Source of the DNA: Escherichia coli
GTDB lineage: Bacteria > Pseudomonadota > Gammaproteobacteria > Enterobacterales > Enterobacteriaceae
Length of the DNA: 64,000 bases
Direction: 5' to 3' (one strand)
NCBI RefSeq assembly: GCF_044647545.1
Contig: NZ_CP172818.1
In this document: in pieces, positions 1 to 64,000 of the stretch
Layout of the letters: each line of letters starts with the position of its first letter
How positions within the stretch are numbered: position 1 is the stretch's first letter
The notes under the pieces: model-generated
Database searches by the model: none
What the model was told of the DNA's origin: nothing
The model's input: only the letters and a program-made list of their open reading frames with translations
Position numbers and translations under genes: made by a program

Positions 1-1249
1 TTCTGATTATCTGGCAAAAGCGAAATTGACACCGTATCTCGATGAACTGGGGTTTAACCTTGTGGGATACGGTTGTACCACCTGTATTGGTAACTCTGGT
101 CCATTGCCCGATCCTATCGAAACGGCAATCAAAAAAGGCGATTTAACCGTCGGTGCGGTGCTGTCCGGCAACCGTAACTTTGAAGGCCGTATCCATCCGC
201 TGGTTAAAACTAACTGGCTGGCCTCGCCGCCGCTGGTGGTTGCCTATGCGCTGGCGGGAAATATGAATATTAACCTCGCATCTGAGCCTATCGGCCATGA
301 TCGCAAAGGCGATCCGGTATATCTGAAAGATATCTGGCCATCGGCACAAGAAATTGCCCGTGCGGTAGAACAAGTCTCCACAGAAATGTTCCGTAAAGAG
401 TACGCAGAAGTTTTTGAAGGCACAGCAGAGTGGAAGGAAATTAACGTCGCACGATCCGATACCTACGGTTGGCAGGAGGATTCAACCTATATTCGCTTAT
501 CGCCTTTCTTTGATGAAATGCAGGCAACACCAGCACCTGTGGAAGATATTCACGGTGCGCGGATCCTCGCAATGCTGGGGGATTCAGTCACCACTGACCA
601 TATCTCTCCGGCGGGCAGTATTAAGCCCGACAGCCCAGCGGGGCGATATCTACAAGGTCGGGGTGTTGAGCGCAAAGACTTTAACTCCTACGGTTCGCGG
701 CGTGGTAACCATGAAGTGATGATGCGCGGCACCTTCGCCAATATTCGCATCCGTAATGAAATGGTGCCTGGCGTTGAAGGGGGGATGACGCGGCATTTAC
801 CTGACAGCGACGTAGTCTCTATTTATGATGCTGCGATGCGCTATAAGCAGGAACAAACGCCGCTGGCGGTGATTGCCGGGAAAGAGTATGGATCAGGCTC
901 CAGCCGTGACTGGGCGGCAAAAGGTCCTCGTCTGCTTGGAATTCGTGTGGTGATTGCCGAATCGTTTGAACGAATTCACCGTTCGAATTTAATTGGCATG
1001 GGCATCCTGCCGCTGGAATTTCCGCAAGGCGTAACGCGTAAAACGTTAGGGCTAACCGGGGAAGAGAAGATTGATATTGGCGATCTGCAAAATTTACAGC
1101 CCGGTGCGACGGTTCCGGTGACGCTTACGCGCGCGGATGGTAGCCAGGAAGTCGTACCCTGCCGTTGTCGTATCGACACCGCGACGGAGTTGACCTACTA
1201 CCAGAACGACGGCATTTTGCATTATGTCATTCGTAATATGTTGAAGTAA
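1..1249 (+). CDS. acnA: Aconitate hydratase A, C-terminal part (5' end lies outside the window)
   Basis: ORF 26..1249 translation recognised as aconitase C-terminal domain (GSSRDWAAKG, ESFERIHRSNL); reading frame is open back to the window edge. Confidence 0.93.
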   Translation, partial: SDYLAKAKLTPYLDELGFNLVGYGCTTCIGNSGPLPDPIETAIKKGDLTVGAVLSGNRNFEGRIHPLVKTNWLASPPLVVAYALAGNMNINLASEPIGHDRKGDPVYLKDIWPSAQEIARAVEQVSTEMFRKEYAEVFEGTAEWKEINVARSDTYGWQEDSTYIRLSPFFDEMQATPAPVEDIHGARILAMLGDSVTTDHISPAGSIKPDSPAGRYLQGRGVERKDFNSYGSRRGNHEVMMRGTFANIRIRNEMVPGVEGGMTRHLPDSDVVSIYDAAMRYKQEQTPLAVIAGKEYGSGSSRDWAAKGPRLLGIRVVIAESFERIHRSNLIGMGILPLEFPQGVTRKTLGLTGEEKIDIGDLQNLQPGATVPVTLTRADGSQEVVPCRCRIDTATELTYYQNDGILHYVIRNMLK

Positions 1250-1254
1250 CGAGT

Positions 1255-1291
1255 ATTTGCTTGCCGGTTATTTTGCTTCCGGCAAGCAAAT
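1255..1291. terminator. Hairpin between convergent acnA and ribA (possible bidirectional terminator)
   Basis: Perfect inverted repeat ATTTGCTTGCCGG / CCGGCAAGCAAAT with an 11-nt T-rich loop, directly after the acnA stop. Confidence 0.6.
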
Positions 1292-1312
1292 TAATTACAC
1301 AATGCAAGAGGG

Positions 1313-1903
1313 TTATTTGTTCAGCAAATGACCCATTTTCTCGGCTTTGGTATCGAGATAATGTTCGTTATTGGGGTTACGACCTACAATCAACGGTACG
1401 CGTTCAACAATATTAATCCCTGCTTCGGTCAGAATTTCGACTTTTTTCGGGTTGTTGGTTAACAAGCGGACTTCATTGACGCCAAGGAGTTTGAACATAT
1501 CAGCGCAAAGAGTGAAGTCGCGCTCATCAGCGGCGAAGCCTAACTGGTGGTTAGCCTCTACAGTATCGTAACCTTGATCCTGCAGTGCATAAGCGCGGAT
1601 TTTATTCAGCAGACCAATGTTACGACCTTCCTGACGGTGATACAGCAAAATACCACGGCCTTCTTCGGCAATTTGCGTCAGTGCCGCTTCGAGCTGGAAG
1701 CCACAATCGCAGCGCAAGCTGAACAGGGCGTCACCGGTCAGACATTCGGAATGGACGCGCGCAAGTACCGGGGTATGCCCGGAAATATCGCCATAGACTA
1801 GCGCGACATGATCGTGTCCGGTTGCCAGTTCTTCAAATCCCACCATCAGGAAATCGCCCCATGGGGTTGGCAGTTTGGCTTCTGCCACACGTTTAAGCTG
1901 CAT
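1313..1903 (-). CDS. ribA: GTP cyclohydrolase II
   Basis: ORF 1313..1966; internal Met start gives 196 aa [18 protein letters not shown]...; GGAG Shine-Dalgarno upstream of the ATG at 1903. Confidence 0.95.
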
Positions 1904-2072
1904 GAAATTCTCCAGATAATGCTGGTTCTGTATTGGCTTATTTTGCCATAACGAGAAGGGGTTCACCTAATCACGACGCGTCGATCGTTCACGGAATGGC
2001 ACAAATCTGTCAATTTTTCCTGGAACTGGCATTTTCAGTTATGATTGTGGGACTTATCAAAAAGGAGAGGCC

Positions 2073-2837
2073 ATGCGTTCGATTGCCAGACGTACCGCAG
2101 TGGGAACTGCACTATTGCTTGTTATGCCAGTAGCCGTATGGATTTCTGGCTGGCGTTGGCAACCTGGAGAACAAAGTTGGTTACTAAAAGCGGCTTTTTG
2201 GGTTACTGAAACTGTCACCCAGCCCTGGGGCGTCATTACACATTTGATTTTATTCGGCTGGTTTCTCTGGTGTCTGCGTTTTCGCATTAAGGCTGCCATT
2301 ATGTTATTTGCCATTCTGGCGGCGGCAATTCTTGTGGGACAAGGCGTTAAATCCTGGATCAAAGACAAAGTCCAGGAACCACGACCTTTTGTTATCTGGC
2401 TGGAAAAAACACATCATATTCCGGTTGATGAGTTCTACACTTTAAAGCGAGCAGAACGCGGAAATCTGGTGAAAGAACAGTTGGCTGAAGAGAAAAATAT
2501 CCCACAATATTTGCGTTCACACTGGCAGAAAGAGACGGGGTTTGCTTTTCCTTCCGGTCACACGATGTTTGCTGCCAGTTGGGCACTGCTGGCCGTTGGT
2601 TTGCTGTGGCCGCGTCGGCGAACGTTAACCATTGCTATCTTGTTGGTCTGGGCAACGGGAGTCATGGGAAGCCGCCTGCTGCTCGGGATGCATTGGCCAC
2701 GCGATCTGGTGGTAGCTACGTTGATTTCGTGGGCGCTGGTGGCGGTGGCAACGTGGCTTGCGCAACGAATTTGTGGGCCATTAACACCACCTGCGGAAGA
2801 AAATCGCGAAATTGCACAACGAGAACAAGAAAGTTAA
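2073..2837 (+). CDS. pgpB: Phosphatidylglycerophosphatase B (PAP2 family membrane phosphatase)
   Basis: 254-aa ORF, multi-pass membrane protein with PAP2 motifs (PSGHT, MHWPRD). Confidence 0.95.
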   Translation: MRSIARRTAVGTALLLVMPVAVWISGWRWQPGEQSWLLKAAFWVTETVTQPWGVITHLILFGWFLWCLRFRIKAAIMLFAILAAAILVGQGVKSWIKDKVQEPRPFVIWLEKTHHIPVDEFYTLKRAERGNLVKEQLAEEKNIPQYLRSHWQKETGFAFPSGHTMFAASWALLAVGLLWPRRRTLTIAILLVWATGVMGSRLLLGMHWPRDLVVATLISWALVAVATWLAQRICGPLTPPAEENREIAQREQES

Positions 2838-2985
2838 CGCTGGTTGATTTTCCGAATTTAGCCCTTAAATCATCAACAATACGCGTGGATGCCATTTCGC
2901 AGACGGCGCGAAAATGGTACTTTAAAGGGCTATTGCGGTAAGTTGACCATAATTTATTCGCTCTAACCACATAACGGGAAGTAAT

Positions 2986-3294
2986 GTGAAATATTTACTC
3001 ATTTTCTTACTGGTGTTAGCGATCTTCGTGATTTCGGTTACGTTAGGTGCGCAGAACGATCAACAGGTGACGTTTAATTATCTGTTAGCGCAAGGGGAGT
3101 ACCGTATTTCCACATTGCTGGCGGTATTGTTTGCTGCGGGGTTTGCTATCGGTTGGCTGATTTGCGGCCTTTTCTGGCTGCGAGTTCGTGTTTCCCTGGC
3201 GCGCGCTGAACGTAAAATAAAGCGACTGGAAAACCAGCTTTCACCCGCGACTGACGTGGCTGTAGCGCCGCACTCGTCTGCGTCGAAGGAATAA
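2986..3294 (+). CDS. lapA: LPS assembly protein LapA (YciS)
   Basis: 102-aa ORF with GTG start and two TM helices; immediately upstream of lapB. Confidence 0.9.
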   Translation: MKYLLIFLLVLAIFVISVTLGAQNDQQVTFNYLLAQGEYRISTLLAVLFAAGFAIGWLICGLFWLRVRVSLARAERKIKRLENQLSPATDVAVAPHSSASKE

Positions 3295-3300
3295 CTTTCT

Positions 3301-4470
3301 ATGCTGGAGTTGTTGTTTCTGCTTTTGCCTGTAGCCGCTGCCTATGGCTGGTATATGGGCCGCAGAAGTGCGCAACAAAACAAGCAAGATGAAGCCAACC
3401 GCTTGTCGCGTGATTACGTAGCGGGGGTTAACTTCCTGCTTAGTAATCAACAGGATAAAGCGGTAGACCTGTTTCTCGATATGCTTAAAGAGGATACAGG
3501 TACCGTTGAAGCCCACCTTACGCTCGGAAACCTGTTCCGTTCGCGTGGCGAAGTTGATCGCGCTATTCGCATCCATCAGACCCTAATGGAAAGCGCCTCG
3601 CTGACCTATGAACAGCGGCTTTTGGCGATTCAACAACTGGGGCGTGATTACATGGCTGCCGGGTTATACGACCGCGCGGAAGACATGTTCAATCAGCTGA
3701 CAGATGAAACTGACTTCCGCATTGGCGCGCTGCAACAGTTGCTACAAATCTACCAGGCTACCAGCGAGTGGCAGAAAGCAATTGATGTTGCCGAACGCCT
3801 GGTGAAGCTGGGTAAAGATAAACAGCGCGTCGAAATTGCCCATTTCTACTGTGAGTTAGCTCTGCAGCATATGGCCAGCGACGATCTCGATCGTGCCATG
3901 ACTTTGCTAAAAAAAGGTGCGGCGGCAGATAAAAACAGCGCCCGCGTATCCATCATGATGGGACGCGTGTTTATGGCGAAAGGAGAATACGCCAAAGCCG
4001 TCGAAAGTTTGCAACGTGTCATATCCCAGGACAGAGAACTGGTCAGCGAAACGCTGGAAATGCTGCAAACCTGCTACCAGCAGTTGGGTAAAACTGCCGA
4101 ATGGGCAGAGTTCCTGCAGCGCGCGGTGGAAGAGAACACCGGTGCCGATGCTGAACTGATGCTTGCGGACATCATCGAAGCGCGCGACGGTAGTGAGGCC
4201 GCACAGGTCTATATTACGCGCCAGCTTCAGCGTCATCCGACCATGCGTGTGTTCCATAAGTTAATGGATTACCACTTAAATGAAGCAGAAGAAGGGCGTG
4301 CCAAAGAGAGTCTGATGGTGCTGCGTGACATGGTTGGCGAGAAGGTGCGTAGTAAGCCTCGTTATCGCTGCCAGAAATGTGGTTTTACCGCATACACTCT
4401 CTACTGGCATTGTCCGTCTTGTCGGGCCTGGTCAACCATTAAACCGATTCGCGGTCTTGATGGCCTGTAA
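3301..4470 (+). CDS. lapB: LPS assembly protein LapB (YciM), TPR repeats plus C-terminal rubredoxin-like Cys4 motif
   Basis: 389-aa ORF; N-terminal TM segment, TPR-like repeats, C-terminal CQKCGF...CPSCRAW zinc-finger. Confidence 0.95.
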   Translation: MLELLFLLLPVAAAYGWYMGRRSAQQNKQDEANRLSRDYVAGVNFLLSNQQDKAVDLFLDMLKEDTGTVEAHLTLGNLFRSRGEVDRAIRIHQTLMESASLTYEQRLLAIQQLGRDYMAAGLYDRAEDMFNQLTDETDFRIGALQQLLQIYQATSEWQKAIDVAERLVKLGKDKQRVEIAHFYCELALQHMASDDLDRAMTLLKKGAAADKNSARVSIMMGRVFMAKGEYAKAVESLQRVISQDRELVSETLEMLQTCYQQLGKTAEWAEFLQRAVEENTGADAELMLADIIEARDGSEAAQVYITRQLQRHPTMRVFHKLMDYHLNEAEEGRAKESLMVLRDMVGEKVRSKPRYRCQKCGFTAYTLYWHCPSCRAWSTIKPIRGLDGL

Positions 4471-4661
4471 TTTTTAAAAAAATCCGACTTTAGTTACAAC
4501 ATACTAATTATTGATGTTCTATTGTGCTCCGGCACCGACGGCGCGGAAAAGCCTGCCAGAGGAGAAATCGCAACTGTTAATTTTTTATTTCCACGGGTAG
4601 AATGCTCGCCGTTTACCTGTTTCGCGCCACTTCCGGTGCCCATCATCAAGAAGGTCTGGTC

Positions 4662-5399
4662 ATGACGTTAACTGCTTCATCTTCTTCCCGCGCTGTTACG
4701 AATTCTCCTGTGGTTGTTGCCCTTGATTATCATAATCGTGATGCCGCGCTGGCCTTTGTCGACAAGATCGACCCACGCGATTGTCGTCTGAAAGTCGGCA
4801 AAGAGATGTTTACGCTGTTTGGACCTCAATTTGTACGCGAACTTCAACAGCGTGGTTTTGATATCTTCCTCGACCTGAAATTTCACGATATTCCCAACAC
4901 TGCAGCGCACGCTGTCGCTGCTGCAGCTGACTTAGGCGTGTGGATGGTGAATGTTCACGCCTCCGGTGGGGCGCGTATGATGACCGCAGCGCGTGAGGCA
5001 CTGGTTCCGTTTGGCAAAGATGCACCGCTTTTGATTGCTGTGACAGTATTGACCAGCATGGAAGCCAGCGACCTGGCCGATCTTGGCGTGACACTGTCAC
5101 CTGCAGATTATGCAGAACGTCTGGCGGCACTGACGCAAAAATGTGGCCTTGATGGTGTGGTGTGTTCTGCTCAGGAAGCTGTGCGCTTTAAACAGGTATT
5201 CGGTCAGGCGTTCAAACTGGTTACACCGGGCATTCGTCCGCAGGGGAGTGAAGCAGGTGACCAGCGCCGCATTATGACGCCAGAACAGGCGTTGGCGGCT
5301 GGTGTTGATTATATGGTGATTGGTCGCCCGGTAACGCAATCGGTAGATCCAGCGCAGACGCTGAAAGCGATCAACGCCTCTTTACAGCGGAGTGCATGA
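4662..5399 (+). CDS. pyrF: Orotidine-5'-phosphate decarboxylase
   Basis: ORF 4602..5399; start at internal ATG 4662 ([12 protein letters not shown]...) preceded by AAGAAGG SD; 245 aa. Confidence 0.95.
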
Positions 5400-5725
5400 T
5401 GAGTGATTCCAACAGCCGTCTGGTCTACTCAACGGAAACCGGACGTATTGATGAGCCAAAAGCGGCCCCTGTACGCCCTAAAGGCGACGGTGTGGTGCGT
5501 ATTCAGCGTCAGACCAGTGGACGTAAAGGTAAGGGCGTTTGCCTGATTACCGGTGTCGATCTCGATGATGCCGAACTGACGAAACTGGCAGCGGAACTGA
5601 AGAAAAAATGCGGCTGCGGCGGAGCAGTTAAAGATGGAATTATTGAAATCCAGGGCGATAAGCGTGATTTATTAAAATCACTGCTTGAAGCGAAAGGGAT
5701 GAAGGTAAAACTCGCAGGCGGCTAA
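5399..5725 (+). CDS. yciH: SUI1/eIF1-family translation factor homologue YciH
   Basis: 108-aa [14 protein letters not shown]...; start overlaps the pyrF stop (ATGATGA), implying translational coupling. Confidence 0.93.
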   Translation: MSDSNSRLVYSTETGRIDEPKAAPVRPKGDGVVRIQRQTSGRKGKGVCLITGVDLDDAELTKLAAELKKKCGCGGAVKDGIIEIQGDKRDLLKSLLEAKGMKVKLAGG

Positions 5726-5730
5726 CATAA

Positions 5731-5756
5731 AAAGCCACGGATATATCCGTGGCTTT
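5731..5756. terminator. Hairpin between convergent yciH and osmB
   Basis: Perfect inverted repeat AAAGCCACGG-ATATAT-CCGTGGCTTT flanked by A/T runs on both sides. Confidence 0.7.
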
Positions 5757-5850
5757 CGAATATTTTACTGTGTGTATTATTCAGTTATTTCGTACTGAAC
5801 AGAATCAAGCGTATTATAATTGCGAGTCGATAATCGACATTTATTTACGA

Positions 5851-6069
5851 TTATTTACCGACCTGGTGACCAATAACACCACCGATGGCTGCACCACCTA
5901 ATGTACCCAACGTACTGCCATCGGTCAGTACTGCACCGCCTAATGCACCTGCGCCCGCGCCAATTGCGGTGTTACGGTCTCGTTTAGACCAGTTAGAACA
6001 GGCACTCAGAGACATTGCCAGGGTAATTGCCAGAACAGCCGCGGTCATTTTTTTGCTCGTTACAAACAT
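5851..6069 (-). CDS. osmB: Osmotically inducible lipoprotein OsmB
   Basis: 72-aa ORF with lipoprotein signal peptide (LSAC lipobox) and a Gly-rich body. Confidence 0.95.
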   Translation of the reverse strand: MFVTSKKMTAAVLAITLAMSLSACSNWSKRDRNTAIGAGAGALGGAVLTDGSTLGTLGGAAIGGVIGHQVGK

Positions 6070-6289
6070 AATACTCTCTCCTGAATTTATGATTCACGGA
6101 AGTAAGCTCTCTATAACTATAATAGCTAAGAATAAGCCTGGTGAAATTATTCCGTGAAATCCGCTCGCGCGCAGGGTTATATCACGCAGGTGATAATGAC
6201 TTCCTGTTATATCGCTGATAATAATTTTATATCTTGAGAGTGTTAATAACAGGTAAATAGTCTTAATTATCAACCAGGAATCATCTTAG

Positions 6290-6322
6290 AGCGGATGATT
6301 TGCCAAACTGCAAATCATCCGT
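6290..6322 (-). terminator. Hairpin downstream of yciT
   Basis: Perfect 12-bp inverted repeat CGGATGATTTGC / GCAAATCATCCG with 6-nt loop, 16 nt beyond the yciT stop. Confidence 0.55.
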
Positions 6323-6337
6323 AGAGAAGGGAAATGG

Positions 6338-7087
6338 TTAAATGTCAACGACGTGAACGGTGAGTTTACTGTGCTCAAGATGCATCAGATCGCTGGCGCG
6401 TATTTTCGAATCGGTAATCACGCGATTGAATCGCTCAACGGGGCCGATGGAGTATGAATGTACAGCACCAAATTTCGAGCTGTCAGTCAGGACTATCGCC
6501 TCGCACTCTTTTTCCAGCACGGCATTGACCACATCGGTACGCATCATATCGCGACCGGTAAACCCAGTTTCAGGTTGCCAGCCATCAATACCAATAAATG
6601 CTTTGCTGAAATGCACCTGTTGGATGCACTGGCGTGTCAATGGACCAACCATACTTTCGCTTTTTTTCTGGTACACGCCACCGAGCAAAATAACTTCACA
6701 AGGCGCGTCTTTCAGCAAATGCGCGATGTAGCTGCTGACCGTGATGATCGTGACATTTTTCTTCTGCTCGCCCAGAGTCCGGGCGAGCAGGGCATTGCTG
6801 CTGCCATTTTCGATAAAGATGGTTTCGCCCGGTTGAACCAGTGACGCGGCAAACTCGGCGAGTTCACGCTTCAGCGTATAGTTGCTCATCATACGAGTTT
6901 CGACGTCATCACTATCAAGCGATACTGCAAAGCCATGTGCACGGCGGAGGTAACTCAGTTTTTCGAGGGTGTTGAGATCCTGGCGAATGGTAACTTCAGA
7001 AACTCCAGTGGCTTTTGCCAGATCGGTTACGCTAACCTGACCCTGGTCAATGACCATCTGTAGAATAGTTTGTTGTCGGGAATTCAT
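6338..7087 (-). CDS. yciT: DeoR-family transcriptional regulator YciT
   Basis: 249-aa ORF; N-terminal HTH ([21 protein letters not shown]) and DeoR C-terminal sugar-binding-like domain. Confidence 0.92.
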
Positions 7088-7176
7088 CGCTGTAATTCTT
7101 ATAACGTTATAATACTAAATAAAAAAATACTGACGCGCCGGGCATCCTCAAATAGGAAAACCTGAAGGCACGATTG

Positions 7177-7350
7177 TTAAATCTCCCACGGTGCCTTCGG
7201 GATGTCTGGCGTAGATTCAGCAACCTGGCGCAAGAGTTCTGCTTTAAGTATCTCGAGATTATGGACCGCAGAGTGGTAATCGCCTGCCACAAGGATATCT
7301 AACACAATATCAATACGTTCGGCAACGCGCTGGGCATCAAATTCAGACAT
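7177..7350 (-). CDS. yciZ: Small protein YciZ (UPF0509), function unknown
   Basis: ORF 7177..7392; internal Met start gives 57 aa [18 protein letters not shown]... Confidence 0.8.
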
Positions 7351-7496
7351 CAAGGACATCCTTATAGCAAAAGTGGAAAAGGAATAATGCAAAAATTGCC
7401 GCTAAAAGAGAAGTGTTTAACAGCAACGGCTAATTATCATCCAGTAATACGATATATAATGACGGAATATATCGCTAAGTATATATATTCATCTAC

Positions 7497-9482
7497 TTAT
7501 GCGCGCTTCAGATAGCGTTTATACCAGCGTTCGAAGGCGACGGCGGGCATCGGTTTGGCAAACAAAAATCCTTGCCGCTCATTGATCCCGTTCTTGGTTA
7601 AAAAAGCATCTTCCTTTTTACTCTCCACACCTTCAGCGATCACCTGAAGATTCAATGCCTGTGCCACAGCAACGATCGCCCGGACCAGTGACTGCGAGAC
7701 AGGCTGTTTGTGAATATCCCGAACAAAAACCTGGTCAAGTTTGATGGCATCGATCGGAAAGCGCGCCAGTTGCGAAAGTGAAGAGTAGCCGGTACCAAAA
7801 TCGTCCAGATGCACTTGCGCACCTAGTTGGCTAAATTGTTGAATAACAGACAGTGCAAGTTCATCATTCTCAATCAGGCAGCTCTCCGTCAGTTCAACAT
7901 CAATAGGGCAGTATTCAAAATTGAGTTCCTGGAGAACCTGTTTCAGGGCGGTGAAAATGGTTTGATCGGCGAGCTGACGTGCAGAAATGTTTACCGCCAC
8001 TCGCAGGTTAATACCTTTATCCCGCCACTTTGCCACCTGGCGTACGACATCGAGAATCACCCAACGGCCTAAAGGCACAATTAGCCCTGACTCTTCGGCG
8101 TAGGAAATGAAGTCCAACGGTGGAATCAACCCACGTTCAGGTGACTGCCAACGTACTAGTGCTTCCAGACTGCGCACTTCGCCACGCCAGGTGATTTTCG
8201 GTTGATAGTGAATAACCAACTGATCGTTTTCCAGTGCTTTACGCAAGTTGGTATCCAGCCAGAGATATTCAAATACCCGCTGATTCATTTCTGGAGTAAA
8301 AACGCAAAATTGTCCTCGTCCGCCTTCCTTCGCTGTGTACATTGCTGTGTCGGCGTGACGAATAATAGCCGCGCTGTCCGAACCATGTTCGGGAGAGAGT
8401 GAAATACCCACTGAACAGCTGGTATAAACTTCAATTAAACCAATGCGGAAGGGGAGTCGTAAGCGGGTCAAAATTCGTGATGCCATTGCTTCCAGCGCGC
8501 TTTGTGAGGTATTGGATGCCAGTACCAGAAACTCATCGCCACCTGGACGCGCCAACACCTGATCATGTTCGAGACAGCTTAAAATGGCCAATGACACGTC
8601 GCGTAATAACTGGTCACCAAATAAATGCCCATAGGCGTCGTTGACCTTTTTAAAATTATCCAAATCAAGATACACAACCCCAACTTTATTGTTATCTGCC
8701 TGATTAATAGCGTGATCGATTAACTCCTGCATTGCGTTACGATTCGGCAGTCCGGTGATACTGTCGGTATTTGCCAGAATACGCAGTCGCTCCTGAGCGC
8801 GGCGCTCTTCGGTAATGTCGGTGCCGGAACAGATTAAAAAAATCTCGTTCTTGCCACTGCCGCTGTGGACAAATTTATTGCGAAACAGAAACAGCCGCTG
8901 GCCTTTACGTGTTGGTATCCACAGTTCGACTTCATATGCATTGCCGCTTCGAAAAAATACACGGTTATTGCGCCTGGATGCCGCAGCTTCACGACGGCTC
9001 ATAAACAGTTTAAACACGCTTTGGCCAATGACGTCGTGTTCTTTCAACCCAGTGTAATCTTCACATAACCGATTGAAGCGTTGGATATTCCCCCGGCTGT
9101 CGAGAATCACTATTGCGGAATGTGCTTCAGAAACTACCTGCTCAGCAAAGGAAAGCCCGTGTGATAAATCACGAGCAACTGCCGGTGTGTCATGCCATGC
9201 AGACGCGTTGCCAGCCCATTCCCGTTTATTGATTTTTCGTCCTACCAGATGCACAGAAAGATCGCTTTCATCGACGGTCAGACTCATCATCAGGCTGGAG
9301 GTGATGACCGTCATTTCCCTGATGCGAGCAGCCTGTTCGGCAGATAACTGCAAAGTACGATCAGGTTCTGTGGTTTCGGTGGTAGAAAAGCGCAAAACAT
9401 CGCTGCTTTCCGTTAACCGCCAGTATGGATTGTGCGATCCGAGAAAGTTGTACAACGTTGTGGACTCCCTAACGGTTTTCAT
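7497..9482 (-). CDS. pdeR: c-di-GMP phosphodiesterase PdeR (YciR/Gmr), PAS-GGDEF-EAL
   Basis: 661-aa ORF with PAS region, GGDEF domain (RPGGDEF) and EAL domain (QPKI..., DDFGTGYSSL). Confidence 0.95.
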   Translation of the reverse strand: MKTVRESTTLYNFLGSHNPYWRLTESSDVLRFSTTETTEPDRTLQLSAEQAARIREMTVITSSLMMSLTVDESDLSVHLVGRKINKREWAGNASAWHDTPAVARDLSHGLSFAEQVVSEAHSAIVILDSRGNIQRFNRLCEDYTGLKEHDVIGQSVFKLFMSRREAAASRRNNRVFFRSGNAYEVELWIPTRKGQRLFLFRNKFVHSGSGKNEIFLICSGTDITEERRAQERLRILANTDSITGLPNRNAMQELIDHAINQADNNKVGVVYLDLDNFKKVNDAYGHLFGDQLLRDVSLAILSCLEHDQVLARPGGDEFLVLASNTSQSALEAMASRILTRLRLPFRIGLIEVYTSCSVGISLSPEHGSDSAAIIRHADTAMYTAKEGGRGQFCVFTPEMNQRVFEYLWLDTNLRKALENDQLVIHYQPKITWRGEVRSLEALVRWQSPERGLIPPLDFISYAEESGLIVPLGRWVILDVVRQVAKWRDKGINLRVAVNISARQLADQTIFTALKQVLQELNFEYCPIDVELTESCLIENDELALSVIQQFSQLGAQVHLDDFGTGYSSLSQLARFPIDAIKLDQVFVRDIHKQPVSQSLVRAIVAVAQALNLQVIAEGVESKKEDAFLTKNGINERQGFLFAKPMPAVAFERWYKRYLKRA

Positions 9483-9681
9483 GATGCATATCCTCCGGTT
9501 AACAGCGGAGTCCGCGGTTAAATAAAAGGAACAACATGACTTACATGAAATTAACGGCGGCTAAACGCATTGTTTTTTTTATATATTTATTTGTAATCCA
9601 GTTTTGGAAAAACGCCAGTTTTCAAACGAAAGTCAGTTAAAAAATCTGCCGGGATATGACGAAGGTGGAGCGGGGAAATAA

Positions 9682-9708
9682 ACGGCCCATTCATGAGGAA
9701 TGGGCCGT
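9682..9708 (-). terminator. Hairpin downstream of rnb
   Basis: Perfect 10-bp inverted repeat ACGGCCCATT / AATGGGCCGT with 7-nt loop, 10 nt after the rnb stop. Confidence 0.6.
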
Positions 9709-9717
9709 GAAAGGAGA

Positions 9718-11652
9718 TTACGCGACCGGGCGCGCAATAATGCTGCGGGTTTCCATGCGGACTTCGGCAATGGTGACGTCAATAACGTCAGTCACTTTGT
9801 AAGCCGTTTCACCTTTAATTTGTACAGTGCCGTTTTCCTGGCTGCAAACCAGTTCATCGCGCACAGCGTGTAAGAAAGGTGCCGGAATAAAGGCGATAGC
9901 GCCGTTATCAACCAAACGAACACGCATGCCGCCACGGCTGATATCGACAATTTCCGCCGCGAAACGGGTGTCGGTCCCGGCTTTGTCTTTCAGGAAGCGT
10001 GCGTATAACCAGTCGCCAACATCACGTTCTGCCATTCGGTTGAGACGGCGACGCTCGGCCATTTGGACAGTGATTTCATCCTGCGGACGCGTCGCAGTTT
10101 CGCCTTTGATAACCGCTTTCAGCAGACGGTGGTTGATCATGTCGCCATATTTACGGATCGGCGAAGTCCAGGTGGCGTATGCCTCCAGACCGAGGCCAAA
10201 GTGAGGACCGGGTTCAGTGCTAATTTCAGCAAATGACTGGAAGCGACGAATGCGGCTGTCGAGGAAACCAGTTGGTTGCGCATCCAGTTCACGACGCAGT
10301 TTGCAGAAACCGTCCAGCGTGAGCACTTCTTCGGCATCGACATGCAGACCGTGGGTTTTCAGCAACGCTGCCAGCGCGTCGGCATTCGCCGGATCAAAGC
10401 CCATATGCACGTTATAGATGCCAAAACCGAGCTTATCGCGCAGTACGCGGGCCGCACAAATGTTAGCGGCAATCATCGCTTCTTCGACGATACGGTTGGC
10501 AATGCGACGAGGCTCGGCGACGATATCCAGCACTTCACCTTTTTCACCGAGAATAAAGCGGTAATCCGGGCGATCTTTAAACACCAGTGCGTGGTTATGA
10601 CGCCACTCGCCGCGGCGTTGGCAAATTTGCGCTAGCAAACGGACTTGTTCGGCAATTGCTTCGCTTTCAGGCTGCCAGTCACCGGTATTTTCCAGCCAGT
10701 CAGAAACCTGGTCATACACCAGCTTCGCTTTGGATTCGATGGTGGCGGCAAAGAATTCGATATTATCTTCAATGGTGCCATCAGCGGAGAGCGTCATGCG
10801 GCATGCCAGTACCGGGCGGACTTCATTGGCGCGCAGTGAGCAGAGATCGTCAGAAAGCTCGCGAGGCAGCATAGGGATGTTGAAGCCAGGCAGATAGTTG
10901 GTGAATGCGCGAATTTTCGCGGCTTTGTCCAGCTTGCTGCCTTCAGCAATCCACGCGGTTGGATCGGCAATCGCCACAATCAGCTGAAGTTTGTCATCCG
11001 GCAACGCCTTAGCGAAAAGGGCGTCATCCATATCTTCTGTGCTGGCACTGTCGATGGTGACAAAATCCAGCGCAGTCAGATCTTCACGAACCAGACCTTC
11101 ATCGAGCATTTCGGTAGCGACGCCGTCTGGTGCTTCTTTTTCCAGATTATGGCGCGCAAGGGTAACCCACCACGGTACAAAGTGATCGTCACCAAAAGTG
11201 ATGTATTGTGTCAGTTCAGCATAGAAAGAACGATCGCCTTTCAGCGGATGACGGCGCATTTCGGCAACCGCCCAGTCGCCTTCTTTAAACTCGTGGTTCA
11301 GGCCACGGGCTGCGCGGCAAGGAATGGCGTCTTTTAAGAGTGGATGATCAGGAACGATGGCCAGACGGTCATTTTTGCCCTGAACTTTACCCACGAAACG
11401 AGTCAGGAACGGTTCAACCAGTTCTTCTGGCTCTGCGGATTCACGTTCTTTTTCACTGTGGATCACCGCGATAATTCGGTCGCCATGCATGACTTTTTTC
11501 ATCTGCGGCGGCGGAATGAAATAACTTTTTTGCGCGTCGACTTCCAGGAAGCCAAAGCCTTTTTCTGTGGCTTTTACCACCCCTTCAGCGCGTGGCGTCT
11601 GGGAATGCAGTTGCTGTTTAAGCTGCGCTAGCAGCGGGTTGTCCTGAAACAT
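9718..11652 (-). CDS. rnb: Exoribonuclease II (RNase II)
   Basis: 644-aa [18 protein letters not shown]...; cold-shock, RNB and S1 domains. Confidence 0.96.
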
Positions 11653-11719
11653 AATTGTCTATTTTGGTGGCCATTAGAGCGGCTGACAGTTTTACGCGAA
11701 TCTGTCTGACGCGGCAAGG

Positions 11720-12835
11720 TTAATATGTCTCACCCAACGCGATTTTTAAGCGATTTATCCAGCCACACAGCCCGCTCCATACCAGCAGATTAATAATCTG
11801 CGTTGATGATTTTTCGTGTTCGAGTAATGGGCTGAACTGGGCGGCGCTAAAGCGATCGGGTGCTCGGGTCAGCCATTGTATCGCCTGAACGGTAGCGCGC
11901 TCAACAGAATGACGGTCAGCCCATTGGTTAATTTCATTTTCGCCCGCGCTGATTTTTTTATATTCATTTGATGAATCCATACAGGTGGCAAAACAAGCAG
12001 GACTGCCATTTATCCGCGCGCATAACAACGCCGCAAGCTGATTATCCGGCTGTGTATTGACCCGTGTGCTGTTTAGCAACTTTTCGAGAAGGGAAAGTGA
12101 AATAGGGTGGAGAGAGAGTGTTTCGGCCAGTTGGCAAAGTTCTGCAGTTGAACTTTTTGTGTGCTCTTCAGGGAGTTTTTCCACCTCATAGCTGCTTCGC
12201 CAGCGTATTGATTCATCAGCAAACAGTGACGCGTCGGCATAGTTTTGTATCTCCAGACCGGGTAACCAGCGTACCGGATGCCCGAGATAAGCCTGAAATG
12301 TCGCAATTGACCGCGCCTGAAAGCCAATAAAACCAATGATTTGGTTAATGATTACACAGTCCCAGGCAGTTAGGCCGACGTCATTCAGATGCTGGCGCGA
12401 TCGGTTGTCGATAATAGAAGGCGAGCTAGCCAGTTGGCGGGCATATTGCGTGATTTGTGCTAACCGATGATTACTTTCCCTGGAGGAATCAGGCCCGGGG
12501 AGCGGCGTAAGTCGCGCCGAATAGTAGTTACATAACCGTTGGACGCCGCAAACCTGAGCAACCGTCAGGGCCGTCGACAAGCGTTCATAAGCGGTGAAGG
12601 TCTGTGAACGGGTCACGGTAAGCTGGTCAGGGAACAACTCTACTGCAAGAACGCGCGCAGGGACCAGCCATGAAAGGAAGGGTGCCAGCGTTTCTTCATC
12701 AAGGATCACGTCGAGCAGAAAGGGATCGCTGACCTTTGCGGCTTCCGGGACCAGAGGTAGAACGTCATACTCCGCAGTACTGGATTGCGTTTCATGATAC
12801 CAGTGGCTTTTGCCGGTGATGTGGCGTTGTTCCAT
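11720..12835 (-). CDS. yciW: YciW, carboxymuconolactone-decarboxylase/peroxidase-like family protein, function unknown
   Basis: ORF 11720..12913; start placed at the internal ATG (MEQRHITGK...) preceded by AGGAG; the upstream Met at 12913 remains an alternative. Confidence 0.8.
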
Positions 12836-12978
12836 GGGCGCTCCTTGGTCGTAAAGGAAATCGTTATCCTGACGCAAGGCGGGAAGGGGAGAAAGACGGA
12901 TCGGCGATAACAAATATCAGAAAGGTATAACAGAGATAACGGGCGGCAGAACGCCGCCCATCTTTACCAACAGAACGA

Positions 12979-13767
12979 TTATTTCAGTTCGAGTTCGTTC
13001 ATTGCAGCGATGCTGAAACCGCCGTCAACGTGGACCACTTCACCGGAGATACCGGCAGAGAGATCGGAGCACAGGAATGCCGCGGAGTTACCCACATCTT
13101 CAATAGTAACGGTACGGCGAATCGGGGTAACGGCTTCGCAATGAGCCAGCATTTTGCGGAAGTCTTTGATACCGGAAGCCGCCAGAGTACGGATCGGACC
13201 CGCAGAGATGGCGTTAACACGCACACCTTCCGGACCCATCGCGTTCGCCATATAGCGCACGTTCGCTTCCAGAGACGCTTTTGCCAGACCCATAACGTTG
13301 TAGTTCGGGATAGCGCGCTCAGCGCCAAGGTAGGAAAGGGTCAGCAGGGCAGAACCCGGATTCAGCATGGAGCGGCAAGCTTTTGCCATTGCAACGAAGC
13401 TGTAGGAGCTGATGTCGTGGGCAATTTTGAAGCCTTCACGGGTAACGGCGTTAACATAGTCACCATCCAGCTGATCGCCAGGTGCAAAACCAATAGAGTG
13501 TACGAAACCATCAAATTTCGGCCAAACTTTCCCCAGTTCAGCGAACATGGTGTCGATGCTGGCATCTTCGGCAACATCGCACTGCAGAACGATGTCAGAA
13601 CCCAATTGAGCGGCAAATTCTTCTACGCGGCCTTTCAGTTTGTCGTTCTGGTAGGTGAATGCCAGTTCAGCTCCTTCGCGGTGCATCGCCTGAGCGATAC
13701 CGTAGGCGATGGACAGTTTGCTGGCAACACCGGTTACCAGAATGCGCTTACCGGAAAGAAAACCCAT
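12979..13767 (-). CDS. fabI: Enoyl-ACP reductase (NADH) FabI
   Basis: 262-aa [32 protein letters not shown]...; SDR fold. Confidence 0.97.
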
Positions 13768-13932
13768 AGCTTTAATCCTTATTGTTGATGCTTGTTGTGC
13801 CTGAAAATCAGGCGATTCGTCGTTTTAGTAAACAGTACGAACAGATAAACGGTTATTATAATCAACCTGGCTGTGGGTGGCTATAGTTGCCAGGTCCGAC
13901 CGGAGCAGGCTGCGGCAGGGGGGGCGCTTTTC

Positions 13933-13971
13933 CCCTCACCCTAACCCTCTCCCCAGAGGGGCGAGGGGACC
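13933..13971. repeat. GC-rich palindromic repeat, copy L (TCACCCTAACCCTCTCCCCAGAGGGGCGAGGGG)
   Basis: Internal hairpin CCCTCT-CCCC-AGAGGG nested in CCCCTC...GAGGGG; an inverted, diverged copy lies at 14121..14150. Confidence 0.7.
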
Positions 13972-14047
13972 GTATTGTGCAAATATTGTTACCCCAGCAA
14001 CAAACAGGCTCATACAGCCCCTAACCCTTTCATGGCGATGGCTGGGA

Positions 14048-14086
14048 CGGTTCAGACCTTGCCGAATATTCTCCAGCACCGTCTCC
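14048..14086 (-). repeat. Degenerate duplicate of the last ~13 codons of ycjD
   Basis: 35/39 identical to 14154..14192 (the ycjD 3' end); the last 23 nt are exact. Confidence 0.75.
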
Positions 14087-14120
14087 ATGTTTTCACCACA
14101 ACAGCTATTCGGCTCGGTCT

Positions 14121-14150
14121 GCCCCCTCGCTCTTTCAGGGAGAGGGTGAC
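14121..14150. repeat. GC-rich palindromic repeat, copy R (inverted relative to copy L), overlapping the ycjD stop codon
   Basis: Reverse complement GTCACCCTCTCCCTGAAAGAGCGAGGGGGC shares the TCACCCT..CTCCC..AGAG..GCGAGGGG pattern with copy L; encodes the terminal SPSP-stop of YcjD. Confidence 0.7.
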
Positions 14151-14488
14151 CGGCGGTTCAGTTCCTGCAGAATATTCTCCAGCACCGTCTCCTCATTACA
14201 ATCAATCTCGTTATTCCAGAAACGCAGCACGGTCCAGCCCTGCGACTCAAGCCAGCTAGTGCGCCTGGAATCATAGGCAACTGCTAAATCATGCTGCCCA
14301 CCATCCAGCTCAACGACTACACGCGCCGAGCAGCAAGCAAAATCGAGAATGTAGCTCCCCACTGGATGTTGACGGCGAAATTTGAAATCACTAAAACGTC
14401 GGCTGCGAAGATATCGCCAGAGCTTTCGTTCCTGCAAAGTGAGATTGCGTCTTAAATCACGCGCATTTGATTTAATTTTATCTATCAC
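14135..14488 (-). CDS. ycjD: DUF559 protein YcjD (restriction-endonuclease-like fold), function unknown
   Basis: 117-aa ORF MIDKIKSNARDLRRNLTLQERKLWRYLR... Confidence 0.9.
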   Translation of the reverse strand: MIDKIKSNARDLRRNLTLQERKLWRYLRSRRFSDFKFRRQHPVGSYILDFACCSARVVVELDGGQHDLAVAYDSRRTSWLESQGWTVLRFWNNEIDCNEETVLENILQELNRRSPSP

Positions 14489-14555
14489 CTCATTCTGACA
14501 AGATTTAATCTTTTGTCAGAATGAGGTGAATAATCTGGAAGGAGGATTCAGAAGA

Positions 14556-15362
14556 TTAACGGTCCTTACGCCACGCATCCGCCGTCAATGCCTCGCCAAA
14601 ATGACCGGCGATCAGCCGTTTGGTGAGTTCATGCAGCGGCGATGCCAGCACATCCGCGGTGCTGCCTCGCTCGACAACCTCGCCCTGATGCATCACCAGC
14701 ACCTGGTCGCTAATGTGCTTCATCATTCCGATATGCTGGGTAACATAAATATACGAAATGCCCTGTTTTTCCTGTAACTCCAGCATCAGGTTAATCAACT
14801 GCGAACGCATCGACATATCCAGTGAGGCGAGGGCTTCATCGGCAATAATGACTTTTGGGCGCAATATCAGCGCGCGCGCCAGACCCAGACGCTGTTTTTG
14901 CCCGGGTGCCAACATATGCGGATAGTAACTGACGTGATCCGGTAGCAGCCCAACCATACGCATCGTTTCAATAATCTGTTTGCGACGCTGTTCCGGTTCC
15001 AGATCGGTGTTCAGACGCAGTGGAAAATCCAGAATTTGCGAGATACGTTGACGGGGATTCAACGAGGTCGAAGGATCCTGAAAAATCATGCGAATACGCT
15101 GACTGCGGAAGGAATAATCGCCAAAATGCAGCGGATGATCGTCAATCAATAACTCGCCGCTGGTAGGTTCTATCATTCCCGCCAGCATTTTTGCCAGCGT
15201 GGATTTACCCGAACCATTCTCGCCAATAATCGCCAGTGTCTGGCCTTCACGTAGCGTAAAGCTCAAGGGTTTTACCGCTTCTACGGTCTGACGACGAAAC
15301 CAGCCGGTCCGGTAGCGGAACGTTTTACTTAAATTACGCACTTCAAGTAGCGTTTCGATCAT
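14556..15362 (-). CDS. sapF: ABC transporter ATP-binding protein SapF
   Basis: 268-aa ORF with Walker A GENGSGKST and ABC signature LAPGQKQR. Confidence 0.95.
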   Translation of the reverse strand: MIETLLEVRNLSKTFRYRTGWFRRQTVEAVKPLSFTLREGQTLAIIGENGSGKSTLAKMLAGMIEPTSGELLIDDHPLHFGDYSFRSQRIRMIFQDPSTSLNPRQRISQILDFPLRLNTDLEPEQRRKQIIETMRMVGLLPDHVSYYPHMLAPGQKQRLGLARALILRPKVIIADEALASLDMSMRSQLINLMLELQEKQGISYIYVTQHIGMMKHISDQVLVMHQGEVVERGSTADVLASPLHELTKRLIAGHFGEALTADAWRKDR

Positions 15363-15363
15363 C

Positions 15364-16356
15364 TCACTCTTTCTCCATGTTCAGCGGGAAATGACAGGCA
15401 TAGAGATGATTTTTCGCCCCCGTCAAACGTGGCGTCACAATGCATTCTCGTTGTGCATACGGGCAACGCGGCCCCAGACGACACCCAATCGGTAACTGTT
15501 CCAGCAGTGGGATAGCGCCGGGCAGCGTATTGAGGCGACTTTTATGCGGCATCGCGCTGCCGAAGTCTGGTATCGCGCGGATCAGCGCCTGGGTATAAGG
15601 ATGATGTGGCATTGTCACCAACTCCTTACTTGGCGCGGTTTCCACCGTTTGACCGCAGTAAAGCACGTTAATTTTATCCGCCCATTGGCTAAGCATTTGT
15701 AAGTCATGGCTGATAAGCAAAATAGTGGTATTGCTGTTTTGGTTGAGACGCGTCAGCAGGCGAAAGATTTGCGCCTGGGTTGTTGGCTCCATTGAGTTTG
15801 TCGGTTCGTCAGCAATCAGCAGACGCGGTTGATTCGCCAGTGCAATGGCTATCATCACTTTCTGACATTCACCTTCGGTCAACTCATAGGGAAAACTGCG
15901 CATCGCATCTTTGTGATCTTTAATCCCCACGCGGTGCAGCAGTTCAATGGCACGGCGTTTGCGCCAGCCAAAACGCTGCCACCAACGGCCTTTATAGGTC
16001 CAGGCTGGGATGTTTTGCATCAACTGGCGACCCACACGTTCTGAAGGGTCAAGACACGACTGCGGTTCCTGGAAAATCATCGACACGTTGTGACCAACCA
16101 GCTTGCGCCGTTCGCGTGCGGAGAGACGCAGCAAATCGATATCATCAAAACGCATACGATCAGCTGTGACACGCCAGTTATCTTTATTCACCCCACAAAT
16201 CGCTTTCGCAATCAAACTTTTGCCGGAACCTGATTCGCCAACAAGACCGCGGATTTCACCTTCGGTTAAGGTCATACTTACGCGGTCGACGGCTTTAACC
16301 CACTCATCACCGGTTTTAAATTCAATGGTCAGGTTACGAATATCGAGTAATGGCAT
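15364..16356 (-). CDS. sapD: ABC transporter ATP-binding protein SapD
   Basis: 330-aa ORF with Walker A GESGSGKS. Confidence 0.95.
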
Positions 16357-17246
16357 TATTCCACCCCCGCAATAATTGCACGACGGACACCGTCGCCAAG
16401 GAGGTTAACCAACAGCACGCTAATCATAATTGCCGCACCTGGCAGCATGACAGTCCACGGGGCGACATAAATCAGTTCCAGCGCATCACCGAGCATCGCT
16501 CCCCATTCAGGCGAGGGGAGTTGTGCGCCGAGATCGAGAAAGCCCAGCGCGGCGATATCGAGAATTGCCATCGACAGTGCGCGGGTGATCTCGGTGACCA
16601 GCCCGGCGGTGATGTTTGGCATCACAGCAAACCAGAGAATATTCAGCGTTGATGCGCCATCCAGACGGGCGGCGATAACGTACTCTTTTTCCAGTTCGTC
16701 ATGCACCATGCTGTAAATCGAACGTACCATACGCGGCAGCAGCGCCAGCCAGACGGCAAACATGGCGTGAGACAAACTCGGTCCGGCAAACGCTACAACG
16801 ATAATTGCCAGCAGTAGGGAAGGGATCGCCAGTAAGGTATCCAGAATATGGTTAAGCACCGCTGAGCGGAGGCCGTGGGTCGCCCCGGCGAAGGTGCCCA
16901 GAACCAGGCCACAGATCGTCGCGGCAAGCGTCACCACAAATGCGCCACCTACGGTTGGCGCAGCTCCGCTCAGTAAACGGCTTAAAACATCGCGTCCGAG
17001 GTCGTCAGTCCCCAGGAAGAAAGAAACTTCGCCATAGCGCGACCATGACGGCGGCAATAATTGGTAACCGAGAAATTGCTGGTCGATGCCGTAAGGCGCA
17101 AACCAGCCGCCAAAAATACACAGTACAGCCAGCCCCGCGCAGCCGTACAGGCCGACCATCGCAGAGGCGTCACTATAAAATTTGCGCCAGGCGGTACGCA
17201 GCGTGCCCGGCGGGCGCTTTTCGCTGTATACGCTATCGTAAGGCAT
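16356..17246 (-). CDS. sapC: ABC transporter permease SapC
   Basis: 296-aa polytopic membrane ORF; stop overlaps the sapD start. Confidence 0.95.
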
Positions 17247-18198
17247 ACCATTCCTTATGTTTCAGAGGGTTAGCCATGGCACCCAAAATATCAGAAATCA
17301 CGTTAACAATAATGACCAATGAGCCACACACCATCACTCCGGCGGAAATGGCTGCGTAATCCTGCTGGCGGATGGCGTTAATTAACCAGCGCCCTAAACC
17401 CGGCCAGCTAAAAACCATTTCGGTGATCATCGCCAGCGTCAGCATGGTAGAAAACTGTAAGCCCAGGCGAGGAATAACCGGAGGTAACGCGTTATGCAGA
17501 ACGTGGCGACGCAAAATAGTAAAGCGCGACAAACCGCGGGTCGCCGCTGCTTTAACATAGTTCTGGTCATACACTTCGATAGTGCTGATACGCATTAGTC
17601 GGATCACTTCAGTTGTTGGCGCAACCGACAGGGTGATCACGGGTAATATCATATGGCGGATTGCGCTCATGACCATTTCATCCCGCCACGGTGAGTCCGA
17701 AAGCCAGGCATCAATCAACGCAAAACCGGTAATCGGTTTCACTTCGTAGAGCAAATCGAAACGCCCAGAAACGGGCAACCAACCTAGCGTGAGTGAACAA
17801 AACAGCGTCAACAGAAGCGCCAGCCAGAACACCGGGATTGAAAAGCCCAGTAAGGCGATGGCGTTGATCAAGTTATCCTGCCACTTATGGCGCGTAATCC
17901 CGGCAATCATCCCCACGGGGATGCCAACAATCAGCGCAAAACCGAAGGCGAGGATGCACAGTTCCATCGTCGCCGGGAAGACCTCTTTTAACTGTTCGGC
18001 AATCGGTTGGCCGTTAATGCTGGAAACACCAAAATCCCAGTGGATCAGGCCATTAAACCAGAACACCCAGGCATTCCACAGTGACGCGCCTTGTAACGGC
18101 GCATGTGGGGTGAAATAGCTCAAGCTGAAGCCAACGAAGGTCAGCAGGAACAAGGTGACAATCAATAACAAAATACGGCGTAAGGTGAAGATAATCAT
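17233..18198 (-). CDS. sapB: ABC transporter permease SapB
   Basis: 321-aa polytopic membrane ORF overlapping sapC and sapA ends. Confidence 0.95.
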
Positions 18199-19838
18199 GG
18201 CTTTTTCACCTCATCCTGTTTCTCGCGATACACCCCAGCAAAGGAGGCGTTACCAAACGGGCTAAGTACCAGACCTTTGATATCGTACCGATAGGCCTGC
18301 AAACGCAATGACGACGCCAGCGGCAGAATAGGTAATTCCTGCGCCAGAATACTTTGCGCTTCGTCATAGGCTTCAATACGCGCCGCCAGCTGCTGCGAGG
18401 AGAGCGCCTTACGCAACACGCTGTCGAATTTCGGATCGCACCAGTGGGCGAGGTTGGTCTGTGAATGAATTGCCGCGCAGCTCAGTAACGGACGGAAGAA
18501 ACTGTCCGGGTCGTTACTGTCCGTCGCCCAACCGGATAACGTCAGATCATGGCTCATATCCATCAACCGCGCCTCCTGAAAACGACCTTCTACCGGCACA
18601 ATCACCACTTTTACGCCAACCTGTGCCATATCCGCCTGAATCAGTTCGGCGGTTTTCAGTGGACTGGGGTTCCACGCCTGCGAACGTGTGGGCACCCACA
18701 GTTTCAGCGTTAAGTTTTCCAGCCCCAACGCCTTCAACTGTTCGCGCGATTTTGCCGGATTGTATTCAGTAATTTTAGCCTCGTTGTCATAGGCCCACGA
18801 GGCGCGCGGTAAAATAGAGGCCGCCGTTTCAGCCGTACCATAATAGATGGATTGCATCAGGCGCTGGTTATTAATCGCCAGTGCCAGTGCATGGCGGACC
18901 GCCGGATTATTTAGCGGCGGTTTAGCGGTGTTAAACGCCAGATAGGCGACGTTCATCCCCGGGCGCAGCGTTAAACGCAAGCGCGGGTCGTCACGCAAAA
19001 TGGATAGCTGACTGGCGGCAGGCCAGGCCAGAACGTCGCATTCCCCGGTCAGGAGTTTCGACAGACGTCCGGTACCGCCGGAGCCTAAATCCACCACCAC
19101 CTGCGGCATTAACGGTTTGCCGCGCCAGAAGTCATCATGACGTTGTAGGCGAATAAATTGCCCGGCGCGGTATTCCGACAACTGATACGGTCCAGTGCCG
19201 ACCGGTTGACGGTCGAGTTGCTCCTGGCGATCTTCTTTCTCTAACTTCCCTGCATATTCTGCCGACATGACCGAAGCATAATGGGTCGCGAGGTGCCACA
19301 AAAAAGAAGCATCCGGCTGAGCCAGACGGAACTCAACGGTATGATTATCCAGTTTGCGGACGCTTTTCACGTTATCGGCAAATTGCAGGCTGTCGAAATA
19401 GGGGAAGTTGCTGCCATTAACGTTATGCCACGGGTTGTTGCGGTCAAAAATTCGCTGGAAGGTAAACACCACATCGTCGGCATTCATTTTACGAGTGGGA
19501 GTAAACCAGTCGGTTTTTTGAAACGGAACATCGCGACGCAGGTGGAAGCGATAGGTCGCGCCGTTGTCGAGTACTTCCCAGCTTTCGGCAAGTTCCGGCA
19601 TCAGGCGATAGGTATAGGGATCGACATCCAGCAGTCGATCATAAAACTGGGCGGCAAGGGTATCGACAATTAACCCACTGCTCGCTTTGGATGGGTTAAA
19701 GGTGTTGACTTGCCCGCTGACGCAATAGACAAAACCGCTGTCGCGGATATCAGCATGCGGGGGGGATTCAGGCGCGGCGATTGCCTGACCACTCACAAGT
19801 CCAGCAATCACCAAAAGAGACGATAATACCTGGCGCAT
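18195..19838 (-). CDS. sapA: Periplasmic substrate-binding protein SapA (peptide/opine-type SBP family)
   Basis: 547-aa ORF with signal peptide [21 protein letters not shown]. Confidence 0.95.
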
Positions 19839-20086
19839 AATATTAATGGATTTTATGTAAAGAGGCTATCTTACTAATATTTAATGACATTTGCCATTAC
19901 CGTTTGTGTTCAGGGGTCGTAATGAGGGCCGTGTGGTTGGTCGTTGAACAGGTGGCGTCGCCATCTGTTCAACATTCGTACCCGTGATTTCTCTATAACT
20001 ATAACTCACAGAACAACTTAGCGAGGAGCAGAGCGGTACGATCGTGAGAAACCCATTGAGGCACACTGCAGTGCGTGTCATTGTTA

Positions 20087-20117
20087 GCCGGATGCGGCGT
20101 GAACGCTTTATCCGGAC
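20087..20117. repeat. REP (repetitive extragenic palindrome) element
   Basis: GCCGGATGCGGCGTGAACGCTTTATCCGGAC matches the enterobacterial REP consensus. Confidence 0.8.
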
Positions 20118-20150
20118 AACGATACTGACCCATCGTCTGCAATGAAATAA

Positions 20151-20396
20151 TTACTCATTACCCCATTGATTCAAAAACTCTGCGATCTCATCAATGCGTA
20201 CGGGATTAATCCCCGCTTCAGCAGCCATTTCATGTTGGGCTTCTTCACTGATCTCTTCATTGTTCATCAAACGGGTGAGCAGTAACTGGAAGTAGTGGGC
20301 CAGCGGTGTGCGTTCAGCGTCTGCGACAGGCTCTGCGCATTCGGTCGCGTACTCATCGGCAATATCAAAATATTTTAGCGGGATATCGTGGTTCAT
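20151..20396 (-). CDS. ymjA: Small acidic protein YmjA (DUF2543), function unknown
   Basis: 81-aa [26 protein letters not shown]... Confidence 0.85.
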
Positions 20397-20529
20397 TATT
20401 TGCCCCTGGGGTTAATGCGCTAAGCATAAGGGCGGATGATAGCACTCGTGATCCGGGTCATACATCTTTTTATAGTTAATGGCGCGGTGCATTACCCTCA
20501 GCCAGGATAATGCGCCGCGCATCCGACTA

Positions 20530-21915
20530 TTACGTTTCGCTCACCGGCGTTCTGTCACCATCATACAACGGCACTTTGCGATAGCGGCGGATCAGATACC
20601 ACAAATATGCGCCGCCTAACGAAGCCCATACCAGACCGAGTGTCAGTGACGTTGACTCGAGGTTAACCCACAGCACACCCACCGTCAGCGCGCCAACCAG
20701 CGGCATCAGCAAATAGTGGAAGTGATCCTTCCAGCTTTTATTCATTCCTTTACGCCGCCAGAAATGATTAAACACCGACAGATTTACGAAGGTAAATGCC
20801 ACCAGAGCACCGAAGTTAATCAATGCTGTGGCGGTAACTAAATCGAAGAACAGCGCCGACAACGCGACAATCCCGACCATAATGACGTTCAGTGCCGGAG
20901 TCCGCCATTTTGGGTGCACATAGCCAAACACGCGCTCCGGAAACACATTGTCACGCCCCATCACATACAGCAGACGCGACACGCTGGCGTGCGACGCCAG
21001 GCCAGACGCTAACGTGTTCACAAACGTGGTACAGAGGAAAATCGACTGGAAGAGCTTGCCGCCGACGTACAGCGCAATCTCAGGTAGTGCGGCGTCCGGG
21101 TCTTTAAAGCGGCTGATATCAGGAAAGAACAGCTGCATAAAGAACGACGCAGCGATAAAGATAACGCCACCGTAGACCGCCGTCAGGAAGATGGCTTTCG
21201 GGATCACGCGTGCGGCGTCCGGCGTCTCTTCCGAAAGCGTGGTCACCGCATCGAAACCGAGGAAGGAAAAACAGACAATCGTCGCCCCGGTAATAATCGG
21301 GATCAGGTGCGCGTTCTCGCTGATAAACGGCTGAAGTGACCAGACGGTGCCAACGCCTTCTCCTTTATGCAGTCCCTGAACCACCAGGAAGATAAACACC
21401 ACCATGATGGAGATTTGCACCAACACAAACAGGGTATTGAAGTTAGCAACCAGGTTGACGCTCTTCAGATTCGCGGCGGTTAAAATGGCGACGAAGGTTA
21501 CCACCCACACCCACGGCGGCACTTCCGGGAAGAGGGCGGAGAGATAGATTTTCGCCAACAAGACGTTGATCATCGGCAAAAAGAGATAATCCAGCAGCGA
21601 TGACCAGCCGACCATAAATCCGACGTGCGGGTTAATCGACTTTTGCGCGTAGGTATAGGCCGAACCGGCTTCCGGAAACTGGCGAACCAGTTTGCCGTAG
21701 CTGATAGCGGTAAACAGCACGCCCGCCAGCGCCAGCAAATAGGACGCCGGAACGTGACCGTCGCTAATGCCGGAGACAATACCAAAAGTATCAAATACGG
21801 TCATCGGCGTGAGATAGGCCAGACCCATCATCACCACCTGCCACAATTTCAGTGATTTTCGCAGACGGGTTTTGCCAGATTGCGCAGCAATAGTCAGTGG
21901 TGAATTAATAGCCAT
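20530..21915 (-). CDS. puuP: Putrescine importer PuuP (APC-family permease)
   Basis: ORF 20530..21969; start at internal ATG ([15 protein letters not shown]...) giving 461 aa; 12 TM segments. Confidence 0.93.
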
Positions 21916-22199
21916 AGTTGCTGCCTCCCCTGCGTAATAAGGTTTGCGGTCGTGTCGACCTGAAATCAAACCTGTTTAGCAAGGGAAGCAAAGGGGGCGG
22001 AGTCCAGTCAGTCGCAGGAGGGGCGCATACGCAGCCTCCCTCGCCATGCGGGGATTTAATCATCGGCATCATCTCATTTCCTCGTCACAGTCTTAATCGT
22101 TAACGGAAGCCCGTTGCCGCCTGCGCTCCATAACGCGACATCCGGGAAATGTCTGGATTACCAGCAAATGTCAGGCCTGGCTCCGCTCAGGCCGATGAA

Positions 22200-22216
22200 A
22201 CAACCCCGCAAGGGGT
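22200..22216 (-). terminator. Hairpin directly after puuA stop
   Basis: CCCCGCAAGGGG stem-loop followed on the minus strand by GTTGTTTC. Confidence 0.45.
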
Positions 22217-22217
22217 A

Positions 22218-23636
22218 TTACGCGTTTTTCAACATCCACTCAATTTCTGTTTCTGTGATGAGGCGCTCAAACTGCAACAGCTCATCATTTTTACAGGCGT
22301 GATAGACATGGCAGAAGCGTTCGCCTAAATAGCGGCGCAGGTGATCATTCTCGATAAACTCACCCAGGGCATCGCTCTGGCGAATCGGGAAGGGTAAGCC
22401 TTCCTGTTCCAGCCCGTTACCTTCGACTTCTTCCTGTAATGGCAGTTCGTTATCAAGGCCATGCAAAATACCGGCAAAAATCGCCGCCATCACCAGATAC
22501 GGGTTGGCATCGGCACCCGCCACGCGATATTCCACGCGGTGATTATGGCGATCGCCGCAGGGAATACGCAGGGCGACGGTGCGGTTGTTATGGCCCCACG
22601 ACGCCTGCGTCGGTACATACATACCTGGCTGGAAGCGGCGATACGAGTTCACGTTTGGTGCCAGCAACGCCATTGATGACGGCATCAGGTCAATCATCCC
22701 GGCAAGCATCTTTTTCAGCAGCGGCGAATCTTCGCCTTCCGCGTCAGAAAGCACGTTCTCGCCACGGTTATTTTGCATACTGATATGGATATGCATCCCG
22801 CTGCCCGCGTGCTCTTCATACGGCTTCGCCATAAAAGTGGCGTGCATCTTATGCTTTTCTGCCATCAGACGCACCAGGCGTTTTAGTGCCAGCGCATCAT
22901 CGCAAGCTTCCAGCACGTTATCGGTATGGTAAAGATTGATTTCAAACTGACCCGGCGAGGCCTCAGCGACCGCGCCATCAGCCGGAATCAGCTGTAACTG
23001 CGCCAGTTCATCAATATCATTGAGCACGTCGGCGAAGTGGTTGAGATTATCAACGGAGTAAACCTGGCTTTGTGTATTGCGGTCATCGGTGCCGGGCGCG
23101 CAGGGCGGTTGCAGATACCCTTCAGCGTCGCGCTGGCGATCCAGTAAATAGAACTCCAGCTCTACCGCTACGACCGGGAACAATCCGCGCTGGCGCAGCT
23201 GCTGCCACAGGCGGTTAAGAACGTTCCGCGGCTCAACGTCAAAGGGAGCGCCATCTTCATCGACCATGGTCAGGAGCATCTGACCGATAAACTCTGGATC
23301 GGCGGCAGAAGGGGTTAAGGAACCGAGAACAGGAACACAGGTACGATCCGGCTCGCCCATTTCCTGACCCAGGCCCGCTTCTTCTACTACGTTGCCCAGA
23401 ATATCCATTGCAAACACCGAGGCCGGGAAATAACACCCTTTCTCGAGCTTCTTCAGGCTTGAAACAGGAATACGTTTTCCACGGAAGCAACCATTCAAAT
23501 CGGTAAGTAAAACATCAACATATTGCGTATTCGGGTAGCGCTCCAGGTAGCGTTTCACTTCCTGCGTAAAGGCGCTACCCCGCCTCTCTTCTGACTGCTG
23601 AACAAAGTTCTCTACTTCAACGATATTGGTTTCCAT
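22218..23636 (-). CDS. puuA: Gamma-glutamylputrescine synthetase PuuA (glutamine synthetase family)
   Basis: ORF 22218..23714; start at internal ATG (METNIVEVENF...) giving 472 aa. Confidence 0.95.
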   Translation of the reverse strand: METNIVEVENFVQQSEERRGSAFTQEVKRYLERYPNTQYVDVLLTDLNGCFRGKRIPVSSLKKLEKGCYFPASVFAMDILGNVVEEAGLGQEMGEPDRTCVPVLGSLTPSAADPEFIGQMLLTMVDEDGAPFDVEPRNVLNRLWQQLRQRGLFPVVAVELEFYLLDRQRDAEGYLQPPCAPGTDDRNTQSQVYSVDNLNHFADVLNDIDELAQLQLIPADGAVAEASPGQFEINLYHTDNVLEACDDALALKRLVRLMAEKHKMHATFMAKPYEEHAGSGMHIHISMQNNRGENVLSDAEGEDSPLLKKMLAGMIDLMPSSMALLAPNVNSYRRFQPGMYVPTQASWGHNNRTVALRIPCGDRHNHRVEYRVAGADANPYLVMAAIFAGILHGLDNELPLQEEVEGNGLEQEGLPFPIRQSDALGEFIENDHLRRYLGERFCHVYHACKNDELLQFERLITETEIEWMLKNA

Positions 23637-23679
23637 GATTCTTCGCCTTTGGTTTGTTTTCCGCTCGTTATCAAAGCGT

Positions 23680-23694
23680 AAAATATAATGACCA
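23680..23694. promoter_or_regulatory. Putative PuuR operator in puuA-puuD divergent promoter region
   Basis: AAAATATAATGACCA, close to the PuuR box as I recall it (AAAATATAATGAACA); a second similar site is at 23777..23791. Confidence 0.45.
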
Positions 23695-23776
23695 CTATTC
23701 GAATCTGTATGCAAACTAAATGTTTGTCAAATGTTAAATTGAGTTTGCAAAAATGAAAACCCGCTGCTAGATTGAA

Positions 23777-23791
23777 AAAATATTGAACATA
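23777..23791. promoter_or_regulatory. Putative second PuuR operator
   Basis: AAAATATTGAACATA, related to the site at 23680..23694. Confidence 0.4.
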
Positions 23792-23847
23792 AAGGTCATT
23801 TAAAGCGCAGTAATGGCGATAATTTAGTCCACTTTGTGAGATTGAGC

Positions 23848-24612
23848 ATGGAAAATATAATGAACAATCCGGTTATCGGTGTCGTAATGTGCAGGAACAG
23901 GCTTAAGGGTCATGCGACCCAGACTCTGCAAGAAAAGTACCTGAATGCCATCATCCACGCAGGCGGCTTGCCAATTGCGCTGCCACATGCGCTGGCGGAA
24001 CCGTCATTACTTGAACAACTTTTGCCGAAACTCGATGGTATTTATCTTCCTGGTAGTCCCAGCAATGTGCAGCCGCACCTATATGGTGAAAACGGCGATG
24101 AGCCTGACGCCGATCCCGGGCGTGATCTTCTGAGCATGGCGTTAATTAATGCCGCACTCGAAAGGCGCATCCCCATTTTCGCCATCTGCCGGGGTTTACA
24201 GGAACTGGTGGTGGCAACCGGTGGTTCGTTGCATCGCAAGCTGTGCGAACAGCCTGAATTGCTGGAACATCGGGAAGATCCCGAACTGCCGGTGGAGCAG
24301 CAATATGCGCCGTCGCATGAAGTTCTGGTTGAAGAGGGGGGATTACTGTCTGCGTTGTTACCTGAATGTAGCAACTTTTGGGTAAACTCTCTGCATGGAC
24401 AAGGGGCGAAGGTCGTTAGCCCACGGTTGCGTGTTGAAGCTCGCTCGCCGGATGGCTTAGTTGAGGCGGTTAGCGTCATCAATCATCCTTTTGCGCTGGG
24501 CGTACAGTGGCACCCGGAATGGAACAGTAGCGAGTACGCGCTTTCGCGTATATTGTTCGAGGGCTTTATCACCGCTTGTCAGCACCATATCGCTGAAAAA
24601 AAGCGACTCTGA
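23848..24612 (+). CDS. puuD: Gamma-glutamyl-GABA hydrolase PuuD (class I glutamine amidotransferase-like)
   Basis: ORF 23836..24612; start at MENIMNNPVIGVV...; 254 aa; catalytic Cys in AICRG. Confidence 0.93.
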   Translation: MENIMNNPVIGVVMCRNRLKGHATQTLQEKYLNAIIHAGGLPIALPHALAEPSLLEQLLPKLDGIYLPGSPSNVQPHLYGENGDEPDADPGRDLLSMALINAALERRIPIFAICRGLQELVVATGGSLHRKLCEQPELLEHREDPELPVEQQYAPSHEVLVEEGGLLSALLPECSNFWVNSLHGQGAKVVSPRLRVEARSPDGLVEAVSVINHPFALGVQWHPEWNSSEYALSRILFEGFITACQHHIAEKKRL

Positions 24613-24638
24613 CCACTACAGTTTAAGGAAATGCAAAT

Positions 24639-25196
24639 ATGAGTGATGAGGGACTGGCGCCAGGAAAACGCTTGTCGGAAATCCGCCAGCAGCAGGGGCT
24701 TTCACAACGTCGTGCCGCCGAACTCTCCGGGCTGACTCACAGTGCTATCAGTACGATAGAACAAGATAAAGTCAGCCCTGCCATCAGTACGCTGCAAAAG
24801 CTGCTGAAGGTGTATGGTCTGTCACTCTCGGAATTCTTTTCCGAGCCGGAAAAACCTGATGAGCCGCAGGTCGTCATTAATCAGGACGACTTAATTGAGA
24901 TGGGCAGTCAGGGTGTGTCAATGAAGCTGGTTCATAACGGTAACCCGAATCGCACGCTGGCGATGATCTTTGAAACTTACCAGCCGGGCACAACCACTGG
25001 GGAAAGAATTAAGCATCAGGGTGAGGAAATAGGCACTGTACTGGAAGGTGAAATTGTTCTGACCATTAATGGTCAGGATTATCATCTCGTCGCGGGGCAA
25101 AGTTATGCCATTAATACCGGCATCCCGCACAGTTTCAGTAATACGTCGGCAGGTATTTGCCGAATTATCAGCGCCCATACGCCCACCACGTTTTAA
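24639..25196 (+). CDS. puuR: Transcriptional repressor PuuR (HTH-XRE plus cupin)
   Basis: 185-aa ORF; N-terminal XRE HTH (LSQRRAAELSGLTHSAISTIEQDK) and C-terminal cupin. Confidence 0.95.
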   Translation: MSDEGLAPGKRLSEIRQQQGLSQRRAAELSGLTHSAISTIEQDKVSPAISTLQKLLKVYGLSLSEFFSEPEKPDEPQVVINQDDLIEMGSQGVSMKLVHNGNPNRTLAMIFETYQPGTTTGERIKHQGEEIGTVLEGEIVLTINGQDYHLVAGQSYAINTGIPHSFSNTSAGICRIISAHTPTTF

Positions 25197-25344
25197 TCTT
25201 TTTGTTCTGTAAGCCGGGTAAGCGCAATGCGCCCGGCAATCATAAAGAATGTCGCCAGAAATAAACGGGCATACGGCCCGGGGATCTCTGCGCCCTGACG
25301 TTCACAAACTGCATATATCTGATAGACGTGAAACAGGAGTCATA

Positions 25345-26832
25345 ATGAATTTTTATCATCTGGCTTACTGGCAGGATAAAGCGTTAAGTCTCGCCATTGA
25401 AACCCGCTTATTTATTAACGGTGAATATACTGCTGCGGAGGAAAATGAAACTTTTGAAACCGTTGATCCGGTCACCCAGGCACCGCTGGCGAAAATTGCC
25501 CGCGGCAAGAGCGTCGATATCGACCGTGCGGTGAGCGCAGCACGCGGCGTATTTGAACGCGGCGACTGGTCACTCTCTTCTCCGGCTAAACGTAAAGCGG
25601 TACTGAATAAACTCGCCGATTTAATGGAAGCCAACGCCGAAGAGCTGGCACTGCTGGAAACGCTCGACACCGGCAAACCGATTCGTCACAGCCTGCGTGA
25701 TGATATTCCCGGCGCGGCGCGCGCCATTCGCTGGTACGCCGAAGCGATCGACAAAGTGTATGGCGAAGTGGCGACCACCAGTAGCCATGAGCTGGCGATG
25801 ATCGTGCGTGAACCGGTCGGCGTGATTGCCGCCATCGTGCCGTGGAACTTCCCGCTGCTGCTGACTTGCTGGAAACTCGGCCCGGCGCTGGCGGCGGGAA
25901 ACAGCGTGATTCTAAAACCGTCTGAAAAATCACCGCTCAGTGCGATTCGTCTCGCGGGGCTGGCGAAAGAAGCGGGGCTGCCGGATGGTGTGTTGAACGT
26001 GGTGACGGGTTTTGGTCATGAAGCCGGGCAGGCGCTTTCGCGCCATAACGATATCGATGCCATTGCCTTTACTGGCTCAACCCGCACCGGGAAACAGCTG
26101 CTGAAGGACGCGGGCGACAGCAACATGAAACGCGTCTGGCTGGAGGCGGGCGGCAAAAGCGCCAACATCGTTTTCGCCGACTGCCCGAATTTGCAACAGG
26201 CGGCAAGCGCCACCGCCGCAGGCATTTTCTACAACCAGGGCCAGGTGTGCATCGCCGGAACGCGTTTGTTGCTGGAAGAGAGCATTGCCGATGAATTCTT
26301 AGCCCTGTTAAAACAGCAGGCGCAAAACTGGCAGCCGGGCCATCCACTTGATCCCGCAACCACCATGGGCACCTTAATCGACTGCGCCCACGCCGACTCG
26401 GTCCATAGCTTTATTCGGGAAGGCGAAAGCAAAGGGCAACTGCTGCTGGATGGCCGTAACGCCGAGCTGGCTGCCGCCATCGGCCCGACCATCTTTGTGG
26501 AGGTAGACCCGAATGCGTCCTTAAGCCGCGAAGAGATTTTCGGTCCGGTGCTGGTGGTCACGCGTTTCACATCAGAAGAACAGGCGCTACAGCTTGCCAA
26601 CGACAGCCAGTACGGACTTGGCGCGGCGGTATGGACGCGCGACCTCTCCCGCGCGCACCGCATGAGTCGCCGCCTGAAAGCCGGCTCCGTCTTCGTCAAT
26701 AACTACAACGACGGCGATATGACCGTGCCGTTTGGCGGCTATAAGCAGAGCGGCAACGGGCGCGACAAATCCCTGCATGCCCTTGAAAAATTCACCGAAC
26801 TGAAAACCATCTGGATAAGCCTGGAGGCCTGA
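25345..26832 (+). CDS. puuC: Gamma-glutamyl-gamma-aminobutyraldehyde dehydrogenase PuuC
   Basis: ORF 25249..26832; start at internal ATG after AGGAG (MNFYHLAYWQDK...); 495 aa; ALDH catalytic Cys in GQVCIAG. Confidence 0.95.
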   Translation: MNFYHLAYWQDKALSLAIETRLFINGEYTAAEENETFETVDPVTQAPLAKIARGKSVDIDRAVSAARGVFERGDWSLSSPAKRKAVLNKLADLMEANAEELALLETLDTGKPIRHSLRDDIPGAARAIRWYAEAIDKVYGEVATTSSHELAMIVREPVGVIAAIVPWNFPLLLTCWKLGPALAAGNSVILKPSEKSPLSAIRLAGLAKEAGLPDGVLNVVTGFGHEAGQALSRHNDIDAIAFTGSTRTGKQLLKDAGDSNMKRVWLEAGGKSANIVFADCPNLQQAASATAAGIFYNQGQVCIAGTRLLLEESIADEFLALLKQQAQNWQPGHPLDPATTMGTLIDCAHADSVHSFIREGESKGQLLLDGRNAELAAAIGPTIFVEVDPNASLSREEIFGPVLVVTRFTSEEQALQLANDSQYGLGAAVWTRDLSRAHRMSRRLKAGSVFVNNYNDGDMTVPFGGYKQSGNGRDKSLHALEKFTELKTIWISLEA

Positions 26833-26833
26833 A

Positions 26834-28114
26834 ATGACCGAACATACCAGCAGTTACTACGCCGCCAGTGCGAATAAATACGCGCCATTCGACACGCTGA
26901 ATGAGTCGATTTCCTGCGACGTTTGCGTGGTCGGTGGCGGCTATACCGGGCTTTCCTCCGCGCTGCATCTGGCGGAAGCGGGCTTTGATGTAGTGGTTCT
27001 CGAAGCCTCACGCATCGGCTTCGGCGCAAGCGGACGCAATGGCGGGCAGCTTGTGAACTCCTACAGCCGCGACATCGACGTGATCGAAAAAAGCTACGGC
27101 ATGGACACCGCCCGTATGCTCGGCAGCATGATGTTTGAAGGCGGAGAGATCATCCGCGAACGTATCAAACGTTATCAGATTGACTGCGACTACCGCCCCG
27201 GCGGCCTGTTTGTGGCGATGAATGATAAACAGCTCGCCACACTCGAAGAGCAGAAAGAGAACTGGGAACGCTACGGCAATAAACAGCTGGAGCTGCTGGA
27301 TGCCAACGCCATTCGCCGTGAAGTAGCCAGCGATCGCTACACTGGTGCGCTGCTGGATCACAGCGGTGGGCATATTCACCCGCTAAACCTCGCCATTGGT
27401 GAAGCCGATGCCATCCGCCTGAACGGAGGGCGCGTGTATGAGCTTTCCGCCGTGACGCAGATCCAGCACACCACGCCAGCCGTGGTGCGGACTGCCAATG
27501 GTCAGGTGACGGCGAAGTATGTGATTGTCGCCGGGAATGCGTATCTGGGCGATAAAGTAGAGCCGGAACTAGCGAAACGCAGCATGCCGTGCGGCACGCA
27601 GGTGATCACCACTGAACGGCTGTCGGAAGATTTAGCCCGTTCGCTGATTCCGAAAAACTACTGTGTGGAAGACTGTAACTATCTGCTTGATTACTACCGT
27701 CTTACCGCCGATAACCGCCTGCTGTACGGCGGCGGCGTGGTCTACGGCGCGCGCGACCCGGATGACGTTGAGCGCCTTGTGGTGCCGAAACTGCTGAAAA
27801 CCTTCCCGCAGCTGAAGGGCGTGAAAATTGATTACCGCTGGACGGGCAACTTCCTGCTGACCCTGTCACGCATGCCGCAGTTTGGTCGCCTCGATACCAA
27901 CATCTACTACATGCAGGGCTACAGCGGCCACGGCGTCACCTGTACCCATCTTGCCGGGCGTTTGATTGCTGAACTGCTGCGCGGTGACGCCGAACGCTTC
28001 GACGCCTTCGCCAATCTGCCGCATTACCCGTTCCCCGGCGGGCGCACGCTGCGCGTTCCGTTTACCGCGATGGGCGCGGCTTATTACAGCCTGCGCGATC
28101 GTCTGGGCGTTTAA
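26834..28114 (+). CDS. puuB: Gamma-glutamylputrescine oxidoreductase PuuB (FAD-dependent)
   Basis: 426-aa ORF with FAD-binding GGGYTG motif. Confidence 0.95.
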   Translation: MTEHTSSYYAASANKYAPFDTLNESISCDVCVVGGGYTGLSSALHLAEAGFDVVVLEASRIGFGASGRNGGQLVNSYSRDIDVIEKSYGMDTARMLGSMMFEGGEIIRERIKRYQIDCDYRPGGLFVAMNDKQLATLEEQKENWERYGNKQLELLDANAIRREVASDRYTGALLDHSGGHIHPLNLAIGEADAIRLNGGRVYELSAVTQIQHTTPAVVRTANGQVTAKYVIVAGNAYLGDKVEPELAKRSMPCGTQVITTERLSEDLARSLIPKNYCVEDCNYLLDYYRLTADNRLLYGGGVVYGARDPDDVERLVVPKLLKTFPQLKGVKIDYRWTGNFLLTLSRMPQFGRLDTNIYYMQGYSGHGVTCTHLAGRLIAELLRGDAERFDAFANLPHYPFPGGRTLRVPFTAMGAAYYSLRDRLGV

Positions 28115-28151
28115 TTTCCGATTAACAGTGAAGAGTCAAAAGGTGTGAAAC

Positions 28152-29417
28152 ATGAGCAACAATGAATTCCATCAGCGTCGTCTTTCTGCTACCCCTCGCG
28201 GGGTTGGCGTGATGTGTAACTTCTTCGCCCAGTCGGCAGAAAACGCCATGCTGAAGGACGTAGAGGGCAACGAATACATCGATTTCGCCGCAGGCATTGC
28301 GGTGCTGAATATCGGGCATCGCCACCCTGATCTGGTCGCGGCGGTGGAGCAGCAATTGCAACAGTTTACCCACACGGCGTATCAGATTGTGCCGTACGAA
28401 AGCTACGTCACCCTGGCGGAGAAAATCAACGCCCTTGCCCCGGTGAGCGGGCAGGCTAAAACTGCGTTCTTCACCACCGGTGCGGAAGCGGTGGAGAACG
28501 CGGTGAAAATCGCCCGCGCCCATACCGGACGCCCTGGCGTGATTGCGTTTAGCGGCGGCTTCCACGGTCGTACATATATGACCATGGCGCTGACCGGAAA
28601 GGTCGCGCCGTACAAAATCGGCTTCGGCCCGTTCCCCGGTTCGGTATATCACGTACCTTATCCGACAGATTTACATGGCGTTTCAACGCAGGACTCTCTC
28701 GACGCCATCGAACGCTTGTTTAAATCGGACATTGAAGCGAAGCAGGTGGCGGCGATTATTTTCGAACCGGTGCAGGGCGAAGGCGGTTTCAACGTTGCAC
28801 CAAAAGAGCTGGTTGCCGCCATTCGCCGCCTGTGCGACGAGCACGGCATTGTGATGATTGCCGATGAAGTGCAAAGCGGCTTTGCGCGTACCGGTAAACT
28901 GTTTGCCATGGATCACTACGCCGATAAGCCGGACTTAATGACGATGGCGAAAAGCCTCGCGGGCGGCATGCCGCTTTCGGGCGTGGTCGGTAACGCGAAT
29001 ATTATGGACGCGCCCGCGCCGGGCGGGTTGGGTGGTACTTACGCCGGGAACCCGCTGGCGGTGGCTGCCGCGCACGCTGTGCTCAACATTATCGACAAAG
29101 AATCACTCTGTGAACGCGCGAATCAACTGGGCCAGCGCCTGACAAACACGTTGATTGATGCCAAAGAAAGCGTTCCGGCCATCGCGGCGGTACGCGGTCT
29201 GGGGTCTATGATTGCGGCAGAGTTTAACGATCCGCAAACGGGCGAGCCGTCAGCGGCGATTGCACAGAAAATCCAGCAACGCGCGCTGGCGCAGGGGCTG
29301 CTCCTGCTGACCTGTGGCGCATACGGCAACGTGATTCGTTTCCTGTATCCGCTGACCATCCCGGATGCGCAATTCGATGCGGCAATGAAAATTTTGCAGG
29401 ATGCGCTGAAAGATTAA
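28152..29417 (+). CDS. puuE: 4-aminobutyrate aminotransferase PuuE (PLP-dependent)
   Basis: 421-aa class-III aminotransferase ORF. Confidence 0.95.
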   Translation: MSNNEFHQRRLSATPRGVGVMCNFFAQSAENAMLKDVEGNEYIDFAAGIAVLNIGHRHPDLVAAVEQQLQQFTHTAYQIVPYESYVTLAEKINALAPVSGQAKTAFFTTGAEAVENAVKIARAHTGRPGVIAFSGGFHGRTYMTMALTGKVAPYKIGFGPFPGSVYHVPYPTDLHGVSTQDSLDAIERLFKSDIEAKQVAAIIFEPVQGEGGFNVAPKELVAAIRRLCDEHGIVMIADEVQSGFARTGKLFAMDHYADKPDLMTMAKSLAGGMPLSGVVGNANIMDAPAPGGLGGTYAGNPLAVAAAHAVLNIIDKESLCERANQLGQRLTNTLIDAKESVPAIAAVRGLGSMIAAEFNDPQTGEPSAAIAQKIQQRALAQGLLLLTCGAYGNVIRFLYPLTIPDAQFDAAMKILQDALKD

Positions 29418-29435
29418 TAGCCCAACGCAATAATG

Positions 29436-29516
29436 TCTAATGCGCTGCGCTTATCAGGCCTGCAAACGACGTATTGATTATGTATGCCGGATAAAGCATT
29501 CACGCCGCATCCGGCA
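29436..29516. repeat. Pair of REP elements (BIME-like) between convergent puuE and pspF
   Basis: ATGCGCTGCGCTTATCAGGCCTGCA and ATGCCGGATAAAGCATTCACGCCGCATCCGGCA in opposite orientation. Confidence 0.8.
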
Positions 29517-29536
29517 AGTTGTATTGCCCAACTTCG

Positions 29537-30514
29537 CTAAATCTGGTGCTTTTTCAACAACGCGCGGAACTGATGATAGGTTAACCCCAGCAATTCAGCT
29601 GCGCGCTTCTGGTTATATTTCCCTTGTTGCAAACTGAGTTGCAGCAACTCTTTTTCCTGCTGCATCTGAAACTCACGTAAATCCAGCGGCAGTGTTGGAA
29701 GCGAGGTGATTTCTGAAACGGCGATAGCGTCTTCAGGCGGACGCCGTTTAAAGGGATCAATAATGATGTCATCAAGCGGATAATCGCTGGTGCCGTGGCG
29801 ATACACTGAACGTTCCACCACGTTTTTCAATTCACGAATATTTCCCGGCCAGCGATAATTCAGCAATGTTTCTCTGGCGCGCTCCGTAAAACCCGGGAAC
29901 AGAGGCAGCTTGATTTCCCGACACATCTGAATGGCAAAGTGTTCTGCCATCAGCATAATGTCGCTTTCGCGCTCGCGCAGGGGCGGCAGTTGCACTACAT
30001 CGAAAGCCAGCCGGTCGAGCAGGTCAGCGCGAAAAGTACCTTCATTGACCATCGCCGGGAGATCGGCATTCGTCGCGCATACCAACCGCACATTCACCTG
30101 CAATGGCTGGCTACCGCCAACGCGCTCCAGTTCACCGTACTCAATCACACGCAATAATTTTTCCTGCACCATCATCGGTGCCGTAGCGAGTTCATCAAGA
30201 AATAGCGTACCGCCATCGGCACGTTCAAATCTCCCAGGATGACGTTTTTGCGCACCGGTAAACGCCCCCGCTTCGTGACCAAACAGTTCGGAATCCAGCA
30301 GATTTTCATTTAACGCCGCGCAGTTAAGGGAAATAAACGGCCCTTGCCAACGGGAGGAGAGATAATGCAGACGGCTGGCAATCAGCTCTTTACCTGTGCC
30401 GCGCTCGCCGATGATGAGCACCGGTTTGTCCAGCGGTGCGAGATGCGAAACCTGTTCCAGCACTTCGAGAAAGCTGTTCGCCTCACCGAGTAAATTATCT
30501 TTGTATTCTGCCAT
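29537..30514 (-). CDS. pspF: Sigma-54-dependent activator PspF (AAA+ enhancer-binding protein)
   Basis: ORF 29537..30529; start at MAEYKDNLLGEANSF...; 325 aa; Walker A GERGTGKE and GAFTGA motif. Confidence 0.95.
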   Translation of the reverse strand: MAEYKDNLLGEANSFLEVLEQVSHLAPLDKPVLIIGERGTGKELIASRLHYLSSRWQGPFISLNCAALNENLLDSELFGHEAGAFTGAQKRHPGRFERADGGTLFLDELATAPMMVQEKLLRVIEYGELERVGGSQPLQVNVRLVCATNADLPAMVNEGTFRADLLDRLAFDVVQLPPLRERESDIMLMAEHFAIQMCREIKLPLFPGFTERARETLLNYRWPGNIRELKNVVERSVYRHGTSDYPLDDIIIDPFKRRPPEDAIAVSEITSLPTLPLDLREFQMQQEKELLQLSLQQGKYNQKRAAELLGLTYHQFRALLKKHQI

Positions 30515-30608
30515 GATGAAATTCGCCACTTGTTAGTGTAATTCGCTAATTCATCCTGGCATGTTGCTGTTGATTCTTCAATCAGATCTTTATAAATCAA
30601 AAAGATAA

Positions 30609-31349
<741 letters not shown>

Positions 31350-31402
31350 TAACATCCAGGCGGCGTCCGAACGCGCCGCCGCTCATCGTCTAAGGAGTCC
31401 TT

Positions 31403-31627
31403 ATGAGCGCGCTATTTCTGGCTATTCCGTTAACCATTTTTGTGCTGTTTGTTTTACCGATCTGGTTATGGCTGCATTACAGCAATCGTTCTGGTCGCAG
31501 TGAATTGTCGCAAAGTGAGCAGCAGCGATTAGCGCAACTGGCTGATGAAGCAAAACGGATGCGCGAACGTATTCAGGCGCTGGAATCCATTCTTGATGCA
31601 GAACATCCGAACTGGAGGGATCGCTAA
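31403..31627 (+). CDS. pspB: Phage shock protein B
   Basis: 74-aa single-TM ORF. Confidence 0.95.
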   Translation: MSALFLAIPLTIFVLFVLPIWLWLHYSNRSGRSELSQSEQQRLAQLADEAKRMRERIQALESILDAEHPNWRDR

Positions 31628-31986
31628 TGGCGGGCATTAATCTCAATAAAAAATTATGGCGTATTCCACAGCAGGGCATGGTCCGTGGCGTCTGCGCCGG
31701 GATTGCCAACTATTTTGATGTACCAGTAAAACTGGTGCGTATCCTGGTGGTGCTGTCGATTTTCTTCGGTCTGGCGCTGTTTACCCTGGTTGCTTACATC
31801 ATTTTGTCATTTGCGCTTGATCCAATGCCGGACAACATGGCCTTTGGTGAGCAGCTACCTTCCAGCAGTGAATTGCTGGATGAAGTCGACCGTGAACTGG
31901 CGGCAAGTGAAACGCGTTTACGCGAGATGGAACGTTATGTCACTTCCGATACTTTCACGTTACGTAGCCGTTTCCGTCAACTGTGA
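31627..31986 (+). CDS. pspC: Phage shock protein C
   Basis: 119-aa ORF; start overlaps the pspB stop. Confidence 0.95.
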
Positions 31987-31994
31987 GGAAAGTT

Positions 31995-32216
31995 ATGAAT
32001 ACTCGCTGGCAACAGGCCGGGCAAAAGGTGAAGCCTGGTTTCAAATTAGCAGGCAAGCTGGTACTTCTTACCGCACTGCGCTATGGCCCGGCGGGTGTGG
32101 CGGGCTGGGCGATAAAATCAGTTGCTCGCCGACCGCTGAAAATGTTGCTGGCTGTGGCGCTGGAACCGCTGTTAAGTCGGGCTGCCAATAAACTGGCGCA
32201 GCGTTATAAAAGGTGA
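31995..32216 (+). CDS. pspD: Phage shock protein D
   Basis: ORF 31983..32216; start at ATG 31995 after GAGGAA; 73 aa. Confidence 0.9.
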
Positions 32217-32290
32217 GGGGAGTTTCGCAAAAATTGTTAAAGCTAAGGCGTATTATGGATGGCAATTTTCATCCATAGAAGGACGCTTAC

Positions 32291-32605
32291 ATGTTTAAAA
32301 AAGGCTTACTTGCTCTGGCACTGGTGTTTTCACTGCCCGTTTTCGCCGCTGAACACTGGATCGATGTTCGTGTTCCTGAGCAGTATCAGCAAGAGCACGT
32401 TCAGGGGGCCATCAATATTCCCCTGAAGGAAGTGAAAGAGCGCATTGCCACCGCCGTTCCGGATAAAAACGACACCGTGAAAGTGTATTGCAATGCCGGA
32501 CGCCAGTCAGGGCAGGCAAAAGACATCCTTAGCGAGATGGGATATACCCACGTTGAGAACGCCGGCGGCCTGAAAGACATCGCAATGCCGAAGGTCAAAG
32601 GTTAA
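32291..32605 (+). CDS. pspE: Thiosulfate sulfurtransferase PspE (periplasmic rhodanese)
   Basis: 104-aa ORF with signal peptide and rhodanese active-site Cys (CNAGRQS). Confidence 0.95.
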   Translation: MFKKGLLALALVFSLPVFAAEHWIDVRVPEQYQQEHVQGAINIPLKEVKERIATAVPDKNDTVKVYCNAGRQSGQAKDILSEMGYTHVENAGGLKDIAMPKVKG

Positions 32606-32618
32606 AAGAATCCACCCT

Positions 32619-32647
32619 AAGCGGCGCTTATGCGCCGTTTACTTTTT
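32619..32647 (+). terminator. Intrinsic terminator after pspE
   Basis: AAGCGGCGC-TTAT-GCGCCGTTT hairpin followed by ACTTTTT. Confidence 0.6.
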
Positions 32648-32818
32648 CTGTCACACCTTATTTACATCCCCATAGATTATTTGCGTCAGCTCACAAATAC
32701 GCTTTTTCCCTGGTAAAAAATGATTTCCTGCGTGACTAAAACCCTTGTGCTCAATTGACAGTTTATTTTCTGCGGAGTAGTCTCTCGCTTCATGGGACCG
32801 CTACCACGGAAAGGCAAC

Positions 32819-34498
32819 ATGAAACAGAAAATTACGGATTACCTGGACGAAATCTACGGTGGAACATTTACCACAACTCATTTACAGAAACTTGTAACGC
32901 GTCTTGAGAGTGCGAAACGATTAATTACACTGCGACGTAAAAAACACTGGGATGAAAGTGATGTCGTGTTAATCACCTATGCCGATCAATTTCACAGTAA
33001 TGATTTAAAACCACTACCCACATTTAATCAGTTTTACCCTCAATGGCTGCAAAGCATTTTTTCACATGTTCATTTATTACCTTTTTATCCATGGTCATCT
33101 GATGATGGCTTTTCGGTAATTGATTATCAACAGGTCGCTAGTGAAGCGGGGGAGTGGCAGGATATTCAGCAACTCGGTGAATGCAGTCATTTAATGTTTG
33201 ATTTTGTCTGCAACCATATGTCGGCAAAAAGTGAATGGTTTAAAAACTATTTACAACAGCAGCCAGGTTTTGAAGATTTTTTTATTGCCGTTGACCCGCA
33301 AACCGATCTCAGCGTCGTCACTCGCCCGCGTGCGTTACCGTTATTAACGCCATTCCAGATGCGCGATCATTCAACGCGCCATTTATGGACCACCTTTAGT
33401 GACGATCAAATTGACCTGAATTACCGTAGCCCTGAAGTGTTACTGGCGATGGTGGATGTATTGCTGTGCTACCTGGAAAAGGGCGCAGAATATGTCCGTC
33501 TGGATGCCGTTGGCTTTATGTGGAAAGAGCCGGGAACAAGCTGCATCCATCTGGAAAAAACACATCTGATTATCAAACTGTTACGGTCGATTATTGATGA
33601 CGTAGCACCAGGTACAGTGATCATTACCGAGACCAATGTTCCGCACAGAGACAACATTGCTTACTTTGGCAACGGTGATGACGAAGCGCATATGGTGTAC
33701 CAGTTCTCGCTGCCGCCGCTGGTGCTGCATGCGGTGCAAAAACAGAACGTTGAGGCGCTTTGTGCGTGGGCGCAAAACCTGACACTACCTTCCAGCAACA
33801 CCACCTGGTTTAACTTCCTCGCCTCTCACGATGGCATCGGGCTTAACCCACTGCGTGGCTTGCTACCCGAAAGCGAAATATTAGCGCTGGTCGAGGCATT
33901 ACAGCAGGAAGGGGCATTAGTTAACTGGAAAAATAATCCCGACGGTACGCGTAGCCCGTATGAAATGAATGTCACTTATATGGATGCGTTAAACCGCCGC
34001 GAGAGTAGCGATGAAGAACGTTGCGCCAGGTTTATCCTTGCCCATGCGATTTTGTTAAGTTTCCCCGGTGTGCCAGCGATATATATTCAAAGTATTCTGG
34101 GCTCGCGTAATGATTACGCAGGTGTCGAAAAACTGGAATATAACCGTGCGATTAACCGTAAAAAATATTACAGTGAAGAGATCACGACCGAACTGAACAA
34201 TAAAACGACGTTAAGGCACGCGGTATATCATGAATTGTCGCGACTAATTAAAATTCGTCGAAGTCATAACGAGTTTCATCCAGATAATGATTTTACCATC
34301 GACACGGTTAATTCATCCGTAATGTGTATTCAAAGAAGCAACGCGGATGGTAATTGTCTGACAGGATTGTTTAATGTCAGTGAAAATATTCAGCATATAA
34401 ATATTACTGGCCTGCACGGTCGGGATCTGATTAGTGAAGTTGATATAGTGGGTAATGAAATAACGCTGCGCCCCTGGCAGGTTATGTGGATTAAATAA
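32819..34498 (+). CDS. ycjM: GH13 glycoside phosphorylase YcjM (glucosylglycerate phosphorylase)
   Basis: ORF 32792..34498; start at MKQKITDYLDE...; 559 aa; sucrose-phosphorylase-like. Confidence 0.92.
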   Translation: MKQKITDYLDEIYGGTFTTTHLQKLVTRLESAKRLITLRRKKHWDESDVVLITYADQFHSNDLKPLPTFNQFYPQWLQSIFSHVHLLPFYPWSSDDGFSVIDYQQVASEAGEWQDIQQLGECSHLMFDFVCNHMSAKSEWFKNYLQQQPGFEDFFIAVDPQTDLSVVTRPRALPLLTPFQMRDHSTRHLWTTFSDDQIDLNYRSPEVLLAMVDVLLCYLEKGAEYVRLDAVGFMWKEPGTSCIHLEKTHLIIKLLRSIIDDVAPGTVIITETNVPHRDNIAYFGNGDDEAHMVYQFSLPPLVLHAVQKQNVEALCAWAQNLTLPSSNTTWFNFLASHDGIGLNPLRGLLPESEILALVEALQQEGALVNWKNNPDGTRSPYEMNVTYMDALNRRESSDEERCARFILAHAILLSFPGVPAIYIQSILGSRNDYAGVEKLEYNRAINRKKYYSEEITTELNNKTTLRHAVYHELSRLIKIRRSHNEFHPDNDFTIDTVNSSVMCIQRSNADGNCLTGLFNVSENIQHINITGLHGRDLISEVDIVGNEITLRPWQVMWIK

Positions 34499-34511
34499 AA
34501 AGGAACATCTC

Positions 34512-35804
34512 ATGATTAAATCAAAAATCGTGCTGTTATCAGCACTGGTTTCCTGCGCCCTGATTTCAGGTTGTAAAGAAGAAAATAAAACGAATGTCTC
34601 CATTGAGTTTATGCATTCTTCGGTGGAACAGGAACGCCAGGCGGTAATTAGTCAGTTAATTGCGCGTTTTGAAAAAGAAAACCCGGGCATCACCGTTAAA
34701 CAAGTGCCCGTGGAAGAAGACGCCTATAACACCAAAGTCATTACCCTTTCACGTAGTGGTTCGCTGCCGGAAGTGATCGAAACCAGCCATGACTACGCCA
34801 AAGTTATGGACAAAGAGCAGCTTATCGATCGCCTGGCGGTTGCCACGGTCATCAGCAACGTCGGTGAAGGCGCGTTCTACGATGGCGTTCTGCGGATTGT
34901 GCGCACCGAAGATGGTAGCGCATGGACCGGTGTTCCTGTCAGCGCCTGGATTGGCGGCATCTGGTATCGCAAAGATGTGCTGGCAAAAGCCGGGCTGGAT
35001 GAGCCGAAAAACTGGCAACAGTTGCTGGATGTCGCACAGAAACTGAACGATCCGGCGAATAAAAAATACGGTATTGCACTGCCGACGGCAGAAAGCGTGC
35101 TGACGGAGCAATCTTTCTCCCAGTTTGCGTTATCCAATCAGGCTAACGTCTTTAACGCCGAAGGCAAAATCACCCTTGATACCCCAGAGATGATGCAGGC
35201 GCTGACCTATTACCGCGACCTTGCTGCCAACACCATGCCGGGTTCTAACGACATTATGGAAGTGAAAGACGCCTTTATGAACGGCACCGCGCCGATGGCG
35301 ATTTACTCCACCTATATCCTTCCGGCTGTGATTAAAGAAGGCGACCCGAAAAATGTCGGTTTCGTGGTGCCAACCGAGAAAAACTCGGCGGTCTACGGCA
35401 TGTTGACCTCGCTAACCATTACCGCCGGGCAAAAGAGCGAAGAGACGGAGGCGGCGGAAAAATTTGTCACCTTTATGGAGCAGGCGGACAACATTGCCGA
35501 CTGGGTGATGATGTCGCCAGGCGCGGCGCTGCCGGTGAACAAAGCGGTTGTGACGACTGCCACCTGGAAAGATAACGACGTGATTAAGGCGCTGGGAGAC
35601 TTGCCGAATCAGTTGATTAGCGAACTGCCAAATATTCAGGTCTTTGGCGCAGTAGGGGATAAAAACTTTACCCGCATGGGCGATGTGACGGGGTCTGGCG
35701 TGGTGAGTTCAATGGTGCATAACGTCACCGTGGGGAAAGCCGATCTCCCTGGCACGCTGCAAGCGAGCCAGAAAAAGCTGGATGAACTGATCGAACAGCA
35801 CTAA
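34512..35804 (+). CDS. ycjN: ABC transporter periplasmic sugar-binding protein YcjN
   Basis: 430-aa ORF with lipoprotein-type signal (LISGC). Confidence 0.92.
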   Translation: MIKSKIVLLSALVSCALISGCKEENKTNVSIEFMHSSVEQERQAVISQLIARFEKENPGITVKQVPVEEDAYNTKVITLSRSGSLPEVIETSHDYAKVMDKEQLIDRLAVATVISNVGEGAFYDGVLRIVRTEDGSAWTGVPVSAWIGGIWYRKDVLAKAGLDEPKNWQQLLDVAQKLNDPANKKYGIALPTAESVLTEQSFSQFALSNQANVFNAEGKITLDTPEMMQALTYYRDLAANTMPGSNDIMEVKDAFMNGTAPMAIYSTYILPAVIKEGDPKNVGFVVPTEKNSAVYGMLTSLTITAGQKSEETEAAEKFVTFMEQADNIADWVMMSPGAALPVNKAVVTTATWKDNDVIKALGDLPNQLISELPNIQVFGAVGDKNFTRMGDVTGSGVVSSMVHNVTVGKADLPGTLQASQKKLDELIEQH

Positions 35805-35824
35805 ACCCAGGACAGGAATCCGCA

Positions 35825-36706
35825 ATGAACAGGCTTTTTTCAGGTCGTTCCGATATGCCTTTTGCACTGCTGCTTCTCGCGCCCAGCTTATTACTGCTGG
35901 GCGGTCTGGTGGCGTGGCCGATGGTGTCGAATATCGAAATCAGTTTTTTACGTCTGCCGCTCAATCCCAACATCGAGTCAACCTTTGTTGGGGTGAGTAA
36001 CTATGTGCGTATTCTCTCCGATCCCGGCTTCTGGCACTCGCTGTGGATGACGGTCTGGTATACCGCGCTGGTGGTGGCGGGCAGCACCGTGCTCGGGCTG
36101 GCCGTGGCGATGTTTTTCAACCGCGAGTTCCGCCTGCGCAAAACCGCGCGTTCGCTGGTGATCCTCTCCTACGTAACGCCGTCTATTTCGCTGGTGTTCG
36201 CCTGGAAATACATGTTCAACAACGGTTACGGCATTGTGAACTACCTCGGCGTCGATCTTCTGCATCTCTATGAGCAGGCACCGCTGTGGTTCGATAATCC
36301 GGGCAGTAGCTTTGTGCTGGTGGTGCTGTTCGCCATCTGGCGCTACTTCCCCTATGCCTTTATTTCGTTTCTGGCGATTTTGCAGACCATCGACAAATCG
36401 CTGTACGAAGCGGCAGAGATGGATGGCGCTAATGCCTGGCAACGGTTTCGTATCGTCACGCTGCCCGCGATTATGCCGGTCCTGGCGACGGTGGTGACCC
36501 TGCGCACCATCTGGATGTTCTACATGTTCGCGGATGTTTATCTGCTGACGACCAAGGTCGATATTCTCGGTGTCTATCTCTACAAAACCGCCTTTGCCTT
36601 TAATGACTTAGGGAAAGCGGCGGCGATCTCGGTGGTGCTCTTCATCATTATTTTCGCTGTCATTCTGCTGACCAGGAAACGGGTGAACCTCAATGGCAAC
36701 AAATAA
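35825..36706 (+). CDS. ycjO: ABC transporter permease YcjO (MalF-like)
   Basis: 293-aa polytopic membrane ORF. Confidence 0.92.
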   Translation: MNRLFSGRSDMPFALLLLAPSLLLLGGLVAWPMVSNIEISFLRLPLNPNIESTFVGVSNYVRILSDPGFWHSLWMTVWYTALVVAGSTVLGLAVAMFFNREFRLRKTARSLVILSYVTPSISLVFAWKYMFNNGYGIVNYLGVDLLHLYEQAPLWFDNPGSSFVLVVLFAIWRYFPYAFISFLAILQTIDKSLYEAAEMDGANAWQRFRIVTLPAIMPVLATVVTLRTIWMFYMFADVYLLTTKVDILGVYLYKTAFAFNDLGKAAAISVVLFIIIFAVILLTRKRVNLNGNK

Positions 36707-37535
36707 ACGCACACTCAGTCGCATCGGTTTTTACTGCGGGCTGGCGCTGTTTCTCATCATCACGCTGTTTCCGTTTTTTGTGATGCTGATGACCTCGTTC
36801 AAGAGCGCAAAAGAGGCGATCTCGCTGCATCCTACGCTGCTGCCGCAGCAGTGGACGCTGGAGCATTATGTCGACATTTTTAACCCGATGATTTTCCCGT
36901 TTGTCGATTATTTCCGTAACAGCATGGTGGTGTCGGTAGTTTCATCCGTGATAGCAGTATTTCTCGGCATTCTCGGGGCTTACGCGCTTTCCCGCCTGCG
37001 CTTTAAAGGGCGAATGACCATCAACGCCAGCTTCTACACGGTGTACATGTTCTCCGGCATTTTGCTGGTGGTGCCGCTGTTCAAAATCATCACCGCGCTT
37101 GGCGTTTACGACACCGAGATGGCGCTGATCATCACCATGGTTACGCAAACCCTGCCTACCGCCGTGTTTATGCTGAAAAGCTACTTCGACACCATCCCCG
37201 ATGAAATCGAAGAAGCGGCGATGATGGATGGCCTCAACCGGCTGCAAATCATCTTCCGCATCACGGTACCGCTGGCGATGTCCGGGCTGATATCCGTATT
37301 CGTCTACTGCTTTATGGTGGCATGGAACGACTATCTGTTTGCGTCGATTTTCCTCTCCAGCGCCAGCAATTTCACCTTACCAGTCGGCCTGAACGCGCTG
37401 TTCAGTACGCCTGATTACATCTGGGGACGGATGATGGCGGCCTCGCTGGTGACCGCATTGCCGGTGGTGATTATGTATGCGCTTTCGGAGCGTTTTATTA
37501 AGAGTGGTTTGACCGCCGGTGGCGTGAAGGGCTAA
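36693..37535 (+). CDS. ycjP: ABC transporter permease YcjP (MalG-like)
   Basis: 280-aa polytopic membrane ORF; overlaps the ycjO stop. Confidence 0.92.
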   Translation: MATNKRTLSRIGFYCGLALFLIITLFPFFVMLMTSFKSAKEAISLHPTLLPQQWTLEHYVDIFNPMIFPFVDYFRNSMVVSVVSSVIAVFLGILGAYALSRLRFKGRMTINASFYTVYMFSGILLVVPLFKIITALGVYDTEMALIITMVTQTLPTAVFMLKSYFDTIPDEIEEAAMMDGLNRLQIIFRITVPLAMSGLISVFVYCFMVAWNDYLFASIFLSSASNFTLPVGLNALFSTPDYIWGRMMAASLVTALPVVIMYALSERFIKSGLTAGGVKG

Positions 37536-37565
37536 AGCGGCCAGTTTCTTGACAAGGAGTTTTAC

Positions 37566-38618
37566 ATGAAAAAGTTAGTAGCCACAGCACCGCGCGTTGC
37601 CGCGCTGGTTGAGTATGAAGATCGGGCGATTTTAGCCAATGAAGTGAAGATCCGCGTGCGTTTCGGCGCACCGAAACACGGAACGGAAGTGGTCGACTTC
37701 CGCGCCGCCAGCCCGTTTATCGATGAAGACTTTAACGGCGAGTGGCAGATGTTCACCCCGCGTCCCGCAGATGCGCCGCGCGGCATTGAGTTTGGCAAAT
37801 TCCAGCTTGGCAACATGGTGGTTGGCGACATTATCGAGTGCGGCAGCGACGTTACCGACTACGCGGTGGGCGACAGCGTATGCGGCTACGGCCCGCTCTC
37901 CGAGACGGTCATCATTAACGCAGTGAATAACTACAAGCTGCGCAAAATGCCGCAAGGCAGCTCCTGGAAAAACGCCGTCTGTTACGACCCGGCGCAGTTT
38001 GCCATGAGCGGCGTGCGCGATGCCAACGTACGCGTAGGGGATTTTGTCGTGGTGGTAGGGCTTGGCGCGATCGGTCAAATTGCCATCCAACTGGCAAAAC
38101 GCGCTGGCGCGTCGGTGGTAATTGGCGTCGATCCTATTACCCGTCGTTGTGAGATTGCCCGTCGCCACGGTGCGGATTTCTGTCTTAACCCCATTGGCGC
38201 TGACGTAGGTAAAGAGATCAAAACGCTGACCGGCAAGCAGGGTGCCGATGTGATTATCGAAACCAGCGGCTACGCCGACGCGCTGCAATCGGCACTTCGC
38301 GGCCTGGCATATGGCGGCACCATCTCGTATGTCGCATTTGCCAAACCATTTGCCGAAGGTTTCAACCTCGGACGTGAAGCCCATTTCAACAACGCCAAAA
38401 TTGTCTTCTCTCGTGCGTGCAGTGAACCGAACCCGGATTATCCGCGCTGGAGTCGCAAGCGTATTGAAGAAACCTGCTGGGAATTGCTGATGAACGGTTA
38501 TCTCAATTGTGAAGATTTGATCGACCCGGTGGTGACCTTTGCCAATAGCCCGGAAAGCTACATGCAGTATGTCGATCAGCATCCGGAACAGAGCATCAAA
38601 ATGGGCGTTACGTTTTAA
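37566..38618 (+). CDS. ycjQ: Zn-dependent sugar dehydrogenase YcjQ (MDR family)
   Basis: 350-aa ORF with Rossmann motif GLGAIGQ. Confidence 0.92.
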   Translation: MKKLVATAPRVAALVEYEDRAILANEVKIRVRFGAPKHGTEVVDFRAASPFIDEDFNGEWQMFTPRPADAPRGIEFGKFQLGNMVVGDIIECGSDVTDYAVGDSVCGYGPLSETVIINAVNNYKLRKMPQGSSWKNAVCYDPAQFAMSGVRDANVRVGDFVVVVGLGAIGQIAIQLAKRAGASVVIGVDPITRRCEIARRHGADFCLNPIGADVGKEIKTLTGKQGADVIIETSGYADALQSALRGLAYGGTISYVAFAKPFAEGFNLGREAHFNNAKIVFSRACSEPNPDYPRWSRKRIEETCWELLMNGYLNCEDLIDPVVTFANSPESYMQYVDQHPEQSIKMGVTF

Positions 38619-38635
38619 TTCAAAGGAATGAAAAA

Positions 38636-39424
38636 ATGAAAATAGGCACACAGAATCAGGCATTCTTTCCGGAAAATATTCTGGAGAAATTTCGTTATAT
38701 CAAAGAGATGGGCTTCGATGGTTTTGAGATTGACGGCAAACTGCTGGTCAACAACATCGAAGAAGTCAAAGCGGCAATCAAAGAAACCGGCTTACCGGTG
38801 ACCACCGCCTGCGGCGGCTATGACGGCTGGATTGGCGACTTTATCGAAGAGCGTCGTCTTAATGGCTTAAAGCAGATCGAACGCATTCTTGAAGCGCTGG
38901 CCGAAGTGGGCGGTAAAGGTATCGTCGTTCCTGCTGCATGGGGCATGTTTACCTTCCGTTTACCGCCGATGACCTCGCCGCGCAGCCTGGATGGCGACCG
39001 CAAAATGGTGAGTGATTCCCTGCGCGTACTGGAGCAGGTGGCAGCGCGTACCGGAACCGTGGTGTATCTCGAACCGTTAAACCGTTATCAGGATCACATG
39101 ATCAACACCCTCGCCGATGCCCGCCGTTACATCGTCGAAAACGATCTTAAACATGTACAGATTATCGGCGATTTCTATCACATGAATATCGAAGAAGATA
39201 ACCTGGCGCAGGCGTTGCACGACAACCGCGACTTGCTCGGTCATGTGCATATTGCCGATAACCATCGTTACCAGCCGGGCAGCGGCACCCTCGATTTCCA
39301 CGCGCTGTTTGAACAGCTGCGCGCCGATAACTATCAGGGTTATGTGGTGTATGAAGGGCGTATCCGGGCAGAAGATCCTGCCCAGGCGTACCGTGATTCT
39401 TTGGCCTGGGTGCGTACCTGCTAA
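38636..39424 (+). CDS. ycjR: Sugar phosphate isomerase/epimerase YcjR (xylose-isomerase-like TIM barrel)
   Basis: 262-aa ORF. Confidence 0.92.
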   Translation: MKIGTQNQAFFPENILEKFRYIKEMGFDGFEIDGKLLVNNIEEVKAAIKETGLPVTTACGGYDGWIGDFIEERRLNGLKQIERILEALAEVGGKGIVVPAAWGMFTFRLPPMTSPRSLDGDRKMVSDSLRVLEQVAARTGTVVYLEPLNRYQDHMINTLADARRYIVENDLKHVQIIGDFYHMNIEEDNLAQALHDNRDLLGHVHIADNHRYQPGSGTLDFHALFEQLRADNYQGYVVYEGRIRAEDPAQAYRDSLAWVRTC

Positions 39425-39433
39425 GAGGTCTTT

Positions 39434-40489
39434 GTGAAAAGTGCAATGACAAGCTCTCCGCTGCGAGTCGCGATCATAGGCGCGGGCCAGGTGGCGGATA
39501 AAGTTCATGCTTCGTACTACTGCACCCGCAACGATCTGGAACTGGTGGCTGTCTGTGACAGCCGCCTTTCCCAGGCGCAGGCGCTGGCAGAAAAATACGG
39601 GAATGCATCCGTGTGGGACGATCCGCAGGCCATGCTGCTGGCGGTGAAACCTGATGTGGTTAGCGTCTGCTCACCTAACCGTTTTCATTACGAACATACC
39701 CTGATGGCGCTGGAAGCGGGCTGCCATGTGATGTGCGAAAAACCGCCCGCCATGACGCCAGAACAAGCGCGGGAAATGTGCGATACCGCGCGCAAACAGG
39801 GCAAGGTGCTGGCCTACGACTTTCACCATCGTTTTGCACTCGATACGCAACAGCTGCGTGAACAGGTGACCAACGGCGTTTTGGGAGAGATTTACGTTAC
39901 CACCGCCCGCGCCCTGCGTCGCTGCGGTGTTCCCGGCTGGGGTGTCTTTACTAATAAAGAATTGCAGGGCGGCGGGCCGCTTATTGACATCGGCATTCAT
40001 ATGCTGGATGCGGCGATGTATGTACTGGGCTTTCCGGCGGTGAAAAGCGTGACCGCGCATAGCTTTCAAAAGATCGGAACGCAAAAGAGCTGCGGTCAAT
40101 TTGGCGAGTGGGACCCGGCAACCTACAGCGTCGAAGATTCGCTGTTTGGCACCATTGAATTTCATAACGGCGGCATTCTGTGGCTTGAGACCTCATTTGC
40201 ACTCAACATCCGCGAACAGTCGATTATGAACGTCAGCTTTTGTGGTGATAAAGCCGGGGCGACGCTGTTTCCAGCACATATCTACACCGATAACAACGGT
40301 GAGTTAATGACGCTGATGCAACGGGAAATGGCAGACGACAACCGTCATCTGCGCAGTATGGAAGCCTTTATCAACCACGTACAAGGTAAGCCCGTGATGA
40401 TAGCCGACGCCGAGCAGGGGTACATCATCCAGCAACTGGTGGCGGCGTTGTATCAATCCGCAGAAACAGGAACGCGTGTGGAATTATGA
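39434..40489 (+). CDS. ycjS: Gfo/Idh/MocA-family NAD-dependent oxidoreductase YcjS
   Basis: 351-aa ORF, GTG start; N-terminal Rossmann VAIIGAGQVA. Confidence 0.92.
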   Translation: MKSAMTSSPLRVAIIGAGQVADKVHASYYCTRNDLELVAVCDSRLSQAQALAEKYGNASVWDDPQAMLLAVKPDVVSVCSPNRFHYEHTLMALEAGCHVMCEKPPAMTPEQAREMCDTARKQGKVLAYDFHHRFALDTQQLREQVTNGVLGEIYVTTARALRRCGVPGWGVFTNKELQGGGPLIDIGIHMLDAAMYVLGFPAVKSVTAHSFQKIGTQKSCGQFGEWDPATYSVEDSLFGTIEFHNGGILWLETSFALNIREQSIMNVSFCGDKAGATLFPAHIYTDNNGELMTLMQREMADDNRHLRSMEAFINHVQGKPVMIADAEQGYIIQQLVAALYQSAETGTRVEL

Positions 40490-42752
40490 CCAGGCCAGTA
40501 ACGTTAACGGAACCCCATTTCAGCCAGCATACCCTGAACAAGTATGCTTCGCTGATGGCGCAGGGGAACGGCTATCTTGGGCTTCGCGCCAGCCATGAAG
40601 AAGATTATACGCGCCAGACACGCGGTATGTATCTGGCGGGGCTTTATCATCGCGCGGGGAAAATGACATCAACGAACTGGTGAACCTGCCTGACGTCATA
40701 GGGATGGAGATTACCTTGAATGGTGAACTTTTTGCGCTATCCCGCGAAACGTGGCAGCGCGAGCTTGACTTCGCCAGTGGTGAATTACGTCGCAATGTCG
40801 TCTGGTCTTCAGCCAGCGGCGCACGTTATGCCATTGCCAGCCGTCGCTTTGTTTCGGCAGAACAACTGCCGCTGATGGCGCTGGAAATCAGCATTACGCC
40901 GCTGGACGCTGACGCGTCAGTGCTGATTTCAACAGGCATTGACGCCACGCAAACCAACCACGGACGACAACATCTCGACGAAACCCAGGTGCGGGTGTTT
41001 GGTCAGCATTTGATGCAGGGGATCTATACCACTCAGGATGGACGCAGTGATGTGGCCATCAGCTGTTGCTGCCAGGTGAGCGGTGACGTGCAGCAATGCT
41101 ATACCGCCAAAGAGCGCCGCTTGCTGCAACATACCAGTGCACAACTACCTGCGGGCAAAACGCTGACGCTGCAAAAACGGGTGTGGATCGACTGGCGGGA
41201 CGACAGACACGTCGCTTTAGACGAGTGGGGTAGTGCATCGCTTCGTCAGCTTGAAATGTGTGTACAGCAGAGTTACGACCAACTTCTTGCAGCATCCACA
41301 GAAAACTGGCGTCAATGGTGGCAGAAACGTCGTATCACGGTAAACGGTGGCGATGCGCACGATCAGCAAGCGTTAGATTATGCGCTTTATCACCTACGCA
41401 TCATGACGCCTGCTCACGACGAGCGCAGCAGTATTGCGGCAAAAGGTTTGACCGGGGAAGGCTACAAAGGCCACGTTTTCTGGGATACGGAAGTATTTTT
41501 ACTGCCGTTCCATCTGTTTAGCGAACCGACGATTGCCAGAAGTTTACTGCGTTATCGCTGGCACAACTTGCCAGGCGCGCAGGAGAAAGCGCGACGCAAC
41601 GGCTGGCAGGGCGCGCTATTTCCGTGGGAAAGCGCGCGCAGCGGCGAAGAAGAGACGCCGGAATTTGCCGCCATTAACATTCGCACCGGGCTGCGGCAAA
41701 AAGTGGCCTCGGCGCAGGCGGAACATCATCTGGTCGCCGATATCGCCTGGGCGGTTGTTCAATACTGGCAGACCACGGGGGATGAAAGTTTCATTGCTCA
41801 TGAAGGCATGGCGCTACTTCTGGAAACTGCAAAGTTCTGGATTAGCCGCACGGTGAGGGTTAACGACCGTCTGGAAATTCATGATGTTATTGGGCCAGAC
41901 GAATATACCGAACATGTCAATAATAACGCCTTCACCAGCTATATGGCGTATTACAACGTCCAGCAGGCGCTGAACATCGCTCGTCAATTTGGCTGTAGCG
42001 ACGATGCGTTTATCCATCGCGCCGAAATGTTCCTTAAAGAACTGCGGCTGCCAGAAATTCAGCCCGACCGCGTTTTGCCGCAGGATGATTCGTTTATGGC
42101 GAAACCAGCGATTAATCTGGCGAAATACAAAGCGGCGGCGGGGAAGCAAACCATTCTGCTGGATTATTCACGCGCAGAAGTGAACGAGATGCAGATCCTC
42201 AAACAAGCTGATGTGGTGATGCTCAATTACATGCTGCCGGAGCAGTACTCAGCGGCATCGTGTCTTGCCAATCTGCAATTTTATGAACCGCGCACCATTC
42301 ACGACTCTTCACTGAGTAAAGCGATCCACGGCATTGTTGCCGCACGCTGTGGCCTGTTGGCGCAAAGTTATCAGTTCTGGCGGGAGGGGACTGAAATCGA
42401 TCTTGGTGCTGATCCGCATAGCTGTGATGACGGTATCCACGCTGCCGCAACTGGCGCAATCTGGTTGGGGGCGATTCAGGGTTTTGCCGGGGCGAGCGTG
42501 CGCAACGGTGAATTACATCTCAATCCGGCGTTACCTGAGCAGTGGCAACAGTTGTCTTTCCCTCTGTTCTGGCAGGGCTGTGAATTACAGGTCACTCTTG
42601 ACGCGCAGCGCATTGCGATTCGGACTTCTGCGCCAGTTTCACTGCGTTTGAACGGTCAGCTTATTTCAGTCTCTGAAGAATCTGTTTTCTGTTTAGGGGA
42701 TTTTATTTTGCCCTTCAATGGGACCGCTACCACGCATCAGGAGGGTGAATGA
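40486..42752 (+). pseudogene. ycjT: GH65 glycoside phosphorylase YcjT (kojibiose phosphorylase), interrupted by a 1-nt frameshift near 40656..40663
   Basis: ORFs 40486..40683 (65 aa) and 40680..42752 (690 aa) are two halves of one gene in frames +1 and +3; one extra base in the GGGGAAAA run would give a continuous ~755-aa protein. Confidence 0.8.
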
Positions 42753-43408
42753 AACTGCAAGGGGTAATTTTCGATCTGGATGGAGTAATCACCGATACCG
42801 CACATCTGCATTTCCAGGCGTGGCAGCAGATTGCCGCTGAAATTGGCATCAGCATTGATGCGCAGTTTAACGAATTCCTAAAAGGGATCAGCCGCGATGA
42901 GTCCCTGCGGCGAATTCTGCAGCACGGGGGTAAAGAGGGCGATTTTAACCCACAGGAACGGGCGCAACTGGCGTATCGCAAAAATCTGCTTTACGTCCAC
43001 TCACTGCGCGAACTGACGGTTAATGCTGTGCTGCCTGGCATTCACAATTTGCTGGTAGAGCTCCGAGCACAGCAGATTCCGGTTGGGCTGGCTTCTGTCT
43101 CCCTGAATGCGCCGACGATTTTAGCAGCGCTGGAGCTGCGCGAGTTTTTCACCTTCTGCGCGGACGCTTCCCAACTCAAAAATTCGAAACCGGACCCGGA
43201 AATCTTTCTCGCCGCCTGTGCAGGGCTGGGCGTGCCGCCACAGGCATGTATCGGCATTGAAGATGCGCAGGCGGGCATTGAAGCCATTAACGCCAGCGGT
43301 ATGCGCTCGGTGGGGATCGGCGCGGGCTTAACCGGGGCGCAATTGCTGTTGCCCTCAACGGAATCTCTCACATGGTCGCGGTTATCGGCCTTCTGGCAAA
43401 ACGTATAG
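42749..43408 (+). CDS. ycjU: Beta-phosphoglucomutase YcjU (HAD superfamily)
   Basis: 219-aa ORF with HAD motif I ([10 protein letters not shown]). Confidence 0.95.
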
Positions 43409-43421
43409 CAAAGGAATCAAC

Positions 43422-44504
43422 ATGGCTCAGCTTTCGTTACAACATATTCAAAAAATCTACGATAACCAGGTGCATGTGGTGAAGGACTTCAACCTGGAAA
43501 TTGCCGATAAAGAGTTCATTGTCTTTGTCGGTCCGTCAGGCTGCGGTAAATCGACTACGCTGCGCATGATTGCCGGGCTTGAGGAGATCAGCGGTGGCGA
43601 TCTGTTGATCGACGGCAAACGAATGAATGACGTTCCAGCCAAAGCGCGCAATATCGCGATGGTGTTCCAGAACTACGCGCTGTATCCGCATATGACGGTC
43701 TACGACAACATGGCGTTTGGCCTGAAGATGCAAAAAATCGCCAAAGAGGTGATTGATGAGCGGGTTAACTGGGCGGCGCAAATCCTCGGCCTGCGTGAGT
43801 ACCTGAAACGCAAGCCGGGCGCGCTTTCTGGCGGGCAACGCCAGCGTGTGGCGCTCGGACGGGCGATTGTGCGCGAAGCGGGCGTGTTTTTAATGGATGA
43901 ACCGCTCTCTAACCTTGATGCCAAGCTGCGCGTACAAATGCGCGCAGAGATCAGCAAGCTGCATCAGAAACTGAACACCACCATGATCTACGTGACCCAC
44001 GATCAGACCGAAGCGATGACCATGGCGACGCGGATTGTGATTATGAAGGATGGGATTGTTCAGCAGGTCGGTGCGCCGAAAACGGTTTATAACCAACCTG
44101 CGAATATGTTTGTTGCCGGATTTATTGGATCGCCTGCGATGAATTTTATTCGCGGCACGATCGATGGCGATAAATTCGTTACGGAAACGCTTAAATTAAC
44201 CATACCCGAAGAGAAATTAGCGGTTCTGAAAACACAGGAAAGTTTGCATAAGCCCATCGTGATGGGAATACGCCCGGAAGATATTCATCCGGACGCGCAA
44301 GAGGAAAATAACATTTCCGCCAAAATTAGCGTGGCAGAATTAACCGGTGCGGAATTTATGCTCTACACCACGGTTGGGGGGCACGAGTTAGTGGTCCGTG
44401 CTGGTGCGTTAAATGATTATCATGCAGGAGAAAATATCACTATTCATTTTGATATGACTAAATGTCATTTCTTTGATGCAGAAACGAAAATAGCAATTCG
44501 CTAA
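43422..44504 (+). CDS. ycjV: ABC transporter ATP-binding protein YcjV (MalK-like), full length
   Basis: 360-aa ORF with Walker A GPSGCGKST, signature LSGGQRQR and a C-terminal TOBE-like extension. Confidence 0.92.
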   Translation: MAQLSLQHIQKIYDNQVHVVKDFNLEIADKEFIVFVGPSGCGKSTTLRMIAGLEEISGGDLLIDGKRMNDVPAKARNIAMVFQNYALYPHMTVYDNMAFGLKMQKIAKEVIDERVNWAAQILGLREYLKRKPGALSGGQRQRVALGRAIVREAGVFLMDEPLSNLDAKLRVQMRAEISKLHQKLNTTMIYVTHDQTEAMTMATRIVIMKDGIVQQVGAPKTVYNQPANMFVAGFIGSPAMNFIRGTIDGDKFVTETLKLTIPEEKLAVLKTQESLHKPIVMGIRPEDIHPDAQEENNISAKISVAELTGAEFMLYTTVGGHELVVRAGALNDYHAGENITIHFDMTKCHFFDAETKIAIR

Positions 44505-44548
44505 ATACAGGGGGAAGGCATTCCCCCAGAATAATACAAGGAACAATA

Positions 44549-45454
44549 ATGAAAAAGTTATTACCCTGTACCGCACTGGTGATGTGTGCGGGAATGGCTT
44601 GCGCACAGGCCGAGGAAAAGAACGACTGGCACTTTAATATCGGCGCGATGTACGAAATAGAAAACGTCGAAGGTTATGGCGAAGATATGGATGGGCTCGC
44701 GGAGCCTTCTGTCTATTTTAATGCCGCCAACGGGCCGTGGAGAATTTCTCTGGCCTATTATCAGGAAGGGCCGGTAGATTATAGCGCGGGTAAACGTGGA
44801 ACGTGGTTTGATCGCCCGGAGCTGGAGGTACATTATCAGTTCCTCGAAAGCGATGATTTCAGTTTCGGTCTGACTGGTGGTTTCCGTAATTATGGTTATC
44901 ACTACGTTGATGAACCGGGTAAAGACACGGCGAATATGCAGCGTTGGAAAATCGCGCCAGACTGGGATGTGAAACTGACTGACGATTTACGTTTCAACGG
45001 TTGGTTATCGATGTATAAATTTGCCAACGATCTGAACACGACCGGTTACGCTGATACCCGAGTCGAAACGGAAACAGGTCTGCAATATACCTTCAACGAA
45101 ACGGTTGCTTTGCGAGTGAACTATTATCTCGAGCGCGGCTTCAATATGGACGACAGCCGCAATAACGGTGAGTTTTCCACGCAAGAAATTCGTGCCTATT
45201 TGCCGCTGACGCTCGGCAACCACTCGGTGACGCCGTATACGCGCATTGGGCTGGATCGCTGGAGTAACTGGGACTGGCTGGATGATATTGAACGTGAAGG
45301 CCATGATTTTAACCGTGTGGGGTTATTTTACGGTTATGATTTCCAGAATGGTCTTTCCGTTTCGCTGGAATACGCGTTTGAGTGGCAGGATCACGACGAA
45401 GGCGACAGCGATAAATTCCATTATGCAGGTGTCGGCGTAAATTACTCGTTCTGA
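44549..45454 (+). CDS. ompG: Outer-membrane porin OmpG
   Basis: 301-aa ORF with signal peptide and beta-barrel terminal (VNYSF). Confidence 0.95.
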   Translation: MKKLLPCTALVMCAGMACAQAEEKNDWHFNIGAMYEIENVEGYGEDMDGLAEPSVYFNAANGPWRISLAYYQEGPVDYSAGKRGTWFDRPELEVHYQFLESDDFSFGLTGGFRNYGYHYVDEPGKDTANMQRWKIAPDWDVKLTDDLRFNGWLSMYKFANDLNTTGYADTRVETETGLQYTFNETVALRVNYYLERGFNMDDSRNNGEFSTQEIRAYLPLTLGNHSVTPYTRIGLDRWSNWDWLDDIEREGHDFNRVGLFYGYDFQNGLSVSLEYAFEWQDHDEGDSDKFHYAGVGVNYSF

Positions 45455-45467
45455 TAATGGGTTAAAT

Positions 45468-45498
45468 TGCCGGATGCGGCGCGAGCGCTAAATCGGCA
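45468..45498. repeat. REP-like palindromic element between convergent ompG and ycjW
   Basis: TGCCGGATGCGGCGCGAGCGCTAAATCGGCA resembles the REP consensus. Confidence 0.45.
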
Positions 45499-45503
45499 TA
45501 CAT

Positions 45504-46502
45504 TTATTTCAACGACATATGCGTAGCAACGGTAATATTTTGTGGTGACGGTTTTCCGGCAATTAGCTGGAATAATAACTCGCAGCTTTGTTGACCTAAC
45601 TCCTGCGTCGGAACATCGATGCCGCCTGGTGCAGGCGTTAATATAAACGACAGCGTTTCATTACTATAACCCACCACCGCTAACTGCTGCGGAATAGCAA
45701 TGTTTTTCTCTGCCGCCGCACGATAAATACTCATTAATTTCAGGCTGTCAGTAGCAAACACTGCCTCAGGCAACGGTGACTGGCTTAATAATTCCCGTGC
45801 GGCTTGCAAGGCTGTTTCATGGGTATAACCGCCGTCAACAATCCATTCATCACGCACTGCAATATTATGCGTAGCCAGGCTTTGCTTATAACCATTTACC
45901 CGATCCACTGAAACATGAACATCAAGCGGCGCATGCAGGCAGGCAATATTCTTATGCCCGCTTTCAATTAACGCATTGGTCAGCGCAATACTGTCGCCAT
46001 AATTATCGGTATCGACGGAATAAACATGGCTGTATTGACCTTCAACTTTGCCAATTACCACTACCGGGATCTCGTATTTGTCGAGTTGTGCAAAGAAGGA
46101 TTCATCGGCAGGCGAACTTAGCATAATAATGCCTTTAATCATTTTCTGCTTAATTTTGCTTTCGCATTTTTGCAGATCTTCTGCCGGATTGTGCGACGTT
46201 TGTAATATCACGTCGAAACCTTCTTCTTCCGCTTTGGCGGTGATGGCATGCAAAACTTCAGAGAAAAACGGATTACCCGCCGTAGTTTTGGTCGAACGGG
46301 TAGAAATCACCATAATGGCATCAAAACCCGAAGAGGTCAGCGCGCGTGCCAGCTTGTTTGGTTGATACTGTAATTCTTCAATGGCCCGTAACACTTTTTC
46401 GCGCGCTTCCGGGGAGATATTGGTTTGCTTATTCAGCACGCGTGATACGGTGGATTTTGATACGCCTGCAACCCTGGCAATATCATAAATAGTAGGGGAC
46501 AT
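45504..46502 (-). CDS. ycjW: LacI-family transcriptional regulator YcjW
   Basis: 332-aa ORF; N-terminal HTH ([21 protein letters not shown]). Confidence 0.93.
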
Positions 46503-46576
46503 AGGTCAGGAACTCCGTCCGAACGTGAATGTTGCACATCTTATGGAGTTCGCCCGTCGATGACAACACGGGCAGT

Positions 46577-46603
46577 TGATAATCAATGGCCTGGCCCCCA
46601 CAT
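46577..46603 (+). promoter_or_regulatory. Candidate sigma-32 (heat-shock) promoter of ycjX-ycjF
   Basis: TTGATA-N13-CCCCACAT resembles the sigma-32 consensus TTGAAA-N13-15-CCCCATNT, about 55 nt upstream of the ycjX ATG. Confidence 0.55.
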
Positions 46604-46656
46604 TCATATTCTTACGAATGATTTTTTTCTGGTCTTCAGAGCAGCACAGGACAGCA

Positions 46657-48054
46657 ATGAAGCGACTTAAAAATGAACTTAATGCGCTGGTGAATCGGGG
46701 TGTCGACAGACATCTGCGCCTCGCCGTAACCGGACTTAGCCGCAGCGGCAAAACGGCGTTTATCACTGCGATGGTCAATCAGTTGCTCAATATTCACGCC
46801 GGAGCAAGGTTGCCGCTGTTAAGCGCGGTGCGTGAAGAACGGCTGCTGGGCGTAAAACGCATTCCCCAGCGTGACTTTGGCATTCCGCGCTTCACCTATG
46901 ATGAAGGGCTGGCGCAGTTATATGGCGATCCACCCGCCTGGCCAACGCCAACGCGCGGCGTCAGCGAAATTCGCCTGGCGCTACGTTTTAAATCGAACGA
47001 TTCGCTGCTACGCCACTTTAAGGATACCTCCACGCTGTATCTGGAGATTGTGGATTATCCCGGCGAATGGTTGCTCGACCTGCCGATGCTGGCGCAGGAC
47101 TATTTAAGCTGGTCGCGCCAGATGACGGGCTTACTTAATGGTCAGCGCGGCGAATGGTCGGCGAAATGGCGAATGATGTGCGAAGGGCTGGACCCGCTAG
47201 CGCCTGCCGACGAAAACCGGCTGGCAGACATTGCCGCCGCGTGGACCGATTATCTCCACCACTGTAAACAGCAGGGGCTGCACTTTATTCAGCCTGGGCG
47301 CTTTGTCTTGCCGGGAGATATGGCAGGTGCGCCCGCGCTGCAATTCTTCCCGTGGCCAGATGTTGATGCCTGGGGCGAGTCCAAACTGGCGCAGGCCGAT
47401 AAGCACACCAATGCCGGAATGTTGCGCGAGCGGTTTAATTATTACTGCGAGAAAGTGGTGAAGGGGTTCTATAAGAATCATTTTCTGCGCTTTGACCGCC
47501 AGATTGTGCTGGTGGACTGCCTGCAACCTCTCAACAGTGGGCCACAGGCATTTAATGATATGCGTCTGGCGCTGACGCAACTGATGCAAAGTTTTCACTA
47601 CGGGCAGCGAACCCTGTTCCGGCGTTTGTTTTCACCGGTTATCGATAAGCTATTGTTTGCTGCCACTAAAGCAGACCATGTGACCATCGATCAGCACGCC
47701 AATATGGTTTCATTACTGCAACAACTGATTCAGGATGCCTGGCAAAATGCGGCGTTCGAAGGGATCAGCATGGACTGCCTGGGGCTGGCGTCAGTTCAGG
47801 CGACCACCAGCGGCATTATTGATGTTAACGGTGAGAAAATCCCGGCGCTGCGCGGTAATCGACTCAGCGATGGCGCACCGCTCACTGTTTATCCTGGCGA
47901 AGTTCCCGCTCGTTTGCCCGGTCAGGCGTTCTGGGATAAGCAAGGCTTCCAGTTTGAGGCGTTTCGTCCGCAGGTGATGGATGTTGACAAACCGCTGCCG
48001 CATATTCGCCTTGATGCTGCGCTGGAATTTTTAATAGGAGATAAATTGCGATGA
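46657..48054 (+). CDS. ycjX: YcjX, P-loop NTPase (DUF463), function unknown
   Basis: ORF 46576..48054; start at internal ATG ([15 protein letters not shown]...) giving 465 aa; Walker A GLSRSGKT. Confidence 0.9.
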
Positions 48055-49112
48055 CCGAACCGTTAAAACCACGTATTGATTTCGACGGTCCGCTGGATGT
48101 CGATCAGAATCCTGAATTCAGGGCGCAGCAGACCTTTGACGAAAATCAGGCGCAAAATTTTGCCCCGGCCACGCTCGACGAAGCGCAGGAAGAAGAGGGG
48201 CAAGTTGAAGCGGTGATGGACGCAGCGTTACGTCCGAAACGCAGCCTGTGGCGCAAAATGGTGATGGGCGGGCTGGCTCTGTTTGGCGCAAGCGTTGTCG
48301 GGCAGGGGGTACAGTGGACAATGAATGCCTGGCAAACCCAGGACTGGGTAGCGCTGGGTGGATGTGCCGCAGGGGCATTGATTATCGGCGCTGGCGTAGG
48401 TTCTGTGGTAACAGAGTGGCGGCGCTTATGGCGCTTGCGACAGCGCGCCCATGAACGCGACGAAGCGCGTGATTTATTGCACAGCCATGGCACCGGCAAA
48501 GGCCGCGCATTTTGCGAAAAACTGGCGCAGCAGGCGGGCATCGATCAGTCACATCCGGCGCTGCAACGCTGGTATGCCTCAATCCATGAAACGCAAAACG
48601 ACCGTGAAGTGGTCAGTTTGTATGCGCATTTGGTCCAGCCAGTTTTAGATGCCCAGGCACGGCGCGAAATCAGCCGTTCGGCAGCGGAATCAACATTGAT
48701 GATTGCGGTCAGCCCGCTGGCGCTGGTGGATATGGCATTTATCGCCTGGCGCAATCTGCGTTTGATTAATCGCATCGCCACGCTGTATGGCATTGAACTG
48801 GGGTATTACAGCCGTTTGCGCCTGTTCAAGCTGGTATTGCTGAATATCGCTTTCGCCGGAGCCAGCGAACTGGTGCGCGAAGTGGGGATGGACTGGATGT
48901 CGCAAGATCTCGCTGCTCGTTTGTCTACCCGCGCAGCTCAGGGGATTGGTGCAGGACTTCTGACGGCACGACTGGGGATTAAAGCTATGGAGCTTTGCCG
49001 CCCGCTGCCGTGGATTGACGATGACAAGCCACGCCTCGGGGATTTCCGTCGTCAGCTTATCGGTCAGGTGAAAGAAACTCTGCAAAAAGGCAAAACGCCC
49101 AGCGAAAAATAA
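48051..49112 (+). CDS. ycjF: YcjF, inner-membrane protein (UPF0283), function unknown
   Basis: 353-aa ORF; start overlaps the ycjX stop (ATGA); central hydrophobic segments. Confidence 0.9.
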
Positions 49113-49171
49113 TGCAATATCGGGTGCTGACCGGATATCTTTACGCCGAAGTGCCCGTTTTTCCGTCTTTG

Positions 49172-49189
49172 TGTCAATGATTGTTGACA
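49172..49189 (+). promoter_or_regulatory. TyrR box (autoregulatory operator) upstream of tyrR
   Basis: TGTCAA-TGATTG-TTGACA, perfectly palindromic; matches the TyrR box TGTAAA-N6-TTTACA. Confidence 0.7.
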
Positions 49190-49259
49190 GAAACCTTCCT
49201 GCTATTCAAATAGTGTCATATCATCATATTAATTGTTCTTTTTTCAGGTGAAGGTTCCC

Positions 49260-50801
49260 ATGCGTCTGGAAGTCTTTTGTGAAGACCGACTCGGTCTGAC
49301 CCGCGAATTACTCGATCTACTCGTGCTAAGAGGCATTGATTTACGCGGTATTGAGATTGATCCCATTGGGCGAATCTACCTCAATTTTGCTGAACTGGAG
49401 TTTGAGAGTTTCAGCAGTCTGATGGCCGAAATACGCCGTATTGCAGGTGTTACCGATGTGCGTACTGTCCCGTGGATGCCTTCCGAACGTGAGCATCTGG
49501 CGTTGAGCGCGTTACTGGAGGCATTGCCTGAACCTGTGCTCTCTGTCGATATGAAAAGCAAAGTGGATATGGCGAACCCGGCGAGCTGTCAGCTTTTTGG
49601 GCAAAAATTGGATCGCCTGCGCAACCATACCGCCGCGCAATTGATTAACGGCTTTAATTTTTTACGCTGGCTGGAAAGCGAACCGCAAGATTCGCATAAC
49701 GAGCATGTCGTTATTAATGGGCAGAATTTCCTGATGGAGATTACGCCTGTTTATCTTCAGGATGAAAATGATCAACACGTCCTGACCGGTGCGGTGGTGA
49801 TGCTGCGATCAACGATTCGTATGGGCCGTCAGTTGCAAAATGTCGCTGCCCAGGACGTCAGCGCCTTTAGTCAAATTGTCGCCGTCAGCCCGAAAATGAA
49901 GCATGTTGTCGAACAGGCGCAGAAACTGGCGATGCTAAGCGCGCCACTGCTGATTACGGGTGATACCGGCACCGGAAAAGATCTCTTTGCCTACGCCTGT
50001 CATCAGGCAAGCCCCAGAGCGAGCAAACCTTACCTGGCGCTGAACTGTGCGTCTATACCGGAAGATGCGGTCGAGAGTGAACTGTTTGGTCATGCTCCGG
50101 AAGGGAAGAAAGGGTTCTTTGAGCAGGCGAACGGTGGTTCGGTGCTGTTGGATGAAATAGGGGAAATGTCACCACGGATGCAGGCGAAATTACTGCGTTT
50201 CCTTAATGATGGCACCTTCCGTCGGGTTGGCGAAGACCATGAGGTGCATGTCGATGTGCGGGTGATTTGTGCTACGCAGAAGAATCTGGTCGAACTGGTG
50301 CAAAAAGGCGTGTTCCGTGAAGATCTCTATTATCGTCTGAACGTGTTGACGCTCAATCTGCCGCCGCTACGTGACTGTCCGCAGGACATCATGCCGTTAA
50401 CCGAGCTGTTCGTCGCCCGCTTTGCCGACGAGCAGGGCGTGCCGCGTCCGAAACTGGCCGCTGATCTGAATACTGTACTTACGCGTTATGCGTGGCCGGG
50501 AAATGTGCGGCAGTTAAAGAACGCTATCTATCGTGCACTGACACAACTGGACGGTTATGAGCTGCGTCCACAGGATATTTTGTTGCCGGATTATGACGCC
50601 GCAACGGTAGCCGTGGGCGAAGATGCGATGGAAGGTTCGCTGGACGAAATCACCAGCCGTTTTGAACGCTCGGTATTAACCCAGCTTTATCGCAATTATC
50701 CCAGCACGCGCAAACTGGCAAAACGTCTCGGCGTTTCACATACCGCGATTGCCAATAAGTTGCGGGAATATGGTCTGAGTCAGAAGAAGAACGAAGAGTA
50801 A
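49260..50801 (+). CDS. tyrR: Transcriptional regulator TyrR (ACT-PAS-AAA+-HTH)
   Basis: ORF 49233..50801; start at internal ATG (MRLEVFCEDRLGLTRELLDLL...) giving 513 aa; AAA+ and GAFTGA-like region. Confidence 0.96.
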   Translation: MRLEVFCEDRLGLTRELLDLLVLRGIDLRGIEIDPIGRIYLNFAELEFESFSSLMAEIRRIAGVTDVRTVPWMPSEREHLALSALLEALPEPVLSVDMKSKVDMANPASCQLFGQKLDRLRNHTAAQLINGFNFLRWLESEPQDSHNEHVVINGQNFLMEITPVYLQDENDQHVLTGAVVMLRSTIRMGRQLQNVAAQDVSAFSQIVAVSPKMKHVVEQAQKLAMLSAPLLITGDTGTGKDLFAYACHQASPRASKPYLALNCASIPEDAVESELFGHAPEGKKGFFEQANGGSVLLDEIGEMSPRMQAKLLRFLNDGTFRRVGEDHEVHVDVRVICATQKNLVELVQKGVFREDLYYRLNVLTLNLPPLRDCPQDIMPLTELFVARFADEQGVPRPKLAADLNTVLTRYAWPGNVRQLKNAIYRALTQLDGYELRPQDILLPDYDAATVAVGEDAMEGSLDEITSRFERSVLTQLYRNYPSTRKLAKRLGVSHTAIANKLREYGLSQKKNEE

Positions 50802-50806
50802 GCGTG

Positions 50807-50841
50807 AATATGCCTGATGGTGCAACACCATCAGGCATATT
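50807..50841. terminator. Hairpin between convergent tyrR and tpx
   Basis: Perfect 16-bp inverted repeat AATATGCCTGATGGTG / CACCATCAGGCATATT with 3-nt loop. Confidence 0.65.
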
Positions 50842-50844
50842 AAC

Positions 50845-51351
50845 TTATGCTTTCAGTACAGCCAGAGCTGCTTCGTAATCCGGCTCGGTGGTGATTTCAT
50901 CCACCAGCTGGCTGAAAATCACATTGTCATTTTCATCAATAACCACAACGGCACGCGCTGCCAGACCTTTCAGTGGGCCATCAGCAATTGCCACACCGTA
51001 GGCTTGCAGGAATTCAGCGTTACGGAAAGTGGAGAGGGTGATAACGTTGTTCAGACCTTCTGCGCCGCAGAAACGAGACTGGGCGAATGGCAGATCGGCA
51101 GAGATACACAGCACAACGGTGTTGTCGATCTCGGTTGCCAGTTGGTTAAACTTACGTACTGATGCGGCGCAAACACCGGTATCAATACTCGGGAAAATGT
51201 TCAGCACTTTGCGTTTACCCGCAAACTGACCGAGGGTGACGTCAGACAGATCTTTTGCCACGAGAGTAAAAGTCTGCGCTTTGCTACCCGCCTGCGGGAT
51301 GGAATTGGCGACTGTAACCGGGTTGCCCTGGAAATGAACGGTTTGTGACAT
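50845..51351 (-). CDS. tpx: Thiol peroxidase Tpx
   Basis: 168-aa [25 protein letters not shown]... Confidence 0.96.
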
Positions 51352-51469
51352 GATTATCTTTCCTGTTTACATATAGTTAACGTCACACCTAGTTTATGCT
51401 AACTGTCAATAACACAGCAAACGCTATTTGCGCTTAATCCGCAGACCACCGCGACAACAAGGAGTAAAG

Positions 51470-52435
51470 ATGAGAACCGTTAAGGTATTTGAGGAGGCCT
51501 GGCCCTTACATACCCCGTTTGTGATTGCCCGGGGAAGTCGCAGTGAAGCGCGCGTGGTGGTGGTTGAACTGGAAGAAGATGGCGTCAAAGGTACGGGCGA
51601 ATGTACGCCTTATCCGCGCTATGGCGAAAGTGATGCCTCGGTAATGGCGCAAATTATGAGCGTCGTGCCGCAATTAGAGAAAGGGCTGACACGGGAGGAG
51701 TTGCAAAAAATCCTCCCTGCCGGCGCAGCACGTAATGCGCTGGATTGTGCATTGTGGGATCTGGCGGCGCGAAAACAGCAGCAATCGCTGGCTGATTTGA
51801 TCGGCATAACGCTTCCCGAGACAGTCACCACGGCACAGACGATAGTCATCGGTACGCCTGATCAGATGGCCAATAGTGCATCAACACTCTGGCAGGCAGG
51901 CGCGAAATTACTGAAAGTGAAGCTGGATAACCATCTTATCAGTGAGCGGATGGTGGCAATTCGCACAGCTGTGCCCGATGCGACGCTGATCGTTGATGCA
52001 AATGAATCCTGGCGTGCAGAAGGGTTGGCGGCGCGTTGCCAGCTATTGGCAGATTTAGGCGTTGCGATGCTTGAACAACCGCTTTCTGCGCAGGACGATG
52101 CGGCGCTGGAGAATTTTATTCATCCGTTACCGATTTGTGCTGATGAAAGTTGTCATACTCGTAGCAATCTGAAGGCGCTGAAAGGGCGCTATGAGATGGT
52201 TAACATTAAGCTTGATAAAACCGGTGGTCTGACGGAAGCGCTGGCGCTGGCGACTGAAGCGCGTGCACAAGGTTTTCGTCTGATGCTGGGCTGCATGTTG
52301 TGTACCTCTCGGGCCATTAGCGCCGCTTTACCGCTGGTGCCGCAGGTCAGTTTCGCCGATCTTGACGGACCGACCTGGCTGGCGGTAGATGTGGAACCGG
52401 CGCTTCAGTTCACAACGGGCGAATTGCATCTTTAG
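51470..52435 (+). CDS. ycjG: L-Ala-D/L-Glu epimerase YcjG (enolase superfamily)
   Basis: ORF 51428..52435; start at internal ATG after AAGGAG (MRTVKVFEEAW...) giving 321 aa. Confidence 0.93.
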   Translation: MRTVKVFEEAWPLHTPFVIARGSRSEARVVVVELEEDGVKGTGECTPYPRYGESDASVMAQIMSVVPQLEKGLTREELQKILPAGAARNALDCALWDLAARKQQQSLADLIGITLPETVTTAQTIVIGTPDQMANSASTLWQAGAKLLKVKLDNHLISERMVAIRTAVPDATLIVDANESWRAEGLAARCQLLADLGVAMLEQPLSAQDDAALENFIHPLPICADESCHTRSNLKALKGRYEMVNIKLDKTGGLTEALALATEARAQGFRLMLGCMLCTSRAISAALPLVPQVSFADLDGPTWLAVDVEPALQFTTGELHL

Positions 52436-53138
52436 GATGCCAGCGCAGCAAGTTTGCCATCGCAAAGAGATATTTTTCGCTGGCTTCGTCGGAGGAGATG
52501 GGCGGAAACTCTGCGGTGATGCAATGCAGGTTGAGATCCGCACACCAACTGCCGAAAGAGCCAGGCGTTTCATAACCGACGCTGGTTACCAGTGGCAATT
52601 CAAACGCCTGGGCCAGCCATTCACCTAATTCGCTGTGTCTGGGGTCTTCAATACAGGCCAGTGGATCGTGGAATGAGACCACCCAGGCAGGTTGAATGCG
52701 GTGTATAAGCTGGCACAGCGCCTGAGTTTCAGGTTCGGAGCCAGGTTTGTCACCTGTCAGTAAAACGACATCACGTTCTTCAGCGGTGCTGTTCCAGCGA
52801 TAAACTGTTTCACCTTCCTTCCAGTTCGCTGCCGGAAAGTTTCGGTTTAAATCCACACCATTAGCATTGGCCCGTAACCCTAACTGGCAGCCGTCAGGAT
52901 TCACACACAGCACCACATGATGGCGGCGCAAAGACGGTGTCAAAGTCCGCAGAGCACAGGAGAGCGTGACGATCGAAGAGTTTTCATCACCGTGAGTGCC
53001 AGCCAGAATCAAACCACTTTCGTGACTGGCGGCTGGGGCCGGAAACCAGATCAAAGGCGCGCCCAATAATGAACGTCCGTAATGTTCTGTACCGGGCGGA
53101 AATGCGCCGCGTTCGGCGCGTGGGCGAGTTACGGTCAT
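52410..53138 (-). CDS. mpaA: Murein peptide amidase A MpaA (zinc carboxypeptidase family)
   Basis: ORF 52410..53198; start at MTVTRPRAERGAF...; 242 aa; 3' end overlaps ycjG by 26 nt. Confidence 0.9.
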   Translation of the reverse strand: MTVTRPRAERGAFPPGTEHYGRSLLGAPLIWFPAPAASHESGLILAGTHGDENSSIVTLSCALRTLTPSLRRHHVVLCVNPDGCQLGLRANANGVDLNRNFPAANWKEGETVYRWNSTAEERDVVLLTGDKPGSEPETQALCQLIHRIQPAWVVSFHDPLACIEDPRHSELGEWLAQAFELPLVTSVGYETPGSFGSWCADLNLHCITAEFPPISSDEASEKYLFAMANLLRWHPKDAIRPL

Positions 53139-53318
53139 GATCGTCTCTGGTTCAGGAAGTATTACAGGCAGTGTTGTGCAAATTTTGCGGATTATCAAAT
53201 CCTTTTCTTCAACGCTATGTTATCGATCTTTTCACTTTTTTGCCGGAAGTTGTTTGCATTTCTTTAAGGCGAAACAAATAATTACGCATCAATTTTAATG
53301 TCGGTTAGAGGGAAACTT

Positions 53319-54932
53319 ATGAAGCACTCTGTTTCAGTCACGTGTTGTGCGCTGTTGGTCAGCAGCATTTCTCTTTCGTATGCTGCTGAAGTTCCGAGCG
53401 GCACAGTACTGGCAGAGAAGCAGGAGCTGGTGCGCCACATTAAAGATGAGCCTGCGTCGCTGGATCCCGCTAAAGCCGTGGGCCTGCCAGAGATTCAGGT
53501 CATTCGCGATCTGTTTGAAGGACTGGTGAATCAGAACGAGAAAGGGGAGATTGTCCCCGGCGTTGCGACTCAGTGGAAAAGTAATGACAACCGTATCTGG
53601 ACATTTACCCTGCGCGATAACGCAAAATGGGCGGATGGCACTCCGGTAACGGCGCAAGATTTTGTCTACAGCTGGCAACGTCTGGTGGACCCAAAAACAT
53701 TGTCGCCATTTGCATGGTTTGCCGCGCTGGCGGGAATCAACAACGCACAGGCGATTATTGATGGTAAAGCCACGCCTGACCAGCTTGGCGTCACCGCAGT
53801 TGATGCCCATACTTTGAAAATCCAGCTTGATAAACCGTTGCCGTGGTTTGTGAATTTAACCGCTAACTTTGCCTTCTTCCCGGTGCAAAAAGCCAACGTA
53901 GAAAGCAGTAAAGAGTGGACGAAACCCGGAAATCTGATCGGCAATGGCGCTTATGTTCTTAAAGAGCGCGTAGTCAATGAAAAACTGGTCGTAGTGCCGA
54001 ATACCCATTATTGGGATAACGCCAAAACGGTACTGCAAAAAGTGACCTTCCTGCCAATTAATCAGGAATCCGCAGCCACTAAGCGTTACCTCGCGGGGGA
54101 TATTGATATCACTGAATCCTTCCCGAAAAATATGTATCAGAAGCTGTTGAAGGATATTCCGGGGCAGGTTTATACGCCGCCGCAGCTCGGGACCTATTAT
54201 TATGCGTTTAACACGCAAAAAGGGCCGACGGCAGATCAGCGCGTTCGCCTGGCATTAAGTATGACGATAGATCGCCGCCTGATGACCGAAAAAGTATTAG
54301 GGACGGGCGAAAAGCCAGCGTGGCATTTTACACCAGATGTTACCGCGGGATTTACGCCGGAACCTTCGCCGTTTGAACAAATGAGTCAGGAAGAACTGAA
54401 TGCGCAGGCAAAAACTTTGTTGAGCGCAGCTGGTTATGGTCCGCAAAAACCGCTGAAGCTGACGCTTTTGTATAACACTTCAGAAAACCATCAAAAAATT
54501 GCGATTGCTGTAGCATCAATGTGGAAAAAGAACCTTGGCGTAGATGTTAAATTGCAAAATCAGGAATGGAAAACCTATATCGATAGCCGTAACACCGGCA
54601 ATTTTGATGTTATCCGCGCCTCGTGGGTAGGGGATTATAATGAACCCTCCACTTTCCTGACATTATTAACGTCAACGCATTCCGGGAATATTTCACGCTT
54701 TAACAATCCGGCATATGACAAAGTTCTGGCCCAGGCATCGACGGAAAATACCGTTAAAGCGCGTAATGCCGATTACAACGCGGCAGAAAAAATCCTCATG
54801 GAGCAAGCACCGATTGCACCAATTTATCAATATACCAATGGACGATTAATCAAGCCGTGGCTGAAAGGTTATCCCATTAATAACCCTGAAGATGTGGCGT
54901 ACAGTCGGACTATGTATATTGTGAAGCATTGA
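53319..54932 (+). CDS. mppA: Periplasmic murein tripeptide-binding protein MppA
   Basis: ORF 53298..54932; start at internal ATG after GAGGG (MKHSVSVTCCALLVSS...) giving 537 aa; signal peptide. Confidence 0.95.
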   Translation: MKHSVSVTCCALLVSSISLSYAAEVPSGTVLAEKQELVRHIKDEPASLDPAKAVGLPEIQVIRDLFEGLVNQNEKGEIVPGVATQWKSNDNRIWTFTLRDNAKWADGTPVTAQDFVYSWQRLVDPKTLSPFAWFAALAGINNAQAIIDGKATPDQLGVTAVDAHTLKIQLDKPLPWFVNLTANFAFFPVQKANVESSKEWTKPGNLIGNGAYVLKERVVNEKLVVVPNTHYWDNAKTVLQKVTFLPINQESAATKRYLAGDIDITESFPKNMYQKLLKDIPGQVYTPPQLGTYYYAFNTQKGPTADQRVRLALSMTIDRRLMTEKVLGTGEKPAWHFTPDVTAGFTPEPSPFEQMSQEELNAQAKTLLSAAGYGPQKPLKLTLLYNTSENHQKIAIAVASMWKKNLGVDVKLQNQEWKTYIDSRNTGNFDVIRASWVGDYNEPSTFLTLLTSTHSGNISRFNNPAYDKVLAQASTENTVKARNADYNAAEKILMEQAPIAPIYQYTNGRLIKPWLKGYPINNPEDVAYSRTMYIVKH

Positions 54933-54982
54933 TGTGATGAGAACTGGCGTTACCCTTGTGGATAACGCCAGTGATGTCTGAT

Positions 54983-56014
54983 TTAGCGACCCTGGTCCGG
55001 CGGTGTAATGTTATCCATATACAGCGTCTGGCTGGGGAAGGCAAAGTCCGCACCGTGTGACTGTACAATATCGATAATCTTCAAATAAACGTCTTGCTGT
55101 GCAGCAAGCCATTCAGCCCATACCGTGGTTTTGGTAAAGCAATAAACCATAATATTCAATGAGGAGTCAGCAAACTGGTTGAAATAAACCAGTAAGGTTT
55201 GTCGCTGGTCGATGGCCGGGTGATTTTTCAGCATCTCACGTACGGCTTCGACAATAACGCCCACTTTTGCCGCATCCTCATAACGTAAACCAATGGTCGT
55301 GGTAATGCGCCGGTTGGTCATTCGTCCTGGGTTTTCTACGCTGATTGACGAAAACAACGAGTTCGGTACGTACAACGGACGATTATCAAAAGTCGTAATT
55401 TTGGTAATTCGCCAGCCAATTTCCGCTACTGTACCTTCGATATTTCTGTCCGGTGAACGGATCCAGTCGCCAATACTAAAAGGACGGTCGAAATAGAGCA
55501 TAATCCCGGAAAAGAAGTTACTCAAAATATCTTTACCGGCCATACCGACAGCCAGACCACCAATACCACCAAAGGTCAACAAGCCAGAAAGGCTCATGCC
55601 GAAATGTTCGCCATAAAGCAGAACAAGCACCACAATAATGGTGATTTTGATAATGCGCGACATGATCCGCGCACTGGTGATATCGCGACCTTTTTTAATC
55701 TGCTGTTTTTCAAACTGATTAATCAGCAGAAATAGCTTAATCGTCAGAATAACCGCAATCAGGGACGTACAGATAAAATCGATAACGCCTGGGGTGATAA
55801 ATTTGAGTTTATAGTTTTCTATAACATAGTTAATGATGCTACCAACAGCACTAATAATTATGGTGTAGATTAAAAATTGCACCGCATGGAATAAAAATCC
55901 TTTTCTTTTACGATTTCCACGGCGAAACCAAAAGCTCATCAGAATCAATGCTGCGCAGCTACCGAAAATAATGACCAGATTAAGCGCATTATTTGTAAAC
56001 AGTTCAGCGATCAT
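54983..56014 (-). CDS. ynaI: Small-conductance mechanosensitive channel YnaI (MscS family)
   Basis: 343-aa ORF with N-terminal TM helices and MscS-like C-terminal domain. Confidence 0.93.
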
Positions 56015-56253
56015 TGTTTTATCAGGCTCCTCCAGATAATTGTCGTCATGCCGGAAACCCCTGGCGGGACTATTTTACCGCGACAATTCATTCAGATCAT
56101 CAATAGTCAGGGAAGGAAGTAGCAACTCTAACTAATCAATACGTTGATTGTAAATCCAGCTAAGAGGTGAGGTTTTCAGAGCAGACAACGGTGAAATGTC
56201 ATGGTATTGTTACGTTTAGGTAACAAGAAATTTGTCTGCACAAGGATTACATC

Positions 56254-56511
56254 ATGATTATGGCGAAACTGAAGTCAGCGAAAGGGAAGAAATTTCTCTT
56301 TGGTTTGTTGGCGGTTTTCATTATTGCGGCGTCGGTTGTGACTCGCGCGACCATCGGCGGCGTTATAGAACAGTACAATATTCCGCTGTCTGAGTGGACG
56401 ACATCAATGTATGTGATTCAGTCATCGATGATTTTTGTTTATAGCCTGGTCTTTACTGTGTTGCTGGCAATACCGTTGGGAATTTATTTTCTTGGCGGCG
56501 AAGAGCAGTAA
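56254..56511 (+). CDS. ynaJ: Small membrane protein YnaJ (DUF2534), function unknown
   Basis: 85-aa ORF with two predicted TM helices. Confidence 0.85.
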   Translation: MIMAKLKSAKGKKFLFGLLAVFIIAASVVTRATIGGVIEQYNIPLSEWTTSMYVIQSSMIFVYSLVFTVLLAIPLGIYFLGGEEQ

Positions 56512-56520
56512 GTAAAAAAT

Positions 56521-56540
56521 AGGCCCGATAACTCGGGCCT
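56521..56540. terminator. Hairpin between convergent ynaJ and uspE
   Basis: AGGCCCG-ATAACT-CGGGCCT; on the minus strand it is followed by ATTTTTTACT, consistent with uspE termination. Confidence 0.6.
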
Positions 56541-56560
56541 TGTCAGTTATTGAAGAGTCG

Positions 56561-57511
56561 TTAATCGTCTTCTTCGTCATCCAGTTCAACGGGTGTCTGA
56601 TACTGGTCAGGTTTAATGACCAGCAGGTCGCAGCGAAGATGATCAATCACCTGTTCCGCCGTGTTGCCAAGGAATGCTGCTGAAATACCGGTGCGTCCGA
56701 CCGTGCCCAGAACCACAATCCCCGCCTGTAAGTGCTCCGCCAAATCAGGAATCACCTCTTCGGGCAGACCTTTTTCTACGTGCGTCATGTTTTCATTAAT
56801 GCCGAATTTCTGCCGCAGGGCTTTCATTGCCAGCAAATGTTGCCCACGAATGGCATCGTTATAAACGCTCGGATCAAATTCCGGCAGTTCAATCGCGATA
56901 TTAATTGGCGTTACCGGATAAGCGCCAACCAGATGAACTTCGGTATGGTTGACTTGTTCCGCCAGTTCGATCGTCTCTTTGACCAGTTTTTCATTGAGCG
57001 CATTATGGTACGGCTCTTCACTGGCGAGATTCACCGCCACCAGCGCCTTACCCCCTTCCGGCCACGGCTGGTCTTTCACCATCCACACGGGGCTTGGGCA
57101 TTTGCGTAACAGATGCCAGTCCGTTGGCGTAAAAATCACCGCTTCCAGACGGTCATGTTGGTGCGCCATTTTTAGCACCAAATCGTGCCCGCCGCTGATC
57201 ACTTCCTGAATGATGGCTTCGAAAGGACGGTTATGCCAGACCACTTTAATTTCAATGGGAACGCCAGCATTGAGATAATATTTTGCCTGCTCGTGGATCC
57301 AGGCTGTACGCTGGCTGATGACGCCCTGACGCATAGCGGTACGTTCGTCCGGAGAGAGCAGGGTGGTCATTTCGTATGAGAAGTCATAGATCGGCAAAAA
57401 GGCTTTAATTTTGCCACCAATCCGTTGATGTAAATAAACAGCTCGCCGCAATGCTGGTTGGTCGTCCTGGTTAGGATCGATAACAACGAGCATGTTCTGA
57501 TACATAGCCAT
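56561..57511 (-). CDS. uspE: Universal stress protein E (tandem Usp domains)
   Basis: ORF 56561..57538; start at internal ATG after AGGAG ([13 protein letters not shown]...) giving 316 aa. Confidence 0.93.
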
Positions 57512-57662
57512 ACAGGGTCTCCTTACAACAACTGTCAACGCAGTTTGTAATTAAAAGATTAACCCATATCTGGTGAATGAAACAGTGATGAACCTTCTGT
57601 CAGATCAATAAATCAGAAAAATTTAATGATATGACAGAAGGATAGTGAGTTATGCGGAAGAA

Positions 57663-58415
57663 TCAGGCAACGTTACGCGTGTGACCAGCAAGCTGGGCCA
57701 GCGCATCGTTATTTTCGATAGTGATGTATTTACCTTTGACTGCCAGCATACCGCTTTTCTGGAAGCGACCCAGCAGACGGCTGATGGTTTCAACTGTCAG
57801 GCCCAGATAGTTACCGATATCACCACGAGTCATCGTCAGGCGGAATTCACGAGGGGAGAAGCCGCGTTGGGCAAAACGACGGGACAGGTTGTAGATGAAT
57901 GCAGCCAGACGTTCCTCGGCATTTTTCTTCGACAACAGCAGGATCATGTCCTGATCGCCTTTGATTTCACCGCTCATCAGACGCATCATCTGCTGACGCA
58001 GATTCGGCATTTTACCGGACAAATCGTCCAGCGTTTCGAACGGGATTTCACATACCATCGAGGTTTCCAGCGCCTGAGCGAAGCTCGGGTGATGACCGCT
58101 GCCGATAGCGTCAAATCCCACCAGGTCGCCTGCTAAATGGAAACCAGTGATTTGCTCGTCGCCTTGCTCAGTGATGGTATAACTTTTAATCGTACCGGAG
58201 CGGATGGCATAAAGCGATTTAAGTTCATCACCAGCCTTAAACAGCGTCTGGCCTTTCTGAATAGGCTTCTTCCGCTCAATGATATTATCAAGCTGATCAA
58301 GCTCATGTTCGTTGAGTGTGAACGGGATGCAAAGCTGGCTGATGCTGCAATCCTGGCAATGGATAGCACAACCGCCAGACTGAATGCGCCGTATAATTCG
58401 CTTTTCCGGGATCAT
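57663..58415 (-). CDS. fnr: Global anaerobic regulator FNR (CRP/FNR family, Fe-S)
   Basis: ORF 57663..58472; start at [29 protein letters not shown]...; 250 aa; N-terminal Cys cluster and C-terminal HTH. Confidence 0.96.
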
Positions 58416-58434
58416 AGGTCTGCTCAAGCCGTAA

Positions 58435-58448
58435 TTGATATTTGTCAA
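58435..58448. promoter_or_regulatory. FNR box at the fnr promoter
   Basis: TTGATATTTGTCAA matches TTGAT-N4-ATCAA, about 20 nt upstream of the fnr start codon. Confidence 0.7.
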
Positions 58449-58609
58449 TTTTAACATCTTTTTAGGGAGCAAGTAAGTCTAAGCAAACCTTAACAGCAGA
58501 GAATTCCGATATTAGATGTAAATATATGTCTATCTATTTGAAAACCCTTAAGTTGTTAAGGGTAACTTTACATAAAAGTGTGAACAAGCTGGCACAAATT
58601 GTTTAATGT

Positions 58610-59125
58610 TTACAGCAAAAGATAACCTTCGTGGCGCAATAACCACTCTTTTCGCTGAACTCCGCCTGCATATCCGGTCATGGTACCGTTTCTGCCAATG
58701 ACCCGATGACAAGGCACAACAATGCTGATGGGATTCGATCCATTTGCCGCACCTACGGCACGCGCCGCACCGGGGCGGCCCAATTGTTCAGCCAGTTGGC
58801 CGTAATGCATTACCTGCCCGCAGGGGATTGTGCGTAATGTTTTCCAGACTTCGCGCTGAAATGGCGTCCCCCCCGTGGCAGTGGGAAGCGTATCAATAAT
58901 GCTAAGATTACCGGCAAAATATTCACGAAGCTTGTCGCTTAAACCACCTGGGTTGGTGGCAGAAATGCGCTCATAGCCTTCTTTGCGATAATGGATGTCC
59001 AGCAGCTGCACCATGCGTTCGCTGTACTCTTCCCATTCAACCGCCCGCAGGCGAAATTGCTCATCGCAAATCACCCACAGTGGACCCAGTGGCGTGACAA
59101 TTTTTTCTTCAAGTAATCTCAGCAT
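58610..59125 (-). CDS. ogt: O6-alkylguanine-DNA methyltransferase Ogt
   Basis: 171-aa ORF with active-site PCHRV motif. Confidence 0.95.
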
Positions 59126-59135
59126 CCGTTCTCTC

Positions 59136-60662
59136 TTAAGACAAACGTGGGTAAATCCCCGGACCTATCGGCAGACCAACAAGATACCACGCCAGCAACA
59201 TCAGCAGCCATACCACCAAAAAGATAAGTGGATAGGGCAAAACTAACGAATAGTAAGTACCCAGTTTCGCGTCTGGTTTGTAACGTTGCAGGAATCCAAG
59301 AAACAGTGGAACAAAAGGAGATACCGGCGCTAAAGGCAATACGGATGAGTCGGCAATACGAAAGAGGATTTGCGCAAATGCCGGGTGAAAGCCAAGTAGC
59401 ATAAACATTGGTACGAAAATGGGGGCCAGAATCGACCAGATTGCGGAACCGCTGGCGATAAACATGCATAAGAAAGAGGAAAGCAACGCCAGACCGACAA
59501 ACGCCGGGATGCCGCTAAGCCCTGAACTTTCCAGTATATCGGTCAGCCCCACGGCGATGAATTTCCCCATGTTGCTCCAGTTAAACATGGCGACAAACTG
59601 GGCGAGGGGAAAAACCATCACGATAAATCCCGCCATCTCTTTCATCGGTTCAATCATTAAATGCGGTAAATCCGCCTGACGTCGAATTGTGCGGGTAGCG
59701 ATGCCATAAGCCAGCGAGACCACAAAGAAAAAAAGAATGATCAGTGGCACGATACCTTTAATAAAGGGTGATGGCATCACGGTGTGATTAATCGGATCGC
59801 GCAATATCCCGTTTTCCGGGATCACCATCAGCGCAATCGCAGCAATAAAAAGTAGCGATACGACACCTGCTATGTGTAAACCAAAACGCTGACTTTCGGT
59901 CAATGTCTGCAGTTTCTCATCGCTGTTTCCCTGCCATTGACCTAAACGTGGCTCAATGATTTTGTCGGTTATCAGGCCGCCAACAATCGTCAGTACGACT
60001 ACGGAGCTGGCCATAAAATACCAGTTATCAATTACACTGACGTGCATTTGCGGATTGAACGCAGCCGCAGCCTCCGTGCTGATCCCCGACAGCAACACGT
60101 CGGTTGTGACAATCAGTAAATTAGCCGTAAAGCCGCAACCTACGCCTGCAATGGCGGCAAGTAAACCTGCAACTGGATGCCTGCCCACCGCCAGAAAAAT
60201 TAGCGCACCCATCGGTGGCATGATCACTAACGCCGCATCGGAAGAAATGTGGCTGAAAAAAGCAATAAACAGCACCATATAACTGGCGTAGCGGGCATTC
60301 ACATGCGATGCCATTTTAACCATCAACGCTGGCAGTAAGCCGACGCGCTCCGCCAGACCGGCACCTAAAACCAGCGCCAGGATCGCGCCAAGTGGAGCAA
60401 AACCGCTAAAGTTTTTAATAACATTGGGTAAAAACCAGTGTAATCCTTCCACACTGAGCAGGTTTTTCACGACCACTGGCGTACCATCGGTCGGGTTTTT
60501 CGCACTGACGCCAAAGGCCGACAAAATTGCCGTCGTCACCATGAGTACGATAATCAAATAGATAAAGAGCAAAAAAGGATGGGGAACCTTGTTACCAATT
60601 CTTTCGACCCAGCCATAGAGCTTCCCGGATTGGGAGGACGACGGTATGGATGACATACTCAT
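59136..60662 (-). CDS. abgT: p-Aminobenzoyl-glutamate transporter AbgT
   Basis: ORF 59136..60668; start at [14 protein letters not shown]...; polytopic membrane protein. Confidence 0.92.
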
Positions 60663-60698
60663 GGGCATTCCTCGTTTGTTGTGTTTGCGTTGTTGTTG

Positions 60699-62144
60699 TT
60701 ATTTTAAAGGTGACGGTGTCACGTTTTTCGGGATAGGGCAGTGATACGGTTGCGTGTCCGTAACTTGCTGATGCTCTTGTTGGCATTCTTGCAATAGCCC
60801 TGAATCAATGAAGAGATTAAGTGTGGTTGCTGCCATAGTTTTCGCCGCCAGCAGCATTCCTTTATGAGCAATAGATGTTCGCCCCTGGCTAACCAGTTGC
60901 CACGTATGTAGCGGGGTACCGACGGCAAAGCAGGGGCTGAAACACTGGGCAACAGGCAGTTTCCAACTGACGTCGCCGACATCAGTCGATGCCGCAAGCA
61001 CGTTATCGGTGGCGGCATATGGAGCGACTTCATTCGCCAGTACCGTTTCACGATGACGTAGTGCAAAAGCCTTGCCGTTTTCGCCACCGGTTGCAGCGAT
61101 ATTGTTCAAACTGTTTTGCCGATCGTTGGGGGTGAGCGTAGCCTGAATTTGTTTCGCAAAAGCCAGTTCTTCGCAGTTCCATTCCGGGGTACCAAAATGG
61201 GATAGGGCTCGGTACATGGCATTTTCTAAGGTGCGATTCGGGAGATAACTGGAACAGGCTTTGTCGAAGCGGCATTCAACCGTGGTTTCGGTCATCAATG
61301 CCGCACCTTCGGCGATTTTGGCGACCCGATCATAAATATGCTGCACATCGGTCATTTCGGGGGCGCGGATAAGATAAAGCACTTCTGCCTGCGCCTGGAC
61401 CACGTTGGGCGAGATCCCGCCGCTATCTGTGATGGCATAGTGTACGCGCGCTTTTTCAATAATATGTTCGTTGAGGAAGTTGGTGCCAGTGGTCATCAAC
61501 GTTACGGCATCAAGGGCGCTGCGTCCCAAATGAGGGGAATTCGCGGCATGTGCTGCGATCCCTTTAAAGCGCCATGATGCCTGAATGTTTGCCAGCGTGC
61601 GGGTATTGAACATACCGGCAAAGGCTTCCGGGTGCCAGGTGAGTGCCGCATCCACATCATCAAATACCCCCTCGCGGACCATGAACGTTTTACCCGAGCC
61701 GCCTTCTTCGCCAGGACAACCATAAAAGCGCACCGTGCCGCCTTGCCCATATTGTTCCAGCCATTTCTTGACGGCTATTGCAGCGGCAAAGGCGGCGGTT
61801 CCCAGCAAATTGTGTCCGCAACCGTGACCATTTTCACCGGGCGTCGCGGATGTAGGTTGCGCGCAACTTGCTTGCTGACTTAAACCTGCCAGGGCGTCAT
61901 ATTCCCCCAGCAGGGCGATAACCGGTTTGCCTTGACCAAACGAAGCAATAAAGGCATTTGGGATATTGCCTACGTTGCGGGTAACGATGAAGCCTGAAGA
62001 TTCCAGCGCCGAAGCCAGATGCTCCGCTGACCAGAACTCTTCAAAACGTGTTTCTGGATGATCCCAGATTTGATCGGCAATATCGGTATAACGTTGGCGA
62101 TCGGCTTCAATCGCATCGTCGATAAAACGATAGATTTCCTGCAT
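60699..62144 (-). CDS. abgB: p-Aminobenzoyl-glutamate hydrolase subunit B (M20 peptidase family)
   Basis: 481-aa ORF MQEIYRFIDDAIEADRQRYTDIAD... Confidence 0.93.
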   Translation of the reverse strand: MQEIYRFIDDAIEADRQRYTDIADQIWDHPETRFEEFWSAEHLASALESSGFIVTRNVGNIPNAFIASFGQGKPVIALLGEYDALAGLSQQASCAQPTSATPGENGHGCGHNLLGTAAFAAAIAVKKWLEQYGQGGTVRFYGCPGEEGGSGKTFMVREGVFDDVDAALTWHPEAFAGMFNTRTLANIQASWRFKGIAAHAANSPHLGRSALDAVTLMTTGTNFLNEHIIEKARVHYAITDSGGISPNVVQAQAEVLYLIRAPEMTDVQHIYDRVAKIAEGAALMTETTVECRFDKACSSYLPNRTLENAMYRALSHFGTPEWNCEELAFAKQIQATLTPNDRQNSLNNIAATGGENGKAFALRHRETVLANEVAPYAATDNVLAASTDVGDVSWKLPVAQCFSPCFAVGTPLHTWQLVSQGRTSIAHKGMLLAAKTMAATTLNLFIDSGLLQECQQEHQQVTDTQPYHCPIPKNVTPSPLK

Positions 62145-62158
62145 CAGATACCTCGCGT

Positions 62159-63469
62159 TCAGGGAAAATTGAGCGCGGTGCGCGCCAGCGTTTCGACGGC
62201 AATAGTGAGAACCTGCTCGTCAAAATCGAATTTTTCGTTGTGGTGACCTGCCGCCAGCTGTGTGCCAAACACCATATAGGAGGCTTGCCCTTGATGTTGC
62301 TGCACGCGGGCCATCATTAATGTGGCATCTTCGGAACCCGCAGGCGCTTCAACACGTTCAATTGCCTGATTGACCCCCGCGACCTGAGCTGCCTGACTTT
62401 GCAACCATGCGACCCATTGCGGCGAAGGAGAACTGGCGGTAGCTGCACCCATCAGACGAGTTTCAACGCCGACACCATACATGGTTGCTGCGCCCTGAAT
62501 CGCTTGTTGTGCACGGTCAAAAACATATTGATTAATGACGTCGCTGGCCCCGCGTGTTTCCACTTTCAGCAACGCTGAGGCGGGAACAACATTACGACCG
62601 CTTCCTGCCTGCATAACGCCCACGTTTACTCTGGAAGCGCCTTCGCTGTGCGGGGCGATTGCATGCAGTGCAAGAGTTGCTTGTGCTGCAGCCAACAAGG
62701 CATTGTGACCGTCTTCTGGTTTTGCGCCTGCGTGAGCGGCGGTCCCGGTGAAGTGCGCGTCAAATTTGGTGGTTGCCATAAAATTATCACTGCCGCACAC
62801 CACGGTGCCCGCAGGTACGCCAGTGCCAATGTGAACGGCAGTAAAATAATCAACATCATCCACTACTCCTGCATCGACCATCGCCCGCGCGCCACGCGTA
62901 CCTTCCTCTGCAGGTTGAAAAATCAGTTTGATGACGCCATGTAGTCCGGACTCGAACTGTTTAAGGGTATGCGCCAGCCCAAGCCCAATGGCGGTATGTC
63001 CATCATGACCACAGGCATGCATCATTCCGGCGTTACATGACGCAAAACCGTCGCGGTAGGGGCGATGGCTGACATCTTGCTCTTCACTGAGATCCAGCGC
63101 GTCCATATCGACACGGAAAGCCATCACCGGACCGGGGCGACCAGTATCCAGGGTAGCGACGATGCCAGTGAAACCGCCTTCAAAAGCCGCAATCCATTGT
63201 TCTAGCGCCCCCTGTTGACGAGCGCGCTCGAATTCGCGTTGTAGAGTGAATTCATCAGGTAATCCCATCCGGCTACTTTCATTAACGACTTCGCGGCCCA
63301 GCGCCAGTGAATAACCGAGCTGGTGCAATTCTTCCGCAACAACGGTGGCAGTGCGGAATTCCACCCAGCCAGACTCTGCATAGTGGTGAAAATCACGTCG
63401 CCAGTGCGATAATTTTGGGGCAAGCGAATTAATAAATTGATTCAAAGACTCCATAACCTTTCCCGTCAT
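62159..63469 (-). CDS. abgA: p-Aminobenzoyl-glutamate hydrolase subunit A (M20 peptidase family)
   Basis: 436-aa ORF MESLNQFINSLAPKLSHWRRDFH... Confidence 0.93.
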   Translation of the reverse strand: MTGKVMESLNQFINSLAPKLSHWRRDFHHYAESGWVEFRTATVVAEELHQLGYSLALGREVVNESSRMGLPDEFTLQREFERARQQGALEQWIAAFEGGFTGIVATLDTGRPGPVMAFRVDMDALDLSEEQDVSHRPYRDGFASCNAGMMHACGHDGHTAIGLGLAHTLKQFESGLHGVIKLIFQPAEEGTRGARAMVDAGVVDDVDYFTAVHIGTGVPAGTVVCGSDNFMATTKFDAHFTGTAAHAGAKPEDGHNALLAAAQATLALHAIAPHSEGASRVNVGVMQAGSGRNVVPASALLKVETRGASDVINQYVFDRAQQAIQGAATMYGVGVETRLMGAATASSPSPQWVAWLQSQAAQVAGVNQAIERVEAPAGSEDATLMMARVQQHQGQASYMVFGTQLAAGHHNEKFDFDEQVLTIAVETLARTALNFP

Positions 63470-63629
63470 CAGTAAAAAGTGTGACCCGGTTCACGTAGCG
63501 ATAGTTTTTACTTATCACTAACTGATTTTTCACAGTTTTAACCGTTCATAAATTACCCTGACACAATCATCTGCATTAAAGTAGATGCCAGTTTCTTTGG
63601 TCTGATAAATAACGGTTATCGGTGGCGTC

Positions 63630-64000
63630 ATGGCTTTTCAGGTAAAAATTCATCAAATTCGGGCTTTTGTTGAAGTGGCTCGTCAGGGCAGCATTCGCGG
63701 AGCGAGCCGAATGTTGAATATGTCGCAACCGGCACTGAGTAAATCTATTCAGGAACTGGAAGAAGGGTTGGCGGCACAACTCTTTTTTCGCCGTAGTAAA
63801 GGCGTGACGTTAACTGATGCCGGTGAAAGTTTTTATCAGCACGCCAGTCTTATTCTTGAAGAGCTGCGCGCAGCGCAAGAGGATATTCGCCAACGACAAG
63901 GGCAACTGGCAGGGCAAATTAATATCGGCATGGGGGCCAGTATTTCCCGCAGTCTGATGCCAGCTGTCATATCTCGTTTTCATCAGCAGCATCCGCAGGT
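63630..64000 (+). CDS. abgR: LysR-family regulator AbgR, N-terminal part (3' end lies outside the window)
   Basis: Open frame from ATG 63630 (MAFQVKIHQIRAFVEVARQGSIRGASRMLNMSQPALSKSIQELEE...) runs to the window end; LysR HTH; divergent from abgA. Confidence 0.88.
   Translation, partial: MAFQVKIHQIRAFVEVARQGSIRGASRMLNMSQPALSKSIQELEEGLAAQLFFRRSKGVTLTDAGESFYQHASLILEELRAAQEDIRQRQGQLAGQINIGMGASISRSLMPAVISRFHQQHPQ

Follow-up and report, generated by a model that had tools for sequence, protein, structure and literature searches.

The genes mppA, mpaA and ycjG form a cluster for the catabolism of murein tripeptide in gamma-proteobacteria, and its amidase MpaA is the subject of work by Uehara and Park (2003) and Maqbool et al. 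(2012), both as cited in PMC6448482. In Escherichia coli K-12, ycjG and mpaA constitute a convergent pair that was classified as an "excludon" in an analysis of K-12 RNA-seq data (PMC12288877). In addition, mpaA is the last gene of the ycjY-ymjD-ymjC-mpaA operon, which lies next to the divergently oriented gene pgrR and is recorded as a target of PgrR in the regulon of Shimada et al. (2013), as tabulated in PMC5934670. A sequence-only reading of the E. coli DNA analyzed here, a stretch of 64 kb that we refer to as the window, noted that mpaA and mppA are separated by only about 180 bp. It held that several genes, among them pgrR, lie between them in K-12 and that PgrR controls the operon ending in mpaA, in which case the window genome would carry mpaA without its K-12 regulator and upstream operon partners. 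The entry in PMC5934670 agrees with this role of PgrR. Below, the segment that separates mpaA from mppA in K-12 is called the cassette, and a locus in which the two genes are contiguous is called an empty site. The genes of the window locus and the spacer between them are as follows:

51470..52435, plus strand: ycjG, L-Ala-D/L-Glu epimerase (NCBIfam NF011708, 673 bits; 97.8% to K-12 YcjG by tblastn)
52410..53138, minus strand: mpaA, murein tripeptide amidase, intact, 242 aa, ATG at 53138
53139..53318, no strand: mpaA-mppA spacer, a 180-bp divergent intergenic control region in the single-copy empty-site form, without the cassette
53319..54932, plus strand: mppA, murein tripeptide periplasmic binding protein, intact, 537 aa, with OppA-family matches

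Thus, the window contains the same three intact genes in the same orientation as the described murein tripeptide cluster, and the pair formed by mpaA and mppA has ycjG, tpx, tyrR and ynaI as its neighbours. MpaA matches the NCBIfam equivalog NF007897 with 478 bits (cutoff 157) over residues 1-236 of 237, which corresponds to its full length. The mppA gene, which gives a 100% self-match in tblastn and has 98-99% nucleotide identity to K-12, is preceded by a ribosome-binding site, GAGGG, at 53308-53312. The names of both genes are those given in the RefSeq annotation of 99.9%-identical genomes that carry the same DNA. The third member of this catabolic cluster, ycjG, is convergent with mpaA, and the 3' ends of the two genes overlap by 26 bp (52410-52435).

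The K-12 locus resembles that of the window in its flanking genes, and it also contains both halves of the window spacer, the 90 bp next to mpaA and the 90 bp next to mppA. Between these halves, MG1655 has four annotated genes, ymjC, ymjD, ycjY and pgrR, in agreement with the sequence-only reading, and K-12 carries 2446 bp between mpaA and mppA beyond the length found in the window. The adjoining pgrR gene is absent from the window, as are ycjY and the SDR gene (ymjC/ymjD) upstream of mpaA. No homologue of pgrR, ycjY, the SDR gene or the second hydrolase gene was detected by tblastn anywhere in the 64-kb window, the sole LysR match being a paralogue at 63645-63998 that is 28% identical to PgrR. 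Hence, unlike its K-12 counterpart, mpaA of the window is subject neither to read-through from the ycjY promoter nor to PgrR repression at that promoter. Another difference between the two genomes is found further along the window, where ynaI and ynaJ adjoin each other (56015-56253); in MG1655 they are separated by IS5F, a K-12-specific insertion.

Although the regulator and operon partners are indeed missing, the view that the window genome is the odd one out, having lost its proper context, turned out to be the reverse of what comparison with other species indicates. We scanned the family using one genome per species and MpaA as the query, which yielded 80 loci, in 74 of which both genes could be placed. 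In 70 of these 74 species-level loci mpaA and mppA are divergent neighbours, separated by a spacer of 138-233 bp (mode 184). They include E. albertii, E. whittamii and three other non-coli Escherichia lineages, as well as members of the genera Citrobacter, Enterobacter, Raoultella, Kluyvera, Kosakonia, Leclercia and Lelliottia. The spacers of the other Escherichia are 182 bp long and colinear base for base with that of the window, those of the other genera are 183-192 bp, and the window spacer is colinear with those of 70 other enterobacterial species, with conserved blocks common to all. The window falls into this group, with an intact MpaA, a divergent mppA at 180 bp and all the conserved blocks in the same order (53168-53284). 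On the evidence of gene order and spacer alignment, this near-universal adjacency shows that the contiguous mpaA-mppA pair is ancestral at the family level, and that the K-12 arrangement is derived from it by insertion.

The window shows no structural difference from the murein tripeptide cluster of these relatives. Its only peculiarity is a private net loss of 2 bp (TTGTA to TTT, at about 53229-53231, just 5' of a conserved TCAC block), by which its spacer measures 180 bp instead of the 182 bp found in all the related genomes listed; none of the complete E. coli genomes has a 100% match to the window junction. This loss may reflect a genuine micro-indel or an error in sequencing. As to the wider surroundings of the pair, ynaI and mppA are about 3.2 kb apart in four non-coli Escherichia lineages (loci L007, L008, L010 and L014), compared with about 50 bp in E. 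coli and E. albertii.

The cassette itself has relatives outside E. coli. Orthologues of PgrR with 87-89% identity have a scattered distribution among Klebsiella, Raoultella, Kluyvera, Citrobacter, Enterobacter and Salmonella. In every contig examined, the pgrR orthologue lies divergently beside an operon of five genes, which encode an old-yellow-enzyme (OYE)-type reductase, an adh_short dehydrogenase, an SDR of the NmrA type and two alpha/beta hydrolases. Around this six-gene module the DNA varies with the context, which in one case is a conjugative element. The E. coli cassette shares 79% DNA identity with the module over 3.6 kb, from just past the start of adh_short to the stop codon of pgrR, and the Pfam assignments of the cassette genes agree with this identity. 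These data show that the K-12 cassette is a truncated foreign module that was acquired horizontally. The LysR-regulated oxidoreductase/hydrolase module of Klebsiella and Raoultella represents the source type of the cassette, which differs from it in lacking the OYE and adh_short genes, whereas the window lacks the module altogether. At only 79%, the best DNA match falls short of an exact donor. The cassette is without evident link to cell-wall peptide metabolism, and it is by landing in the spacer that its operon came to point into mpaA.

Three states of decay of the cassette can be distinguished. The fullest, found in O157 and PS10-3, contains the SDR gene, a hydrolase gene, ycjY and pgrR, with 3991 bp between the starts of the repeats that flank it (see below). 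The second, found in B2-like strains, contains the SDR gene, ycjY and pgrR, with 3111 bp between repeat starts. In the third, the K-12 form, the SDR gene has suffered a deletion of 660 bp, which begins exactly where the left repeat ends. This deletion, which is present in K-12 and ARL09/232 and involves about 4 bp of microhomology (L001 5724-5730 versus L003 1835-2496), creates ymjC/ymjD, and Escherichia sp. E1V33 has the same 660-bp-deleted form of the SDR gene. In the stretch of about 240 bp between the pgrR stop codon and the right repeat, RefSeq annotates a short internal fragment of queH, encoding epoxyqueuosine reductase (L003 5641-5715, L092 4860-4952 and L095 5739-5813). The Klebsiella/Raoultella module has no homologous counterpart of this stretch, which may have been left over from the DNA that surrounded the cassette in its donor. 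We also considered insertion as a mobile element. This possibility was rejected, because the annotations comprise only the SDR, hydrolase and pgrR genes and the queH fragment, with no transposase or integrase, and there is no inverted repeat at the ends. The flanking duplication of 34 bp is longer than typical target duplications. An observation of another kind concerns the B2-like, cassette-bearing E. coli FDAARGOS_1293, in which mpaA contains an internal stop codon and has the annotation of a pseudogene (L004 977-1705).

The sequence-only reading had proposed to look for direct repeats at the junction, and such a repeat does bracket the K-12 segment. When the window is compared with K-12 by BLAST, the two alignments that meet at the junction overlap by about 30 bp, and in K-12 an imperfect direct repeat (L001 5688-5729 and 8134-8175) flanks the segment missing from the window. 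A 17-bp exact repeat core within 2.9 kb is far beyond chance. Comparison with the fuller inserts in O157:H7, B2-like and other strains shows that the duplicated unit is 34 bp long, TGTATCACTTTTTTGCCGGAAGTTGTTTGCATTT. This 34-bp segment is present on both sides of the insert in all the cassette-bearing genomes examined, and once in the window:

53230..53261, no strand: single repeat copy, segment TGTATCACTTTTTTGCCGGAAGTTGTTTGCATTT, 32 bp here and 34 bp in relatives, the private 2-bp net loss being located at its 5' end

The two copies can be told apart, because the right copy has the diagnostic differences TGTGTCAC or TTTGTCAC and reads GAT where the left copy reads GCC. The two longest stretches over which the copies are identical measure 11 and 12 bp. 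Crossing over within the former would leave a GAT scar, and within the latter it would generate exactly the sequence of the window. The copy in the window is of the GCC type; its diagnostic positions are the same as those of the left copy and of the outgroups, which represent the state before insertion, and it contains no chimeric bases.

In E. coli, the contiguous mpaA-mppA arrangement of the window is present in 196 of 5426 complete genomes; the cassette was found in 5244 and is wholly absent from 182, so that most of the empty-site genomes lack it altogether. For the source genome of the window, the absence of pgrR is shown within the 64 kb and otherwise through these counts. The genomes with an empty site include the ST648 group, which is 99.9% identical to the window, and the strains CE10 and IAI39, which we take to be reference strains of phylogroup F. 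The empty site is therefore a minority allele within E. coli that is typical of phylogroup F, and the window belongs to this minority. In this sense, it is an ordinary case of presence/absence variation of an accessory cassette. A different kind of cassette loss was observed in E. coli NH-21, in which a copy of IS1 takes the place of the cassette and only the last ~150 bp before the right repeat are left (L005 4288-4985); this is an independent, non-precise loss.

How did the lineage of the window come to be empty? The reading we prefer, to which we assign a probability of roughly 0.6, is that the cassette was lost by precise excision between the 34-bp repeats. The starting point is the entry into the spacer of a truncated foreign module, with genes for a reductase of the NmrA type and for one or two alpha/beta hydrolases and with the divergent pgrR, which was accompanied by a duplication of 34 bp of the target. 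According to this scenario, an ancestor of phylogroup F would later have lost the cassette when the two 34-bp repeats recombined or slippage took place between them, and a crossover inside GGAAGTTGTTTG would have restored the ancestral structure exactly. From then on, mpaA of the window would have been free of PgrR-controlled read-through and dependent on its ancestral promoter.

Several lines of evidence bear on this scenario. First, the locus has the features of a direct-repeat deletion system: relatives have a segment of 2.4-4.0 kb between 34-bp imperfect repeats, and the window has one copy left. Second, repeat-mediated excision has been shown to occur in other lineages. Strains SCU-172 and LP5-1 have a chimeric single copy in which the left-type TGTATCAC is joined to the right-type GAT, and this chimeric GAT junction is carried by 14 empty-site genomes, which shows the process at this very locus; moreover, LP5-1 nests among cassette-bearing alleles in the trees of both flanks with 91-95% bootstrap support. 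Third, the cassettes of the major E. coli groups diverge by 1.4-1.8%, compared with 0.9-2.8% for the flanks. A cassette as diverged as its flanks suggests that it has been present in E. coli for about as long as the species has been diversifying. Fourth, whichever flank is used for the neighbour-joining tree, the empty alleles of the F type are placed beside the B2-like cassette-bearing alleles, and not at a basal position or with the divergent empty lineages. Phylogroup F is presumably the sister of B2/G. The copy in the window differs from the chimeric excision alleles in having no diagnostic chimerism; it is in this lineage that we infer excision rather than retention of the original state.

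The possibility that phylogroup F never had the cassette has to be weighed against this scenario. The spacer of the window would then be an unbroken pre-insertion allele, and the cassette would have reached the other phylogroups partly by homologous recombination via the conserved flanks. We regard this explanation as rather unlikely. It agrees with the GCC type of the window copy, which equals that of the outgroups, and with the absence of a chimeric signature, except that about half of all repeat-mediated excisions would leave the same unscarred product, given longest identical runs of 11 and 12 bp. It also agrees with the diversity of the empty alleles in phylogroup F, which are 96.6-99.5% identical over 381 bp, with private changes inside the segment in CE10, as fits an old allele. 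Likewise, other basal-looking E. coli-like lineages (E200086/MFDS1019527 and Escherichia sp. MOD1-EC7003) are empty too. Finally, transfer of the cassette between lineages is documented in Escherichia sp. E1V33 (L008 6373-9001), a non-coli Escherichia, which has a K-12-type cassette that is only 2.3% diverged from that of E. coli between flanks that are 10-14% diverged, and in which the right repeat switches to native sequence, indicating that the cassette was imported by homologous recombination. Such spread weakens the argument from parsimony for a single ancient gain. On the other hand, the divergence of the cassette between phylogroups matches that of the flanks, as expected if it was present in the common ancestor of E. 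coli, and the flanks of phylogroup F are sister to those of B2-like cassette-bearing alleles instead of being basal.

It is also conceivable, but in our judgement very improbable, that the ancestor of phylogroup F had the cassette and then imported an empty allele from another lineage by homologous recombination. Recombination across lineages has taken place at this locus, as seen in E1V33, and the trees of the left and right flanks differ in detail. However, the flanks of the window are 98.2-98.5% (left) and 98.7-99.0% (right) identical to B2-like and K-12 alleles, which is typical of E. coli sensu stricto, and the same is true of its mppA-proximal spacer, whereas they are only 94.6-97.2% (left) and 95.6-96.8% (right) identical to those of the divergent empty lineages; no imported tract is visible in the comparison of flanks and spacer. 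An artefact, in which the assembly of the source genome collapsed across the 34-bp repeats, was rejected as having next to no chance of being correct. An assembler might conceivably be misled by repeats, and the 2-bp difference might be a sequencing error, but the same junction recurs in other species and in 196 genomes that were finished independently of one another, IAI39 and CE10 among them, and no read is as short as 34 bp.

Alignment of 71 spacers revealed five conserved blocks, GCAGTGTTGTGCAAA, ATCAAAT..TTT, TCAC, TTTGCATT and GAAACAAATAATTA. In the window, the elements that we relate to transcription of the two genes are as follows:

53168..53182, minus strand: block GCAGTGTTGTGCAAA, the most conserved in the spacer, with at least 85-95% column conservation in 71 spacers
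53175 to 53170, minus strand: predicted mpaA -10-like hexamer AACACT within GCAGTGTTGTGCAAA, a putative assignment
53193..53205, minus strand: block TATCAAATCCTTT, with ATCAAAT; its minus-strand TTGATA (53198 to 53193) is the predicted -35
53253..53282, plus strand: predicted sigma-70 promoter of mppA, TTTGCA-18-AATAAT or TTGCAT-17-AATAAT, the sole promoter obtained from the scan
53253-53261 and 53271-53284: mppA-side blocks TTTGCATT and GAAACAAATAATTA, respectively, which hold both mppA hexamers

The sequence-only reading argued that mpaA must use a promoter of its own in this spacer. This part of the argument fits the presence of the -35- and -10-like blocks: TTGATA is located exactly 17 bp upstream of AACACT, ungapped and without length variation in any species of the 71 spacers. 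The predicted -10 agrees with the consensus at three of six positions and was not called by the consensus scan, and we infer that TTGATA-17-AACACT may be a weak, probably activator-dependent promoter. Judging from this conservation, transcription of mpaA in the window probably starts from a conserved promoter that belongs to this gene. Such a promoter would not be new to the window genome, because K-12 keeps the mpaA-proximal half of the spacer beside mpaA. The retention of this sequence suggests that mpaA of K-12 probably keeps its predicted promoter too, with PgrR-controlled read-through added to it. In this respect, the extent of the duplication is relevant: the 34 bp cover the stretch between the two predicted promoter cores plus the predicted -35 of mppA, which falls inside the duplicated segment, so that the insertion left each of the two genes with a complete upstream region.

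No convincing match to CRP-like or other known regulator sites was found by eye in the conserved blocks, and no regulator was assigned to them; a scan of 52800-53600 against Rfam with E values up to 1 gave no RNA family. A terminator-like site that the consensus scan placed inside the signal-peptide coding region of mppA was considered to be due to chance. The ycjY/pgrR spacer is included in a list of RpoD constitutive promoters, and mppA and mpaA are not.

Other insertions have been observed at this locus. Salmonella enterica subsp. arizonae and diarizonae have a different insert, of about 3.2-3.4 kb, in the mpaA-mppA spacer. One of these inserts (L027 5848-9000) contains three ORFs with the Pfam matches CDtoxinA, Exo_endo_phos and CDtoxinA, and looks like cdtA-cdtB-cdtC; in the Salmonella insert loci the mppA-proximal promoter blocks are replaced. 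In E. coli MFDS1019527 (L090 4282-8347), which has an empty site, a prophage whose first gene encodes a tyrosine integrase truncates mppA, of which only about the first 66 bp precede it.

It is tempting to speculate, though we consider it doubtful, that the spacer is a preferred landing site for foreign DNA, that the 34-bp duplication was selected for keeping a shared operator and both promoters, and that the role of PgrR in "peptidoglycan recycling" is purely a by-product of the place where a foreign detoxification-type module landed. Two sets of data are consistent with this idea: the same spacer has received independent inserts (the E. coli cassette, and cdtABC in Salmonella arizonae/diarizonae), and both conserved promoter halves are preserved after the insertion. 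If it were true, strains of phylogroup F would be natural pgrR/ycjY nulls that show how the native pathway is regulated.

There is nothing surprising in kind at the mpaA-mppA locus, and its modest interest lies in the regulation of mpaA in K-12, where control by PgrR looks like a side effect of the insertion of the cassette, an accident of its landing place that is missing in phylogroup F. The locus offers a clean natural case in which one small cassette was gained, decayed step by step, was excised precisely and spread by recombination, and it may serve as a lineage marker. The comparison also corrects a K-12-centred view, in that the textbook ycjY-ymjD-ymjC-mpaA operon under PgrR is a lineage-specific add-on, brought about by the horizontally acquired cassette, and not the native regulatory design of murein tripeptide catabolism. 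Pathogens of phylogroup F (ST648, and the IAI39/CE10 type) run this pathway without PgrR, and the regulon annotations of K-12 are therefore not transferable to them.

Follow-up and report, generated by a model that had tools for sequence, protein, structure and literature searches.

Genes and spacer content at the locus

In the 64-kb stretch of Escherichia coli DNA that was analysed (the window), the divergently oriented genes ynaI and ynaJ are separated by an AT-rich intergenic spacer that carries no insertion sequence (Table 1). The YnaI protein is identical to that of MG1655 at 342 of the 343 residues, the sole difference being located at residue 340 (D in the window and E in MG1655), and YnaJ is identical at all 85 residues. 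The gene order is mppA-ynaI / ynaJ-uspE-fnr, with the neighbouring open reading frames matching mppA, uspE and fnr. The orthologous proteins and the conserved neighbourhood identify the two genes as the ynaI-ynaJ divergent pair of E. coli.

Table 1. Features of the ynaI-ynaJ locus and private deletions of the window relative to the nearest genome (window coordinates).
Feature	Position	Strand	Basis or remark
ynaI, MscS-type low-conductance mechanosensitive channel, 343 aa	54983..56014	-	ORF; annotated ynaI in relatives
ynaI-ynaJ divergent intergenic spacer, 239 bp, 41% GC, without insertion sequence	56015..56253	.	ORF bounds
Private variant, ATTAG of all other empty sites (for BS-01 and HS-01 see text) replaced by a single T, net -4 bp	56127..56127	+	Alignments
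Unoccupied CTAA, counterpart of the tetranucleotide that IS5F has duplicated in MG1655	56128..56131	+	Alignment of MG1655 flanks
Second CTAA, in tandem with the first, forming CTAACTAA	56132..56135	+	Octamer found once only in the window
Further CTAA in the spacer	56160..56163	+	Motif scan
TTAG (CTAA on the minus strand)	56216..56219	+	Motif scan
ynaJ, DUF2534 small membrane protein, 85 aa	56254..56511	+	ORF; annotated ynaJ in relatives
Private deletion, CC to C	25241		Beside REP-like hairpin
Private deletion, A5 to A4	40660		Frameshift in ycjT, stop after 65 codons
Private deletion, CC to C	45494		Inside REP-like hairpin
Private deletion, GTA to T	53231		Upstream of mppA
Private deletion, ATTAG to T	56127		ynaI-ynaJ spacer

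The promoters and leaders of the two divergent genes are presumably located within the spacer, as the gene arrangement suggests. Nothing special with regard to function was detected in it and it does nothing unusual. No repeat families were found in the spacer beyond short chance matches, the inverted repeats within it were short or imperfect, and an Rfam scan of positions 55800-56700 with E-values up to 1 returned no family of structured RNA. On the plus strand at 56049-56075, a T-run is preceded by a short hairpin rich in GC (TGCCGG...CTGGCG), a feature that is conserved in relatives. It lies on the strand opposite to ynaI, 35-60 bp upstream of the start codon of that gene, and was flagged as terminator-like by a scan (1 found, with 0.2-0.4 expected).

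The definition of an IS5 element required a length of about 1195 bp, terminal inverted repeats of 16 bp (GGAAGGTGCGAAYAAG) and an ins5A/insH transposase gene. The spacer consists of unique sequence and contains no such element, and a blastn search with IS5F of MG1655 detected no IS5 in the whole 64-kb window.

The IS5F target and its occupancy

The MG1655 reference sequence (NC_000913.3) is annotated with "insertion sequence:IS5F" and insH4 (b1331) at 1396044-1397238, between ynaI (b1330) and ynaJ (b1332). The 1195-bp element is bounded by GGAAGGTGCGAACAAG at one end and by the reverse complement of GGAAGGTGCGAATAAG at the other. Read directly from the reference, the junctions are ...AACATTAG-CTAA-[IS5F]-CTAA-CTAATCAATG..., which corresponds to a target duplication of CTAA; the left flank reads ...ATTAG-CTAA and the right flank opens with CTAA-CTAATC. 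In a three-way alignment of the MG1655 flanks, the window and an IS-free relative, the insertion point fell in the first CTAA of CTAACTAA (window 56128-56131), at a distance of 113 bp from the start codon of ynaI and 122 bp from that of ynaJ. An earlier note on this DNA had placed an IS5 copy between ynaI and ynaJ in MG1655, and had described 239 bp of unique sequence without IS5 between the two divergent genes of the window, with CTAA-type target tetranucleotides around 56127..56135. This placement was correct, and the alternative that the reference has no insertion sequence at this position was examined and found not to be so. The description of the spacer agrees with the ORF bounds and the blastn result, the tetranucleotides correspond to the tandem motif at 56128-56135, and the alignment to MG1655 that the note had proposed located the insertion and its CTAA/CTAA duplication as predicted.

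The target consensus of IS5 is C-A/T-A-G/A and insertions are biased toward AT-rich intergenic DNA (PMC11677980). The CTAA at 56128-56131 has the properties of an unoccupied IS5 target in that it matches the 4-bp consensus (of which CTAA or CTAG are typical), it is homologous to a site that in MG1655 is occupied by IS5 with the target duplicated on both sides, and it is located in an AT-rich intergenic context (41% GC as compared with 51% for the whole window). The number of CTAA/TTAG sites in the spacer is higher than expected from the window-wide density (4 observed, 0.69 expected), though the spacer is AT-rich. The possibility that CTAACTAA itself is an old IS5 footprint was considered and rejected, given that the window contains 273 tandem 4-mer duplications where about 250 are expected, which is not unusual and is consistent with a chance origin.

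When compared with the IS5F/insH4 site of the K-12 strains MG1655, W3110 and BW25113, the locus, the flanking genes and the CTAA target are the same (PMC11677980), but in the window IS5 is absent and the target is single and not duplicated. The spacer of the window also has A at 56069 and 56141 where K-12 has G, and it differs by the ATTAG-to-T change at 56127. It is thus not simply the MG1655 spacer minus IS5, given these two SNPs and the private change abutting the target. The occupied state is well documented in K-12: one of the 11 IS5 copies of BW25113 is located at ynaI/ynaJ (PMC11677980), and stocks of W3110 and MG1655 have been described in which the IS5 b1331 lies on the right-hand side of ynaI, with recombination between this copy and a second IS5 near ogt having deleted ynaJ-uspE-fnr in some of them (PMC2072959). 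One endpoint of this deletion is the same intergenic site as the one described here (PMC2072959), whereas in the window all three genes are intact. Given that no IS5 is present in the 64 kb, the K-12-type instability of ynaJ-uspE-fnr is impossible in the window without a new insertion. Of the pair of IS5 elements that recombine to produce this deletion in some K-12 stocks, the strain is missing one.

The frequencies of the empty and the occupied states were determined among complete E. coli genomes. An uninterrupted locus, scored as a contiguous match to a 901-bp query, was found in 5055 of the 5422 genomes that have the locus. The MG1655 junctions were present in 358 genomes on the left (spacer plus IS5 end) and in 351 on the right. 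Of the approximately 358 carriers, the 60 that were listed were without exception K-12 laboratory derivatives, e.g. MG1655, C600, J53, DH5alpha, DH1, RR1 and NCM3722. The difference of seven genomes between the counts for the two junctions could reflect IS5-mediated deletions of ynaJ-uspE-fnr as in K-12 stocks.

These results indicate that the IS-free spacer is the ancestral and majority state and that the IS5F insertion is a marker of the K-12 lineage. Since the site is empty in most genomes and the sampled carriers are all K-12, absence of IS5 says only that a sequence is "not K-12", for which the empty site provides a quick test. The interpretation in the earlier note of the missing element as a strain marker rather than a functional novelty is therefore supported, with the qualification that the empty state is ancestral and the marker is really the insertion in K-12. 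The polymorphism between K-12 and non-K-12 strains at this locus is already known, the element being a documented K-12 feature and its absence the norm of the species.

When compared with the canonical empty spacer of non-K-12 E. coli (FDAARGOS_497, ST648, IAI39 and CE10), the 901 bp around the locus are identical save one site and the gene order mppA-ynaI-ynaJ-uspE-fnr is shared. The canonical spacer is 243 bp long and contains AACATTAGCTAACTAA, whereas the spacer of the window is 239 bp long and contains AACTCTAACTAA. As read from the assemblies compared, this private 4-bp shortening beside the IS5 target is the one new detail.

The window, from an ST648-like E. coli, thus very probably shows the region between the divergent genes ynaI and ynaJ in its unoccupied, ancestral form, with the ATTAG-to-T change being a private small deletion. 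According to this interpretation, a single IS5 (IS5F, insH4) would have inserted in the K-12 lineage into the first CTAA of CTAACTAA, in the middle of the AT-rich spacer, with duplication of CTAA, and the window would have kept the same motif without the element. The ATTAG-to-T change would have arisen either through an error in sequencing or assembly or through a mutation of very recent date, in both cases unconnected with IS5.

A private variant beside the target and its possible origins

The window reads GCAAC-T-CTAACTAATC where the canonical sequence is GCAAC-ATTAG-CTAACTAATC, the change adjoining the CTAA that serves as the IS5 target on its left side. As a result, the palindrome TTAGCTAA loses its TTAG half. 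The change can be described either as a 4-bp deletion plus a substitution or as two adjacent deletions. A 75-bp query across the variant had no exact match in any of 5426 complete E. coli genomes. Similarly, exact searches of species-representative genomes and of JGI metagenome contigs gave no match, and gapped patterns allowing 0-4 bases between AGTAGCAAC (or GGAAGTAGCAAC in the metagenome scan) and CTAACTAATCAAT gave none in the same two collections; these scans were run without the canonical ATTAG as a positive control, and the metagenome negatives are weak evidence.

The only shortened variants otherwise seen among approximately 4980 empty sites were those of BS-01 (NZ_CP172816.1) and HS-01 (NZ_CP172817.1), in which exactly ATTAG (5 bp) is missing at the same spot. 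These two genomes have the K-12 bases at both spacer SNPs and are not K-12 derivatives. They differ from MG1655 by 19 SNPs in 6 kb with no other indels, and their identity to the window in the vicinity of the locus is about 98.5%.

To put the variant into context, approximately 63 kb of the window was aligned to the nearest genome, WP4-S18-ESBL-09. The alignment contained a single substitution (A in the window and G in WP4-S18-ESBL-09, at 44487), six deletion events comprising 9 bases and no insertions, all of them private to the window. For 53231 as well as for 56127 the alignment shows two neighbouring gaps, hence the five rows for private deletions in Table 1. None of the top-scoring genomes shared the loss of the four bases that are missing between 30000 and 54000, so these losses too appear to be private. 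Five of the six deletion events are intergenic although the window is mostly coding, and the first 13.9 kb of the window showed no differences at all from the nearest genome. The six private deletions were examined for a common motif, e.g. a methylation site, and none was found; two are located at REP-like hairpins. The shortened ycjT at 40486-40681, which encodes 756 aa in relatives, is either a pseudogene or the result of a sequencing error.

With regard to the ATTAG-to-T change itself, a consensus error in the source assembly, of the same kind as might underlie the other private deletions, and a real mutation are about equally probable. All length changes are deletions and they outnumber SNPs by 6:1, an excess that is not usual in recent divergence. 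Three of the events are contractions of short homopolymers (CC to C twice and A5 to A4), one of which causes the frameshift in ycjT, two are odd complex changes alike in shape (GTA-to-T and ATTAG-to-T), and the variant was found neither in the other E. coli genomes nor in species-representative genomes or metagenome contigs. All of this is suggestive of an error in the consensus. Random errors would, however, mostly hit genes, and the predominantly intergenic location of the events resembles that of real deletions that have been filtered by selection. The absence of any difference in the first 13.9 kb also argues against an error, and given that the source is a distinct strain, with ycjD where its relatives have a 7.9-kb efflux island, some private differences are to be expected. 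The private 4-bp difference together with the other private deletions is mainly a reason for caution about the source assembly at the level of single bases.

An alternative explanation is that the change is a footprint of IS5 itself, i.e. that an element inserted at or next to the CTAA in the lineage of the window and was subsequently lost by imprecise excision together with flanking bases. The change abuts the very CTAA that was used by IS5 in K-12, and at the same position the independent lineage of BS-01 and HS-01 lacks precisely ATTAG. Given that shortened variants are otherwise absent from the approximately 4980 empty sites, two events on the same 5 bases look non-random, and a purely coincidental location beside the IS5 target is somewhat uncomfortable to assume. 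Nevertheless, we consider a footprint to be highly unlikely. An excision footprint is characterized by an extra target copy and/or remnants of the IS termini, and the window has neither: no additional CTAA and no residue of an IS5 end are present, and the two CTAA are those found in every empty site. Reasoning from the alignment, no simple pair of breakpoints in an occupied site would yield AAC-T-CTAA. Copy-and-paste is reportedly the main mode of IS5 transposition, and one case of precise excision has been reported (PMC11677980), which is unfavourable to the idea of an excision scar. Finally, a complex change of comparable kind (GTA-to-T at 53231) is found elsewhere in the window, as are four further private deletions, none of them at this IS5 site, for which reason a general cause fits better than a footprint.

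The shared position of the losses in the window and, independently, in BS-01/HS-01 could also mean that the ATTAG to the left of the IS5 target is a recurrent hot spot for micro-deletions, caused either by repeated transient insertion and imprecise excision of IS5 or by instability of the TTAGCTAA palindrome. We regard this as improbable. If transient IS5 insertions were the true cause of such a hot spot, natural E. coli genomes would carry recognisable scars of IS5 excision.

Two other suggestions concerning the variant were set aside. A template-switch origin was rejected, given that within 3 kb only one 7-mer direct or inverted template was found for the novel junction k-mers. A sigma-70-like match on the minus strand (-35 at 56154-56149 and -10 TAGAGT at 56130-56125) was not regarded as a promoter, given that it is at chance level (1 found, 1.2 expected), is created by the private variant and has no counterpart in the canonical spacer.

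Source lineage of the window

The window is ST648-like, and over tens of kb its sequence coincides with that of several ST648-type genomes. The identity to WP4-S18-ESBL-09 is 100% over 24 kb, and the 901-bp query across the locus matches strain ST648, ECONIH1, MS6198 and others at all but one site. The identity to MG1655 around the locus is about 98.5%, with 85 mismatches in 5.9 kb. The structure of the empty site would also fit the loss of the element plus one CTAA from a K-12 derivative, by engineering or by precise excision, and deletions of the ynaI/ynaJ IS5 have been engineered in BW25113 (PMC11677980), but the probability of such an origin is practically nil and it was ruled out by the sequence divergence from MG1655, by the 24 kb of complete identity to ST648-type genomes and by the absence of ycjY and pgrR between mpaA and mppA.

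The mpaA-mppA interval of MG1655 contains ycjY, pgrR, ymjC and ymjD. In the corresponding spacer of the window (approximately 53000-53300) ycjY and pgrR are absent, as they are in ST648-type relatives, and part of the sequence of the ymjC region has been kept at about 95% identity. The interval between fabI and sapF (window 13891-14556) contains a K-12-like segment of 666 bp with ycjD (ORF 14135-14488, minus strand). In ST648-type relatives that are otherwise identical, this segment is replaced by a 7.9-kb RND efflux island, with the flanks being 100% identical, and the island contains genes for a TetR regulator, an RND adaptor, an RND permease, an outer-membrane factor and an MFS transporter.
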